NCBI GenBank assembly: GCA_052327205.1
Contig: CM126214.1
Location: forward strand, 185,814,001 to 185,878,000
Source: Somniosus microcephalus
Lineage: Eukaryota
DNA: 64,000 bases
Direction: 5' to 3'
The notes below the pieces were generated by a model. It had not been told where the DNA came from. It worked only from the letters and a program-made list of their open reading frames with translations, and searched no databases. Positions 1 through 64,000 of the stretch are shown here, piece by piece; positions within the stretch are counted from its first letter, which is position 1, and each line of letters begins with the position of its first letter. The position numbers were made by a program, and so were the translations under genes.

Positions 1-197
1 TCTTCCCAATATTTAATTGGTGAAAATTTTTGCTCATCCAGAACTGTATGTTGGATAAGCAGTCTGACAATTTAGAGACCGTGGAGACGTCGAGAGATGA
101 GGTAGTGAGGTAGAGCTGGGTGCCGTCAGTGTACATGTGGAAACTGATGCTGTGTTTTCAGATGATGTCGTCAAGGGGCAACATGTAGATGAGAAAT
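1..197 (-). mobile_element. L2-type LINE fragment (RT region)
   Basis: Minus strand reads ..HSISFHMYTDGTQLYLTTSS..LSDCLSNIQFWMSKNFHQLNIGK, a degenerate YADD RT segment of L2-clade LINEs. Confidence 0.7.
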
Positions 198-202
198 AAC
201 AA

Positions 203-385
203 ACACAGATTATCTGGTCATTATCACATTACTATTTGTGGGAGCTTGCTGTGTGCAAATTGGCTGCTGCGTTTCCTACATTACAACAGTGACTACACTT
301 CAAAAGTACTTCATTGGCTGTAAAGCGCTTTGGGATGTCCGGTAGTCATGAAAGGCGCTATATAAATGCAAGTTATTTCTGTCTT
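203..385 (+). mobile_element. 3' half of Deu-domain tRNA-SINE (SacSINE1/AmnSINE1-like)
   Basis: Matches the 3' half of fuller copies in the window (e.g. 33340-33795) and ends in the L2-like tail AGGCGCTATATAAATGCAAG. Confidence 0.75.
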
Positions 386-779
386 TCATAATTCCTGATC
401 AAAAAATCAGCCCGGTCTCACAAGTTGCCCATCTCCAGTCTTCCATTTTGAAAGCGAGTTTCTACCGTATCTTAAATATGTTTGGACACATAGATCTACC
501 AAGACAAGGAAATCTATATTTGTCACAAAGACATTTTCACTAACCTCCGAGCAGTGGTTTTAAAGAGAGGCTGAAGCAAAGGCCTGGTAACAGATTTTGC
601 AGGTCAGGCCTCTTCCTGTTCGGGGGAGCAGGAACTATTCCTTCACCCCTGTTGATGATTAGCTCAAGACCATCACTGGCAATGGTTTTAGTAGCTGATC
701 CCCTGTATGGCCATCCTATCAACTTTGGGAACACTCTATGGTGGAAATCAGGTAATGATAGAGGGATTGATATCCATAC

Positions 780-1298
780 AACAACAACTTGCTTTTGTAT
801 AGCACCTTTAACATAGTAAAATGTCCCACGGTGCTTCATAGGAGCGATTATCAAACAAAATTTAACACCAAGCCACATAAGGAGATATTAGGACAGGTGA
901 CCAAAAGCTTGGTCAAAGAGGTAGGTTTTAAGGAGAGTCTTAAAGGAGGAGAGAGAGGCGGCGAGGTTTAGGGAGGGAATTCCAGAGCTCGGGGCCCAGG
1001 CAGCTGAAGGCACAGCCACCGCTGATGGAGCGATGGAAATCGGGGATGCGCAAGAGGCCAGAATTAGAGGAGTGCAGAGATCTCAGGGGCGTGTAGGACT
1101 GGAGGAGGTTAAAGACATAGGGAGGGGCGAGGCCATGGAGGGATTGAAAAACAAGGATGAGAATTTTAAAGTCGAGGTGTTGCCGGACCGGGAGCCAATG
1201 TCGGTCAGTGAGCACAGGGGTGATGGGCGAACAATCTTGGTGCGAGGTAGGACACGGGCAGCAGAGTTTTAGATGAACATAAGTTTATGTAGGGTGGA
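780..1298 (-). mobile_element. L2 LINE 3' fragment
   Basis: ORF 940-1215 HWLPVRQHLDFKILILVFQSLHGLAPPY..GGCAFSCLGPELWNSLP is a typical L2 ORF2 C-terminus; (TTG)n tail at ~780. Confidence 0.85.
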
Positions 1299-1330
1299 AG
1301 ACAGATAGATAGATAAACAGACAGACAGAC

Positions 1331-1361
<31 letters not shown>

Positions 1362-1519
1362 TAGATAGACAGACAGACAGACAGGTAGATAATAGACAGA
1401 CAGACAAACAGATATAGATGGATAAAAAGATAGATACATGGATAGATTAATGAATAGATAGATAGACAGACAGACAGATAGATAGACAGACAGGTAGATG
1501 GATAAATAGATAAATAAAT
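1299..1519. repeat. (GATA/GACA)n tetranucleotide microsatellite running into an assembly gap
   Basis: Mixed AGAT/AGAC repeats seen directly. Confidence 0.95.
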
Positions 1520-1679
1520 NNNNNNNNNNNNNNNNNNNNNNNNNNNNNNNNNNNNNNNNNNNNNNNNNNNNNNNNNNNNNNNNNNNNNNNNNNNNNNNNN
1601 NNNNNNNNNNNNNNNNNNNNNNNNNNNNNNNNNNNNNNNNNNNNNNNNNNNNNNNNNNNNNNNNNNNNNNNNNNNNNNN
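1520..1679. other. Assembly gap (Ns)
   Basis: Run of N. Confidence 1.
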
Positions 1680-2793
1680 AGTTAGGGAAAACAAAGAAGT
1701 GAAAACATAGCAAGCGAGGGAGAATCTCCATTATTTAGCCTGGGATAGGCAACAATTAATTTTTTTTTAATGAAAATACATTAAATTTGACAGGTTCTTT
1801 AAAAAAAAGCACTGTCATAATATTTCATTGTTTTCATTTTATTTTTGCCACGCTGATGTTTTTCTAGAAATTTTTATTTGGAAATTAACCTGAGTTTCAC
1901 CCCAGCTGGGTTCCACCGCCTTATTCCGGCAGGGGAGTTGTAGATTCTGGAGTCTGGGCCAGGAGCGAGCTGCCCTGCCTGGCCAGGCCGTGTTTGTATT
2001 GTCTGAATTCCTCCAGCAGCACAGGGGAATACAGAGTTTCCCCTGCATTTAAACAAACATTACAATGCCTGCTGTGTATCTGCTCCCCCATCCCCGACCA
2101 ACTCAACTTGTCCTTCTGCCAGACACAGGCTCTTTTCTCCCTCTCTCTCTCCCTTTTCCCCTTCTGAGAGAGAGAAAAAAAATAGGTCATAAAAACTCGG
2201 AAGCTGAACGTCAGAATTCTTGCAGAGTGCGTGTCTAAAAGCCATTAATAATGCATCAAGAGCAGGTTAACTTAGGAGTCAGAGCTGCTGTCATTGTTAA
2301 AGGTGGAAGACCGATGGCATTAATGTTTGTCCGGTGGAAGCTTGCAGTTTAAGAAGCATGATATAATGCAGTTGATTGTTTCCTACAACCTGATTGACTC
2401 GAGGGTGTATGTATGTGTGTGTGTGTTATAATGAACTCCACATTTCACAGCTAGTTACAGAGGGCTAGATTTTCAGTTGATAGCGCCAGCAGTTAGCGCC
2501 TTAAGAGAAGTGATTTTCGGGCGCTATGCGTGTAGCGCCCGTGCGCAGCGCAGTTTGCGCCCCGCCCCAAATTAAGTTGCCCGTTAGCGCCGGCGCAAAG
2601 TTTAGCGCCCGCCCGGATGCGCGCGCAGAAAATGACGTCACATCCTCGTGCAACGCCCTTTGTGCGCCCCGATTCCAAACTTCAGTCGGACCGCCCCATT
2701 GTGCGGCTGGCGGCCGGAGCGTTTGGAAAAAGGAACGCAACACAACCAGCGCGGGCCCCGGGGGGCGCAAATTAAAGGGGACGTGCTCTCCAG

Positions 2794-2799
2794 TATAAA
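2794..2799 (+). promoter_or_regulatory. Putative TATA box of the transposase gene
   Basis: TATAAA ~165 bp upstream of ATG 2962; mirrored in copy 2. Confidence 0.45.
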
Positions 2800-2961
2800 G
2801 GCCAGCCTTTTTTCAGAAAACACTCTTGTGCAACGCATTTCTGGAGACACAACAAGGAGGATAGCTAACTGGTTTTAAGCAGCAAGAGCTCAGGTATTTT
2901 TGGACTCAGGCCAAAGCGCTGCAAGTGGCCTTTTGGAAATTTGAGTGTTTGCCAGGATTTG

Positions 2962-4113
2962 ATGGGGGTTGCATGGGGTGCCAACGCGAAGCTGCAGCTC
3001 CATGTCCGTAGGGCTCGCAGACGCATTGTGAGAGGGGCAGCCCTGGCTAGAGGCAGAGGGGGCTACAGGCGTCGGCCACGTAGGCCTTACCCAGTCAGGC
3101 TATACCGCCAGCAGCGCTCCTACCTAAACATGAGTGCCGCGCGATGTGTTAAAAGGCTCCGATTCCGAAAGGAGGTGATTGCAGAGATCTGCCACCTGCT
3201 TCGCCGAGATCTGCGGCCAAAGCTCAGGTGCAGGACGTCTCTGTCGGTGGAAGTGAAGGTGACGGTGGCATTGAACTTCTATGCCACCGGCTCCTTCCAA
3301 TACGCTGCTGGGGACATAGCAAACATCTCCCAGTACGGCGCGCATCGCTGCATCCGCCAGGTGACCGAAGCACTGTTCAGAAGGAGAAGCCAATTCATCT
3401 CCTTCCCCATGGCCCTGGAGAGCCAGCATCAGCGCGCATTGGGATTTTCCAGACTCGGGGAATTCCCCTTGGTGCAGGGCGCCATTAACTGTACGCATGT
3501 GGCTTTGTGGGCCCCTCTGGAGCATGGCGAGCAGTATCGCAACAGGAAGGGCTACCATTCTCTGAATGTGCAGCTGGTGTGTGACCACAAGCAGCGCATC
3601 ATGGCAGTCAATGCCAGCTTCCCAGGCAGCAGCCACGATGCCTTTATCCTGCGGCAGAGTACTGTGCATGACATGTTCCAGGCACAGCCTCCCCCAAGAG
3701 GATGGCTACTCGGGGACAAAGGCTATCCTTTGTGCACCTGGCTCATGACCCCGCTCCGCGCGCCCAGAACCGCTGCTGAAGAGACCTACAACGAGAGCCA
3801 TCAAACCACCCGCAACATCATCGAGCTAACTATTGGGGTCCTCAAGCAGCAGTTCCGCTGCCTTGATCGCTCCGGAGGAGCTCTCCAGTATTCGCCGGAC
3901 CGGGTCTCCCAATTTGTGGTGGTTTGCTGCATGCTACACAACCTGGCTATCCGCAGGACTCAGGCACTGCCACCTGACGTTGGACCAGCACCTCAGGAGG
4001 AGGAGCAGGAGGAGCATGAGGAGGAGGAGGAGGAGGAGCAGGAGTACGTTCCCAGGAGGGAGCGACCAGGGCCAAGGGCCGCACGACGCCACCTTATTAC
4101 ATGGTACTTCTAA
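2962..4113 (+). CDS. HARBI1-like Harbinger DDE transposase (383 aa), first catalytic Asp replaced by Asn
   Basis: Motifs GAI(N)CTHV, YRNRKGYHSLNVQLVCD, PGSSHD, LLGDKGY, R..IE.TIG.LK..FRCL, CCMLHN and an acidic tail; ATG 2962 is in frame. Confidence 0.92.
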   Translation: MGVAWGANAKLQLHVRRARRRIVRGAALARGRGGYRRRPRRPYPVRLYRQQRSYLNMSAARCVKRLRFRKEVIAEICHLLRRDLRPKLRCRTSLSVEVKVTVALNFYATGSFQYAAGDIANISQYGAHRCIRQVTEALFRRRSQFISFPMALESQHQRALGFSRLGEFPLVQGAINCTHVALWAPLEHGEQYRNRKGYHSLNVQLVCDHKQRIMAVNASFPGSSHDAFILRQSTVHDMFQAQPPPRGWLLGDKGYPLCTWLMTPLRAPRTAAEETYNESHQTTRNIIELTIGVLKQQFRCLDRSGGALQYSPDRVSQFVVVCCMLHNLAIRRTQALPPDVGPAPQEEEQEEHEEEEEEEQEYVPRRERPGPRAARRHLITWYF

Positions 4114-4476
4114 GCCCCCTGTCAGGGAATGGCCAGGGGCCATGAGGGAAGATGAATGCAGCCGCTCCGCAAGCCCTCAGCCGGCGAAGCCAACAAACAC
4201 TAAGAAGAACAACCATGGAGACTGCATGAATAAAGATAATTTTTTATTACACAAAAATGAAAAGCCCTTCCCACATGAATCCCCAAAAACAATAAACGGG
4301 CCCCACAAAAAGCCCAACAAACGACTCACTCCCACAAACTGGGGAGGAGTCACTCCACCTTTCTTCAAACCGGGCCTCAACGTCGGCCTAACGCAAAAAA
4401 TAAGCCCTCCAACAACACAACCATGGGCAAAATAAAGATGGCCACCGCCATATAAAAGGAAAGCTGGCCACACCCT

Positions 4477-6525
4477 CTACTGAGTGGCCCGTGAGGGCGA
4501 GACCTTGCCCAGCCTTTTGCCTCCCCTGCCCGGCCTGCTGCTCCTTCGCAAGCTCTGCCCAGTGGCTGCTGCGAGGCTGGGGGAAGGTGCCTGAGGCTCA
4601 GATGACCTTCCGCCAGATGCCGCTGGGGGGCGGCCTACACGGCGTTTGGGCCTCGAGGGGCCGTCTGCTGAGTGGCGCACCTGAGCCTGGCCACCATCAG
4701 CTGCAGCCGCTTGCCCTTGACGCCCCAGTGGGGGAATGGCGGCGACGGATGGCGCAATGTGGGCCAGCTGGCGTCTGGGATGCGCTGGCTGGTGCTGCGG
4801 CGCGGTGGCACTCGGCCGGGCCCGCACTGCAGGATCCGCAACAATCAGCCGAGGGGCGGCTTGCTGGGATGGTCCAGCGCGGCGGCTGCCCTGGCGATGC
4901 CTGCCTGAGACAGCGCGTGTGGCAGCAGTGAGTGCCCCTGTTGTCCTGGTGTGCGCGCGCATCACATCCGCCAGGGTCTTGACGGCATCAGTCAGCATGC
5001 GGCCACTCGCGGCAGTTGCTGCCCCGAACTCGCGCACACTGGTCGCCAGCGACTCGATGGCCTCAGGCATGCGCCCCACCACGCTCATGAGCTCCGTGTG
5101 GCGCCGGTCCGAATCCTCGGCCATCTTATCCAGCTTCCGCACCTCCTCCGAGGTGAAGGTGTCCGGACTGGAGTCGCGACTCTCCCGCTGGGGAGGAGGG
5201 GGCCGAACTAAGGGACCCTTGCCACGTTGGTGGCGGCGAGTGTGCCTATCAGCAGCACTCCCCTCTGATCCTTCCCCCCTTTGGGGGGAAGGCCGCGGGC
5301 CACGCGCACGGCTCCTGGGTGGCTGGACGCCACTGGTCCCAGAAGCTGCATTGCCCTGCGACAGTTCCTCCAGGCACTCGTCCAGTGAGGAGGTGTCAAG
5401 CATTTCCTCCTCTCCTGCGGGACGTGACTGTTCCCCCGATGGTCCGGCTTGCTCCTCCTCCTCCTCCTGCTCAGAGGTGCTGTCACTGGCAGCTTCAGGG
5501 TCCTGGTCGTCACCAGCTGAAAGCAGGAATGCACAAGAGTAGCTTCAGAGTGAGGAGACGGCGTCAGCGAGGGAGTTAGGACTGGTGGCATTCAGCGCAT
5601 TGGTGGGACAGTGGCAAAGGAGGTAGCTCGGATGGGCCAGTGCGACGCGAGAGGGCCAAAAGGCGAGGTCCTTACCATTGCCGGGCAGTGGAGGGTCGGC
5701 TACTCCGCACGCTGTGGGGACGATCACACGGGCTCCCATGAGCACACACACGCGCTCCTCCAGCCGAGTGAGCTTCTGCAGCTTGGCGCGGCCACCCCTG
5801 GCACGGGCCTGGCGATTAAAGGCTACTTTAGCCTGCAAGAGAAAGGACGGGCTGTAAGTGCGCAGTGTAGCCCTGATGTAGTGTGCACTGTCTCCCATGG
5901 TGGAATAGCTTGGCCAGAATGAAGCCCTGATGTAGTGTGCACTGCCTCCCATGGTGGAATAGCTTGGCCAGAGTGAAGCCCTGATGTAGTGTGCACTGCC
6001 TCCCATGGTGGAATAGCTTGGCCAGAGTGAAGCCCTGATGTAGTGTGCACAGCCTCCCATGGTGGAATAGCTTGGCCAGAGTGAAGCCCTGATGTAGTGT
6101 GCACAGCCTCCCATGGTGGAATAGCTTGGCCAAAGTGTAGAGTGCCGAATAGCCATTTGATGCTCATGACTGTCCCAATGCTGCTGGCTGAGGGCTGGCC
6201 AATAGGACTTTCAGCTCCCTTTGCCCATCATGTCAGGTGTACATGCAAGAATGAGGAGGAGACTGGAAAGGCTACTCACCTTGACAATCCTGGTCAGGTC
6301 ATTGTATTTTTTACGACATTGTTTGTGGGTCCTGGGGGCAACGCCGGTGAACGTCACCCTCTGGGCGATCTGCTTCCAGGCTTTGGTGTAGTCGTGGTGG
6401 GTTGGATTCCTCCCACTCTCTGGGAACAAGATCTTGCGCCTCACCTCCAGAGTTGTGACCATTATGTCCAGATCACCCTCTGAGAAGCGCAGGGCACGCT
6501 GACGGGCCTTCTCTGGCGTTGCCAT
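4477..6525 (-). CDS. Harbinger Myb/SANT-like DNA-binding protein, predicted 3 exons complement(join(4477..5516,5676..5832,6280..6525)), ~480 aa
   Basis: Exon 1 RFSEGDLDIMV..W..IA..V......RT..QCRKKYNDL is a Myb/SANT-like (NAIF1/MSANTD type) domain; GT-AG introns join exons in frame with ORF 4477-5403. Confidence 0.85.
5869..6136. repeat. 54-bp minisatellite, ~5 copies, in intron 1 of the Myb gene
   Basis: Unit CCCTGATGTAGTGTGCAC..CCCATGGTGGAATAGCTTGGCCAGAGTGAAG starts at 5871, 5925, 5979, 6033, 6087. Confidence 0.95.
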
Positions 6526-7759
6526 GACTCCCTGGGGCTGAGCAGCAGTGTTGAGGCCTCTTTGCAAGGCTGCAGTGTGCAGGGCATGGCAGCAGACCAA
6601 TTCGTCCCTTCCCCCTTTAAGAGCTGGTCGGCGCCACGGGGTCTGCTGTCAGTCCAAAAATGACCGCACCCGCGCTGCGCCCCGCCTGGGCGCTATCCCT
6701 CTGGACCGCCGGCTTAGCGCCTAAAGATAGTAGTGGAACGCCTCTTTTAGCGCTCCACCAACCTCTTAGGGCGAAGCCACTGAATTCCTGGCAACGGGGC
6801 GCTACTTTGGGGCGGGCGCTAACTTCGGGCGGGCGCTAAGGTTAGCGCCCCAAAACTGCCTATACTGAAAATCTAGCCCTTAGATTTTTTGTGTGCAATG
6901 CTGCGGTGTGGGAAATTTCAGAGAATTTCTTTAAATGTAACGGGTGCATTTAAAAAAAATAGTATTGGCATTCACAAGTGATTCGTGAGTGTTGGCGATC
7001 CCTCAGTATCATGGGTTAAGTACAATGGGTAAACTCCTTCTACAACGCCCCAACAAACTAACTTGAAGCCTGGAGCTTCCGCCGCATTTGCGTCCAGAGA
7101 CGGGCCAAAATCTGGGCGCAAACCAGTTCCGCGCCTTAAAAGGTCGCGGAATTTCGGGCGTAAGTGAATTCCGCGCACAATACGCCCAGGTCTCCTTTTA
7201 CAGCCGTGCGGTAAACCCTCCGCCCGAACCGAATCTCAGCCACCCGCAGTTTGTTTCCATGTGCAGACCAGACCACAACTGAGGGGTTTTACCCGTCAGA
7301 TCAAAGACAGAACAGGCTGGGGCTCTTCTCTCTAGAAAAGAGAAGACAGAGGGGTGACCTGATAGAGTTCTTTAAGATTGTGAAAGGGGTAGAGGTAGAG
7401 AAGATGGGCTAGATTTTCAGTATAGGCAGTTTTGGGGCGCTAACCTTAGCGCCCGCCCGAAGTTAGCGCCCGCCCCAAAGTAGCGCCCCGTTGCCGGGAA
7501 TTCAGTGGCTTCGCCCTAAGAGGTTGGTGGAGCGCTAAAAGAGGCGTTCCACTACTATCTTTAGGCGCTAAGCCGGCGGTCCAGAGGGATAGCGCCCAGG
7601 CGGGGCGCAGCGCGGGTGCGGTCATTTTTGGACTGACAGCAGACCCCGTGGCGCCGACCAGCTCTTAAAGGGGGAAGGGACGAATTGGTCTGCTGCCACG
7701 CCCTGCACACTGCAGCCTTGCAAAGAGGCCTCAACACTGCTGCTCAGCCCCAGGGAGTC

Positions 7760-9808
7760 ATGGCAACGCCAGAGAAGGCCCGTCAGCGTGCCCTGCGCTT
7801 CTCAGAGGGTGATCTGGACATAATGGTCACAGCTCTGGAGGTGAGGCGCAAGATCTTGTTCCCAGAGAGTGGGAGGAATCCAACCCACCACGACTACACC
7901 AAAGCCTGGAAGCAGATCGCCCAGAGGGTGACGTTCACCGGCGATGCCCCCAGGACCCACAAACAATGTCGTAAAAAATACAACGACCTGACCAGGATTG
8001 TCAGGGTGAGTACCCTTTCCAGTCTCCTCCTCATTCTTGCATGTACACCTGACATGATGGGCAAAGGGAGCTGAAAGTCCAATTGGCCAGCCCTCAGCCA
8101 GCAGCATTGGGACAGTCATGAGCATCAATTGGCCATTCGGCACTCTACACTCTGGCCAAGCTATTCCACCATGGGAGGCTGTGCACACTACATCAGGGAT
8201 TCACTCTGGCCAAGCTATTCCACCATGGGAGGCTGTGCACACTACATCAGGGCTTCACTCTGTCCAAGCTATTCCACCATGGGAGGCAGTGCACACTACA
8301 TCAGGGCTTCACTCTGGCCAAGCTATTCCACCATGGGAGGCAGTGCACACTACATCAGGGCTTCACTCTGGCCAAGCTATTCCACCATGGGAGGCAGTGC
8401 ACACTACATCAGGGCTACACTGCGCACTTACAGCCCGTCCTTTCTCTTGCAGGCTAAAGTAGCCTTTAATCGCCAGGCCCGTGCCAGGGGTGGCCGCGCC
8501 AAGCTGCAGAAGCTCACTCGGCTGGAGGAGCGCGCGTGTGTGCTCATGGGAGCCCGTGTGATCGTCCCCACAGCGTGCGGAGTATCCGACCCTCCACTGC
8601 CCGGCAATGGTAAGGACCTCGCCTTTTGGCCCTCTCGCGTCGCACTGGCCCATCCGAGCTACCTCCTTTGCCACTGTCCCACCAATGCGCTGAATGCCAC
8701 CAGTCCTAACTCCCTCGCTGATGCCGTCTCCTCACTCTGAAGCTACTCTTGTGCATTCCTGCTTTCAGCTGGTGACGACCAGGACCCTGAAGCTGCCAGT
8801 GACAGCACCTCCGAGCAGGAGGAGGAGGAGGAGCAAGCCGGACCATCGGGGGAACAGTCACGTCCCGCAGGAGAGGAGGAAATGCTTGACACCTCCTCAC
8901 TGGATGAGTGCCTGGAGGAACTGTCGCAGGGCAATGCAGCTTCTGGGACCAGTGGCGTCCAGCCACCCAGGAGCCGTGCGCGTGGCCCGCGGCCTTCCCC
9001 CCAAAGGGGGGAAGGATCAGAGGGGAGTGCTGCTGATAGGCACACTCGCCGCCACCAACGTGGCAAGGGTCCCCTAGTTCGGCCCCCTCCTCCCCAGCGG
9101 GAGAGTCGCGACTCCAGTCCGGACACCTTCACCTCGGAGGAGGTGCGGAAGCTGGATAAGATGGCCGAGGATTCGGACCGGTGCCACACGGAGCTCATGA
9201 GCGTGGTGGGGCGCATGCCTGAGGCCATCGAGTCGCTGGCGACCAGTGTGCGCGAGTTCGGGGCAGCAACTGCCGCGAGTGGCGGCATGCTGACTGATGC
9301 CGTCAAGACCCTGGCGGATGTGATGCGGGCGCACACCAGGACAACAGGGGCACTCACTGCTGCCACACGCGCTGTCTCAGGCAGGCATCGCCAGGGCAGC
9401 CGCCGCGCTGGACCATCCCAGCAAGCCGCCCCTCGGCTGATTGTTGCGGATCCTGCAGTGCGGGCCCGGACGAGTGCCACCGCGCCACAGCACCAGCCAG
9501 CGCATCCCAGACGCCAGCTGGCCCACATTGCGCCATCCGTCGCCGCCATTCCCCCACTGGGGCGTCAAGGGCAAGCGGCTGCAGCTGATGGTGGCCAGGC
9601 TCAGGTGCGCCACTCAGCAGACGGCCCCTCGAGGCCCAAACGCCGTGTAGGCCGCCCCCCAGCGGCATCTGGCGGAAGGGCATCTGAGCCTCAGGCGCCT
9701 TCCCCCAGCCTCGCAGCAGCCACTGGGCAGAGCTTGCGAAGGTGCAGCAGGCCGGGCAGGGGAGGCAAAAGGCTGGGCAAGGTCTCGCCCTCGCGGGCCA
9801 CTCAGTAG
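7760..9808 (+). CDS. Harbinger Myb/SANT-like protein, predicted join(7760..8005,8453..8609,8769..9808), 480 aa
   Basis: Donor AGG|GTGAGT at 8005, acceptor TTTCTCTTGCAG| at 8452, donor ATG|GTAAGG at 8609, acceptor CTTTCAG| at 8768; the splice keeps frame into ORF 8882-9808. Confidence 0.87.
8149..8416. repeat. 54-bp minisatellite, ~5 copies (mirror of 5869-6136)
   Basis: Tandem repeats seen directly. Confidence 0.95.
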
Positions 9809-10171
9809 AGGGTGTGGCCAGCTTTCCTTTTATATGGTGGTGGCCATCTTTATTTTGCCCATGGTTGTGTTGTTGGAGGGCTTATTTTTTGCGTTAGGCC
9901 GACATTGAGGCCCGGTTTGAAGAAATGTGGAGTGACTCCTCCCCAGTTTGTGGGAGTGAGTCGTTTGTTGGGCTTTTTGTGGGGCCCGTTTATTGTTTTT
10001 GGGGATTCATGTGGGAAGGGCTTTTCATTTTTGTGTAATAAATAATTATCTTTATTCATGCAGTCTCCATGGTTGTTCTTCTTAGTGTTTGTTGGCTTCG
10101 CCGGCTGAGGGCTTGCGGAGCGGCTGCATTCATCTTCCCTCATGGCCCCTGGCCATTCCCTGACAGGGGGC

Positions 10172-11323
10172 TTAGAAGTACCGTGTAATAAGGTGGCGTC
10201 GTGCGGCCCTTGGCCCTGGTCGCTCCCTCCTGGGAACGTACTCCTGCTCCTCCTCCTCCTCCTCCTCATGCTCCTCCTGCTCCTCCTCCTGAGGTACTGG
10301 TCCAACGTCAGGTGGCAGTGCCTGAGTCCTGCGGATAGCCAGGTTGTGTAGCATGCAGCAAACCACCACAAATTGGGAGACCCGGTCCGGCGAATACTGG
10401 AGAGCTCCTCCGGAGTGATCAAGGCAGCGGAGCCGCTGCTTGAGGACCCCAATAGTTTGCTCGATGATGTTGCGGATGGTTTGATGGCTCTCGTTGTAGG
10501 CCTCTTCAGCAGCGGTCCTGGGCGCGCGGAGCGGGGTCATGAGCCAGGTGCACAAAGGATAGCCTTTGTCCCCGAGTAGCCATCCTCTTGGGGGAGGCTG
10601 TGCCTGGAACATGTCATGCACAGTACTCTGCCGCAGGATAAAGGCATCGTGGATGCTGCCTGGGAAGCTGGCATTGACTGCCATGATGCGCTGCTTGTGG
10701 TCACACACCAGCTGCACATTCAGAGAATGGTAGCCCTTCCTGTTGCGATACTGCTCGCCATGCTCCAGAGGGGCCCGCAAAGCCACATGCGTACAGTCAA
10801 TGGCGCCCTGCACCAAGGGGAATTCCCCGAGTCTGGAAAATCCCAATGCGCGCTGATGCTGGCTCTCCAGGGCCATGGGGAAGGAGATGAATTGGCTTCT
10901 CCTTCTGAACAGTGCTTCGGTCACCTGGCGGGTGCAGCGATGCGCGCCGTACTGGGAGATGTTTGCTATGTCCCCAGCAGCATATTGGAAGGAGCCGGTG
11001 GCATAGAAGTTAAATGCCACCGTCACCTTCACTTCCACCGACAGAGACATCCTGCACCTGAGCTTTGGCCGCAGATCTCGGCGAAGCAGGTGGCAGATCT
11101 CTGCAATCACCTCCTTTCGGAATCGGAGCCTTTTAACACATCGCGCGGCACTCATGTTTAGGTAGGAGCGCTGCTGGCGGTATAGCCTGACTGGGTAAGG
11201 CCTACGTGGCCGACGCCTGTAGCCCCCTCTGCCTCTAGCCAGGGCTGCCCCTCTCACAATGCGTCTGCGAGCCCTACGGACATGGAGCTGCAGCTCCGCG
11301 TTGGCACCCCGTGCAACCCCCAT
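10172..11323 (-). CDS. HARBI1-like Harbinger DDE transposase (383 aa), D-D-E motifs retained
   Basis: GAIDCTHV, LLGDKGY and RNIIEQTIG motifs present; no stops or frameshifts. Confidence 0.93.
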   Translation of the reverse strand: MGVARGANAELQLHVRRARRRIVRGAALARGRGGYRRRPRRPYPVRLYRQQRSYLNMSAARCVKRLRFRKEVIAEICHLLRRDLRPKLRCRMSLSVEVKVTVAFNFYATGSFQYAAGDIANISQYGAHRCTRQVTEALFRRRSQFISFPMALESQHQRALGFSRLGEFPLVQGAIDCTHVALRAPLEHGEQYRNRKGYHSLNVQLVCDHKQRIMAVNASFPGSIHDAFILRQSTVHDMFQAQPPPRGWLLGDKGYPLCTWLMTPLRAPRTAAEEAYNESHQTIRNIIEQTIGVLKQRLRCLDHSGGALQYSPDRVSQFVVVCCMLHNLAIRRTQALPPDVGPVPQEEEQEEHEEEEEEEQEYVPRRERPGPRAARRHLITRYF

Positions 11324-12085
11324 CAAATCCTGGCAAACACTCAAATTTCCAAAAGGCCACTTGCAGCGCTCTGGCCTGAGTCCAAAAATACCTGAGCTCT
11401 TGCTGCTTGAAACCAGTTAGCTATCCTCCTTGTTGTGTCTCCAGAAATGCGTTGCACAAGAGTGTTTTCTGAAAAAAGGCTGGCCTTTATACTGGAGAGC
11501 ACGTCCCCTTTAATTTGCGCCCCCCGGAGCCCGCGCTGGTTGTGTTGCGTTCCTTTTTCCAAACGCTCCGGCCGCCAGCCGCACAATGGGGCGGTCCGAC
11601 TGAAGTTTGGAATCGGGGCGGCCAAAGGGCGTTGCACGAGGATGTGACGTCATTTTCTGCGCGCGCATCCGGGCGGGCGCTAAACTTTGCGCCGGCGCTA
11701 ACGGGCAACTTAATTTGGGGCGGGGCGCAAACTGCGCTGCGCACGGGCGCTACACGCATAGCGCCCGAAAATCACTTCTCTTAAGGCGCTAACTGCTGGC
11801 GCTAGCAACTGAAAATCTAGCCCGATGTTTCCACTGTGGGGGAGACCAGACCCAGGGACCATAAATACAAGACAGTCACTAATAAACCCAGGAGAAACTT
11901 CTTCACCCAGAGAGGGGTGAGAGTGTGGAACTGGCCACCACAGGGAGTGGGTGAGGCGAATAGTATAGGTGCATTTAAGGGGAAGCTGGATAAGCGCATG
12001 AGGGAGAAGGGAATAGAGGGTTATTTTGATAGGGTGAGATGAAGAGGGGTGGGAGCAGGCTCATGTGGAGCAGAAACACCGGCAA

Positions 12086-12260
12086 TCGGCCCATCATGCC
12101 TGTGCTAGCTCTTTGAAAGAGCTGTCCAATTAATCCCATTCCCCCGGAAATTCTCCATTTCTCCTTTTCAAATATATATCCAATTCCATTTTGAAAGTTG
12201 CTTCCACCACCCTTTCAGGCAGTGCATTCCAGATCGTAATTAAAAAATTCTCCTCATCAC
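12086..12260 (-). mobile_element. CR1 3' fragment
   Basis: WNALPERVVEA..ELDIYLK CR1 C-terminal motif in ORF 12130-12318. Confidence 0.7.
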
Positions 12261-12704
12261 CACTCGTTAAAATGGCATTTTTGCAGTTTTGGGTTAGAAT
12301 TGCAGTAATCAAGCTCAAGTAATTTTACTACTGCATTTCAGTGACATGTAACATGAGTTACAGAACTGTCCAACGCAGGAAGACAGTCATTTCCTGATCT
12401 GCAGTAGTCTAAGGGTTAATCCAAGCATCAAAATAGCACCTTCGACTGACCCACGGTGACATTTCCATTTCCCACAACAGCTAATCCCCGCGTTCTCTCT
12501 CACTGAGACTACCTGTGCCAATCTGCGCCATAAAATATGGCCAGTTTCACGCCACCTGTTCACACTCACTCAGACCTCTGCTGGCTCTGTGCCAAACCCA
12601 TTCCTGTCAAGGGTCTGAAGGGTTGTGTACATGAGAGCTGTAGAGTTGGTGCACAGCAGCTGTGCGTCGGACCGGCAATGCAGCAAATGCAGCCTGACTC
12701 AGGG

Positions 12705-13502
12705 CTAGGGTTACCTACTCTGGCCGGACGTATTCCTGGAGATTTCATCACATAAATATGGGGTACGGTAGCATAGTGGTTATGTTACTGGACTAGTAAT
12801 CCAGAGGACTGGACTAATAATCTGGTAGACGTGAGTTCAAATCCCTCCACAGAAGCTGGGGAATTTAAAATTCAGTTAATTAAATAAATCTGCAATAAAA
12901 AGCTGGTATCAGTAATGGTGACCATGAAGCTATTGGATTGTTGTAAAAACCCATCTGATTCATTAATGTCCTTTAGGGAAGGAAATCTGTCCTTACCTGG
13001 TCTGGCCTATATGTAACTCCAGACCCACAGCAATGTGGTTGACTCTTAACTGCCCTCTGAAATGGCCCCTCAGTTGTAACAAACCACTGCGACAAAGTTA
13101 ACACTGTGGGAGAACCTTCACCACACGGACTGCAGTGGTTCAAGAAGACGGCTCACCACCACCTTCTCAAGGGCAACTAGGGATGGGCAATAAATGCTGG
13201 CCTTGACAGCCACATCCCACGAACGAATAAATAAAAGAAACATTGCCTCCAACCGCCCCACGCCCGACATGTCCATCCTCACGGTGCACCGGCCTTCCCA
13301 CAGCCAATTGGAAAGCAAATATTTTCCCGATGTTCAATATTTTTATAACTAGTAAAAATTGTTCAGAGAAATTTGAAAAGACACACAATTTCTTATTGCC
13401 CCTATGATTTTATTCCCAGGTGTTGCTCGCAGCAGTGTGTCCGGGAGATTCATCTTTAATTCCTGGAGATGCCAGGGCAATCCTGGGGGGTTGGCAGCCA
13501 TA
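12705..13502 (+). mobile_element. Non-autonomous hAT-like MITE (TAGGGTTGCC-type ends), split by a SINE
   Basis: Ends TAGGGTTACC..GGCAGCCATA; body similar to 34852-35229 and 21716-22991. Confidence 0.6.
12760..13240 (+). mobile_element. tRNA-derived SINE with LINE-derived 3' tail
   Basis: A box TAGCATAGTGG and B box GAGTTCAAATCC; tail matches the 3' end of the LINE at 24853-25510. Confidence 0.8.
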
Positions 13503-14017
13503 CTCAGGACCCGACCCAACACCAGAACAAAGTGGAGTGAGATTCTCTGGAGAAGGGAGTCTCGCTCTGCTTTGCCTTGACACCAGATTTACACTACAAG
13601 CTTAGCATCATCATGAAGCCCTTACAGCCAGGGCTGAATTTAAGCACTGCTCCCGGAGGTGAAAGGCCTGTGCGCTAACCCCTAAGGGTGAAAGGTCAGT
13701 GCGTTATGCCCCCCATGGTCAATTTCTATCAATCCCACTGACAATACGAGTCACAATAGCAACATCAGAAGACAACGAGAAGAAGGCAACCTTCTGATTA
13801 AAAGATTGTTGTGATTACCAGGGCAGAGTTGGGGAGGTGGGAGAAGAGGTAAAGCTCTCTGCTAAGTACCTCCTTCTAGCCAAGCATCCTATCCAGTAGT
13901 GAATGATTCCTAATGATTACTGATCATAAACCCTTCCTAGATAAGTGCTTTTTGTCCCTACCCCTCCACCCTGAATTCAGAATATCCTGCACCCCGCCCC
14001 CCCACCCTGTCTGTATT

Positions 14018-14768
14018 GGCCCAGTAATTCCGGTCCCAACGCGTGAGTACGGACGGGGTACTCACGCGTGGGCCCGTTGGAAGTGCCGGATTTCAGCATG
14101 CACAGCGCATGCGCGGGAAACCAGCATTTCCTCCAAGGGGTTCAGAGGTCCAACGCGTGCGCGCAGGACTCTGCGCGCATGCGTTGAACTTCCTTCTTTT
14201 TGACAGGTTTGCCCGTGTGTAAGGGCCTCAACTTTTTAGAAATGTAAAAAGGAGACGTAAGGACTTGATTCTTTAAGGTAAGTGGTCTATTATTTAAAAT
14301 TATAAAATTTTTTCCACAGCTTTATTGTTTTTAAGGACTTTACAGTAAGGTAAGTGTATTTTTAGACCCGATTTTAAAAAAAAAATTTTTAATTTTGAAT
14401 AATTGTTTAAAATAGTTTTTTTAAAGTTATTTATAGTTCATTTAATTAGTGGGATGTTTATTAAAATTTTATTTAAAGTTTAAGTAGTGTTTTGGGCGCC
14501 CATACTTTTCATGAGTTTGACAGTTCTTACTATCAAACTCATGAATGAAGTTTTCCCTCCCCTGATTGGCTGCCCAGTGCTCACCTGATCCCAGCCGGCA
14601 CATCGAACTAACTACGCCGCTGGATCAGGCAAGCACATCGCGCCGACATCTGAACCGGGCCAGTGACAGGAAATCCAAGCAGTCCCAGGCTTCAGCTGTA
14701 GGCGCGCCAGGTAAGTGCACATCGGGGGCTTGCACGCGCGGCAAGCCCCCGAACCTAATTTCTGGGCC
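14018..14768. mobile_element. Harbinger-type MITE
   Basis: TIRs GGCCCAGTAATT / AATTTCTGGGCC; 3-bp TSD ATT on both sides; GC-rich ends and AT-rich core. Confidence 0.85.
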
Positions 14769-15056
14769 ATTATCTTGTACTTAAACAACAGCAGATTAAT
14801 AGGACTAGTTTGATTTTAATTGTCTTTGGGAACTGTTCAAAATCTTTTGTAATTAGGGAATGTTCGGCTGACTCAAGAACAGCCAGCATGTTGGGTACTC
14901 TCAACAAAACCTTCCATGGCTCATTTTGCTAGTGAGAAACTGGAGGACCTGAACTGTATTTAATTTTTTTGTGTGTCTCGTACCTGCCTTGACCGCCCTG
15001 TAATGAGGATCAGAGTGTACACAAGGCAGAGGGGCAGCTTTAAGTCTGGTTCAGCT

Positions 15057-15530
15057 TCCTGGGATGACAGGACTGTCGTATGAGGAGAGATTGGGTCGAC
15101 TAGGCCTGTATTCACTAGAGTTTAGAAGAATGAGAGGGGATCTCATTGAAACGTATAAAATTCTGACAGGGCTAGACAGACTGGATGGAGGGAGGATGTT
15201 TCCACTGGCTGGGGGGTTTAGAACGAGGGGTCACAGTCTCAGGATATGGGGTAGGACATTTAGGACTCAGGTGAGGTGAAATTTCTTCACACAGAAGGTG
15301 GTGAACCTGTGGAATTCTCTACCACAGAAGGCTGTGGAGGCCAGGTCACTGAATATATTTAAGAAGGAGATAGATAGATTTCTAGACACAAAAGGCATCA
15401 AGGGGTATGGGGAGAGAGCGGGAATATGGTATTGAGATAGAGGATCAGCCATGATCATATTGAATGGCGGAGCAGGCTCGAGGGGCTGAATGGCCTCCTG
15501 CTGCTCCTATGTTTCTATGTTTCTATGTTT
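15057..15530 (+). mobile_element. CR1 LINE 3' fragment
   Basis: LSYEERLGRLGLYSLEFRRMRGDLIETYKI; (ATGTTTCT)n tail. Confidence 0.9.
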
Positions 15531-15754
15531 CACCCATCAAAACATTTCTTTAAAGTATGTCTTTTTTTAACACACGGGGGTCAAACTACTATTTTTCTTC
15601 CCTGCTCTCATATTAACAGTGGTGGACACATGGGCAAGCTGTCCCCAAGCCTCTTGCTACATGGGGGTATACCCGATTGGAACAGCTAGGGATGGCTCTT
15701 TCACTGTCTTCTCCCTCCCTGTGAGGATGTGGCTAGTTACTGCTCAGCATATAT

Positions 15755-16158
15755 AAAGACTTGCATTTCTATAGCACCTTTCATAACCTCAGGATGTCCC
15801 AAAGTGCTTTACATCCAATGAAGTACTTTTGAAGTGTAGTTACTGTTGTAATGTAGGAAATGAGGCAGCCGATAGGTGCACAGCAAGCTTCCACAAAGAG
15901 CAAAGTGATAAGGACCAGATCATCTGTCTTAGTGATGTTGGTTGAGGGAATAAATATTGGCCAGGGCACTGGGGAGAACTCCCCTGCTGATCTTCGAACT
16001 AGTGCCATGGGATCTTTTACGCCCACCTGAGAGAGCAGATGGGGTCTCGGTTTAATGTCTCATCTGAAAGTCGGCACCTCCGACAGTGCTGCACTCCCAC
16101 AGTCCTACACTGAAGTGTCAGCCTAGCTTTATGTGCTCAAGTCTCTGGAGTGGGGCAA
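15755..16158 (-). mobile_element. Deu-domain SINE
   Basis: Reverse complement of the 33340-33795 family. Confidence 0.8.
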
Positions 16159-16444
16159 GGTTGACAATGCCTACAGCACTCCTGAGTTGTGCTACTATAT
16201 CACTGGGCATGAAATAAGGATAGTTACAGTCCACTTCATTGAGTATTCCCAGGTTTTATTTTTAGTGTAAATATTTGGGAGAAAATCAGTGGGGAAAAAG
16301 AATTGGTCCCAAAAAATCCAGGTAAATTCAGAGAATATCAGCAAAAACAATTTTTATCTTGAACTTTGCTGAAACTCAAGAAAACAAGCAAGTGACATAA
16401 AGAAAGATACAGTCAAGCTAAATGAGAACCCACAATTATTTACG

Positions 16445-17110
16445 ATAGCAAAATACTGCGGATGCTGGAAATCCGGAATAACAACTGGAAACGCTGGAAA
16501 AACTCAGCAGGCCAGGCAGCATCAGTGGAGAGAGAAACAGAGTTAACGTTTCAGGTCGATGACCTTTCGTCAGAAGTGGAAAAAAGCAGGAAATGGAACA
16601 GGTTTGGGGGCTGGGAAAAGGGGGAGGGGATGAAAGAACAAAAGGTCAGTGATAGGATAGAAAGCAGGAGAGATTAAGAGACATTGCGAGACATTAAGAG
16701 ATATTCAAGGCAAGAGGAGGTGGTAATGGGACAGGTTAAGGAACAAAGGATGGCTCTAGATGGGGTGTGAATTGCGCTGACAGAATGAAGGACAGCTGCC
16801 ACGTGGGAGGGAAGAAAAAACAATAAGTGTGGATAAAAAAAAATATATATATATATATGTGATAGGGGCCGAGGTTATGATCTGAAACTGTTGAACTCTA
16901 TGTTGAGTCCAGAAGGCTGTAAAGTGCCTAATTGAAAGATGAGGTGCTGTTCCTCGAGCTTACGCTGAGCTTCCGTGGAACAATGCAAGAGGCCGAGGAC
17001 GGTGAGGTCTGAGTGGGAATGGCGCGGTGAATTAAAATGACAGACGACCGGAAGCTCGGGGTCACCCCTTATGGACTGAACGGAGGTGTTCCGCAAAGCG
17101 GTCACCCAAT
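16445..17110 (-). mobile_element. Penelope-like retroelement 3' fragment (GIY-YIG C-terminus plus pLTR-like tail)
   Basis: PVVCHFNSPRHSHSDL.VLGL....EAQRKLEEQHLIFQLGTLQPSGLN is a typical PLE endonuclease C-terminus. Confidence 0.85.
16541..16577 (-). ncRNA. Minimal hammerhead ribozyme-like motif in the PLE tail
   Basis: Minus strand ACTT-CTGACGA-A-AGGTC-ATC-GACCT-GAAA-CG-TT-AACT: core boxes, 5-bp stem II, reduced stem III, one stem I mismatch. Confidence 0.55.
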
Positions 17111-17889
17111 CACAATTATTTACTCTCTTTATAGACACCACTCTTATGTGGCTCACTTAAACCCTAGTTAATTCTTTTAAAATGAAAAGTAAAATTGAAA
17201 CACTTGTGTCTGATAACGCTCCTGTGAAGCGCCTTGGGTCATTTTACTATGTTAAAGGCGCTACATAAATGCATGTTGTTGTTGTTGTTCTCCTGCCACT
17301 GTGATGGTGGGATAATAAAAATTGTTGGAGATAGAGGAACTCTTGCAATTTAACTGCTTGTAAGCAATGCCTTGGTGGGTGACCCGAGTCAGTCTTTGAT
17401 TGATGACCTCCGTCTTGAGGGGACGATCAGTGTGCTAATTTTGCCAGGTCACTGCGGTCCTTGTTCCAGACCCAGCTAGGAATGAAAGATTAACCTTTGC
17501 TGCAGTACAAAGGATCTAATTGTGACCGCAAATACCTGAAAAATTTCCAGACCCCCCCTATCAAATAAAATCCAAATCGTACAGCTTTCTTTCTTGCTGA
17601 AAATCAGGCCCTCTGAGAGATTGTGTGTGTATCTCACCCGTGATGTCAGTGCAGCACACACAGTACACCATGCACAGATGTCAAATGTGGCAATTCTATG
17701 GAAACAAATTTTGGTAAGAAAATAGTGGGAACTTTTGGGGGTGGGGAAGGGGTTCTAAAATTCCAGGGAAATAGTTTTTATTCATTCACCACCTGAAAAA
17801 AATTTGGAACTTTATTGGTAGAAACTGGTAAAAATCGATTTTAATGATCCATCGGCATAAATACACCACTGGCATATATTACTGCTGTA

Positions 17890-18500
17890 TCAACAACAAC
17901 ATTTATATAGCGCCTTTAACGTAGTAAAACGTCTCAAGGTGCTTCATAGAAGCGATTATCAAACAAAATTTGACACCGAGCCACAGAAGGAGAAGGTGAA
18001 CTTGTGGAATTCTCTACCACAGAAGACAGTTGAGGCCAATTTATTAAATATATTCAAGAAGGAGTTAGGTATATTTCTTAAGGCTAAGGAGATCAAGAGA
18101 CATGAGGAGAAAGCAGGGACAGGGTACTGAATTTGGATGATCAGCCATGATTGCATTGAATGGCGGAGCAGGCTCGAGGGGCCGAATGGCCTACTCCTGC
18201 TCCTGTCTTCTACGTTTCTATGTTTCTATGTCTATTAGGGCAGGTGACCAAAAGCTTGGTCAAAGAGATAGGTTTTAAGGAGCGTCTGAAAGGAGGAGAG
18301 AGAGATGGAGAGGTTCAGGGAGGGAATTCCAGAGCTTAGCGCCCAGGCAGCCGAAGGCACGGCCACCAATGGTTGAACGATTATAATCAGGGATGCTCAA
18401 GAGGACAGAATTTGAGGAGCGCAGATATCTCGGAGTGTTGTGGGGCTGGAGGAGATTACAGAGATAGGGAGGGGGCGAGGCCATGGAGGGATTTGAAAAC
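17890..18500 (-). mobile_element. L2 3' fragment with a nested CR1 3' fragment (+, ~17992-18232)
   Basis: L2 sequence resumes after the CR1 (ATGTTTCT)n tail. Confidence 0.8.
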
Positions 18501-19029
18501 CTGTATCATTGGACATAAAGCACTGGTCCCAGGATGTGCCCACCATTTAACAGGAGTTCACTGAACAGATAACAATCCATGCAGGAGGCAACTTGCTGCT
18601 AACTGAAACTTGCTTCTTTTGACCCGTTCTCAAGTGCCGTTGGCTGTACCACGGAACACTAAAGGAAGAGAGTTAAAACTCTACCACTAAACGTGGAGCC
18701 TGACGAAAGCGGACTAGGCCTTGACCCTAAAGGCAACAACAATCTCCAGTGTTACAAAAACAGGTGACAGGATATATGTATGGAAGCTGTAGTCAGCTCT
18801 TAACTCATTCGCTGCCTGCTGCCATTGTGACGTAATTTGCTGCAGTTTCCACTCTGCACAGCTGTGATATAAGATGCCATTAGACAGCTAGAAGGAACTG
18901 TGGGGAGAATTAAGCCAAACGAGCTCTTCAGTGCAGAAAGTTGGTTCCTCTTTACCTGAGCAGCTCTGAAGTTGATCACCGCACAGGTTAGGAGTAAGCT
19001 CTATGAATACCAGCCATATAGAGTGCCGG

Positions 19030-19440
19030 ACGTGGCTCAGTGGTAGCACACTCGCCTCTGAGTCAGACTGTCATGGGTTCAAGTCTCATTCCAAAGAGCT
19101 TGAGCACATAATCCAGGCTGACCCTTGAGTGCACCACTGAGGGTGGTGCCATCTATTGGATGAGGTGTTAAACCACTTGGGTGGATGTATAAGATACCAT
19201 GGCACAATTTCGAAGCAGAGCAGGGGACCACTCCATGGTGTCCTGGCCAATATTTATCTCTCAACCAACATGACTAAAAAAAAATCTGGTCATTATCAGA
19301 TTGCTGTTTGTGGGAGCTTGCTGTGCGCAAGTTGGCTGCTGCACATCCTACATTACAACAGTGACTCCACTTCAAAAGTACTTCATTGACTGTAAAGCGC
19401 TTTGGGACGTCCTGCGATCATGAAATGCTCAAGTTCTTTC
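19030..19440 (+). mobile_element. Deu-domain tRNA-SINE
   Basis: A box TGGCTCAGTGG, B box GGTTCAAGTC, family body and tail. Confidence 0.8.
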
Positions 19441-19837
19441 TTTCTAAAAATGCTTTTGTTCTTTGAGTGGCACAGTTGGGCTCTCTGTGTCATGGGAGGC
19501 AGGAAGCAGCTTGGCTTGATATTCCCCCCTCGCCACACCGTGAAGAAGAAAGTGAAGAGGCATCAAAAAGGAACGTACTTCTATGACATCTTTTAGTCCC
19601 ACGAAACCGCTGGGAGCTATTAAGTGGATTTAATCAGCAATTTCCGGCTCCTCACGTGCCTAGGGTTGCCCCTCCTGGATTGCCCCGGAGGCAAACGCTG
19701 AGGGGCAAGACACCCAGCACCACTGCCACTTGCCTTCAGGTGGCTCCGCCAGAGAGCAGCGCTGGCAGAGAGGCAGGAGCAGGACACTCGATGCAGGAAC
19801 AACATTTGATGTGAGGGGACCCAGAAGTGGAAAGATC

Positions 19838-20160
19838 TTTCGGATTAGATGTTAAACCGAGGCCTCATCTGCTCTTTCTGGTGGACGTAAAAGATCCCAT
19901 GGCACTATTTCGAAGAAGAGCAGGGGAGTTATCTCCAGAGTCCTGGTCAATATTTATCCCTCAATCAACATCGCTAAAACAGATTATCTGGTCATTATCA
20001 CATTGCTGTTTGTGGGAGCTTGCTGTGCACAAATTGGCTGCCTCGTTTCCTACATTACAACAGTGACGACACTTCAAAAAGTACTTAATTGGCTGTAAAG
20101 CGCTTTGAGACGTCCTGAGGTCGTGAAAGGCGCTATAGAAATGCAAGTCTTTATTCTTTC
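19838..20160 (+). mobile_element. Deu-domain SINE, 5' truncated
   Basis: Family body and tail. Confidence 0.8.
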
Positions 20161-20394
20161 TTTTTAAAAGCCATGTGGGCTGCTGTAGATGGCTCGGTGG
20201 GTTAATGCACTGCCTGGTGTGATTCTGAATCTTGCAAAGCAGGAAGTTTCAGCTCAATGTCCAGTCTTGTGCTGAGATAGGTGGTCTCAGTCTGGGTTGA
20301 GGCAGGCACTTTACAAATGGCCTGAGCACCCTTAGGCTTCAGGGAGGGGGAACCAATCGGCGAGGGTTTCCACACCCGATCGCACTTGGTTGAC

Positions 20395-20830
20395 CTACAT
20401 TGGCTCCCAGTCCGGCATCGCCTCAATTTTAAAATTCTCATCCTCGTTTTCAAATCCCTCCACGGCCTTCACCCCTCCCTATCTCTGTAATCTCCTCCAG
20501 CCCTACAAACCCTCCGAGATCTCTGCGCTCCTCTAATTCCGGCCTCTTGCACATCCCTGATTTTAATCGCTCCACCACTGGTGGCTGTGCCTTCAGTTGC
20601 CTGGGCCCTAAGCTTGGGGATTCCTTCCCTAAACCTCTCCGCCTCTCTACCTCTCACTCCTCCTTTAAGACGCTCCTTAAAACCTACCTCTTTGACCAAG
20701 CTTTTGGTCACCTGTCCTAATATCTACCTATGTGGCTCGGTGTCAAATTTTGTTTGATAATCGCTCCTGTGAAGCTCCTTGAGACGTTTTACTACGTTAA
20801 AGGCGCCGTATAAATGCAAGTTGTTGTTGA
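20395..20830 (+). mobile_element. L2 LINE 3' fragment
   Basis: LHWLPV..FKILILVFKSLHGL motif; (TTG)n tail. Confidence 0.85.
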
Positions 20831-21834
20831 TGATCCTTGCTGGATGTTGATAGAATCGTAGAATCATAGAATGATACCGCACAGAAGGAGGCCATTCGGC
20901 CCATCGTGCCTGTGGCGGCTCTTTGGCGGAGCTGAGTGAAGGCAGGATTGGGCTCCAGCCGCGATGCTCCCCTGTGGTTGAATAGCCCGCTGAAACGTAG
21001 ACTGACATGCCAAGAATGGTCACTTGGCTCAGGCAGCAGAGGGCAGCTGGGTCTGGAGCACCAAACCCCAGCAAGGAATCAGGAGAGGAGGGGAGGGGGA
21101 GAAATCCTCTGAAAAAAATCTTTTTCGCGGTTGCATGGTTGGATTTTTTACTTTAAAAGCTGAAACATTCCATTGGCCTTTGAAGTGTTAACATTAGAAG
21201 TTTGGACTGCGGGCTTTCTTCTTTTTAAAGCTTCGCCTGTACCAGACCTCCCATAAACCTCAGCTGCAAAAAGCAGATTGACTCATTTCATTTCAAGATA
21301 TTCTGAGTGCTGTTCACCTGGTGAGCCTGGTTCATATTCAGCAATAGTAATTTTTTACAGACTGTTGCAAAATCTGGAGATACATGGTTAGGATAAACTT
21401 AGAAACTTTGTTAAGGGTTCTGTGAGGGTTTATTCTTTTGAAGTTCAGAGGTGCGGTGTGGTGGGGAATGGTTGAGCTATTTTAAAATTACACTTAAAAA
21501 CTGAACTGGGCCCTGAATCCGAGCCATCATCAGCCCTGGCTCTGACCCAGAACTAACCACTTGGAAACTGCCTTTACAGGTCTGCCTTGTGCGTGCTTTC
21601 CTTCCTCTACTTCTATGACATCTTCCGGTCCCACGGAACCACTGGGAGCTATTAAGAGGTCCCTGAACTCAGGTCAAAATGGATTTAATCAGCAATCTCC
21701 GGCTCCACACGTGCCTAAGGTTGCCAACGCTCCTGGATTGCCCTGGAGTCTCCAGGAATTGAAGATTAGTCTCCAGGATTCACTGCAGTGAGCAACACCC
21801 GGGAGAAAAATCATCGGGGGTGATAAAAAAAACT

Positions 21835-22720
21835 GGGCAGTATTTTGCGACCCCATGGGTGTGTACGAGGTGCACACGCCACTGTAGGGGCCACGCAAGT
21901 TCCTGGTTTAGGCATGCGAAGCGCATGCGCTAAAACCCAGTGACATAAGAAAACTACTAGGCACTTGGTCTGAGTATTAAACAAAGCTTTAATCAACTGT
22001 TTTTCAACATGGAGATCTAGTTGTGTCCTTCACTAGTTCCTGTTAAAGAATGTCCTGAGCAAGCTGGGCCCATGCCCGAGTATTTATACTCTCCCTGGAC
22101 AGCGCCACCCGCAGGCCGCCCAGTATTACTTCATAAGTGATTTCCACACGAATGACAAGATTCATGTCACCCGGCGCTTGTGATCTGTCAAGAATCCTCT
22201 TGACAGATCCTCCGCAGCCCCAGGAGACGGGCCTCTGCGGGCAGAGAGTTGCGCTATTTGCCCAACTTCCACCCGCTGAATGCCCGTGAAATTCTTATGC
22301 CTGGTAAAATCAGGCGTAAGGCCTCCTTTTACCAGCATAAGAGTTTTAAAAAATAGAAAAATAAAATGTTATCACTCATTTGTATATTAAAAACCCTGTC
22401 CAATAAGGTAAGTTTATTTTTAGCCCTGTTAAAACATTTTTAAAAATTCAAAAAATTAAATTTAATTAATTTTAAATATGTAATTTTAAAAAGTTTTATT
22501 TCATGTGTTCGTGTATTTTTTAAGTGATCCCCATTCATACTTATGGGAGAACCGCCTGCGCCCCTGGGATACGTGGGCCTCTGCCCGCGCGGACCCGGAG
22601 AGGCCCAGGATCGCGAGCCTCCGTATCTCCCGGGCCACCAGGTAAATGCATAGATTTTTTACAGGTTGGAGGCATCCGCCCGCCCGCCCGCGGGAAGCCT
22701 CCGATCGCAAATTTTGGGCC
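21835..22720. mobile_element. Harbinger-type MITE containing a solo LTR
   Basis: TSD ACT on both sides; degenerate TIRs GGGCAGTATTTTGCGA / TCGCAAATTTTGGGCC. Confidence 0.75.
21941..22169 (-). mobile_element. Short solo LTR (229 bp)
   Basis: TGACAT..ATGTCA ends; TSD CCCAG/CCCGG; reverse-complement homolog of 30893-31119. Confidence 0.8.
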
Positions 22721-24409
22721 ACTGTTTTTTTCCTTGAACATTTATTCTTTGTTAGTTAGAAGAATATTGGACAGGAGGGGGAAAAAAAGGCTGTTTGACT
22801 GACAGTCAAGAATCATCCAATCAGGTAACTAAGAGTCTGTTCGCTTTCCAAATGGCCATGGGTAGGCGGGGCACCGCGAGAATGGACGTGTTGAGCGACC
22901 AATGGCGGGAGTGTGGGGGCGGGGCAGTCGAAGGCGGGAGGTCATGTGAGGAAACCTCTAGGAATATGTCAAACCAGGGTTGGCAACTCTTACAGGTGCC
23001 ACTGAGAAAAGGCACCAGTGTAGCCTGGGCATATAGGGAGAGTCGAGCGGTGGTCACTCAGCCCTCGGTGCATTGCCTCCCTGTGTACGTGGATGTATCT
23101 ATCTGCAAGAGATTGTAGTCAAAAGCTTTCATCGGAATACAGATGCTTTAGGACAAATACCACAGTATCCCGTAGGACATATTAAAAAATAAAATTCCCT
23201 TCCCTGCCTTGAGAAAAATCAGTCAGCCAGGGGTCCTGCTCCAGTTCGCTATCTAATGGCTCCCACTGGAAACTGTCCGTGTGGACGTCAAGCGAGGACA
23301 GGATCGAGCTCAGCGGTGAGGCCCTGATAGGCGAATAGCCTGTCCATATCTAGCCTGTCCTTTGGAGCGAGGTTTCAGAGGGTAGCCAGCTCCCCACGAA
23401 CCCGTAACCCCAGCAAGGAATAAAAATAAACTCAATTAGCTTTTGAGTTGGTTTTATTCAGTTTTGAAGATGGGAAATTTGCCATCACGTTCCGTGCTGT
23501 CAACACGAGCTGATGTCTGGTGAGCCCTGTTGAAAAGTCCGCACGTGTGAGGATCAAATGAGAACAGGAGCAGAATCCACCGTCCAACAGCCCGTCGACA
23601 GTCGCTGGGCAGAGTCACACATGAAGAATAAACACTTGAGAGGCAAAGGAGCTTACCAGCTGTCACATCATTTAACTGAAGGTTTTAGCACGAGATAGTT
23701 TGCAGTAGATTATGAGGGAGATTCAGAACACTTCAAAGGGTTAATGCTCCTGGGTATGCCTTAGTTCCAGGCTGATGACTACTTCTCCAACAGGCTGTTC
23801 CCACCATCCCTGCTTCCCTTGCTGGCCGAGGACAGCACAGTGCAGCTGCAATGTGGACTATTTTTCCCTTTCCCCGTGGCCTGTTTCTTTAAATAGAATC
23901 ATACGTTTTAAGGCCAAGCTGACAGGGGACATAAGGGGCTTTGATAAACAAGTGACGGGAGACAGCGAGCCTTCTACGTTAGTGGTCCACAAAGAATTAC
24001 GTCTCCTGCATTTCCCAGTATGAAAGCACAACCCCTGGCATCTGATTAAAATAACTGCTGCCAACCTCGGTGTAGCAGCAAGCCAGCGGCTCCTCCGGGT
24101 TTTTGAGGTTTGTGGTGACACTTTTCCCTAATATTTTCTTTTCCCAGTGAAGGAATAGCACTCGACCCATCATTTCTACAGGAATTCCTTCTTCTGAAAC
24201 CATAAGTTCACCCACTGTTGTTCTAGTTAGGTTTTTGTACATTTGGCAGCATAATATCCAGGTGTGTCCAGGGACAACCACTTTCTCCAGAGATATTGTG
24301 CTTTATTTTTTTATTTATCCTTTAAGTCCATTTTTCTCCCAGCAGATGCCCTCCATTATCTCTTCAAGTGGCCATTATTCTTGGGCAAGCCTTGGCAATG
24401 AGTGCCACC

Positions 24410-24850
24410 TGGCTAATCATAGTATCATACAGGGTGGCCATTCGGCCCATCGTGCCTGTGCCGGCTCTCTGATAGAGCGATCCAATTAGTCCCACTCTCC
24501 CCCTGCTCTTTCCCCCAAAGCCCTGCACATTTTTCCTTTTCAAGTATTTATCCAATTTCCTTTTGAAATTTACTATTGAATCTGCTTCCACCGCTCCTTT
24601 CAGGCAGCGTGTTCCAGATCATCTCAACAGCCCACTGTGCAAAAAAAATGTTTTCTCAATTCCCCTCTGGTTCTTTTGCCAATTATCTTAAATGTGTACC
24701 CTCACGTTAACAACCAGTAGAAACAATTTCTCCATATTTAGTCTATCAAAAACCCCTCATGATTTTGATTAGCTCTATTAAATCTTCCCTTTATCTTCTC
24801 TGCTCTGAGGGGAACCATCCCAGCTTCTCTAGTCTCTCCACGTAACTGAA
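24410..24850 (-). mobile_element. CR1 3' fragment
   Basis: SYVERLEKLG..SEQRR and EADSIVNFKRKLDKYL motifs. Confidence 0.8.
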
Positions 24851-24852
24851 GG

Positions 24853-25510
24853 GGTCACCATTGACCAGAAACGTAACTGGACCAGCCACATAAATACTGT
24901 GGCAACAAGAGCAGGTCAGAGGCTGGGTATTCTGCGGCGAGTGTCTCACCTCCTGACTCCCCAAAGCCTTTCTACCATCTACAAGGCACAAGTCAGGAGT
25001 GTGATGGGATGCTCTCCACTTGCCTGGATGAGTGCAGCTCCAACAACACTCAAGAAGATCGACATCATCCAGGGCAGCCCGCTTGATTGGCACCCCATCC
25101 ACCACCTTAAACATTCACTCCCTCCACCATCGGCGCACCGTGGCTGCAGTGTGTACCATCTACAAGATGCACTGCAGCAACTCGCCAAGGCTTCTTCGGC
25201 AGCACCTCCCAAACCCGCGACCACTACCACCTAGAAGGACAAGAGCAGCAGACACATGGGAACACCACCACCTCCAAGTTCCCCTCCAAGTCACACACCA
25301 TCCTGACTTAGAACTATATCGCTGATCCTTCATCGTTGCTGGGTCAAAATCCTGGAACTCCCTCCCTAACAGCGCTGTGGGAGTACCTTCACCACACGGA
25401 CTGCAGCGGTTCAAGAAGGCGGCTCACCACCACCTCCTCAAGGGCAATTAGGGATGGGCAATAAATGCTGGCCATGCTAGCGACACCCAGGTCCCATGAA
25501 CGAATAAAAT
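24853..25510 (+). mobile_element. Non-LTR LINE 3' fragment (CR1/L2 group, distinct from the main CR1 families)
   Basis: RAGQRLGILRR..LSTIYKAQVRSVM.CSPLAW RT thumb region; 3' tail shared with SINEs at 12760 and 38495. Confidence 0.8.
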
Positions 25511-26268
25511 AAGTCCCTCATTGACTGTGTCCTTATCTGGTGCCCACCTCCCTGTAGCGATCATGAGCAGGAACCCTGGATGATTTCCCCCCGCATTATC
25601 CCTGGGGCATTGTTAACCGACCGTATTAACCTGCCATCACCCATCAGATCAGCTAACTCAACACAGATGGGGGAATCAAACCTTGGGACCATCCTGGTCT
25701 ACATTACTCAGCTAGCCACTGCCTATTCCATAAATGGACAGAAGGAAAGTGAGTTCAGGTAAGTGACCAATTCCATTTCTTCACAGAATTTTGCAACCTC
25801 TTTGGAGTTTCGAAGAATGAGAGGTGATCTCTTTGAAACATATAAGATTCTAAGGGGGAGTGACAGGGTAGATGTTGAGAGGCTGTTTCCCCTGGCTGGA
25901 GAAGGAGTCATGGGGGAGAAATTCATTATAGCCCAGGAATGGGCGGTAACTTTTGAAAAGTTGTGATAATTAGCGACACGCGCAAATGCTTCATACCACA
26001 TGCAAAATTCAGTCTCATTGCACAAAGAAAGGATTGGAGTGCTAAATCAAGCGCTAATGGCCTAGCTCAGTGGCGTTAAACTCAAAGCGCTGACCAATAT
26101 CAGGTGTAGTCTAATCACAAGTCATCATTGCAACAGGCTCTTTCCAGTTCTTAAAGGGGAGGTTCATTGATGCTGCAGAACCTCATTCTCATCACTGCTG
26201 GTTGTGCAGCCATCTCAGCCAGCAGCGGCAGGTCAAGGAGAAGGAGCAGGACAACTCAAGCAGCCGTA

Positions 26269-27460
26269 ATGATGGCAGCTTCACGCCCCAGGGAGAGAGC
26301 CCGCAGATTCTGCGACCATGCATTGGAGGCATTGGTGTCTGCAGTGGAAAGACGGTGGGCGGTGCTCTACCCAGCAAGTGGCAGGAGGCCCTCGCCGAAA
26401 GTCTTCTGCACTATGTGGAGGGAGGTAGCCCAGCATGTCTCAGGCAGCACTGTGGTACCCAGGACCCCCACACATTGCAGGAAGAAATTTAACGACCTCA
26501 CGCGGGTGGTCAGGGTGAGTCAATGCTTCAACAAATGTTACATACCACCATCTGAACCACAGTCTGTACACACTGCCCAAAGGACCACACCCCCAGCACT
26601 CACCCACCAACAATCTCTAACTACCAACTCTCACACCCACATCTCACACCTTGCCCACAATGACAGCTATTCAACTGTGGCAGGCACATCACCCAAACAC
26701 ATTGCTCCACACTCACTCACACACTTTCCTTTCTCTTGCAGGCCAAGGTGGCTCACAACAGGAGGGAGCAGGAGCGCACAGGCGGAGGGACAAGCCGACA
26801 CCCAACCACTGTCTGAGCTGGAGACTCGCGTGCTGGAGATTATTGGGCACCAGGTGGTGGGCGCCGTGGCCACCGGCGACTTTGACCCCCTTGGGGACAA
26901 CAATGGTATGTTCATCCCTATTCCTTATTCTCACATCCCACTTCACCCTCACCCCACAAGCCTTTCGCACTTTCCAGCTAATCATGCTGTATGCAACATT
27001 TCTCCGTTCCAGCCCCCCTCCCCTCACCTTAACCCAACTCTTGTGCCTTTATGCTTTCAGACAATGAGCAAGCAGCTGAGCAGCCTGTCCCCGAGGGCAC
27101 CGTAGAGAGCGAGGTCGGAGAAGAGCAGGAGGAAGAAGACACTGTGTCACTGCATCTCTCACCTGCAGGCACCAGCTCAGATACTGGCACTACGTGTTCT
27201 TTAGAGGCTAGTATAGTAGCGGGATCCACACAGGGTGAGGCACCAGGGATGAGCGGGCTGCAGCGAGGCCAGGGGGATAGGGTAGCTCGGGAGCCAGCTC
27301 CCCGGAGGGCGAGTTCGCGCGTGAGTTCTGCGGCACAGGACTCAGATGAGGATCTCGATGGGGAGGCCTTTAGAAGAAAGGGTGATGGGCATGCACACGG
27401 AGATCATAGGTGTAATGGCAAGGGTGCTCGAGAGCCTCTCGGCAATGGTAAGGAGCGTGG
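26269..27460 (+). pseudogene. Myb/SANT-like gene remnant, exons 26269-26514, 26742-26905, 27061-~27460
   Basis: RFCDHALEALV..W.EVA..VS......RT..HCRKKFNDL; same splice positions as the young element; frameshift in exon 2; 3' truncated. Confidence 0.8.
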
Positions 27461-28290
27461 CTCTCATTATATGAGTGCTGGGCAGGAGTGTTGGGGTTGC
27501 GGAGGGGAGTCATGAGCCAGGTGGAGAGCGGAAAGCCCTTGTCTCCGACCAGCCAGTTGCGAGCTTGATGTGGCAGCTGGAAGAGTGCTGGCACACCAGT
27601 CTGGCACAAAATGAAGGCATCGTGGCTGCTGCCAGGAAAGCGGGCAATCACATTGAGGATTCGCTGTCTGTGGTCGCACACCAACTGTGCATTAAATGAG
27701 TGGTAGCCTTTGCGCTTACGGAAGATCTCAGAATTGTTATGCCATGCTCACAAAGCCACGTGGGTGCAGTAAATGGCGTCCTGCACCATGGGGAAGCCTG
27801 CTATCCTGGCAAAGCCACATGCACGGGAAGGAAATGTAATCCCTTCTCCTACTGTAGTGAGCCTCTGCGACCTCCCGGATGCAGTGATGGATGGCGAACT
27901 GCAAGATGTTAGCTATGTCTCCTGTTGCAGACTGGAAGGAACTGCTGGCGAAGAAACTGCGGGCGATGCTGACCTTGACTGCCCCTGAGAGCGCCGTGGT
28001 CACTCTGATCTGAGGCTCGAGGACTGGTTGCAGGAGGTGGCAGAGTTCTGTGACCACCTCCTTACTGAAGTGGAGCCTTCTAATACACTGCTCCTCACTT
28101 AATTGGAGGTGGGAGAAGTGCTCTTGGAATACACTCGGAGGGTAAGGTCTCCTGTTGAGAGCCCTCATGGGCCTTCTCCTCCCTCTGGCCACATGTTCCA
28201 ATCTTGCTCGCTGCCTTCGCTCCCTCCCCATAGATCTTGGAGGGCGAGGGTGAGGTCGACTGCCATTACAGCCCCCATTAATGTTATGAG
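27454..28290 (-). pseudogene. HARBI1-like transposase remnant, 3' truncated and frameshifted
   Basis: VCDHRQRIL..FPGSSHDAFIL..LVGDKGFPL..YNESHA in ORF 27370-27684; N-terminal part in ORF 27737-28354. Confidence 0.85.
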
Positions 28291-29354
28291 AATAAATGTA
28301 ACTAATTGTTAGTAGCCACAACACTCCTGCTACTAAATAACCTTTAAATGACAATGCACAATGTCAAACTAACTAGGAAGCAGTGAAACAGCATTAACAT
28401 GACAGCTACAACTCATTACTCATAATCCCTTTAAGTAGCGCCCCTGGAGCTGGCATCCGCCTGTTTGATGCCTCCTCTCCTTGTCGCTGTCAGGGCGAGG
28501 CGCTAAAGCAGGGGGCGACAATGAATTTTGCAGCTCGGGCGCCCAGTGAGCATTGCACGCTCACTGACATCACAGTTTGCCTGGCGCTGAGGTCCCCAGC
28601 AGTAACTCATAGCGGCGGAGCTATGGGGGGGCCGGATTTGGCATGCGTTGTTGGATTCGCCTCGCCCCGCCCGGCGCTACTGCATCAACGCCTATTAGCG
28701 CCCCCGTCAGGCACTAGCTGGAGGCGCTAACTAACTGAATTTTTCCCCCTTAGTCTAAGGATAAGGGGTCGACCATTTAAGACTGAGATGAGGAGGAATT
28801 TCTTCACTCAGAGGGTTGTGAATCTTTGGAATTCTCTGCCCCAGAGGGCTGTGGATGCTGAGTTGTTGAGTATATTCAAGGCTGAGATCGATAGATTTAT
28901 GGACTCTAGGGGAATCAAGGGATATGGAGATCGGGCGGGAAAGTGGAGTTGAGGTTGAAGATCAGTCATGATCTTATTGAATGGCGGAGCAGCCTCGAGG
29001 GGCCGTATGGCCGACTCCTGCTCCTAATTCTTATGTTCTCTTGGATACCATTGAACTAAACTCAAAATTTGCAGCAATCATGATTTATTTTGAAGGCTGT
29101 GGGTTGACTATATTGAATTTGATTGACAAAATAAAACTGGGAAAATCAGATATTTATAACTAATTCTCTTTTGGAAAAAAATAAAGTCTCAAATGCATAC
29201 TTTTGTTAAAATAGCAGACAAACAAATTTCACATGAACAAGCTCTTAATATTGCATAGTATTTCAACACATTATTAAAAATATTTTTAACTTACTTTCTC
29301 TTGCTAATTGGAATTCCCTGTCCCCAGTGAATGTTGCCACATTCAGTGACTGAA

Positions 29355-29790
29355 AGAAAAAAAGACTTGCATTTACATAGCGTCTTTCACGACCACCGGA
29401 CATCCCAAAGCACTTTACAGCCAATGAAGTATTTTTGGAGTGTATTCACTGTTGTAATGTAGGAAACGTGGCAGCCAATTTACGCACAGCAAGCTCCCAC
29501 AAACAGCAATGTGATAATGACCAGATAATCTGTCTTTTTTAGTGATGTTGGTTGAGTGATAAATATTGGCCCAGGACACCTCCGCTGCTCTTCTTTGAAA
29601 TAATGCCATGGGATCTTTTACACCCACCTGAGAGAGCAGACAGGGCTTCAGTTTAACATCTCATTCGAAAGACGGCACCTCCGACAGTGCAGCGCTCCCT
29701 CAGACCTATATTTTTGTGCTGCAGTGGGACTTGAACCCACAACCTTCTGGACTCCGAAACGAGTGTACTACCCACTGAGCCACAGCTGCC
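29355..29790 (-). mobile_element. Deu-domain tRNA-SINE
   Basis: Family head, body and tail. Confidence 0.8.
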
Positions 29791-30239
29791 ACCAGACAGA
29801 ATGCCAGCTGGCCAGTGCACGGGCTGTACTGAGTTAGCTGATCGAACCCTGCAGGTGACCACTGGGCACATTAGGAACCAGCACAGTTTCAGGGGCACCT
29901 TTAGGGCAGATGGCACTCCACATCATTGTACCCACAGGTCAGCATTCTAGCATGCCTGGGAGGAGATGCAGCAATGTTGGAAGGTCACGTTGGCATATGC
30001 TGACACTGGCACCTGACAACCCTATTACTCCTTGCGTCCTTTCAGGAGAGGGCCCAGCTCTCTGATGACCCAGGCCCTGCGGAGACAACTCCCGACGCTT
30101 GTCGCCAGGCAGGATTTCCAGGGTCTGCGAAGGTGGTTGGTGGCACCTTGGTAGGTGCAGCCAATCAGGCTATGTTGGCTGTGGCATGGCATTGGGCATG
30201 ATTGGTGGCCAACGGCCAGCATTGCGCGGAGAAGCCTCA

Positions 30240-30462
30240 AACAATACAACAACAACTTGCATTGATACAGCACCTTTAGGAAAACATCCCAAGCAAGGCG
30301 CTTCACAAGAGCACAATCAGACAAAAATTGACACCGAGCCAAAGAAGGAAATATTAGCACAGGCAACCAAAAGCTTGGCCAGAGAGGTCGGTTTTAAGGA
30401 GGGTCATAAAGGAGGAGAGAAGTGAACAGGCGGAGAGGTTTAGGGAGGAAATTCCAGAGATT
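30240..30462 (-). mobile_element. L2 3' tail fragment
   Basis: Matches 780-990. Confidence 0.75.
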
Positions 30463-30892
30463 AGCACAGTGACAACTGTAATTAACATTACAGCTAATCA
30501 GTCAGTCACACATCTTCGTGGTTTCATCTGCTGTCCCAGCTTCCTTTGAGAATAGGAGCCTCCACATTTACTAATTGCCTGCCAGCGTGAGGGTTATTCA
30601 CCTGCATCTGCAGGTGTGGGGCTATGGGTGGCAGCAGGTTGGTGTATAGAGCACCCCCATGCAGCTTGACCTGCCTGTCATTTTTCCATTGTTCCTTCTG
30701 TTCTACCAAACACCTACGATATGGGGATTCCCACTGGGAAACCCATTGGTGCCAGTAATTGGGCTGGGACAAAGGAAAACTGGAACAGTTGCCAGAAAGG
30801 TTCCTGAGAGCTAAGTGTCAAGCAGAAAACAGTTGAGAAATGACAAACCTTAATATTTCTGTGCCATCACCATAAGCTTTTATATACACTAC

Positions 30893-31119
30893 TGACATGA
30901 ATCAGTCATTCATGAAAGAAAGACTTATGAAATAATACTGAGCGGCCTGCGGGCGGCGCTGTCCAGGGAGAGTATAAATACTCGGGCACGGGCCCAGCTT
31001 GTGCAGGACATTCTTAACAGGAACTAGTGAAGGACACAACTAGACCTCCATGTTGTAAAACAGTTGATTAAAACTTTGTTTAACGCTTAAACCAAGTGCC
31101 TAGTAGTTTTCTTATGTCA
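30893..31119 (+). mobile_element. Short solo LTR (227 bp)
   Basis: TGACAT..ATGTCA ends; perfect 5-bp TSD ACTAC; internal TATAAA and ATTAAA. Confidence 0.85.
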
Positions 31120-31329
31120 ACTACCATTGCCTGGCAACCCTCGATGCCCATTTCACAAGGGTGTGGTTAGGAATGGATGTCCTGCGTTGCCAAACATTGG
31201 GAAATACCTTGCAAGATGTCCCCCACAGCCAAATTATTATTTAAGTGAAACTCCAGCCACGCTCAAGGCAGGTGCTTCCAATGCTTTCATTCCCGCTCAC
31301 GGGAAATGGCGCGGGACATAACGTGGGGT

Positions 31330-31492
31330 CAACGTCCTCACTAAGCTGCGCAGCCGCGCACTGGGCTGGCAGTCCCGCGCAGGCCGCTCACCAGCTTTAC
31401 AATGGGAATAACTGCACGTGCGCTGAAAACTGAATGAGCTGCGCAGCCAGTTAAAGGGCCCGCGCACCAAAGAAAAATTACCGGCAACATTG
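31330..31492. mobile_element. Short hAT-like MITE
   Basis: Ends CAACGT../..ACATTG; ~8-bp TSD ACGTGG(G)GT; related to 35230-35406. Confidence 0.6.
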
Positions 31493-31559
31493 ACGTGGGT
31501 GGAGATCCAACAGTGCGGAGCTCCTTCCACTATTCTGATCAGGATCATCCGATTCAGTC

Positions 31560-32135
31560 GGACATTGCTGAGGCCACACTTGGAGTGCTGTGCACAGTTC
31601 TGGTCTCCATATTACAAAAAAAATGATACAGAGGCCCTGGAGAAGGTGCAAAAAAGATTTACAAGGATGATACCAGAACAGAGAGGTTATACCTACCAGG
31701 AAAGATTGAACAGGCTGGAGCCCCTTTCTCTAGAAAAGAGAAGACTGTGGGGTGACCTGATCGAGGTCTTTAAGATTATGAAAGGGTTCGATAGGGTAGA
31801 CGTAGAGAAGATGTTTCCATTTGTGGGGGAGACCAGAACTAGGGGCCAATAAATATAAGATAGTCGCTAATAAATTCACTAGGGAATTCAGGAGAAAATT
31901 CTTTACTCAGAGAGTGGTGAGAATGTGGAACTCGCGACCACAGGGAGTGGTTGAGGCAAATAACATGGATACATTTAAGGGAAAAGCTGGATAAGCACAT
32001 GAGGGAGAAAGGAATAGAAGGATACGCTGACAGGATTAGATGAAGAGGGGTGGGCGGAGGCCCCTGTGGAGCATAAACACCAGCACGGGCCAGTTGGGCC
32101 GAGTGGCCGGTTTCTGTGCTGTACATTCTGTGTAA
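31560..32135 (+). mobile_element. CR1 3' fragment
   Basis: LRPHLECCAQFWSPY..LEKVQKRFTRMIP. Confidence 0.9.
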
Positions 32136-33339
32136 TAGAAGACGCAGGCTTCACTGTCTGCACTCACACATGAAGAACTGCCTCTTGGGAAAGGGTGCTG
32201 GAGCATGACCGCCCCTCTTGGAAGTCCGGTGTTGGCTTCTTTAGGACAGGAAGGCAGACGAAGAGGAGAAAGGTCCATAAAGCTGAGCGGAGAGTAAAAC
32301 AAAAATAGGAGCATTTGCTCATAAGATGGAGGCGAATTTCTACTCTGTGCTACAGGGTGAGCTGTTCCAATACCACATGGCGGCTTTTACAGTACAGAAC
32401 CCTAGTCTGCCTATAAAACTTTCCAGCCAGGACACCTTCCCCCTGCCCCCTCTTTTAATTTAAGCTAAAACAGTGGTTTTAACAGTAGTTAAAGGGTGTC
32501 TTTGGAGGGGACTGTCTGGGTTTTTTTTTCCCAAACATATGTTAAACATTACGATTATAACTTATTATTATCAAAACATTTACTCAGAGAGGTTAAGGGA
32601 CATGGGGCAGGTGGTTTCACATTGAAACGAGTACCTTTCACCGTTAGGGCATCAGCAGCGAGTCTCTCCGGAGACCAGGCTGGGGGGAAATGAGCTGCTC
32701 ATTTCCGAAGGGCTGCCCCGGAACAGTCTCGAAGGAGCAGGCACCTGCACTACACTGCCTTGGCTTCCTTCCAGTCCCTGATCGCACTTGCGGCCAGTGC
32801 CAGTTTACAGCACCAACTTCTCTTGAGTGTAGGAAACTCTTAAAACAAATTAGCCAAAGTCTGCGGAACACATGTGGAATATTAAAAAAAAAGACCAGCA
32901 AAAAGATCCTTAAAGAAGCTATGTGGAGGTCAGGTCAAGGGATTCAACTGCAATGATTTAAATGTGGAGCTGCTGGGTCCGATTCCCTGAACTTTCTGCA
33001 GGAAAATGGGATATTTTTATTGGAGCACGCCGTATGGATTCAGTTCTACCTTCCCCTAGCTAGCCCCCTTCCTGTTGGAGAAGCACTTTTCCACTATAGC
33101 ATGGAAGCATAGGGACATAGGAGTCAGAGTAGAACATTAAGCCCCTCGAGCCTGTCCCGCCATTCTATTAGATCACTGCTGATCTGTATTCCGGTGTCAG
33201 TGTGTGTACTTTCCCCATACGGACCGCAGAGCTTCAAGAAGGCGGCTCACCACCACCTTCTCGAGGGCAATTAGGGATGGGCAATAAATGCTGGCCTTGC
33301 CAGCGACGCCCACATCCCGTGAATGAATGAATAAAAAGT

Positions 33340-33795
33340 TGTGGCTCAGTGGGTAGCACTCTTATTTCTGAGCCAGACAGTTGCGGGTTCAAGCCCCACT
33401 CCAGAGATTTGAGTACAATAATCTAGGCTGGCACTCCCAGTGCAGTGCTGAGGGAGTGCTGCACTGTCGGAGGTGCCGTCTTTCGGATGAGAAGTTAAAC
33501 CGAGGCCCCGTCTGCTCTCTCAGGTGGACGTAAAAGATCCCATGGCACTATTTCAAAGAAGAGCAGGGGAGTTCTCCCCGGTGTCCTGGGGCCAATATTT
33601 ATCCCTCAACCAACATCACTACAAACAGATGATCTGGTCATTACCACATTGCTGTGTGTGGGAGCTTGCTGTGGGCAAATTGGCTGCTGCATTTCCTACA
33701 TTACAACAGTGACTACATTTCAAACAGTACTTCATCGGCTGTAAAGCGCTTTGGGACGACCTGAGATCGTGAAAAGCGCTACAGAAACGCAACTC
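33340..33795 (+). mobile_element. Full-length Deu-domain tRNA-SINE
   Basis: A/B boxes; Deu-like core TAAACCGAGGCCCC..AAAGATCCCATGGCAC; L2-like tail. Confidence 0.85.
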
Positions 33796-34304
33796 TTTTT
33801 GCTCCTCAACTCCATTTTTCCACCTTTGATCCATTTCCCTTGATACCCTTACCTAACAAGAATCTATCAATCTTAGTCTTGAAAATTTGAATTGACTCCC
33901 AGCATCCACAGAGATTTTGGCGGGGGGGGGGGCGGGTTTCCACTATCTTTGGGGACTGAACCCATGTCCTGACCCATGATGTTACTATGGCAACCTGCTA
34001 AGACTGTTAAAATTACTGATATTAAAAGCAAAACAACCTGATGGCAGTCGAGTTCTATTTCTCCTTTTTGCCATGGGGGAGGGCGGGGGGGGGGGGTGGA
34101 GGGGTGGTGTGGGGGTGGCGGGGAGTGGCAGGAACCAGAATTTTACCCCCAAGTCAGAAGGCTGTGGGTTCAAAACCCCACTCCAGAGACTCCAGCTCTT
34201 GTCTACGCTGACACTCCAGTGCAGCACTGAGGGAGTGCTACATTGCGGGGGGTGAGTGTGTTGGAGTTGAATGTTTTAATTGGTTAATTATAAGAAGGAG
34301 AATT

Positions 34305-34705
34305 AAACATAGAAACATAGAAACATAGAAGATAGGAGCAGGAGTAGGCCATTCGGCTCTTCGAGCCTGCTCCACCATTCAATGAGACCATGGCTGATCC
34401 TCCAAATTCAGTACCCTGTCCCTGCTTTCTCCCCATATCCCTTGATCCCTTTAGCCTTAAGAAATATATCCAACTCCTTCTTGAATATATTTAATGAACT
34501 GGCCTCCACCGCCCTCTGTGGCAGAGAATTCCACAGGTTCACCACTCTCTGGGTGAAGAAATTCCTCCTCATTTCAGTCCTAAATGGCTTACCCCTTATC
34601 CTTAGACTGTGACCCCTGGCTCTGGACTCCCCCGCCATCGGGAACATCCTTCCTGCATCTAGTCTGTCCAGGCCTGACAGAATTTTATAGGTTTCGATGA
34701 GAATT
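34305..34705 (-). mobile_element. CR1 3' fragment
   Basis: ORF 34408-34647; (ATGTTTCT)n tail. Confidence 0.9.
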
Positions 34706-34851
34706 GTAATGTTTGCGATGCTGTTGCTAGCTACAGAGAATTATGGCAAACTATTGCTTTAAAACCAGATTGTGACCCCTTAATTATCACTCTACCGCAC
34801 CATTGGCAGGTTTCAGCACCACGGGACCCCATTTCACTGTGTCATGGGAAG

Positions 34852-35229
34852 TAGGGTTGCCAACTCTGATTGGACGCATTCCTGGAGGTTTCATCCCATG
34901 ACCTCCTGCCTCCAACCGTCCCGCCCCCACAGTCCCGCCATTGGTCGCCCAACACGTCCATCCTCGCAGCGCCTCATCTTCCCACGGCCAATTGCAAAGC
35001 GAACAGACTCTTTGTCACCTGATTGGACGATTCTTGGCCGTCAGTCAAAACATCCTTTTTTCCCCCCACCTCCAATATTTTTATAACTAACAAACAAAAG
35101 TGATCAAAGAAAATGAAAAAATACCACACAATTCTTTTTAATGGTTTTTTTCTCCCGTGAGTTGCCCGCCGCAGTGTCCTGGAGATTAGTTCCTGGCAAC
35201 TCCCGGCCAATCCCAGAGGGTTGGTAAAC
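34852..35229 (+). mobile_element. hAT-like MITE
   Basis: TAGGGTTGCCAAC..GGGTTGGTAAAC ends; third copy of this family in the window. Confidence 0.65.
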
Positions 35230-35406
35230 CAACGTTCTCGCTAAGGGGCGCGCGTATGCGACGGCGCAGTAATCCTAAAGGTCCCGCGCGGGGCCGCTCA
35301 CCGGCTTTTCCACTGTAAACACCGCACGTGTGCAGACATTTAAAGGGACCGCGCGTTAAAAGAAAAGAGGCCGCGCAGAACGAAGCGCCGCTTACAGGGA
35401 ACGTTG
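35230..35406. mobile_element. Short hAT-like MITE
   Basis: Imperfect TIR CAACGTTCTCGCTAAG / CTTACAGGGAACGTTG. Confidence 0.6.
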
Positions 35407-35747
35407 GTGGAAGGGCAGGACAAGAGTTGGTGCCCCATGATTTCCTTCACTCAGCGAGTTTCTGATCTCACCCATACAATCAGAGAAGGTGGCAATTGGA
35501 AGCCAAGTACTTTACCACAGAGAGAAGAGAGAAATACCAGTGGAGCGGGGGGGCGGCGGGGGGGGGGGTATCCTGATAGCTAGTAAGAACCTACATTTAT
35601 ATAGCACCTTTCATACAACAAAACATCCCAAGGCACTTTACAGAGAAAGTGGGTGGACATCAAAATATTTTTAACTTATTTTTAAATTATTTTCTCTTGC
35701 TAATTGGAACACCCTCTCCCGAGTGAATATTGCCACATTCAGTGACT

Positions 35748-36178
35748 GAAAGAAAGACTTGCATTTCTATATTACCTTTCACGACCACCGGACGTCTCAA
35801 AGTGCTTTACAGCCAAAGAAGTACTTTTTTTGAAGTGCAGTCACTGTTGTAATGTGGGAAACGCAGCAGCCAATTTGCGCACAGCAAGCTCCCACAAACA
35901 GCAATGTGATAATGACCAGATAATCTGTTTTTGTTCTGTTGATTGAGGGATAAATATTGGCCCCAGGACACTGGGGATAACTCCCCTGCTCTTCTTTGAA
36001 ATAGTGCCGTGGGATCTTTACGCCCACCTGAGAGGGCAGACGGGGCCTGGGTTTAACGTCTCATCTGAAAGACGGCACCTCCGACATTGCAGCACTCCCT
36101 CAGCACTGGCACTGGGAGTGTCAGCCGAGATTTATGTGTTCAGGTCCCTGGAGCGAGACTGTGAACCCACAACCTTCG

Positions 36179-36213
<35 letters not shown>

Positions 36214-36220
36214 GCTGACA
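35748..36220 (-). mobile_element. Full-length Deu-domain tRNA-SINE
   Basis: Family match. Confidence 0.85.
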
Positions 36221-36315
36221 CAACAAGGAAAGTTAGGAGAATGAGCAAAAGCTGGTTAAAAAAAGGTAAATTTAGAGGAAACTTTTGAAAGTGGAGAGAA
36301 ATGTATTGAGACAAT

Positions 36316-37159
36316 GGGCTCGATTTTCCAAGCCCCGAGGAGGCGGGCTTGGAGGCGGGAGTGGTGGGAAAATTGCAGAATCGGGGGGCAGGAACCCATC
36401 CCGCCCCCAACCCGCCTCCGTGCCAATGTCCCAGGAGGTGGGTACCCGACCTGTGCTGGGAGCCGCCTCCCCGAGGCGGGAAGGGGATTAGTGCCAATTA
36501 ACTGCCTGTTAACAGGTAGTTAACAGGCAGTTTTTTGCCTAATCCCTATTTTTAGCCCTGAAGTGTGGGCTGTCCGACGGTTCCGAACCACGCCAAGTTA
36601 GCGAGGCGAACTGTCAGTCTGCAGGGGTTGGAGGGGTCGAGATGTCCGTTGTGTAGGTGAGTGATGGGTGCATGTGTGCAGAGGTAAGTGTGTGAGGTAA
36701 GTGTAAAGTGTTTTAATAAGTTTTACTTACCTTTACTTTCTCCTGCAGGCTTCCTTCCTTCAGTTCTCGGGAGTCCCTCAGCTCACCGGCACAGAAAGCA
36801 GAATGGCCGCTGAACTGTCAAAAGCTGCAGCCTCTGCCCTCTGGTCTGGAGAGCTCTCTAACTGAGTCTGAGTAGAAGGACTCAAGTTAGAAGACAGATT
36901 GTCCGTGTTTGACAGCTTCACAGAGCCGTCAAACGCTGATTTTTCATCTGTCAAAAGCTCTTGACAGATGAAATGTCAATCGCTGACATCACCAGTAACC
37001 AGGTGTCCCTTAATTGGCCTGCTGAGCCCACTGGGCGAGCTTAACAAGGTCAATCAAGGGAAAATAGCGTGGGTTGGTCACAAGACGATGGAGGCGGGAC
37101 TACAACCCAAAAAGTGGGAGCCCCGCCTCCAAAAGCTCCCCATTGACAAAATCAAGCCC
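36316..37159. mobile_element. Harbinger-type MITE
   Basis: TIRs GGGCTCGATTTT / AAAATCAAGCCC resemble the young element TIR GGGCTAGATTTT; TSD not conserved. Confidence 0.75.
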
Positions 37160-37299
37160 AGAGGTTCAGGAACATAATTCCAGAATGCAGGAGCATGCTG
37201 GCATAAGGTTCCGCCACGGATAGTGGAGTGGAAGGTGCAGTGAGGGACACAGTTGACCAGAATTGAACGAAAAAAGGTTTGCATACAGATAGGTATTAA

Positions 37300-37765
37300 G
37301 AAAGAAAGACTTGCATTTCTACAGCGCCTTTCACGACCACCGGACGTCGCAAAGCGCTTTACAGCCAATGAAGTACTTTTTTTTTGAAGTGGCGCCACTG
37401 TTGTAATGTAGGAAATGTGGCAGCCAATTTGCACACAGCAAGCTCCCACAAACAGCAGTGTGATAATGGCCAGATAATCTGTTTTAATGATGTTGATTGA
37501 GGGATAAATATTGGCTTGGATACCGAGGGAGAACTCCCCTGCTCTTCTTCGAAATAGTGGCCTTGGGATCTTTTACATCCATCTGAGGGGGCAGACGGGG
37601 CCTCGGTTTAACGTCTCACCCGAAAAACAGCACCTCCGACAGTGTATTGCTATTCTCGCGCGCCAGCCTAGAATTTTTTTGCTCAAGTCTGGAGTGGGAC
37701 TTGAACTGCACAACCTTCATGACTCAAAGCTAAGTGGTTGCTACCCACTGAGCCACGGCTGACAT
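37300..37765 (-). mobile_element. Deu-domain tRNA-SINE
   Basis: Family match. Confidence 0.85.
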
Positions 37766-37846
37766 TAAGTAGGATCAATAGAGGGGTAAGAGCAGATGAC
37801 CTACAAAGTGTATGTCAGGGATTGGAACCTGACCCTGGAAGACTTA

Positions 37847-37985
37847 AGCCCTGATTTTAACCTAACCCGTCTGACTTTAGTCTCCATTGACTTCAATCGA
37901 ACGTAAAGATCGGGCGGGGTGTGAAACGGCCGTTGACCCGAACCCTCCCCGGTACGGGCGAAGGCATTCGGTTAAAATCGGGGCT
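37847..37985. mobile_element. Short Harbinger-type MITE
   Basis: TIR AGCCCTGATTTTAAC / GTTAAAATCGGGGCT; central CCATTGACTTCAAT motif. Confidence 0.7.
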
Positions 37986-38494
37986 TTCAGGAATGGGAAG
38001 TAACTGCCAAAGTCACAAAACTTGGAAGAAAATTCCTCGCATTTGCGAATGGAATTACTGTAGCACCATCCGGTGGTAGATTGCAGAATCTGCAACCACT
38101 TTTTCTCGTACACATTTCCTCAGTTGAGGCAGCTCAGGTGGCCATGGGTCTCTTGAAAAAATAAACCATTTTCCATATCCCAGCCTGACCACCCACCAAT
38201 GAGTTCCTATGACAACAGATACTGGACAAGCACCAGGCACCATGACACTAATAGCAGATCCTGGGAAATAGTCCAGAGAGACATGAGAAATGGCTCTAGC
38301 ATAAATGCGTTAGCCTGGGAATTGTGGCCAGTCCCTAGTGTGCCATTGTTTAATAGCGAGCTGCCCAAAGCTTGGTGGTCTTGGCTGGGAGATGACATCA
38401 GTCTAATTCCTGCCAGCCCTCAACTGTTTTCCTATTTAGATTAGGGTGGATCTAATCAGCCAGGCAGAGGTGCCAGCAACTATTATGTGACTTC

Positions 38495-38980
38495 ATTCCT
38501 GGGATGTGGGGAGTCCCTGGCAAGGCCAGGCATTTATTGCCCATCCCTAATTGCCCTTGAGAAGGTGGTGGTGAGCTACCACTGCAGTCTGTGTGGTGTA
38601 GATACTCCCACAGTGCTATTAGACTTTTTTGTAGTGGTCAGATACAACTGAGTGGCGTATTAGGCCATTTCAGAGGGAAGGTTAAGAGTCAACCAACATT
38701 GCTGTAGGTCTGGAGTCACATATCGGCCAGACCGGGTAAGGACAGCAGATTTCCTTCCCTAAAGGACATTAGTTTAACCAAATGGGTTTTTACAGCAATC
38801 CAGTAGTTTCATGGTCACCATTACTGATACCAGCTTTTTAGTACAGATTTTTTATTTAATTAGCTTAATTTAAATTCCCCAGCTGCCATGGTGGGATTTG
38901 AATTTATGTTGCTCAAATACATGAGTCCAGGCCTCTGAATTACTAGTTCAGCAACATATCCACTATGCTACCGTGCCGCC
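38495..38980 (-). mobile_element. tRNA-derived SINE (family of 12760-13240)
   Basis: Reverse-complement similarity including head and tail. Confidence 0.75.
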
Positions 38981-39987
38981 TATAGTGATACAATAGTGGG
39001 GCGATGTCTTTATGCATCCTCGAGAGATGTAGTGATGTACTTGTTTTAGTCCATTGCAATCTAGTGGGTGAGGGCAGGGATGTATAGGGAGCTTCACATG
39101 CTGGTGTGCAAAATGAGGATCTGCCTTCGTGGCTTAATGAGTACTTGAACTTTAGGGGGCTGAACACGAGACAAGAGAGAAACTGAATGTTGAGCCAAGT
39201 GTAAGTGAGTGATCTGCAAGTGCTCGTGAGCCTGGGTCAGACGGTTATGCATCCAGCGGAAGTGCTGCATTGTCAGAGGTGCCATCAATCGGACAAGATG
39301 TCAAGCTGAGGTCCTGTCTGCCTGTTCCGGTGATTCAAGTATGCATCAATGATCCCATGACACCATTTGAAGAAGAGCAGGAAATTCTTGCCATCAGTTC
39401 TACGAATACTATGAAAAGAAAACAGACGGAGCGATTATTCATCTCATTGCTACATGTCATCGCTGGTGCAGAATGGCTGCCGTGTTTTGGGGGGGGGTGC
39501 GGAGGGGGCAGGGAACCATCCTTTGTGGCTTAATTAAGGATTTTGTTGATAAGCTGTGCTCCAATAGTGGGTATTTATCATTGATCGGTAGGTCCACACA
39601 GTAATTTACTGCTGCGGGTAAACTAATAGTCAGTTTAGTGGGACGCTGTTCATTAAACAGCACGACAAGCAGAAACGAGCCACTTGACCCTTGTAAGCAA
39701 GTGAGGACACCATTATTCATTTCACTGGAGGCAGAGGAAAGAGGAAAACGGTGCAGACTGACTCTCGGAGAAAGAGGAGAGTGAGGTAGCATCTGCCAGG
39801 ACTGGAGAGCCAATATCCAACACCGCCAGGAAGAAGCGCAGGAAGGATGTTACTTCCACTCTGTGATCCGACACAGATCTTGCTGCAGACAGGCTGTGCT
39901 CAGTCAGGATCGAGCCTTCAGTTCTTATTATACTGATCTGTCCAACAAGATCAAAGCACATCAGACAATGCATCATAAAATAAATAA

Positions 39988-40458
39988 AAGAAAGGCTTGC
40001 AGTTACATATGACGCCTTTCAGGACTTCGGGACGTCCCAAAGCGCTTTAGGGCCAATGAAGTACTTTTTTTGAAGTGTGTAGACTCTGTTGTAACATAGA
40101 AAAGGCGGCAGCCAATTTGCACACAGCAAGGTCCCACAAACAGCAATGAGATAATGACCAGATAATTTGTTTTTTTTTTAGTGATGTTGATTGAGGAATA
40201 AACATTGGCCAGGACACTGGGGAGAACTTCCCCTGCTCTTCTTCGAAATAGTGGCCATGGGATCTTTTATATCCACCTGAGAGGGCATTCTGGGATACAT
40301 AGGCAATCTGGTCTTCCCTAACTTGTCTGACAAACCTTTATTAAATTGGCTGTCACATTTCCTACATTACAACAGTGACTACACTTCAAAAAGTACTTCA
40401 TCTCTTTGGGACGTCCTGAGATCGTGAAAGCTGCTGTATAAATGCAAGTTCTTTCTTT
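39988..40458. mobile_element. Two Deu-SINE fragments (- 39988-40287; + 40342-40458)
   Basis: Family match. Confidence 0.75.
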
Positions 40459-40497
40459 ATATGTGGGGATGAAGAGAAAAGTTACATCAGAAATTGT

Positions 40498-41130
40498 GTG
40501 GTCGGCTTTAACCCCGCCCTCCCCTACAGCCCGACAGGAACCGTGTGGGCGGGGGGAGTTAGGATTGATAGGAGGGGGGTCACACTGCATTCCCACCCCC
40601 AAGCCCCCAACACTATTGTAACCTACCTCAGAACAGGCAGTGGAGGACCACATGCCCCTTGCAGGCGTAGGTCTACTTTACATGGAAAAGTTGCTGCCCG
40701 ATGACATCATCGGCGCCATGAGGCCATCTTTACTCCAGGATTCGGGAGGCCCAAAAGCTCTACCACAGAAGGACCAGAAGGGGCCAAGGTAAGTTAAAAA
40801 AATATACTTTTATGTGCCATCCTTGTGGGCCAGGAGGAGCAGGAGTAATCCCCCTGACCTCTGCAAGGATTCCCTGGATTGCAACCACGGCATTGCCTCT
40901 CCCTCCCAGCGCCTGGATCTTCAGCCGAACCCCCCTCTTCCAGCGCTAACTTCATCCTATGGACCGTTGCCTTGTGTCCCCGGTGTCCTCGGGCTCCCGA
41001 GCCCAACATCTGCTTCCGCCGGTTGAGGGGGAGAGACGGTGCCGGATCATTTAAATGAGGCCGAGTGGCTAAAATGACCCAGGCTTCACGCTGATCAACC
41101 CCGCTATTGCAGTGAAATTATTAAAATCCA
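40498..41130. mobile_element. Possible degenerate Harbinger-type MITE
   Basis: GC-rich block with weak ends GGCTTTAAC / ATTAAAATCC; internal AGGTAAGT followed by an AT tract, as in the other MITEs. Confidence 0.4.
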
Positions 41131-41584
41131 AAATGCATATATATATAACCTTTTGCAATATGGCCCTCCGATGGTCTAATGGATAAAATCATCTTCTGGT
41201 ATAAGCCGCTTGGAATACAAGGTTCCCAACTTCATTCCCTGGTCTATGCCAAGATAGCTAGTCTCAGCTATTGATGTAATAGGTGTTAGATCCGTGTATC
41301 TTAATGTTGTGTCCTTCAATAATCAGACAACAGACTGCAGGGAACGATTCAACAGGTGTTTACTGAATGAGGGTTACTCTAGAACTAACTGTACAGATCA
41401 CTACTCAGGGTTTATATACAGGTGTGGTCACTGCCGGTACTACAGTATACAGGAGCTGTAAAAAGTAGTTCTCTCCCTTAAAGGTACATACATTACAATT
41501 CCTCCCCTTTTAGATTAACAGTACCATAATACTCATTTAACAATTAACATTTTTAATATACAATGTTATATGAAAATAGTCCAT

Positions 41585-44500
41585 TCATATATTCAGTCTC
41601 TGGGGAGGCTTCCTGATTCTTTCTGGATAACGCCTTTCCCGAGTGTCTCGCTCTTGGTGCGGAGGCGATTCTAGCACCCTGTCGTCAGTTGATTCATCAG
41701 CTTCCAATGCTATTGTTTCTGAGGTAGATGCGACCTGTACGTTGGGTTCCTCACCAGGTACGTATGGCCGAGACATGGGGTTGACTCGTTCCTGTGACTC
41801 TAGGATCTGGTCAGCATGGCGTCTCACGATGTTCTCCCCAACATCCACTGTGTGCATTAGTGGCCCCTGCCGTGTGCATATCGTTCCTGGTTGCCATTTC
41901 TCTGTTCGGTAGTCGCGGGCCAAGACTGGTTGTCCTACATTGAAGCTCCTTGTCGGCTTCTCATTGATGTGCTGGAATTGTTTACCCTCAACATCTCTTC
42001 GTACATTTGGTCTGAGCAAATCCAGACGAGATCTCAACCTTCGGTTAAAGAACATCATGGCCGGGGCCTGGTTGGTGACTGCATGTGTCGCATTTCTGTA
42101 GGCTAACAGGAAATTGTCCACCTTATGCTGCAGTGGAATGTCGTCATCGCACATGGCCTTTACTGCTTTTTTAAAGGTTTGTACGAACCTCTCAGCCAAT
42201 CCATTTGTGGCTGGATGATACGGGGCGGATGTGTAATGCCTTACCCCATTCCTTTTCATAAATCTTTGAAACTCTTCGGACACAAACTGTGGTCCGTTAT
42301 CAGAGCACATCTGCTCTGGCAAGCCGTTCCTGGCAAAAATGGTCCGTAGGACTGCAATAGTTTTCTCCGTGGTGGTGGAGGACATTTTGATCACCTCAGG
42401 CCATTTCGAGTGCGCATCCACGGCTATTAAAAACATTGAGTCCATGAATGGACCAGCAAAATCAATATGCACCCGTTGCCATGGAGATGAGGGCCACTCC
42501 CATGGGTGTAGAGGGGCATGTGGTGGTGCATTTTGGACCTTCTGGCATCCTGAGCAGCTCTTTGACAAGTCCTCGATTTGCTGATCGATCCCCGGCCACC
42601 ACACATAAGCTCTAGCAAGCCTTTTCATTTTCACCCCTCCCAGATGGCCTTCGTTAAGCTCATTGAGCACTCTCTCCCTTAACTTGGGTGGAATTACTAC
42701 TCGGGAGCCACACATCAAGGTCCCCTGGCATACTGACAGCTGTTCTCTTCTGGATGAGAATGCTGGCAACAGTGAGTCGCCATGTGCTGGCCATCCCTTC
42801 ACCGTCAAATCATATACCCAAGACAGTGTCGGGTCATTTCGGGTCTCCTTCTCTATACAAGCGTTAGTTACTGGCAAGCATTCAATTATAGTCGAATGAA
42901 ATATTTCGACAGGATCCACTGCTAGTGCTTCCTCCGCAGTAGGCAGTGGCAGGCGTGATAGCCCATCAGCGTTTCCATGCTGTTTCGTACCCTTATACTC
43001 GATTTCATATTGGTGCGCCCCTAGAAAAAGGGACCATCTTTGTAGCCGTTGCGCAGTCATCATCGGAATGCCCTTCTTTGGATTAAAGATGGAGACAAGT
43101 GGTTGGTGGTCAGTCAGCAAGGTGAACTTCTGCCCGTGCAGATAGTGATTGAACTTTTTCACTCCCCACACTAGGCTGAGGGCCTCCCTGTCAATCTGGG
43201 CGTAGTTACGCTCGGCTGAGGTTAGTGATCGTGACGCAAAGGCTATTGGCCTCTGAGCCGTCCGAGAATTTGTGCGACAGCACTGCTCCAATACCGTAGG
43301 GTGACGCATCACATGCCAACCGAATTGGTAATGCCGGGTTGTAATGGGCCAATACCTCTTTCGATGTGATTAGTGTTTTGCTCTTCTGGAAAGCTCGTCT
43401 ACATTCATCACTCCACTTCCATGGCACCCCAGTTTGCAGTAGGGTGTTCAGTGGGTGTAGTATTGTAGACAAATTTAGCAAGAACTTATGGTAGTAGTTT
43501 ACCAGCCCGAGGAACAACCTCAGTTGTGACACATTTTCCGGTGCTGGAGCCTTGACTACTGCCTCAATCTTCTCTGGGGACTTATGTAACCCCTCTTTAT
43601 CGATAACGTGGCCACAATACGAGATCTGTTTTCTAAAAAACTCGCATTTGGGGCAGTTAGCTCGGAGCCCATATTCCTGCAATCTAGTGAGCTCCTGCTC
43701 CAGGTTGGCAAGGTGACCACTGTCATTTTCGCCCGTGACCAGGATGTCGTCCAAATAACACTCGGTCCCTGGGATCCCTTGCAGGACTTGTTCCATTGCC
43801 CTCTGCCAAATAGCCAGAGCTGATGATACCCCAAATACCAGCCGGTTGTATTGGTAGAGACCTTTATGGGTGTTGATTGTGAGGTATTTTTTTGATGCTT
43901 CTTCTACCTCCATTTGCAGATACTCCTGGGCCAGATCAATCGTTTCCCTCCAGATAGCGAGGCGAAAATATCTTCAATCCGCGGAAGTGGATATTGTACG
44001 GTGTGAAGGACCGGGTTCACTGTTACCTTAAAGTCCCCACAGATGCGAACCTTCCTTGGTTCCCCAGGCGTGCTGCTCAACGACTTTTTCATCACAGGGA
44101 CGATGGGTGTAGCCCACTCGCTCCAGTCTACCTTGGACAGTACACCTGAACGTTCCAGACTCTCCAGCTCTGCTTCGACGGCTGGGCGGATCGCATAAGG
44201 TACCAGTCTGGCCTTAAAAAATTTTGGGCTTGCGTTTTCTTCAATTTTAATCAACGCTGTCATGCCTTTTAGTGTTCCGAGTCCTTGCTGGAACACTTCT
44301 TTCACGTCAGTTAGGATCTTTGACAGTCGCCCAGGTGTGACGTCGTCATCCTTTTTGTCAGCCACAGTCAGTGCCTGTATGGAATGCCAATCTAGCTGTA
44401 TCTTCCGGATCCATTCACATCCTAGTAGTGGTGGTCCTCCATCTGGCAATACATATAGGTCCATTTTTGGTGTTTCCTTGCCGTTATATATAACGTTCAC

Positions 44501-46368
44501 CCTTATTTTTCCTTTGGGGTAGACTTTTTGCCCCGTGTACGTCTTCAAGACAATCTTTGTATCTCTCAAGGGTATATGTGAGAATAGCCGCTTGTAGTCC
44601 CTTCGGTTTATGACTGTTAGGGCTGATCCTGTGTCCAATTCCATTTTCACTTGGACTCCTGCTATCTTGAGCGTGACCCAGATAGTTTGGGGATCCTCCG
44701 TTTTGATCACATTATGTAGTTTCAGACAACCCAGCTCCTTGCTTCCGGAGTCTGTATCACTCTTCTGTTCGTCTGAACTACTCTCCGTCACCTTATGTAC
44801 CTTCTTGTACTTCTCCTGTGGAGATTTCTTGCTGCTGGTTTTCTTTCCCGACCTGCAGACTCTTGCTATGTGTCCTACTTTTCCACACTGTCTGCACACT
44901 TGGTCCTTGAACCAGCAATCATTATGGTCGTGTGAGGGTGCCAGTCAGTTCCTTCTGTAACCTCTAGATGGCACCTTCACTTGTTTGTTTTCCAGCCCTT
45001 TGTTAATTGTTCCTAGCCTCCTGTGTTAATGCTTAACGGCCTGTTAGCTGTTCATGGGTTGCACCTGGTTTTCTTGGTATATAAGTTCTATGGTTGTTTC
45101 ACTCCTTGCTCAGTCCTAACTAGGGACTAGCCTTTGCTCTGTGGCCCCTGGCTTTAATTAGCTGGGTGCCATGGTTCTCTCGAGCTCTGTATTTAAGAGG
45201 TATTCTCGAGCTTTGTATTTAAGATGTATTCTCGAGCTCTGTATTTAAAATGTAATTAACTCTGTGTTCTTGTTGTTCTTAGTCTTGATAAGGTGCTTGT
45301 CTGGACTGGCGTGTTGCCATGCTGGCGCTTGTCTTGAGCTCTTGAGAAGCCTGTTACCCCTGCGGCAGCCCCTCGTGATAGCTTGTCTCGAGTCACGTCT
45401 CGGCAAGCTGGTTGCGCTTGTGGTAAGCTTATCCCAGCTCAGTATGGACGAGTATGATGCCTCATGGAAGCTGTCCTGAGTTCCTATTCTTGACTAGCTG
45501 TTTTGTAACTTGTCTCGAGTTCTATGTATATTGTTCTTCTCTCGAGTTCTATGTATGATGTGTTTTCCTGTCTCGAGTTCTTACGTATGCTGTTGTGTTC
45601 TTGTATGAATCTAGTTATGTGTGAATCTAGTTAAGTAATGAATAAAGTACTGTTCCTTAAGATTGTATACCTGCCTTTAGCCTGGTTTCTGCACTTGGGT
45701 CCAGAACCTACCTTGCCCGGAGGGCACGGCCCCGTATCTACACGGCCCCGTGGCTCCCCAACCCTGACAGGTCGTGTGTTGTTCTGCCGCAGCGATAGCA
45801 CTTCACTGTTCCGTATGACATTTCATTTGTGCCATATTCTTGCGGTCTCCGTTGTATCTCTGCAGCGCCCCGTGCTGCTGCTTCGTGTGATACTGCAATG
45901 CTGAAAGCCTTGTCCAGCGTAAGATCCTTTTCTGACAGAAGCCGTTTCTGGGTTCCTTCACTTTGAAACCCACACACAAACTTGCCCCTTAAAGTATCTG
46001 CTAGTCCCGTTCCAAACTGGCAGTGTTTCGATAGCTTGCGCAGTTCCGTTAAATACTCAGCATTACTTTCATCTTTATGCTGGTTCCTTTTGTGAAACTT
46101 AAATCTTTCTGCTATCAGCAGCAGTGTGGGGTTTAAGTGGTCCTGTGGGATTGACACTGTTTTCAAAATCCTTTTCTAAGGGCTTCTCTGGGGTTACTAG
46201 GTTTTGTAGTAAGCCATACGTTTTTGCACCCATTGAATTCAACAATACCAGCGCTTTCTTGTCATCTGGCACTTCATTCGCCTTGCAGTATACTTCTATG
46301 CGTTCGACATATGTCGTCCAATCTTCGACTTCATTGTCGAACGCTGTGATACTGCCACTCTTCGGCAT
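41585..46368 (-). pseudogene. Gypsy gag-pol with frameshifts and an LTR insertion
   Basis: Gag 46368-45775; zinc knuckle region split by the insertion; PR LDTGS; RT YLDD; RNase H CDASPYG/ERNYAQIDREAL; IN HHCC and D,D35E; frame breaks near 46160, 43940 and 43255. Confidence 0.93.
44931..45769 (+). mobile_element. Solo LTR (839 bp) of another family nested in Gypsy gag
   Basis: TGTGAGGGT..ACCCTGACA ends; 5-bp TSD GGTCG; TATATAA ~45078; AATAAA 45641; internal CTCGAG-containing tandem repeats. Confidence 0.88.
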
Positions 46369-46384
46369 TTTTGGGTGTGGTTAG

Positions 46385-46740
46385 ACTGGCTTAAAATGGC
46401 GTCTCCTGCGCTTTCCTTTCTTCCCCGCTGCGGCTTAAAATGGCGTCTCCCGCGTGGCTGCCAACGCCGCTCTCGGCGGTCCTCGTGGCAAATGGCGACG
46501 CCCTGTGGGTTTCGTGCGCTGCTCCTGCGCTGCTGCCAATGCCGCTCTCTGCGGTCCTCGTGGCAATGGCAGCGCCTCACATTTTCCTGCGCGCCTCTCT
46601 CCCCCATCGACGCTGCTCGGTCCTGAACACTGGCTGCGCTCTGCTCTCTCTCGTCTCTCCCCCGTTGACGCCGCTCGGTCCTGAACACCGGCTGCACCCT
46701 GTGCGCTCTGCCCTCTCTCTCTCCCCCGTCGACGCTGCTT
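46385..46740. repeat. Short tandem duplications in the Gypsy 5' leader
   Basis: GGCTTAAAATGGCGTCTCC x2; GCGGTCCTCGTGGCAA x2; TCTCCCCC.T.GACGC.GCT x3. Confidence 0.8.
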
Positions 46741-47568
46741 GGCCTTTTTCTGTGCCGCTCGGTCGGGCTCTAGCCCGCAGCTGTCCGGGAAGGGTCTGCG
46801 CAGTACCTGTTGCCAGCCCGTTTCGCTGGACCACCGTGACTGGAAAGCCAAGCCTAGCTCTCGACAGCCTCCCCTGCGATGCTCAAATCTCCGCTGGATG
46901 ACTGGGCGGTTGCCCGTGGTCGATGCCCGTGCTTCTGGACTTGACCTTCTTCCACTGTTCTCCAGGAGCGAATCCCTGGGAGGTGATGCAGAGTTGCAGG
47001 TAGGTTCGAATCTGCCTCGTCGCCAATGTTAGATCCGTGTATCTTAATGTTGTGTCCTTCAATAATCAGACAACAGACTGCAGGGAACGATTCAACAGGT
47101 GTTTACTGAATGAGGGTTACTCTAGAACTAACTATACAGATCACTACTCAGGGTTTATATACAGGTGTGGTCACTGCCGGTACTACAGGATACAGGAGCT
47201 GTGAAAAGTAGTTCTCTCCCTTAAGGTGTATATATACATTACATACATTACAATAGGGACACTAACATTGGCCTCAATGATTCTGAGTTAGGAAGGTGAT
47301 AAATCGGCCAGGGTTCCTGCTATTGATCAGCGATATGTGTTGGAAAGGGTATGTGTGAATGTTGGGTGAGAACTAGATCTGGCTTTGCTGTGATAGTATG
47401 ACAGGTGTTAGCTGTGGCTCAGTGGGTAGCACCCTTACATCTGAGTCATCAATGCCTGTGGGTTCAAGTCCCACTCTCAGAGACTTGTGTACAAAAATCT
47501 AGGCTGAAATTCCCTTCATAAACTTCTCCACCTCTTTTTCCTCCTATAAGACGTTCCTTAAACCTACT

Positions 47569-50500
47569 TACATAGAAACATAGAAGATAGGAGCAGGAGT
47601 AGGCCATTCGGCCCCTCGAGCCTGCTCCGCCATTTAATGAGATCATGGCTGATCATCCAAATTCAGTACCCCGTCCCTGCTTTCTCCCCATACCCCTTGA
47701 TCCCTTTAGCCTTAAGAAATATATCTAACTCCTTCTTGAATATATTTAATGAATTGGCCTCTACTGCCTTCTGTGGTAGAGAATCCCACAGGTTCACCAC
47801 TCTCTGGGTGAAGAAATTCCTCCTCATTTCTGTCCTAAATGGCTTACCCCTTATCCTTAGACTGTGACCCCTGGTTCTGGACTCCCCGACCATCGGGAAC
47901 ATCCTTCCTGCATCTAGTCTGTCCAGTCCTGTCAGAATTTTATAAGTTTCAATGAGATCCCCTCTCATTCTTCTAAACTCCAGCGAGTACAAGCCCCAAC
48001 CCCCAGGAGACCCAATCTCTCCTCATACATCATTCCTGCCATCCCAGGTATCAGCCTGGTGAATCTTCGCTGAACTCCTTCCATGGCAAAAACATCCTTC
48101 CTCAGATAAGGTGACCAAAACTGCACACAATACTCAAGATGTGGTCTCACCAAGGCCCTGTACAACTGCAGCAAGACATCCTTGTTCCTGTACTCAAACC
48201 CTCTCGTTACAAAGGCCAACATACCATTTGCCTTCTTAACCGCCTGCTGCACCTGCATGCTTACCTTCAGCAACTGGTGCACAAGGACGCCCAGGTCTCG
48301 TTGCACTTCCCCTTCTCCCAATCTATTGCCATCCAGATAATAATCTGCCTTCCTGTTTTGCCACCAAAGTCTATAACCTCACATTTATCCACGTTATATT
48401 GCATCTGCCATGCTTCTGCCCAATCACCCAATCTGTCCAAATCATCCTGGAGTTTCTCGGCATCCTCCTCACAGCACACACGCCCACCCAGCTTTGTGTC
48501 ATCTGCAAATTTGGAGATATTACATCTAGTTCCCTTGTCTAGATCATTAATATATATTGTGAATAGCTGGGGTCCAAGGATTGATCCCTGCGGTACCCCA
48601 CTAGTCACTGCCTGCCACTCGGAAAAAGAGCCGCTTATTCCAACTCTTTGCTTTCTGTCTGCCAACCAGTTCTCTATCCAAGTCAATACCTTGCCCCCAA
48701 TCCCATGTGCCTTAACTTTACACGCTAATCTCTTATGCGGGACCTTATCAAAAGCCTTCTGAAAGTCCAAATACACCACATCCACTGGTTCTCCCTTATC
48801 TATTTTACCAGTTACATCCTCAAAAAATTCCAGTAGATTAGTACTGGACCTAATTCTAGGGAATGTAGCCGGGCAAGTGGCGGAAGTGTCAGTAGGAGAG
48901 CATTTTGGCGACAGTGACCATAATTTGGTGAGATTTAAGGTGGTCATGGAAAAAGACAAAGACAGCCCGGAAATAAGGGTTCTAAATTGGGGGAAGGCCG
49001 ATTTTAATATGATAAGGCAGGATCTGGCCAAAGTGGACTGGGAGCAGCTACTTGTAGGAAAATCCACATCAAAGCAGTGGGAGACTTTCAGAAGGGAAAT
49101 AGAGAGAGTACAATGCCAACATGTTCCCGTAAAGGTCAAGGGTGGTACCAACAAGCAAAGGGAACCTTGGATGGCAAGGGATATACAAAAATGCATTAGG
49201 AAAAAAAGGGGGGCTTTTGGCAGTTACAAAAGACTAAAGATGGAGGAGCCCTAGAGGAGTATAAAATGTGCAGGGGCATACTTAAAAAAGAAATTAGGAG
49301 AGTGAGGAGGGGCCATGAAATAATACTGGCGAGCAAAATAAAGGAAAATCCTAAGATGTTTTATAAGTATATTAAGGGCAAGAGGATAACCAGGGAAAGG
49401 GTAGGGCCCATTAGGGACCAAAGTGGCAATCTGTGTGTAGAGCCAGATGATGTAGGCGGGGTTTTAAATGATTTTTTTGCATCTGTGTTCACTATGGAGG
49501 AAGACGATGTAGACATAGAAATCGGGCAAGGGGACTGTGATATACTTGAACATATTAGCATTGAGAGGGAGGAGGTACTAGCGGTTTTAGCAGGCCAAAA
49601 AGTGGATAAATCCCCAGGCCCAGACGAGATGTATCCCAGGCTGCTGTGTGAGGCAAAGGAGGAGGTTGCAGGGGCTCTGACACAAATTTTCAGAACCTCT
49701 CTGGCCACAGGGGATGTACCAGAGGACTGGAGAACAGCTAAGGTAGTACCATTATTCAAGAAGGGTAGCGGGGATAAACCAGGGAATTACAGGCCAGTGA
49801 GCCTAACATCTGTGGTAGGGAAATTATTGGAAAAAATTCTGAGGGACAAAATTAGTCTCCACTTGGAGAGGCAAGGATTAATCAGGGATAGTCAGCATGG
49901 CTTTGTCAAGGGTAAATCATGTCTGACCAATCTGATTGAATTTTTCGAGGGGGTGACAAGGTGTGTGGATGAGGGAAATGCTGTGGATGTGGTATACATG
50001 GACTTCAGTAAGGCTTTTGACAAAGTCCCGCATAGGAGACTGGTCAAGAAGGTAAGAGCCCATGGGATCCAGGGTGCCTTGGCACGTTGGATCCTAAACT
50101 GGCTGAGTGGCAGGAGGCAGAGGGTGATGGTCGAAGGTTGCTTTTGTGACTGGAAGCCTGTGTCCAGTGGGGTACCTCAGGGATCGGTGCTGGGTCCCTT
50201 GCTGTTTGTGATCTACATAAATGATTTGGATGAGAATGTAAAAGGTATGATCAGTAAGTTCGCAGATGACACGAAAATTGGTGGGGTAGTAAATTGCGAG
50301 GAGGAAAGCCTCAGGCTACAGGACGATATAAACGGGTTGGTCAGATGGGCGGAAAAGTGGCAAATGGAATTTAACCCTGAAAAGTGCGAGGTGATGCATT
50401 TTGGACAGACAAATAAGGCAAGGGAATACACAATGAGTGGTAGGGCCCTAGGAAGCACAGAGGGTCAGAGGGACCTTGGTGTACATGTACATAGATCCCT

Positions 50501-51226
50501 GAAGGCAGCGGATCAGGTAGATAAGGTGGTTAAAAAGGCATATGGGATACTTGCCTTCATTAGCCGAGGCATAGAATATAAGAGCAGGGAGGTTATGATG
50601 GAGCTGTACAAAACGCTGGTAAGGCCACAGCTGGAGTACTGTGTGCAGTTCTGGTCGCCTCACTATAGGAAGGATGTGATTGCTTTGGAGAGGGTGCAGA
50701 GAAGATTTACCACGATGTTACCTGGGATGGAGCGCCTCAGCTATGAAGAAAGACTAAACAGGCTGGGGTTGTTTTCCTTGGAGCAAAGAAGGCTGAGGGG
50801 GGACCTGATTGAGGTGTACAAAATGATGAGGGGCATAGATAGGGTAGATAAAGAGGAACTTTTCCCCTTAGTAGGGGGGTCAATAACAAGGGGGCATAGA
50901 TTCAAGGTAAGGGGCAGGAGGTTTAGAGGGGATTTGAGGAGGAACCTTTTCACCCAGAGGGTGGTTGGAGTCTGGAACTCACTGCCTGAAAGGGTGGTAG
51001 AGGCAGGAACCCTCACAATATTCAAGAAGCATTTGGATGAGCACTTGAAATGCCATTGCATACAAGGCTATGGACCAAATGCTGGAAAATGGGATTAGAT
51101 TGGACAGGGCTTGATGGACGGCGCAGACACGATGGGCCGAAGGGCCTCTTTCTGTGCTGTATAACTCTATGACTCTATGATTACCTTTTGTAAATCCATA
51201 TTGACTTTGTCCGATCCTGTCCTGTT
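47569..51226 (-). mobile_element. 5'-truncated CR1 (ATGTTTCT tail), split by another CR1 (pieces 47569-48842 and 51181-51226)
   Basis: RT motifs YLDFQKAFD, GVPQGS, KFADD in ORF 48267-49196; the host sequence resumes after 51180. Confidence 0.85.
48843..51180 (+). mobile_element. Young 5'-truncated CR1 (ATGACTCT tail)
   Basis: ORF2 open from 49266 to 51098 (610 aa) with complete RT; stop at 49252-49254; most of the endonuclease is missing. Confidence 0.95.
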
Positions 51227-52065
51227 GACTTCTTTTACCAAGCTTTTGGTCATCTGCCCTAATATCTCCTTATGTGGCTCGGTGTCAAATTTTGTTTTGT
51301 AACACTCCTGTGAAGCACCTTGGGACGCTTTACTACTTTAAAGGCGCTATATAAGTTTTTATTGTTGTTGACACTCCAGTGCAGTTCTGAAGGAGTGCTG
51401 CACTGTCGGAGGTTCGTCTTGAGACATTAAACTGAGGCCCCGTCTGGCCTTTTAGGTGGACATAAAAGATCTCATGGCATTATTTTGGATAAGAGCGGGG
51501 GGGTTCTCCCCGGTGTCCTGACCAATATTTATCCCTCAAACAACATCACTAAAAACACAGAAAATGCTGTTTTATATATAGGCGAGTTTAAGCATTTACT
51601 TCTAAATTTTGTAATTTTTTGCATCTATATTGTGTTATAAACATTATTCAATAGCATTTTCTATGGTTATTACCTGTCTAACGATGTTTTTCCTCAGAGG
51701 CCTATGCCTTTCTGTGAAACCTCGGGCTTGATTTAATCGGGTTGCCCAGAGTCACCAGTGCAACTGAAGAACCTCAACAAGGTACTGGGCTATAGTTCCC
51801 AGCAGGCATTTGTGTCTCCAAATCCTGGATTTATTTTTTTCATATTCACAGCAAGACTGGCCATTCACAAATCATTGCAGGATTTGATGTTTGTACGCAC
51901 TGTCCTTTTCCCGCAGCATTCATGAAGCACTGACAGAGCTAGAGAAACCAGCTCTAGGCCAGCGGTAGTAACCAGAATTTGCGCTTTGTATAAAAACATC
52001 AAAACCAATGTAAACCTGTTACAAGTTTTATGTCTTCCTTAGATATTCTCTCAGGACCTCTGGTT

Positions 52066-52272
52066 TCAGCTATTGATATAATAGGGACACTAACATTGGC
52101 CTCAATGATTCTGAGTTAGGAAGGTGATAAATCAGCCAGGGTTCCTGCTACTGATCAGCGACATGTGTTGGAAAGGGTATGTGTGAATGTTGGGTGAGAA
52201 CTAGATCTGGCTTTGCTGTGATAGTATGACAGGTGTTAGCTGTGGTTCAGTGGGCAGCACCCATACATCTGA
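52066..52272 (+). repeat. ~207-bp direct duplicate of 41264-41283 plus 47258-47444
   Basis: About 7 mismatches by eye. Confidence 0.9.
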
Positions 52273-53072
52273 CCAGCGGTGCTGGTCACTCCTGTAAATG
52301 GTCTGATCGCCTTATGTTCAGGAGTGTGCCTATACTGCCCTATATCAAATTATATATGGGGGTGTAACCCAGGGGTACACTAATAGGACCCCTTTTGCGA
52401 TTAGATTGGATATTGTGTGTCATTTACATGCGACCCTCACATGTGCATCTCCATTCTTTCTAAAGGCGGACTAAAACATTTCAGTGAGACAAGACCAAGT
52501 ATCAATCACTAAACGACTTTATCTTACAGACAACAAGTGAACATTCAGAGTAAGAGCTATAATCACACCTTACCTTCATTTAACTTTCTACAGAGCTCTC
52601 CTCAAAAACAAAAAATAATTGAAAAAAACGCACCACAATATTTCGATTAGTGGGCACACTTAATTTTTCATCCTTTTCTTTTTCTGACTCGTTCTAGGCT
52701 TGAGTTGAGTGAGCTTCTCTCCCTAAATCCTCCCGAGGCTGGCTCACTACCTGTATGCCGTATTGTCCTTTTTTCTCTGTTGTGCCAACAATGGGATAGC
52801 TGGTCTCCTGAGTCCTTCCTCAGTCAGTGATTCACCGTCAATAAACTGGCTACCTCGCCTCCTCCTCCCCTTGGAATACAGGCTTAAAGAAGACATTTCA
52901 GCTAATCTCAAAAGGAATTAACGTACCTGGAATAAGACAACGGACCCTAATTTTATCAGTTTGAAATAGGCTGTGCACAGTGACATTCCGCAAACCAGCT
53001 GATCTGGATTTAATGTAGCTCTTCAATGCCTGCAGCATTGTAGCTTTTTCTTAAACCCTGTACAAATTCTCT

Positions 53073-53181
53073 GGGGTAGATCTTGACTTTCAGTGGAAAT
53101 AAAAATCGGGAGAGATACAACACAAGCTGCCGACTCAGTAATGCCTGTTTTACACAATCACACGAAGTCAAGATCCGCCGC
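53073..53181. mobile_element. Short MITE-like inverted repeat
   Basis: GATCTTGACTT..AAGTCAAGATC arms. Confidence 0.55.
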
Positions 53182-53619
53182 ATTGTGTTTTAAAACACAG
53201 CACTTAAGTACAATCCATGCACAATTCCTTTTCCATGAAATAAATGATTAAAACTACAAAAACGTGACAATGCACAAGGGTTGTTTATCCAGTTGATGCT
53301 TATTAATGCAGCCACGTCAATACTTAATGCTCCCGAGACATTTCCTTCCCTCTCCCACAATCGCTCTCCTCGCTTTCTATCAGGAATTCTACTCTGGGTT
53401 AGTATTTGTTCCCAATTTGTGACCCAGGTTTAGGTGTCTGAGTCCCTACTGCTCCTTAGCATTTTCTCTAAGCCTGATTGGGAATTGAATAAATTGTCAC
53501 TTTGTCCCCATCCCCTGCATCATCCCATTGGACACAAGACTGATGCAGCTATATGGTCCTTCACCACCCTTTCCCCTGCTACAGAAACAACAAAACAACT
53601 TGCATTTATATAGCACCTG

Positions 53620-56600
53620 ACACCGGGAGGAGCGGACCTGGAGGGAGCACAGCGAGAGCGGAGCAGCTAAAAGGAGCGGCAGCAACTCAACAGAGGCAGT
53701 TTTTTTTTAAATGAACTCAGAGTAATAAAAGTGACATCAGCACAAGGGAAGGAGCTGATTGGTGAGTAGCTGGTGAGTGTACTTTTTTAAGTTTATAAAT
53801 TTATTTCTGCTAAGTTAGTTAATAGCCTATTAAATAGAGGGAAAGAGCTGATTGGTGAGTAGCTGGGGAGTGTTTTTTGTTAAGTTTTAAGTTTATTTCT
53901 GCTGGGTTAGTTCTTAATCTATTAAATAGAGGCATGGCAGGGCAGCTCAGTCCCGTGGAGTGCACAGCCTGTGCCATGTGGGAAGTCCTGGACGCTTTGC
54001 GTAGCCTGGACGACCGCATGTGCGGGAAGTGTCGCCAGATACAGCAACTCGAGCACCGGGTTTCGGAGCTTGAGCAGCGGCTGGAGTCACTGCGGTGCAT
54101 CCGCGAGGCTGAGAGTTACAGGGATAGCACGTTTCTAGAGGTGGTCACCCCTCAGCTTAAGAGTATGCAGGCAGAGAGGTAATGGGTGACCGCCAGACAG
54201 AAGAGGAGGACCAGGCAGGTAGTGCAGGAGTCCCCGGAGTGCATCGCGCTCTCCAACCAGTATTCTGCTCTGAGTACTGGTGGGGGCGATGGTTCCTCTG
54301 GGGAATGCAGCCAGAGTCAAGTCCATGGCACCACGGGTGGCTCAGCTGCACAGGGGGGGGAGGAAAAAGAGTGGAAGAGCAATAGTGGTAGGGGAGTCGA
54401 TAGTTAGGGGAGCAGACAGGCGTTTCTGAGGACGTAGACGTGACTCCAGGATGGTATGTTGCCTCCCTGGTGCCAGGGTCAAGGATGTTACTGAGCGGCT
54501 GCAGGACACTCTGAAGGGCGAGGGAGAACATATTGGTACCAACGACATAGGCAGAAAGAGGGATGAGGTCCTGCAGGCAGAGTTTAGGGAGCTAGAAGAG
54601 AGATTAAAAAGCAGGACCTCAAAGGTAGCAATCTCCGGATTACTCCCGGTGCCACGTGCTAGTGAGTACAGGAATAGGAGGATAGAACAGATGAATGCAT
54701 GGCTGGAGAGATGGTGCAGGAGGGAGGGCTTTAGATTCCTGAGGCATTGGGATCATTTCTGGGGAAGGTGGGACCTGTACAAGCCAGGCAGGTTACACCT
54801 CAACAGAGCTGGGACCAATATTCTCATGGGGAGGTTTGCTAGTGCTGTTGGGGAGGGTTTGAACTAACTTGGCAGGGGGCTGGGCACCAGAATATAGGAG
54901 TAGAAAAGAGGAATAAGGTGCATAAAAGAGTGAGGGGGAAAAATTGGGTGAGTAGCGCCACCTGTTAGCGCCTAAAGAGGCAGTCAGTGGCTGTAGCGCC
55001 ACTGGCTGCGCCTCCCGCGATATTCAGCAGGGGCGCTAATGGTGGCGTTAGCCATTTGCGCTGCGCCGCCACCGATGACGTCATCGGTGTGCGCAGCGCC
55101 CCATTCGCGCCCCGTTCGCGATATTTGGTAGCGAACGCCGCAGTTGCACCGTTCACGGGGCCTTACTGTGCCGGCAGCGGCGCAAGTTAAGGTGGAGGTG
55201 TGGGGCGGCCGCCTTTTTCAGCGGCCGCCTGCCAGCACCTCCGTCCCCGTCCTCCTAACCTCCCCCCCCCCGCGGCATTGCCGGCTGTTTCCCGAGAGCC
55301 CGGCACGTCTCCTTGGTGCCGGGCTCGTTTGCCGGCACTCGCAAGCGGGGATTGCGCTGTTGCAGGCACCTCCCCCTTAACAGTGGGAGGAAGGCCTGCA
55401 GTACCGCAGCGTGCCGTGCCGCAGCGTGTGGCGCTGCGGCACGTTGCGCTGCGATATTCAGTTTCAGCGCCCTAAGAGGGACGCGGAGCGCCTCGAGCCT
55501 CGCCCCGTGTCCCTCGAGGGGCAATGAAACTGAATATCTGACGATCGCTAAAGCCTCAAACGCTGCGCTAAATCCTGCGCTCAGGCGACTTTTGCGCCAC
55601 TTTGGCGCCCCAACCCAATTTCTAGGCCTGAGTGTGTTGGATAGTACTAGAGAAGAAAGTAGTATTAGAGGCGGTAGTAGACAGTAGCAGACTAAGAAAG
55701 ACTACGAAAAATTCAAAAATGGGTTTAGAATGCATGTACGTAAACGCACAAAGTGTGGTGAATAAGGTTGATGAGCTACAAGCACAATTAGCTGTGTGGC
55801 AATGTGATGTTGTGGCAATAATGGAAACGTGGCTTAAAAACGGTGAGGACTGGGCACTTAATATTCAAGCGTAAAAGGTGTTCAGAAAAGATAGGGAAGG
55901 AAAAAAGGGAGGTGGGGTGGCAGTGCTGATTAAAGAAGGCATTGTAGTATTGGAAAGGGAGGATGTTCTTGAGGGGACAAGGACAGAATCCATTTGGTTA
56001 GAGTTGAGGAGCAAAAAGGGTATGATTACGCTATTGGGGGTATTCTATAGGCCTCCAAATAGTGAGAGGGAGGTAGAGGAGCAAATCTGCAGGGAAATCA
56101 CAGAGATATGCAAGAGCTATAGAGTGGTGATATTGGGGGACTTTAATTACCCAAATATCGATTGGGATAATGCTAGGGTAAAGGGAAATGAGGGGGAGGA
56201 ATTTCTGAAATGTGTTCAGGAGAATTTCCATGACCAATATGTTCTTGGCCCAACTAGAAAGGAGTCATTGCTGGATCTGGTGCTGGGGAATGAGGTGGGC
56301 CAGGTCGACCAAGTGTCTGTGGGAGAACACGTGGGTACAAGTGATCATCGTATCATAAGATTTAGATTAGCAATGGAGAGGAGCAAGGAACAATCTAGAG
56401 TGGAACTTCTAAACTGGAATAGAGCTAACTTCAATGGGATGTGAAAGGATCTAGCCAGGGTAAAATGGAACCAAAGACTGACAGGAAAAACTGTAATGGA
56501 ACAATGGGTGATCTTTAAGGAGGAGATGTTCCAAGTACAGGCTAGGTACATTCCAACAAGAGGGAAGGGTAAGGGAACCAAAGCAAGGGCTCCTTGGATG

Positions 56601-58418
56601 ATGAGGGAGATAGAGAAGATGATGAAACAAAAAAAGAGGGTGTATGATGCATGTCAGGTGAATTCTTCAAGAGAGAACCAGACCAAATACAATAAGTTGA
56701 GAGGGGATGTGAAGATGAAAATAAGATTGGCAAAGAGAGAATATGAGAGTAGAATGGCAGTTAACATAAAAGGGAACCCAAAAATCTTCTACCGGCATGT
56801 AAACAGTAAGTAGGTAGTAAGAGGCGGGATGGGGCCTATTAGGGACAAAGAAGGTGATATATGCTTAGAGGTGCAGGGCAAGGCTAGAATACTCAATGAA
56901 TACTTTGTATCGGTGTTTACTAAGGAGGTGGATGCTGACAAAATATCGGTAGAAGTGGAAAAGTTAGAAGCAATGGAAGGGGTGAAAATTGATAGACAGG
57001 ATGTACTAGAAAGGCTGGGTATGCTTAGAGTAGACAAGTCGCCTGGTCCAAATGGCTTGCATCCCAGATTGCTAAGGGAATTGGGGGAGGAGATAGCGGA
57101 AGGGCTTGCCAATTATTTTCCAATCTTCCCTAGATGCGGGGGAGGTGCCTGAGGATTGGAAAGTGGCAAATGTGACACCATTGTTCAAGAAAGGGTGTAA
57201 GGACAATCCTAGTAACTACAGGCCGGTCAGTTTAACATCAGTGGTGGGTGAAGTTTTAGAAACAATAATCAAGGAAAAAATTAACGGGCATTTGGAGAGG
57301 TTTAAGCTAATTAAGGAGAGCCAACACGGGTTAGTAAAAGGCAGATCATGTTTGACTAATCTAATTGAATTTTTTAATGAAGTAACAGAGAGGATTGATG
57401 AAGGGAATGCAGTGGATGTTGTCTACATGGATTTTCCGAAGGCATTTGACAAAGTACCACATAGAAGGCTGGTTAACAAAATTGAGGCTCATGGAATAGG
57501 TGGGTCAGTGGCAGCTTGTAAGAAGAAGGATAAGGAATTGGCTTAAGGACAGAATGGCTGTTTTTCAGACTGGAGGATGGTAGACAATGGTGTTCCCCAA
57601 GGGTCAGTGCCGGGGCCACTGCTTTTTTTGATATATATAAATGACCTGGATAGTGGAATACAGAATAGAATTTCTAAATTTGCCAATGCCACCAAACCTG
57701 GGGGTGTGGCAAGCAATAATGATGATATCAATCGACTGCAACAGGACATAGAAAGGCTAGCAGAATGGGCAGACAAGTGGCAGATGGAATTTAATACAGA
57801 GAAGTGTGAGGTGATGCATTTTGACAGAAGGAACAGGGAGAGGCAATATACACTTAATGATGCAGTTTTAAAGAGTGTACAAGGACAGAGGGACCTGGGA
57901 GTTAATGGGGATAAGGCCCTGAAGGTGGCAGGATATATTGAGAGAGTGGTTAACTAAGCTTATGGGATCTTGGGCTTCATAAATAGAGGTATTGAGTACA
58001 AAAGTAGAGAAGTTATGCTGAACCTTTATAAAGCGTCCAGTTCTGGTCACCACACTTTAGGAAGGATGTGAAGGCCCTTGAGAGGGTGCAGAGGAGATTT
58101 ACCAGAATGGTTTCGGGGATGGGGGATCTTAACTACAAGGACAGGTTGGAGAAGCTGGATTTGTTTTCATTAGAGCAAAGGAGGTTGAGGGGTGATTTGA
58201 TAGAGGTGTACAAGATTATGATGGGTTTGGATAGGCTAGACGGGGAAAGGCTGCTCCCACTAGTTGATGGTACAAGGACTAGGGGACACAGATTTTGGGC
58301 AAGAGATACAGGGGGGATGTGAGGAAAACTTTTTTACGCAGCAAGTGGCAATGACCTGGAATTCGTTGCTGACAGAAGTGGTGGAAGCGGAGACACTCGG
58401 GTCGATTTTCATTAAGCT
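53620..58418 (+). mobile_element. Near-full-length decayed CR1 LINE
   Basis: 5' UTR repeats GAGCTGATTGGTGAGTAGCTGG x2; ORF1 from ATG 53934 (CxxC zinc finger, zipper, SGNH esterase HIGTND) to 54867; ORF2 APE plus RT ~55720-58418 with many stops and frameshifts. Confidence 0.93.
54934..55628. mobile_element. Harbinger-type MITE inserted between CR1 ORF1 and ORF2
   Basis: TSD TGA on both sides; TIRs GGGGGAAAAATTGGGT / ACCCAATTTCTAGGCC; TAGCGCC motifs. Confidence 0.9.
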
Positions 58419-58713
58419 GTCAGGAAGGAGGCGGGACTCCAACTTTCGGGTTTCAGTCCCGCCTACATCGACGTCCGGCCAATCCACGCGATTTTCCCTT
58501 GATTGACCTTGTTGAGCCCGCCCGCGAAATTGGGTTGCGCCGCCGGGTTAGCGCCTTAAGAGTAGCGTGCAGCGCCTGATTTAGCGCCGCAATCACCTTT
58601 AGGGGCGCTGCAACCCAATATCGCGCTAGGTGGCACTAAATTGCGCCTGGCGCTAAACTTTGCGCATCACCAGGACTAGCGCCCCAAACGCAGCTATACC
58701 GAATTTCTAGGCC
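58419..58713. mobile_element. Fused MITE fragments
   Basis: 58419-58524 matches the reverse of ~37040-37159; 58525-58713 is a TAGCGCC-rich MITE ending GAATTTCTAGGCC. Confidence 0.7.
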
Positions 58714-58724
58714 TATGACTCTAT

Positions 58725-59355
58725 GGGGGGAAAATTGAGTTGTGCCCCCTTTGGGGCGCTAACTTCGCCGGGGTGCTATTTCTACCCCAAAAAATTAGAG
58801 CCCCGTGGCCGAAGTTGAATGGTAGCGCTGGGGCACTGCGAGGGAATATCGCAGCGCTATGTGCCGCGGTACTGCAGGCCTTCCTCCCCTTCTTAAAGGG
58901 GAGGGGCCTTGCGCAGCGCGACCCGGGACCCAGCTGGGCCACCAGGTGCCAGCAAAAGAGCCCGGCACTCAAGAGAAGTGCCGGGCTCACGGAGCGCAGC
59001 CGGCACCCCGCGGGGGGGGGCGGGTCAGGAGGCCGGGGACAGCAACGGGGGCAGGTGCTGGCAGGCAGCCAGCAACAAAAACGGCCGCCCGGCAACTCGC
59101 CTTTAATTAGCACCGCCCCGGCCGCAGGTAGGCCCCCCTGACCCCGTTGGACATAGCGTCTGGCGGTAAGTCAGGGGGGCGCTCCCAAAGATCGAGGCTG
59201 GGGCACTGCGCACGGCATTGACGATAATGGTTACTGCCGCTGCTAACCTCCTGCTGAATTTCGCAGGCGGCGTTGGCGGCGCTGCGCCCAGGCGCTAGTT
59301 GCTTTGCGCCCCGTTAGCGCTAACGACAGGCGCAAAGCAACCGAATTTTCCCCCC
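58725..59355. mobile_element. Harbinger-type MITE (relative of 54934-55628, opposite orientation)
   Basis: TIRs GGGGGGAAAATT / AATTTTCCCCCC; TSD TAT/TCT; shared CTGCAGGCCTTCCTCCC and GAGCCCGGCAC motifs. Confidence 0.85.
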
Positions 59356-59647
59356 TCTGACCTTTAACATAGTAAAACGTCCCAAGGCGCATCACAGGAG
59401 ACTTATTAAACAGAATTTGACACCGAACCATAAAAGGAGATATGTGCCATTTCTTCCGCCTCCCTCCCCCATGTTGTACACATATTGGCTGGAATGTTCT
59501 GGAGACCGCGCAGGCGGGAATGGAGGCGGGTCTTTTTCCCCCTACATTTTAAATTTACCTGGATGGCCACAGGAACCACGCTGCTCAGGAACCACGTCTG
59601 TCTACCTGAGGTGGGAGTTGAGTGGACATTGCTCCAGCTGATTAGAA

Positions 59648-62600
59648 TCATCATAGAATCATAGAAAGTTACAGCGCGGAAGGAGGCTATTTCGGCCCAT
59701 CGTGTCCGCGCCGGCCAACAAAGAGCTATCCAGCCTAATCCCACTCCCCAGCTCTCGGTCCGTAGCCCTGCAGGTTAGAGCATCTGACGTGCACATCCAA
59801 GTACTTTTTAAATGTGGTTAGGGTTCCTGCCTCTACCACCCTTTCAGGCAGTGAGTTCCAGACCCCCACAACCTTCTGGGTGAAGAAATTTCCCCTCAAA
59901 TCCCCTCTAAACCTTCCCCCAATTACTTTAAATCTGTGCCCCCGGTTTTTGACCCCTCTGCTAAGGGAAATAGGTCCTTTCTATCCACTTTATCTATGCC
60001 CCTCATAATTTTATACACCTCAATAAGGTCTCCCCTCAGCCTCCTCTGTTCCAAGGAAAACAGACCCAGCCTATCCAGTCTTTCCTCATAGCTAAGATTC
60101 TCTACTCCCGGCAACATCCTTGTAAATCTCCTCTGTACCCTCTCTAGTGCAATCACATCTTTCCTGTAATGTGGTGACCAGAACTGCACTCAGTACTCTA
60201 GCTGAGGCCTAACTAGTGTTTTATACAGTTGAAGCATAACCCCCCTGCTCTTGTATTCTAAGCCACGGCTAATAAAGGCAAGCATTCCGTATGCCTTCTT
60301 AACCACCTTATCTACCTGGCCTGCTACCTTCAGGGATCTGTGGACATGCACGCCAAGGTCCCTTTGTTCCTCTACACTACTCAGTGTCCTACCATTTAAT
60401 ATGTATTCCCTTTCCTTGTTAGCCCTCCCCAAATGCATTACCTCACACTTCTCTGGATTGAATTCCCATTTGCCACTGTTCTGCCCACCTGATGAATTTA
60501 TTGATATCTTCCTGCAGTCTACAGCTTCCTTCTTCAGTATCAACCACACAGCCGATTTTAGTATCGTCTGCAAACTTCTTAATCATAGCCCCTATATTCA
60601 AGTCTAGATCATTGATATATACCACAAAAAGCAAGGGACCTAGTACTGAGCCCTGCGGAACCCCACTGGAAACAGCCTTCCAGTCACAAAAACACCCATC
60701 AACCATTACCCTCTGCTTCCTCTCTCCGAGCCAGTTTTGAATCCAACTGGACACTTTGCCCTGGATCCCATGGGCTTTTAACTTCGTGACCAGTCTGCCA
60801 TGTGGAACCTTATCAAAAGCCTTGCTAAAGTCCATATAAACTACATCAAACGTATTACCCTCATCTACCCTCCTTGTTACCTCCTCAAAAAATTCAATCA
60901 AGTTTGTCAGACACGACCTTCCCTTAACAAATCCGTGCTGACTATCCTTGATTAATCTATGTCTTTCTAAATGAAGATTTATCCTGTCCTTCAGAATTCT
61001 TTCCAATAATTTTCCCACCACCGAGGTTAGGCTGACTGGCCTGTAATTACTCGGTCTATCCTTTTCTCCCTTTTTAAACAAGGGTACCACATTAGCAGTC
61101 CTCCGGCACCACACCTGAAGCCAGAGAGGATTGAAAAATGATGGTCAGGGCCTCTGCTATTTCCTCTTTTGCTTCGCTTAACAGCCTGGGATACATTTCA
61201 TCCGGGCCTGGGGATTTATCCACTTTTAAAACTGCTAAACCCCTTAATACTTCCTCTCTCACTATGTTTATTTCATCTAATATTTCACACTCCTCCGCCC
61301 CCCCCGCCCCCCCCCCCCCCGATAGCAATGTCTGCTTCGAACCTCTCCTTTGTGAAAACAGACGCAAAGTATTCATTAAGAACCCTACCGACATCTCCTG
61401 CCTCCACACACAGATTACCCTCATGGTCTCTAATAGGCCCTACCCTTTCTTTCGTTATCCTCTTACTCTTAATATATTTATAAAACATCTTTGGGTTTTC
61501 CTTGATTCTACTTGCCAAGAATTTTTCATGCTCTCTCTTTCCTTTCCTAATATCCTTTTTAATTGCTTCCCCTGCACTTTCTGTACTCCTCTAAAGATTC
61601 TGGAGTGTTTAGCCCTCGGTATCTGTCAGACGCCTCCCTTTTTTTTCTTTATCCTACCCTGTATGTCCCTAGACATCCAGGGGGCTCTAGATTTGTTAGT
61701 CCCACCTTTTTTCTGCCTCCCACTGCTCTGACACTGATTTACCTTCAAGTAGCTGTTTCCAGTCCACTTTGGCTAAATCCACTCTAAGCTTAGCAAAATT
61801 TGCTTTTCCCCAATTTAGAATTTTTATTCCTGGTCTATCCTTGTCCTTTTCCATAACTACCTTAAATCTAACAGAATTATGGTCACTAGCACCAAAATGC
61901 TCCCCCACTGAGACGCCTTCTACCTGCCCAGCTTCATTCCCTAAAACTAAGTCCAGAACCGCCCCCTCCCTTGTTGGGCTTGCTACGTACTGGCTAAAAA
62001 AGTTCTCCTGGATGCATTTTAGGAATTTTGCACCCTCTATACCCTTCACACTAATTTTATCCCAGTTAATATTGGGGTAGTTGAAATCCCCTATTATTAC
62101 TGCCCTATAGTTTTTGCACTTCTCAGAAATTTGTCTACATATTTGTTTTTCTATCTCCCTCTCATTGTTTGGGGGTCTGTAGTACACTCCCAGCAATGTG
62201 ATCACCCCTTTTTTGTTTTTCAATTTGACCCATATGTCCTCGTTTGATGATCCCTCCAACATATCATCCCTCCTCACAGCTGTAATCGTTTCTTTAATCA
62301 ATACCACGAACCCCCCTCCCTTTTTACCTCCCTCTCTATCCCGTTTGAAAATCCGGTAACCAGGAATGTTGAGCTGCCATACCTGCCCCTCTTTCAGCCA
62401 TGTCTCTGTAATAGCTATAATATCATAGTCCCAAGTATCTACCTGTGCCCTCAGCTCATCTGCCTTGTTCGCTATACTCCTTGCATTGAAGTATAGACCA
62501 TTTAGTACAGGCAAACCTCCTTGTTGACTACTATCTAGCCCTTGATTCCTCTGTCCTTCCAACTTACTTTCTACATTTTTGTTTTCCAATTCCAGTTTTT

Positions 62601-63256
62601 CTTCCCTCCCTATTGACTCTATACTTAGGTTCCCCTCCCCCTGCCAAGCTAGTTTAAACCCTCCCCAACAGCACTAGCAAACCCTCCCGCGAGGATATTG
62701 GTCCCGTTCCCATTGAGGTGCAACCCGTCTGGCTTGCAGAGGTCCCACCTCCCCCAGAAACAGTTCCAATTCCTCAGAAATCTAAAGCCCTCCCTCCTAC
62801 ACCATCTCTCCAGCCACGCATTCATCTGCTCTATCTTCCTATTTCTGTACTCACTAGCACGTAGTACTGGTAGTAATCCGAAGATTACTACCTTTGAGGT
62901 CCTGCTTTTTAACCTCTTTCCTAGCTCCCCAAACTCTGCCTGCAGGACCTCATCCCTCTTCCTACCTATGTTGTTGGTACTGAAATGGACCACGACCTAT
63001 GGCTGTTCACCCTCCCCCCTCAGAATGCCCTGCAGCCATTCAGTGACATCCTTGACCCTGGAACCAGGGAGGCAACATTCCATCCTGGAGTCACGTCTGC
63101 GGCTGCAGAAACGCCTGTCTCCTCCCCTAACTATTGAATCCCCTATCACTATTGCTCTCCCTCTCCTCTTCGCCCCCGCCTGTGCAGCTGAGCCTTCCAT
63201 GGTGCTGTGGACTTGGCTCTGGCTGCACTCCCCAGAGGAACCATCGCCCTCACCAT
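59648..63256 (-). mobile_element. Long decayed CR1 LINE (ORF1 esterase part plus ORF2)
   Basis: GDSIVRG..CCLPG esterase; APE ORF 61696-62589; RT fragments; (ATGATTCT) tail; frameshifts and an internal deletion near 61710. Confidence 0.93.
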
Positions 63257-63506
63257 ATGTAATTTTGTCACCGGATTGCTGAGATGCCCCCTCTCTCCGA
63301 CTCCCACCTCCAGCTGCTCAGCGACTCCAGCTCTTTCTAAAGCAGCTGTTGCAAGGTTTGCAAATGATGGAGGGCCACCACTGGTTCTCCCCCTCTCCCT
63401 CTTATTGTGGGCTCTCTTTTCCTGCAAGGAGGGAAAGAAGAGAAGGTTGAGTGAGAGTGATGGAATGACTGTAAGGAATGGATGGGTTAGATCTTTAGAG
63501 GGAGAC

Positions 63507-64000
63507 TGAAGGGGTTAAAAGTTAGATTAGTGGCTTAACTGACGAGCTGGCTGATGTAATAAAGGAGAAGTCTGGCAGAACAAAGACAGTTGGAAAAAGC
63601 ATATTACACGATGATTGGGGGAGTGAAAGAAAGCAAGGAGGCCATACATTGAACAATGGGCTGCCAATGTGATTTGCGAAGATGTGGTTAAGTGTACGAA
63701 ATTGGATAAGAGCTAAAGAGTAAAACAATGGCAGATTTGGAAACAGGGCAAATGAGATAAACAAGATGTGTTTTGTGGAGATGTGATTAAGTGTACGTGA
63801 CTTGGACAATTAATTGGCCAAGTCCCGAGGATGTGAAGGAAACAAATGTAAGTTGTATATAAGCCAACTGCTCGAATGTAAAAATTAGACTCCCCTCTCA
63901 GTTCAGACTGAGAGGGCCTCTCCCTGCACGTGCATGAATAAAGATCGCTTGGAACCAGTACACGCTCGTCCCCGTCTGCTTTGGGGCAGAGAAAAATCCC
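63507..64000 (+). mobile_element. Probable LTR running off the window
   Basis: Purine tract AGAGGGAGA then TG at 63507; TATATAA ~63856; hairpin CCTCTCAGT/ACTGAGAGG; AATAAA ~63937. Confidence 0.5.

Follow-up and report, generated by a model that had tools for sequence, protein, structure and literature searches.

Paired insertion as the probable origin of an inverted repeat of two Harbinger transposons in Somniosus microcephalus

How does a vertebrate genome come to carry two closely similar transposons tail to tail, and does such an arrangement act on the family that produced it? The question is raised by a 9.4-kb quasi-palindrome on contig CM126214.1 of Somniosus microcephalus, within the window (the whole stretch of DNA analysed, 64,000 nucleotides). 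Self-BLAST of the window returned one ungapped inverted match, 2462-6879 against 11823-7406, in which 58 of 4418 positions are mismatched (98.69% identity) and each position x pairs with 14285-x (Table 1). A first-pass annotation had described two 4418-bp inverted copies, roughly 98-99% identical, around a 526-bp spacer (6880-7405), with transposases pointing inward and Myb genes outward, and had taken them for two young Harbinger copies. This description stands, and a domain search agrees with the gene layout.

Table 1. Features of the inverted pair and its surroundings (window positions)
Feature	Position	Strand	Remarks
Arm 1, full-length PIF/Harbinger element	2462..6879	+	sub-lineage A; no matching TSD
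Arm 2, full-length PIF/Harbinger element	7406..11823	-	sub-lineage C; TSD GAT/GAT
TIR, arm 1 outer (5') end	2462..2477	+	16 bp
TIR, arm 1 inner (3') end	6864..6879	-	16 bp
TIR, arm 2 inner (3') end	7406..7421	+	16 bp
TIR, arm 2 outer (5') end	11808..11823	-	16 bp
Arm 1 left flank	2459..2461	+	AGA; no match to TTA at 6880-6882
Spacer	6880..7405	.	526 bp
Single-copy portion of spacer	6880..7067	.	
Old dispersed repeat, end fragment	7068..7245	+	39 further listed places match at 70-85%
Host repeat left of arm 2	7281..7405	+	ends with TSD GAT 7403-7405
Host repeat resuming beyond arm 2	11824..12084	+	starts with TSD GAT 11824-11826
Arm 1 transposase	2962..4113	+	383 aa; open frame; D176N
Arm 2 transposase	10172..11323	-	383 aa; open frame; D176/D252/E288 retained
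Arm 1 Myb/SANT-like gene	4477..6525	-	predicted exons 6280-6525, 5676-5832, 4477-5516; GT-AG introns; 480 aa; exon model inferred from sequence
Arm 2 Myb/SANT-like gene	7760..9808	+	predicted exons 7760-8005, 8453-8609, 8769-9808
54-bp tandem repeat, Myb intron 1	5864..6137	.	5.1 copies; mirror 8148-8421
Putative opposed poly(A)-type hexamers between convergent arm 1 genes	4229..4248	.	AATAAA + at 4229, - at 4243; arm 2 mirror 10037-10056
Rare T allele common to both arms	5247	.	arm 2 9038; any conversion tract inside 5212-5379

The pair carries the features of PIF/Harbinger elements: a Harbinger-type DDE transposase, a Myb/SANT-like gene, 16-bp TIRs at all four ends, a target site duplication (TSD) of 3 bp, in arm 2 only, and an extended target preference. 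DDE_Tnp_4 (PF13359) was found in the transposases of both arms (E 1.9e-37 and 1e-38) and Myb_DNA-bind_5 (PF13873, E 1.3e-11) in exon 1 of the arm 2 Myb gene, the arm on which it was tested. The closest database proteins to the transposase are shark and ray entries named 'putative nuclease HARBI1', the best of them 65% identical. Ping/mPing and Harbinger3_DR likewise combine a DDE transposase with a separate Myb-like gene and short TIRs, and share the 3-bp TSD, the extended target preference (15 bp in the vertebrate case, PMC2836001) and the short non-autonomous derivatives (PMC2836001, PMC9179366); the family studied here differs in that the TSD centre is loose and that 14 of 39 copies have an imperfect TSD or none. 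PMC9179366 reports no Harbinger from the elephant shark.

Position 176 of the transposase is a conserved acidic residue that we take, from the family motif, to be the first aspartate of the DDE triad, and the copy 1 transposase, in which this residue is changed, is probably inactive. The arm 2 transposase departs from the family majority at ten positions, S224I and F298L among them, and the two Myb proteins differ at 10 of 480 residues. Private codon changes in the transposase are synonymous in 33 of 116 cases, which does not depart from the neutral expectation of 24% (p 0.28). Both proteins appear to drift neutrally.

The Harbinger family is young and abundant. Exact matches to its 3' end number 2,009 in the genome, hits to a transposase marker 8,145 and hits to a family-specific marker 926 (about 900 close copies). 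Of 40 marker copies sampled, 39 have both ends; in a set of 30 copies, 20 keep an open frame with D176/D252/E288. Short non-autonomous derivatives also occur. This recalls the Harbinger-Snek burst of sea kraits, likewise a young vertebrate expansion in which intact two-gene copies stand beside short derivatives, which is reported to cover 8-12% of its genome and is attributed to horizontal transfer (10.1101/2021.06.13.448261); the best relatives of the present family, in contrast, come from other sharks and rays.

Set against this family, the two arms are not especially close. Their distance of 58 lies at the 54th percentile of 435 pairwise comparisons (mean 57.3) among 30 copies retrieved with arm 1 as the query, and for each arm 15 of the 28 other copies lie nearer to it than the opposite arm does. 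Sixteen sites separate lineage A (n=18) from lineage C (n=23); arm 1 is A-type at 14 of them and arm 2 C-type at 12, and 11 of the 16 split exactly by lineage between the arms. Since the arms are as distant as average members and belong to different sub-lineages, the pair is neither a fold-back nor a hop from copy 1. Fold-back duplication is thereby ruled out, in line with the first-pass annotation; its suggestion of a local hop has to be abandoned.

The most probable origin is a paired insertion of the ordinary kind, that is, two separate cut-and-paste insertions, from different source lineages, 526 bp apart and in opposite orientation. Two independent insertions of one young, abundant family would have created the tail-to-tail pair. 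The family has a palindromic target preference, is clustered and has formed such pairs repeatedly. For arm 2, the earlier claim of a separate insertion with its own TSD is borne out: GAT stands on both sides, and the interrupted host repeat is collinear across the element, one sibling copy aligning to both sides with an offset of -3. We take this repeat, in line with its earlier label, to be a CR1. A target profile built on both strands of 25 sites has a 15-bp palindromic preference around the TSD, on which the arm 2 insertion site scores only 4.9 (range 0.7-12.8).

Arm 1 is less easily accounted for. It lacks a matching TSD, having AGA on the left and TTA on the right, a point absent from the first-pass annotation, and its AGA flank is a poor target half-site, scoring -1.9 where the right half reaches 6.6. 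The family TSD is present in 26 of 30 copies in one set and 25 of 39 in another; the exact TSD is missing in the other 14 of these 39, so that unmatched flanks are a common condition. The left flank is single-copy, and therefore no paralogue helps to reconstruct the empty site; four reconstructed candidates scored -0.4 to 4.9, none decisively, and no empty allele was present among the loose ends listed. Paired insertion leaves the missing TSD of arm 1 and the cause of clustering at this locus unexplained.

The unmatched flanks would also suit an unlikely history in which identical twins arose by a local hop or by insertion of a hybrid element, after which excision and gap repair overwrote one of the arms, arm 1 in all probability, from a copy belonging to another lineage. 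Copies of the family are mosaic, and near-twin neighbours exist at C1:87.53 Mb, where the arms differ at 6 of 4742 sites, and at L048 (33 of 4360). Such a history requires a second, whole-length replacement, however; the A-type alleles of arm 1 extend from element position 19 to 3820, and the dispersed copies, too, have unmatched flanks at the frequency given above.

Returning to paired insertion, the 8,145 transposase-marker copies, if placed uniformly, would be expected to give 1.35 tail-to-tail pairs no more than 526 bp apart, and the roughly 926 closest copies 0.02; the latter figure means that a clustering mechanism is needed. The family is indeed clustered (6 of 99 gaps below 50 kb against 1.09 expected, p ~0.001); the pair therefore exceeds uniform chance for the youngest family, yet is one case of a family-wide tendency. 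Thirty-five TIR pairs abut within 30 bp, 21 direct and 14 inverted, with no significant depletion of the inverted class (p 0.31); five of them, three inverted, join two full-length copies. By hand count, 23 of the 35 spacers hold a GACTC/GAGTC repeat, similar to the 25-site target profile. Besides the window pair, the genome has at least four inverted pairs of full-length copies, with spacers of 11-1220 bp. Including the window pair, the spacers are 11, 19, 25, 526 and 1220 bp and the arms differ at 6 to 123 sites, pairs with spacers above 30 bp having been found only among the first 100 places listed. A pair of this kind is nothing unusual for the family, which has made similar and tighter ones several times in the same genome.

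Once adjacent, the arms could act as a passive inverted repeat, pairing now and then and exchanging short tracts. The rare T allele common to both arms, which is carried by 3 of 926 copies (the two arms and one copy of the arm 1 lineage), suggests a short arm-to-arm conversion. At element position 4326, arm 2 has a non-C-lineage allele carried by 0 of 23 C copies, and at position 3239 the alleles are swapped between the arms. The sequence evidence for conversion is modest: among 456 A x C pairs of unrelated copies, 14 also share a non-CpG doubleton, and the mosaicism of the arms is matched in other copies. Wholesale homogenisation was considered and rejected: outside the tandem repeat the arms are 51 apart, at the 12th percentile of the A x C pairs (59.6 +/- 7.3).

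The arms could, in addition, invert the spacer, as those of another pair have. At C1:87.53 Mb the target duplications are swapped, the spacer being inverted. The earlier idea of an inversion hotspot is not borne out at the window pair, which, with GAT/GAT and the collinear host repeat in place of exchanged TSDs, shows no net inversion; at the 16 diagnostic sites one swapped and four shared alleles form no apparent single-crossover pattern. In the work on Galileo, inversions arise by ectopic recombination between copies in opposite orientation, an orientation found here too, and exchanged TSDs are their diagnostic (PMC2775673); such an exchange is seen at C1:87.53 Mb and not at the window pair. 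The same source links near-identical arms to hybrid-element insertion, not to recombination between chimeric copies, and the near-identity of the C1:87.53 Mb arms is a difference from the Galileo inversions.

A regulatory role resembling that of Mu killer has only a slim chance of being correct. Germline read-through from an outside promoter would cross both arms and yield a 4.4-kb hairpin, whose small RNAs would repress the family. The arms are 98.7% complementary; in maize, inverted repeats of transposons drive dsRNA and silencing (10.1101/2020.01.07.897926), and Harbinger repeats of Xenopus are A-to-I edited as dsRNA (PMC10636886). On the other hand, the inner (Myb) promoters would fire away from the spacer, the putative opposed poly(A)-type signals of each arm lie 2.6 kb before it, and tighter pairs elsewhere are equally good candidates; the arrangement of the genes does not favour a hairpin made by the pair itself. 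The maize Mu and Ac killers, as described in PMC3440606 and 10.1101/2020.01.07.897926, are similarly long inverted transposon repeats, in principle foldable, but consist of partial elements duplicated in inverse orientation, through which transcription runs from a promoter in the flank or in the element. The window pair, in contrast, comprises two whole elements of separate lineages with presumed internal terminators, and not an inverted duplication of a partial element from one source.

A Pfam scan of 150 of 356 candidate frames in the window and 30 kb upstream, which would easily miss short exons, found no host exon; a further Myb domain upstream was the only match above the cut-off. In two of two RNA runs (no stated tissue, selection or genotype) the read depth over 6911-7297 is 0, the adjoining family end reaching ~70-260x with both mates summed. 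The arm 1 private allele at 6341 occurs in 0 of 92 and 0 of 129 RNA reads; since the X1 and X3 contigs lack it as well, the test of allele-specific expression is void. A silencer role of the window pair is unlikely.

The earlier proposal of a composite mobile unit, a 9.4-kb transposon that is or was moved by its two outer ends, is scarcely credible even with four intact TIRs and an open DDE transposase and Myb frame in arm 2, since the outer flanks (AGA/GAT) mismatch and leave no TSD around the unit, both outer ends are 5' ends, the host repeat of the spacer resumes beyond arm 2 in the right flank, and the single-copy spacer part has one place in the genome. A single copy assembled twice would agree with the arm 2 inner junction being bridged by none of the contigs listed, but such a fold-back artefact is very improbable, since the two arms carry different alleles at the sites that diagnose the lineages; moreover, the 58 differences are evenly spread, arm 2 has an independent TSD, and contigs from two organisms connect an element 3' end with the spacer (by 21-23 letters on the arm side, below the tool's 31-letter rule).

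As a single locus, presumably without selected function, the window pair is of little importance. No paper on this Harbinger family, or on such pairs in sharks, was found in the open-licence literature. There is a faint prospect that read-through in the germline of the shark makes this pair, or a tighter sibling with a spacer of 11-25 bp, a natural 'killer' locus of a vertebrate. If so, small RNAs from a 4.4-kb hairpin would shut down the Harbinger burst that made the pair, and a target preference that repeatedly lands the element beside itself in an 8-bp repeat would build the family's own silencers. The value of the pair lies in its being one of a natural series of full-length inverted pairs in the same genome, one of them with an inverted spacer. 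With this series it can be tested how long inverted repeats persist in the genome of a vertebrate, how they undergo conversion and inversion there, and whether small-RNA silencing is fed by any of the pairs.

Self-comparison of the window returned a single, ungapped inverted match between arm 1 (2462-6879, +) and arm 2 (11823-7406, -), which spans 4418 bp at 98.69% identity, its 58 mismatches evenly distributed over the arms. The pair, whose spacer is 526 bp, is a genuine 9.4-kb quasi-palindrome of two inverted Harbinger copies, as the first-pass annotation had described, with transposases inward and Myb genes outward, and it belongs to PIF/Harbinger by every feature tested. The transposase has its closest relatives among proteins of sharks and rays annotated as 'putative nuclease HARBI1', with identity no higher than 65%, which makes an elasmobranch host probable. 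Element length among copies ranges from 4259 to 4741 bp, probably through the copy number of the 54-bp Myb-intron repeat. Arm 2 is flanked on both sides by GAT, a target site duplication (TSD), and the host repeat that it interrupts is collinear across it (offset -3 in the one sibling copy spanning both sides); the earlier placement of copy 2 in a CR1 with its own TSD therefore holds for the TSD and the interrupted repeat, which we presume to be a CR1. Arm 1 is flanked by AGA and TTA and has no TSD.

Features of the window pair and related loci. Unprefixed positions are those of the window; L-numbers are loci fetched from the same genome (G000), whose contigs include C1, C3 and C17.
Feature	Position	Description
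TIRs	both ends of each arm	16 bp; element complete in both arms
Transposase	one in each arm	DDE_Tnp_4, 383 aa; inward
Myb/SANT-like gene	each arm	predicted from sequence: three exons, 480 aa, GT-AG introns; outward
54-bp tandem repeat	5864-6137, 8148-8421	in Myb intron 1
Single-copy sequence	1880-2461	adjoins arm 1 on left; no function found
Older Harbinger transposase remnant	27457-28114 (-)	protein identity 48-59%
Older inverted repeat pair	48841-51181, 59650-61959	2.4 kb at 74%; probably dispersed copies of a retroelement
Myb domain of another element	L045:8551-8808 (+)	11-20 kb upstream of window
Long open frames	L045:208-1536, 1651-3534 (-)	443 and 628 aa; no Pfam match; 11-20 kb upstream
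Tail-to-tail full-length pair	L048:623-9473 (C3:340.88 Mb)	spacer 11 bp; 33/4360 different
Tail-to-tail full-length pair	L077:618-9696 (C17:47.02 Mb)	spacer 19 bp; 123/4363 different
Head-to-head full-length pair	L066:505-9480 (C3:216.42 Mb)	spacer 25 bp; 70/4468 different
Tail-to-tail full-length pair	C1:87531964-87542667 (L031+L032, C1:87.53 Mb)	spacer 1220 bp; 6/4742 different
Mixed cluster	C1:16604000-16633700 (L041-L043)	at least eight full-length plus short copies, both orientations, interleaved with minisatellite
Head-to-tail tandem dimers	C1:7.87, 38.68 and 41.07 Mb (L033-L038)	full-length elements, several subfamilies

Querying with arm 1 retrieved 30 full-length copies (30 of 34 scored). 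They differ pairwise by 57.3 on average, against 58 between the arms, and 15 of the 28 other copies lie nearer to each arm than the two arms lie to one another. A second set comprised 40 further copies, taken sequentially along contig C1. Two sub-lineages, A (18 copies) and C (23 copies), are distinguished by 16 sites. Of these, 14 have the A allele in arm 1 and 12 the C allele in arm 2; the arms divide exactly along lineage lines at 11 sites, show swapped alleles at one and agree at four. A hop from copy 1, an assembly duplication or a fold-back should each leave near-identical arms of a single lineage, which is not what we observe; judged by these alleles, the arms are not sisters and derive from two insertions of different sources. 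The local hop proposed earlier thus falls, the arms being of different sub-lineages and as distant as average family members, while the accompanying claim of a separate insertion is borne out by the lineage alleles and the GAT/GAT TSD. Assembly duplication of one copy is very unlikely given the same lineage difference, and fold-back duplication is rejected on this together with the 58 differences. The quasi-palindrome most probably arose when two copies of a clustering family inserted independently of each other.

Limited exchange between the arms is somewhat favoured, in the form of one or more short conversion tracts: a transversion at 5247/9038 is common to both arms and occurs elsewhere in just one of 926 copies, of arm 1's lineage; arm 2 carries at 7498 a non-C allele found in none of 23 C copies; and at 5700/8585 each arm has the other lineage's allele. 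Weighing against conversion, non-CpG doubletons are common to both members in 14 of 456 unrelated A x C pairs, other copies are as mosaic as the arms, and the overall distance between the arms is little reduced (12th percentile of A x C pairs). Homogenisation of the arms is rejected on that distance. The arm 1 transposase carries D176N at a residue conserved as D in 29 of 30 copies; that of arm 2 retains D176, D252 and E288, with ten other changes. Private codon changes over 30 copies (33 of 116 synonymous) are consistent with neutrality (p 0.28).

Exact markers matched 2,009 times genome-wide for the 3' end and 8,145 times for the transposase, the latter count taking in subfamilies with about 80-99% similarity to arm 1; the closest family has 926 copies by exact marker, and of 40 copies sampled 39 have both ends. 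Were copies placed uniformly, the expected number of tail-to-tail pairs no more than 526 bp apart would be 0.02 in the closest family and 1.35 in the wider set. Placement is non-uniform: among the matches listed, 6 of 99 gaps between neighbours are under 50 kb (1.09 expected). TIR pairs abutting within 30 bp number 35, two loci resembling duplicates of two others, against 0.3-0.5 expected for an assumed 8,000-10,000 elements with short derivatives uncounted. They comprise 21 direct and 14 inverted pairs, and five (three inverted, two direct) unite two full-length copies. Many non-autonomous derivatives of 660-810 bp, whose retained 5' and 3' ends measure about 340 and 210 bp, were seen at L047-L080; L002/L005, L049/L050 and L075/L076 have flanks in common and represent either segmental duplications or haplotypes assembled twice.

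Genome-wide, insertions favour an 8-bp repeat, TATGACTC, presumably a LINE tail; this hotspot holds 23 of the 35 abutting pairs and one triple (L063). By hand count, a GACTC/GAGTC repeat is present in 23 of the 35 spacers and resembles the palindromic target profile from 25 sites, A[AG]A[CG][AT]C-NNN-G[AT][CG]T[CT]T. Such extended target preference, described for the PIF/Harbinger superfamily in PMC2836001, is shared by this family. The arm 2 site scores a modest 4.9, and for the window pair itself target preference is only a candidate cause of the proximity. An exact TSD is missing in 14 of 39 copies (L093-L132), 7 by two or more bases and 7 by one, the latter against about 1.4 expected from age; these copies often have target-like half-sites on both sides, and candidate causes of the inexact TSDs are gap repair, inter-copy exchange and imprecise insertion. 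The half-sites of arm 1 score 6.6 on the right, like a true target, and -1.9 on the left, unlike one, suggesting a deletion or exchange on its outer side.

The pairs at L048, L077 and L066 are near-perfect palindromes, and the L048 arms are mutually nearest in the sample (33 differences, 55 to the next copy). At C1:87.53 Mb the arms differ from one another at 6 positions and from the next nearest copy at 34; the flanks are AAA/ATA and TTT/TAT, and reversing the spacer in silico yields two TSDs and two plausible target sites. Exchanged TSDs are a published mark of transposon-made inversion (PMC2775673), present at this pair and absent from the window pair. The C1:87.53 Mb locus is either such an inversion or a hybrid-element insertion, and its exchanged TSDs indicate that spacer inversion does occur in this family's pairs. 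The suggestion of an inversion hotspot accordingly finds its example there and not in the window, where this haplotype shows no net spacer inversion: the arm 2 TSD is unexchanged and the host repeat collinear. The unmatched flanks of arm 1 are not reciprocal to those of arm 2, and such flanks are common in the family.

Nor does the pair fall, on the features tested, within the class of silencing loci. Maize killers consist of partial element sequence in inverted duplication, transcribed across from a promoter that flanks it or lies in the element (10.1101/2020.01.07.897926); here, the spacer-adjacent promoters face away from the spacer, and opposed poly(A)-type hexamers, putative terminators, lie between the convergent genes of each arm, so a hairpin would require read-through or a promoter outside the pair. 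A Pfam scan of 150 of the 356 candidate frames in the window and 30 kb upstream gave no host exon, a weak test. Two organisms with sequencing data, organisms A and B, were searched. In two organism A runs without stated tissue, RNA selection or carrier status, RNA depth was 0 over 6911-7297; in the same runs it was about 70-260-fold, both mates summed, over the family end beside the spacer. In DNA contigs from both organisms an element 3' end adjoins the spacer, with an arm-side overlap of 21-23 letters that falls below the 31-letter rule, which suggests that arm 1 is common to both, and none of those listed bridges the arm 2 junction. From a vertebrate, dsRNA derived from Harbinger has already been described (PMC10636886). 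The composite mobile unit is very unlikely: the outer flanks (AGA, GAT) do not form a TSD, and the unique part of the spacer has a single place in the genome.

We found no description of such a locus in the open-licence literature, the scope of our search, and a text search of 10.1101/2025.06.08.657570 gave no mention of Harbinger. On the features tested, the window locus is neither killer, composite nor inversion; more can be learned from the genome-wide series of pairs, with C1:87.53 Mb and C3:340.88 Mb foremost, than from this locus.
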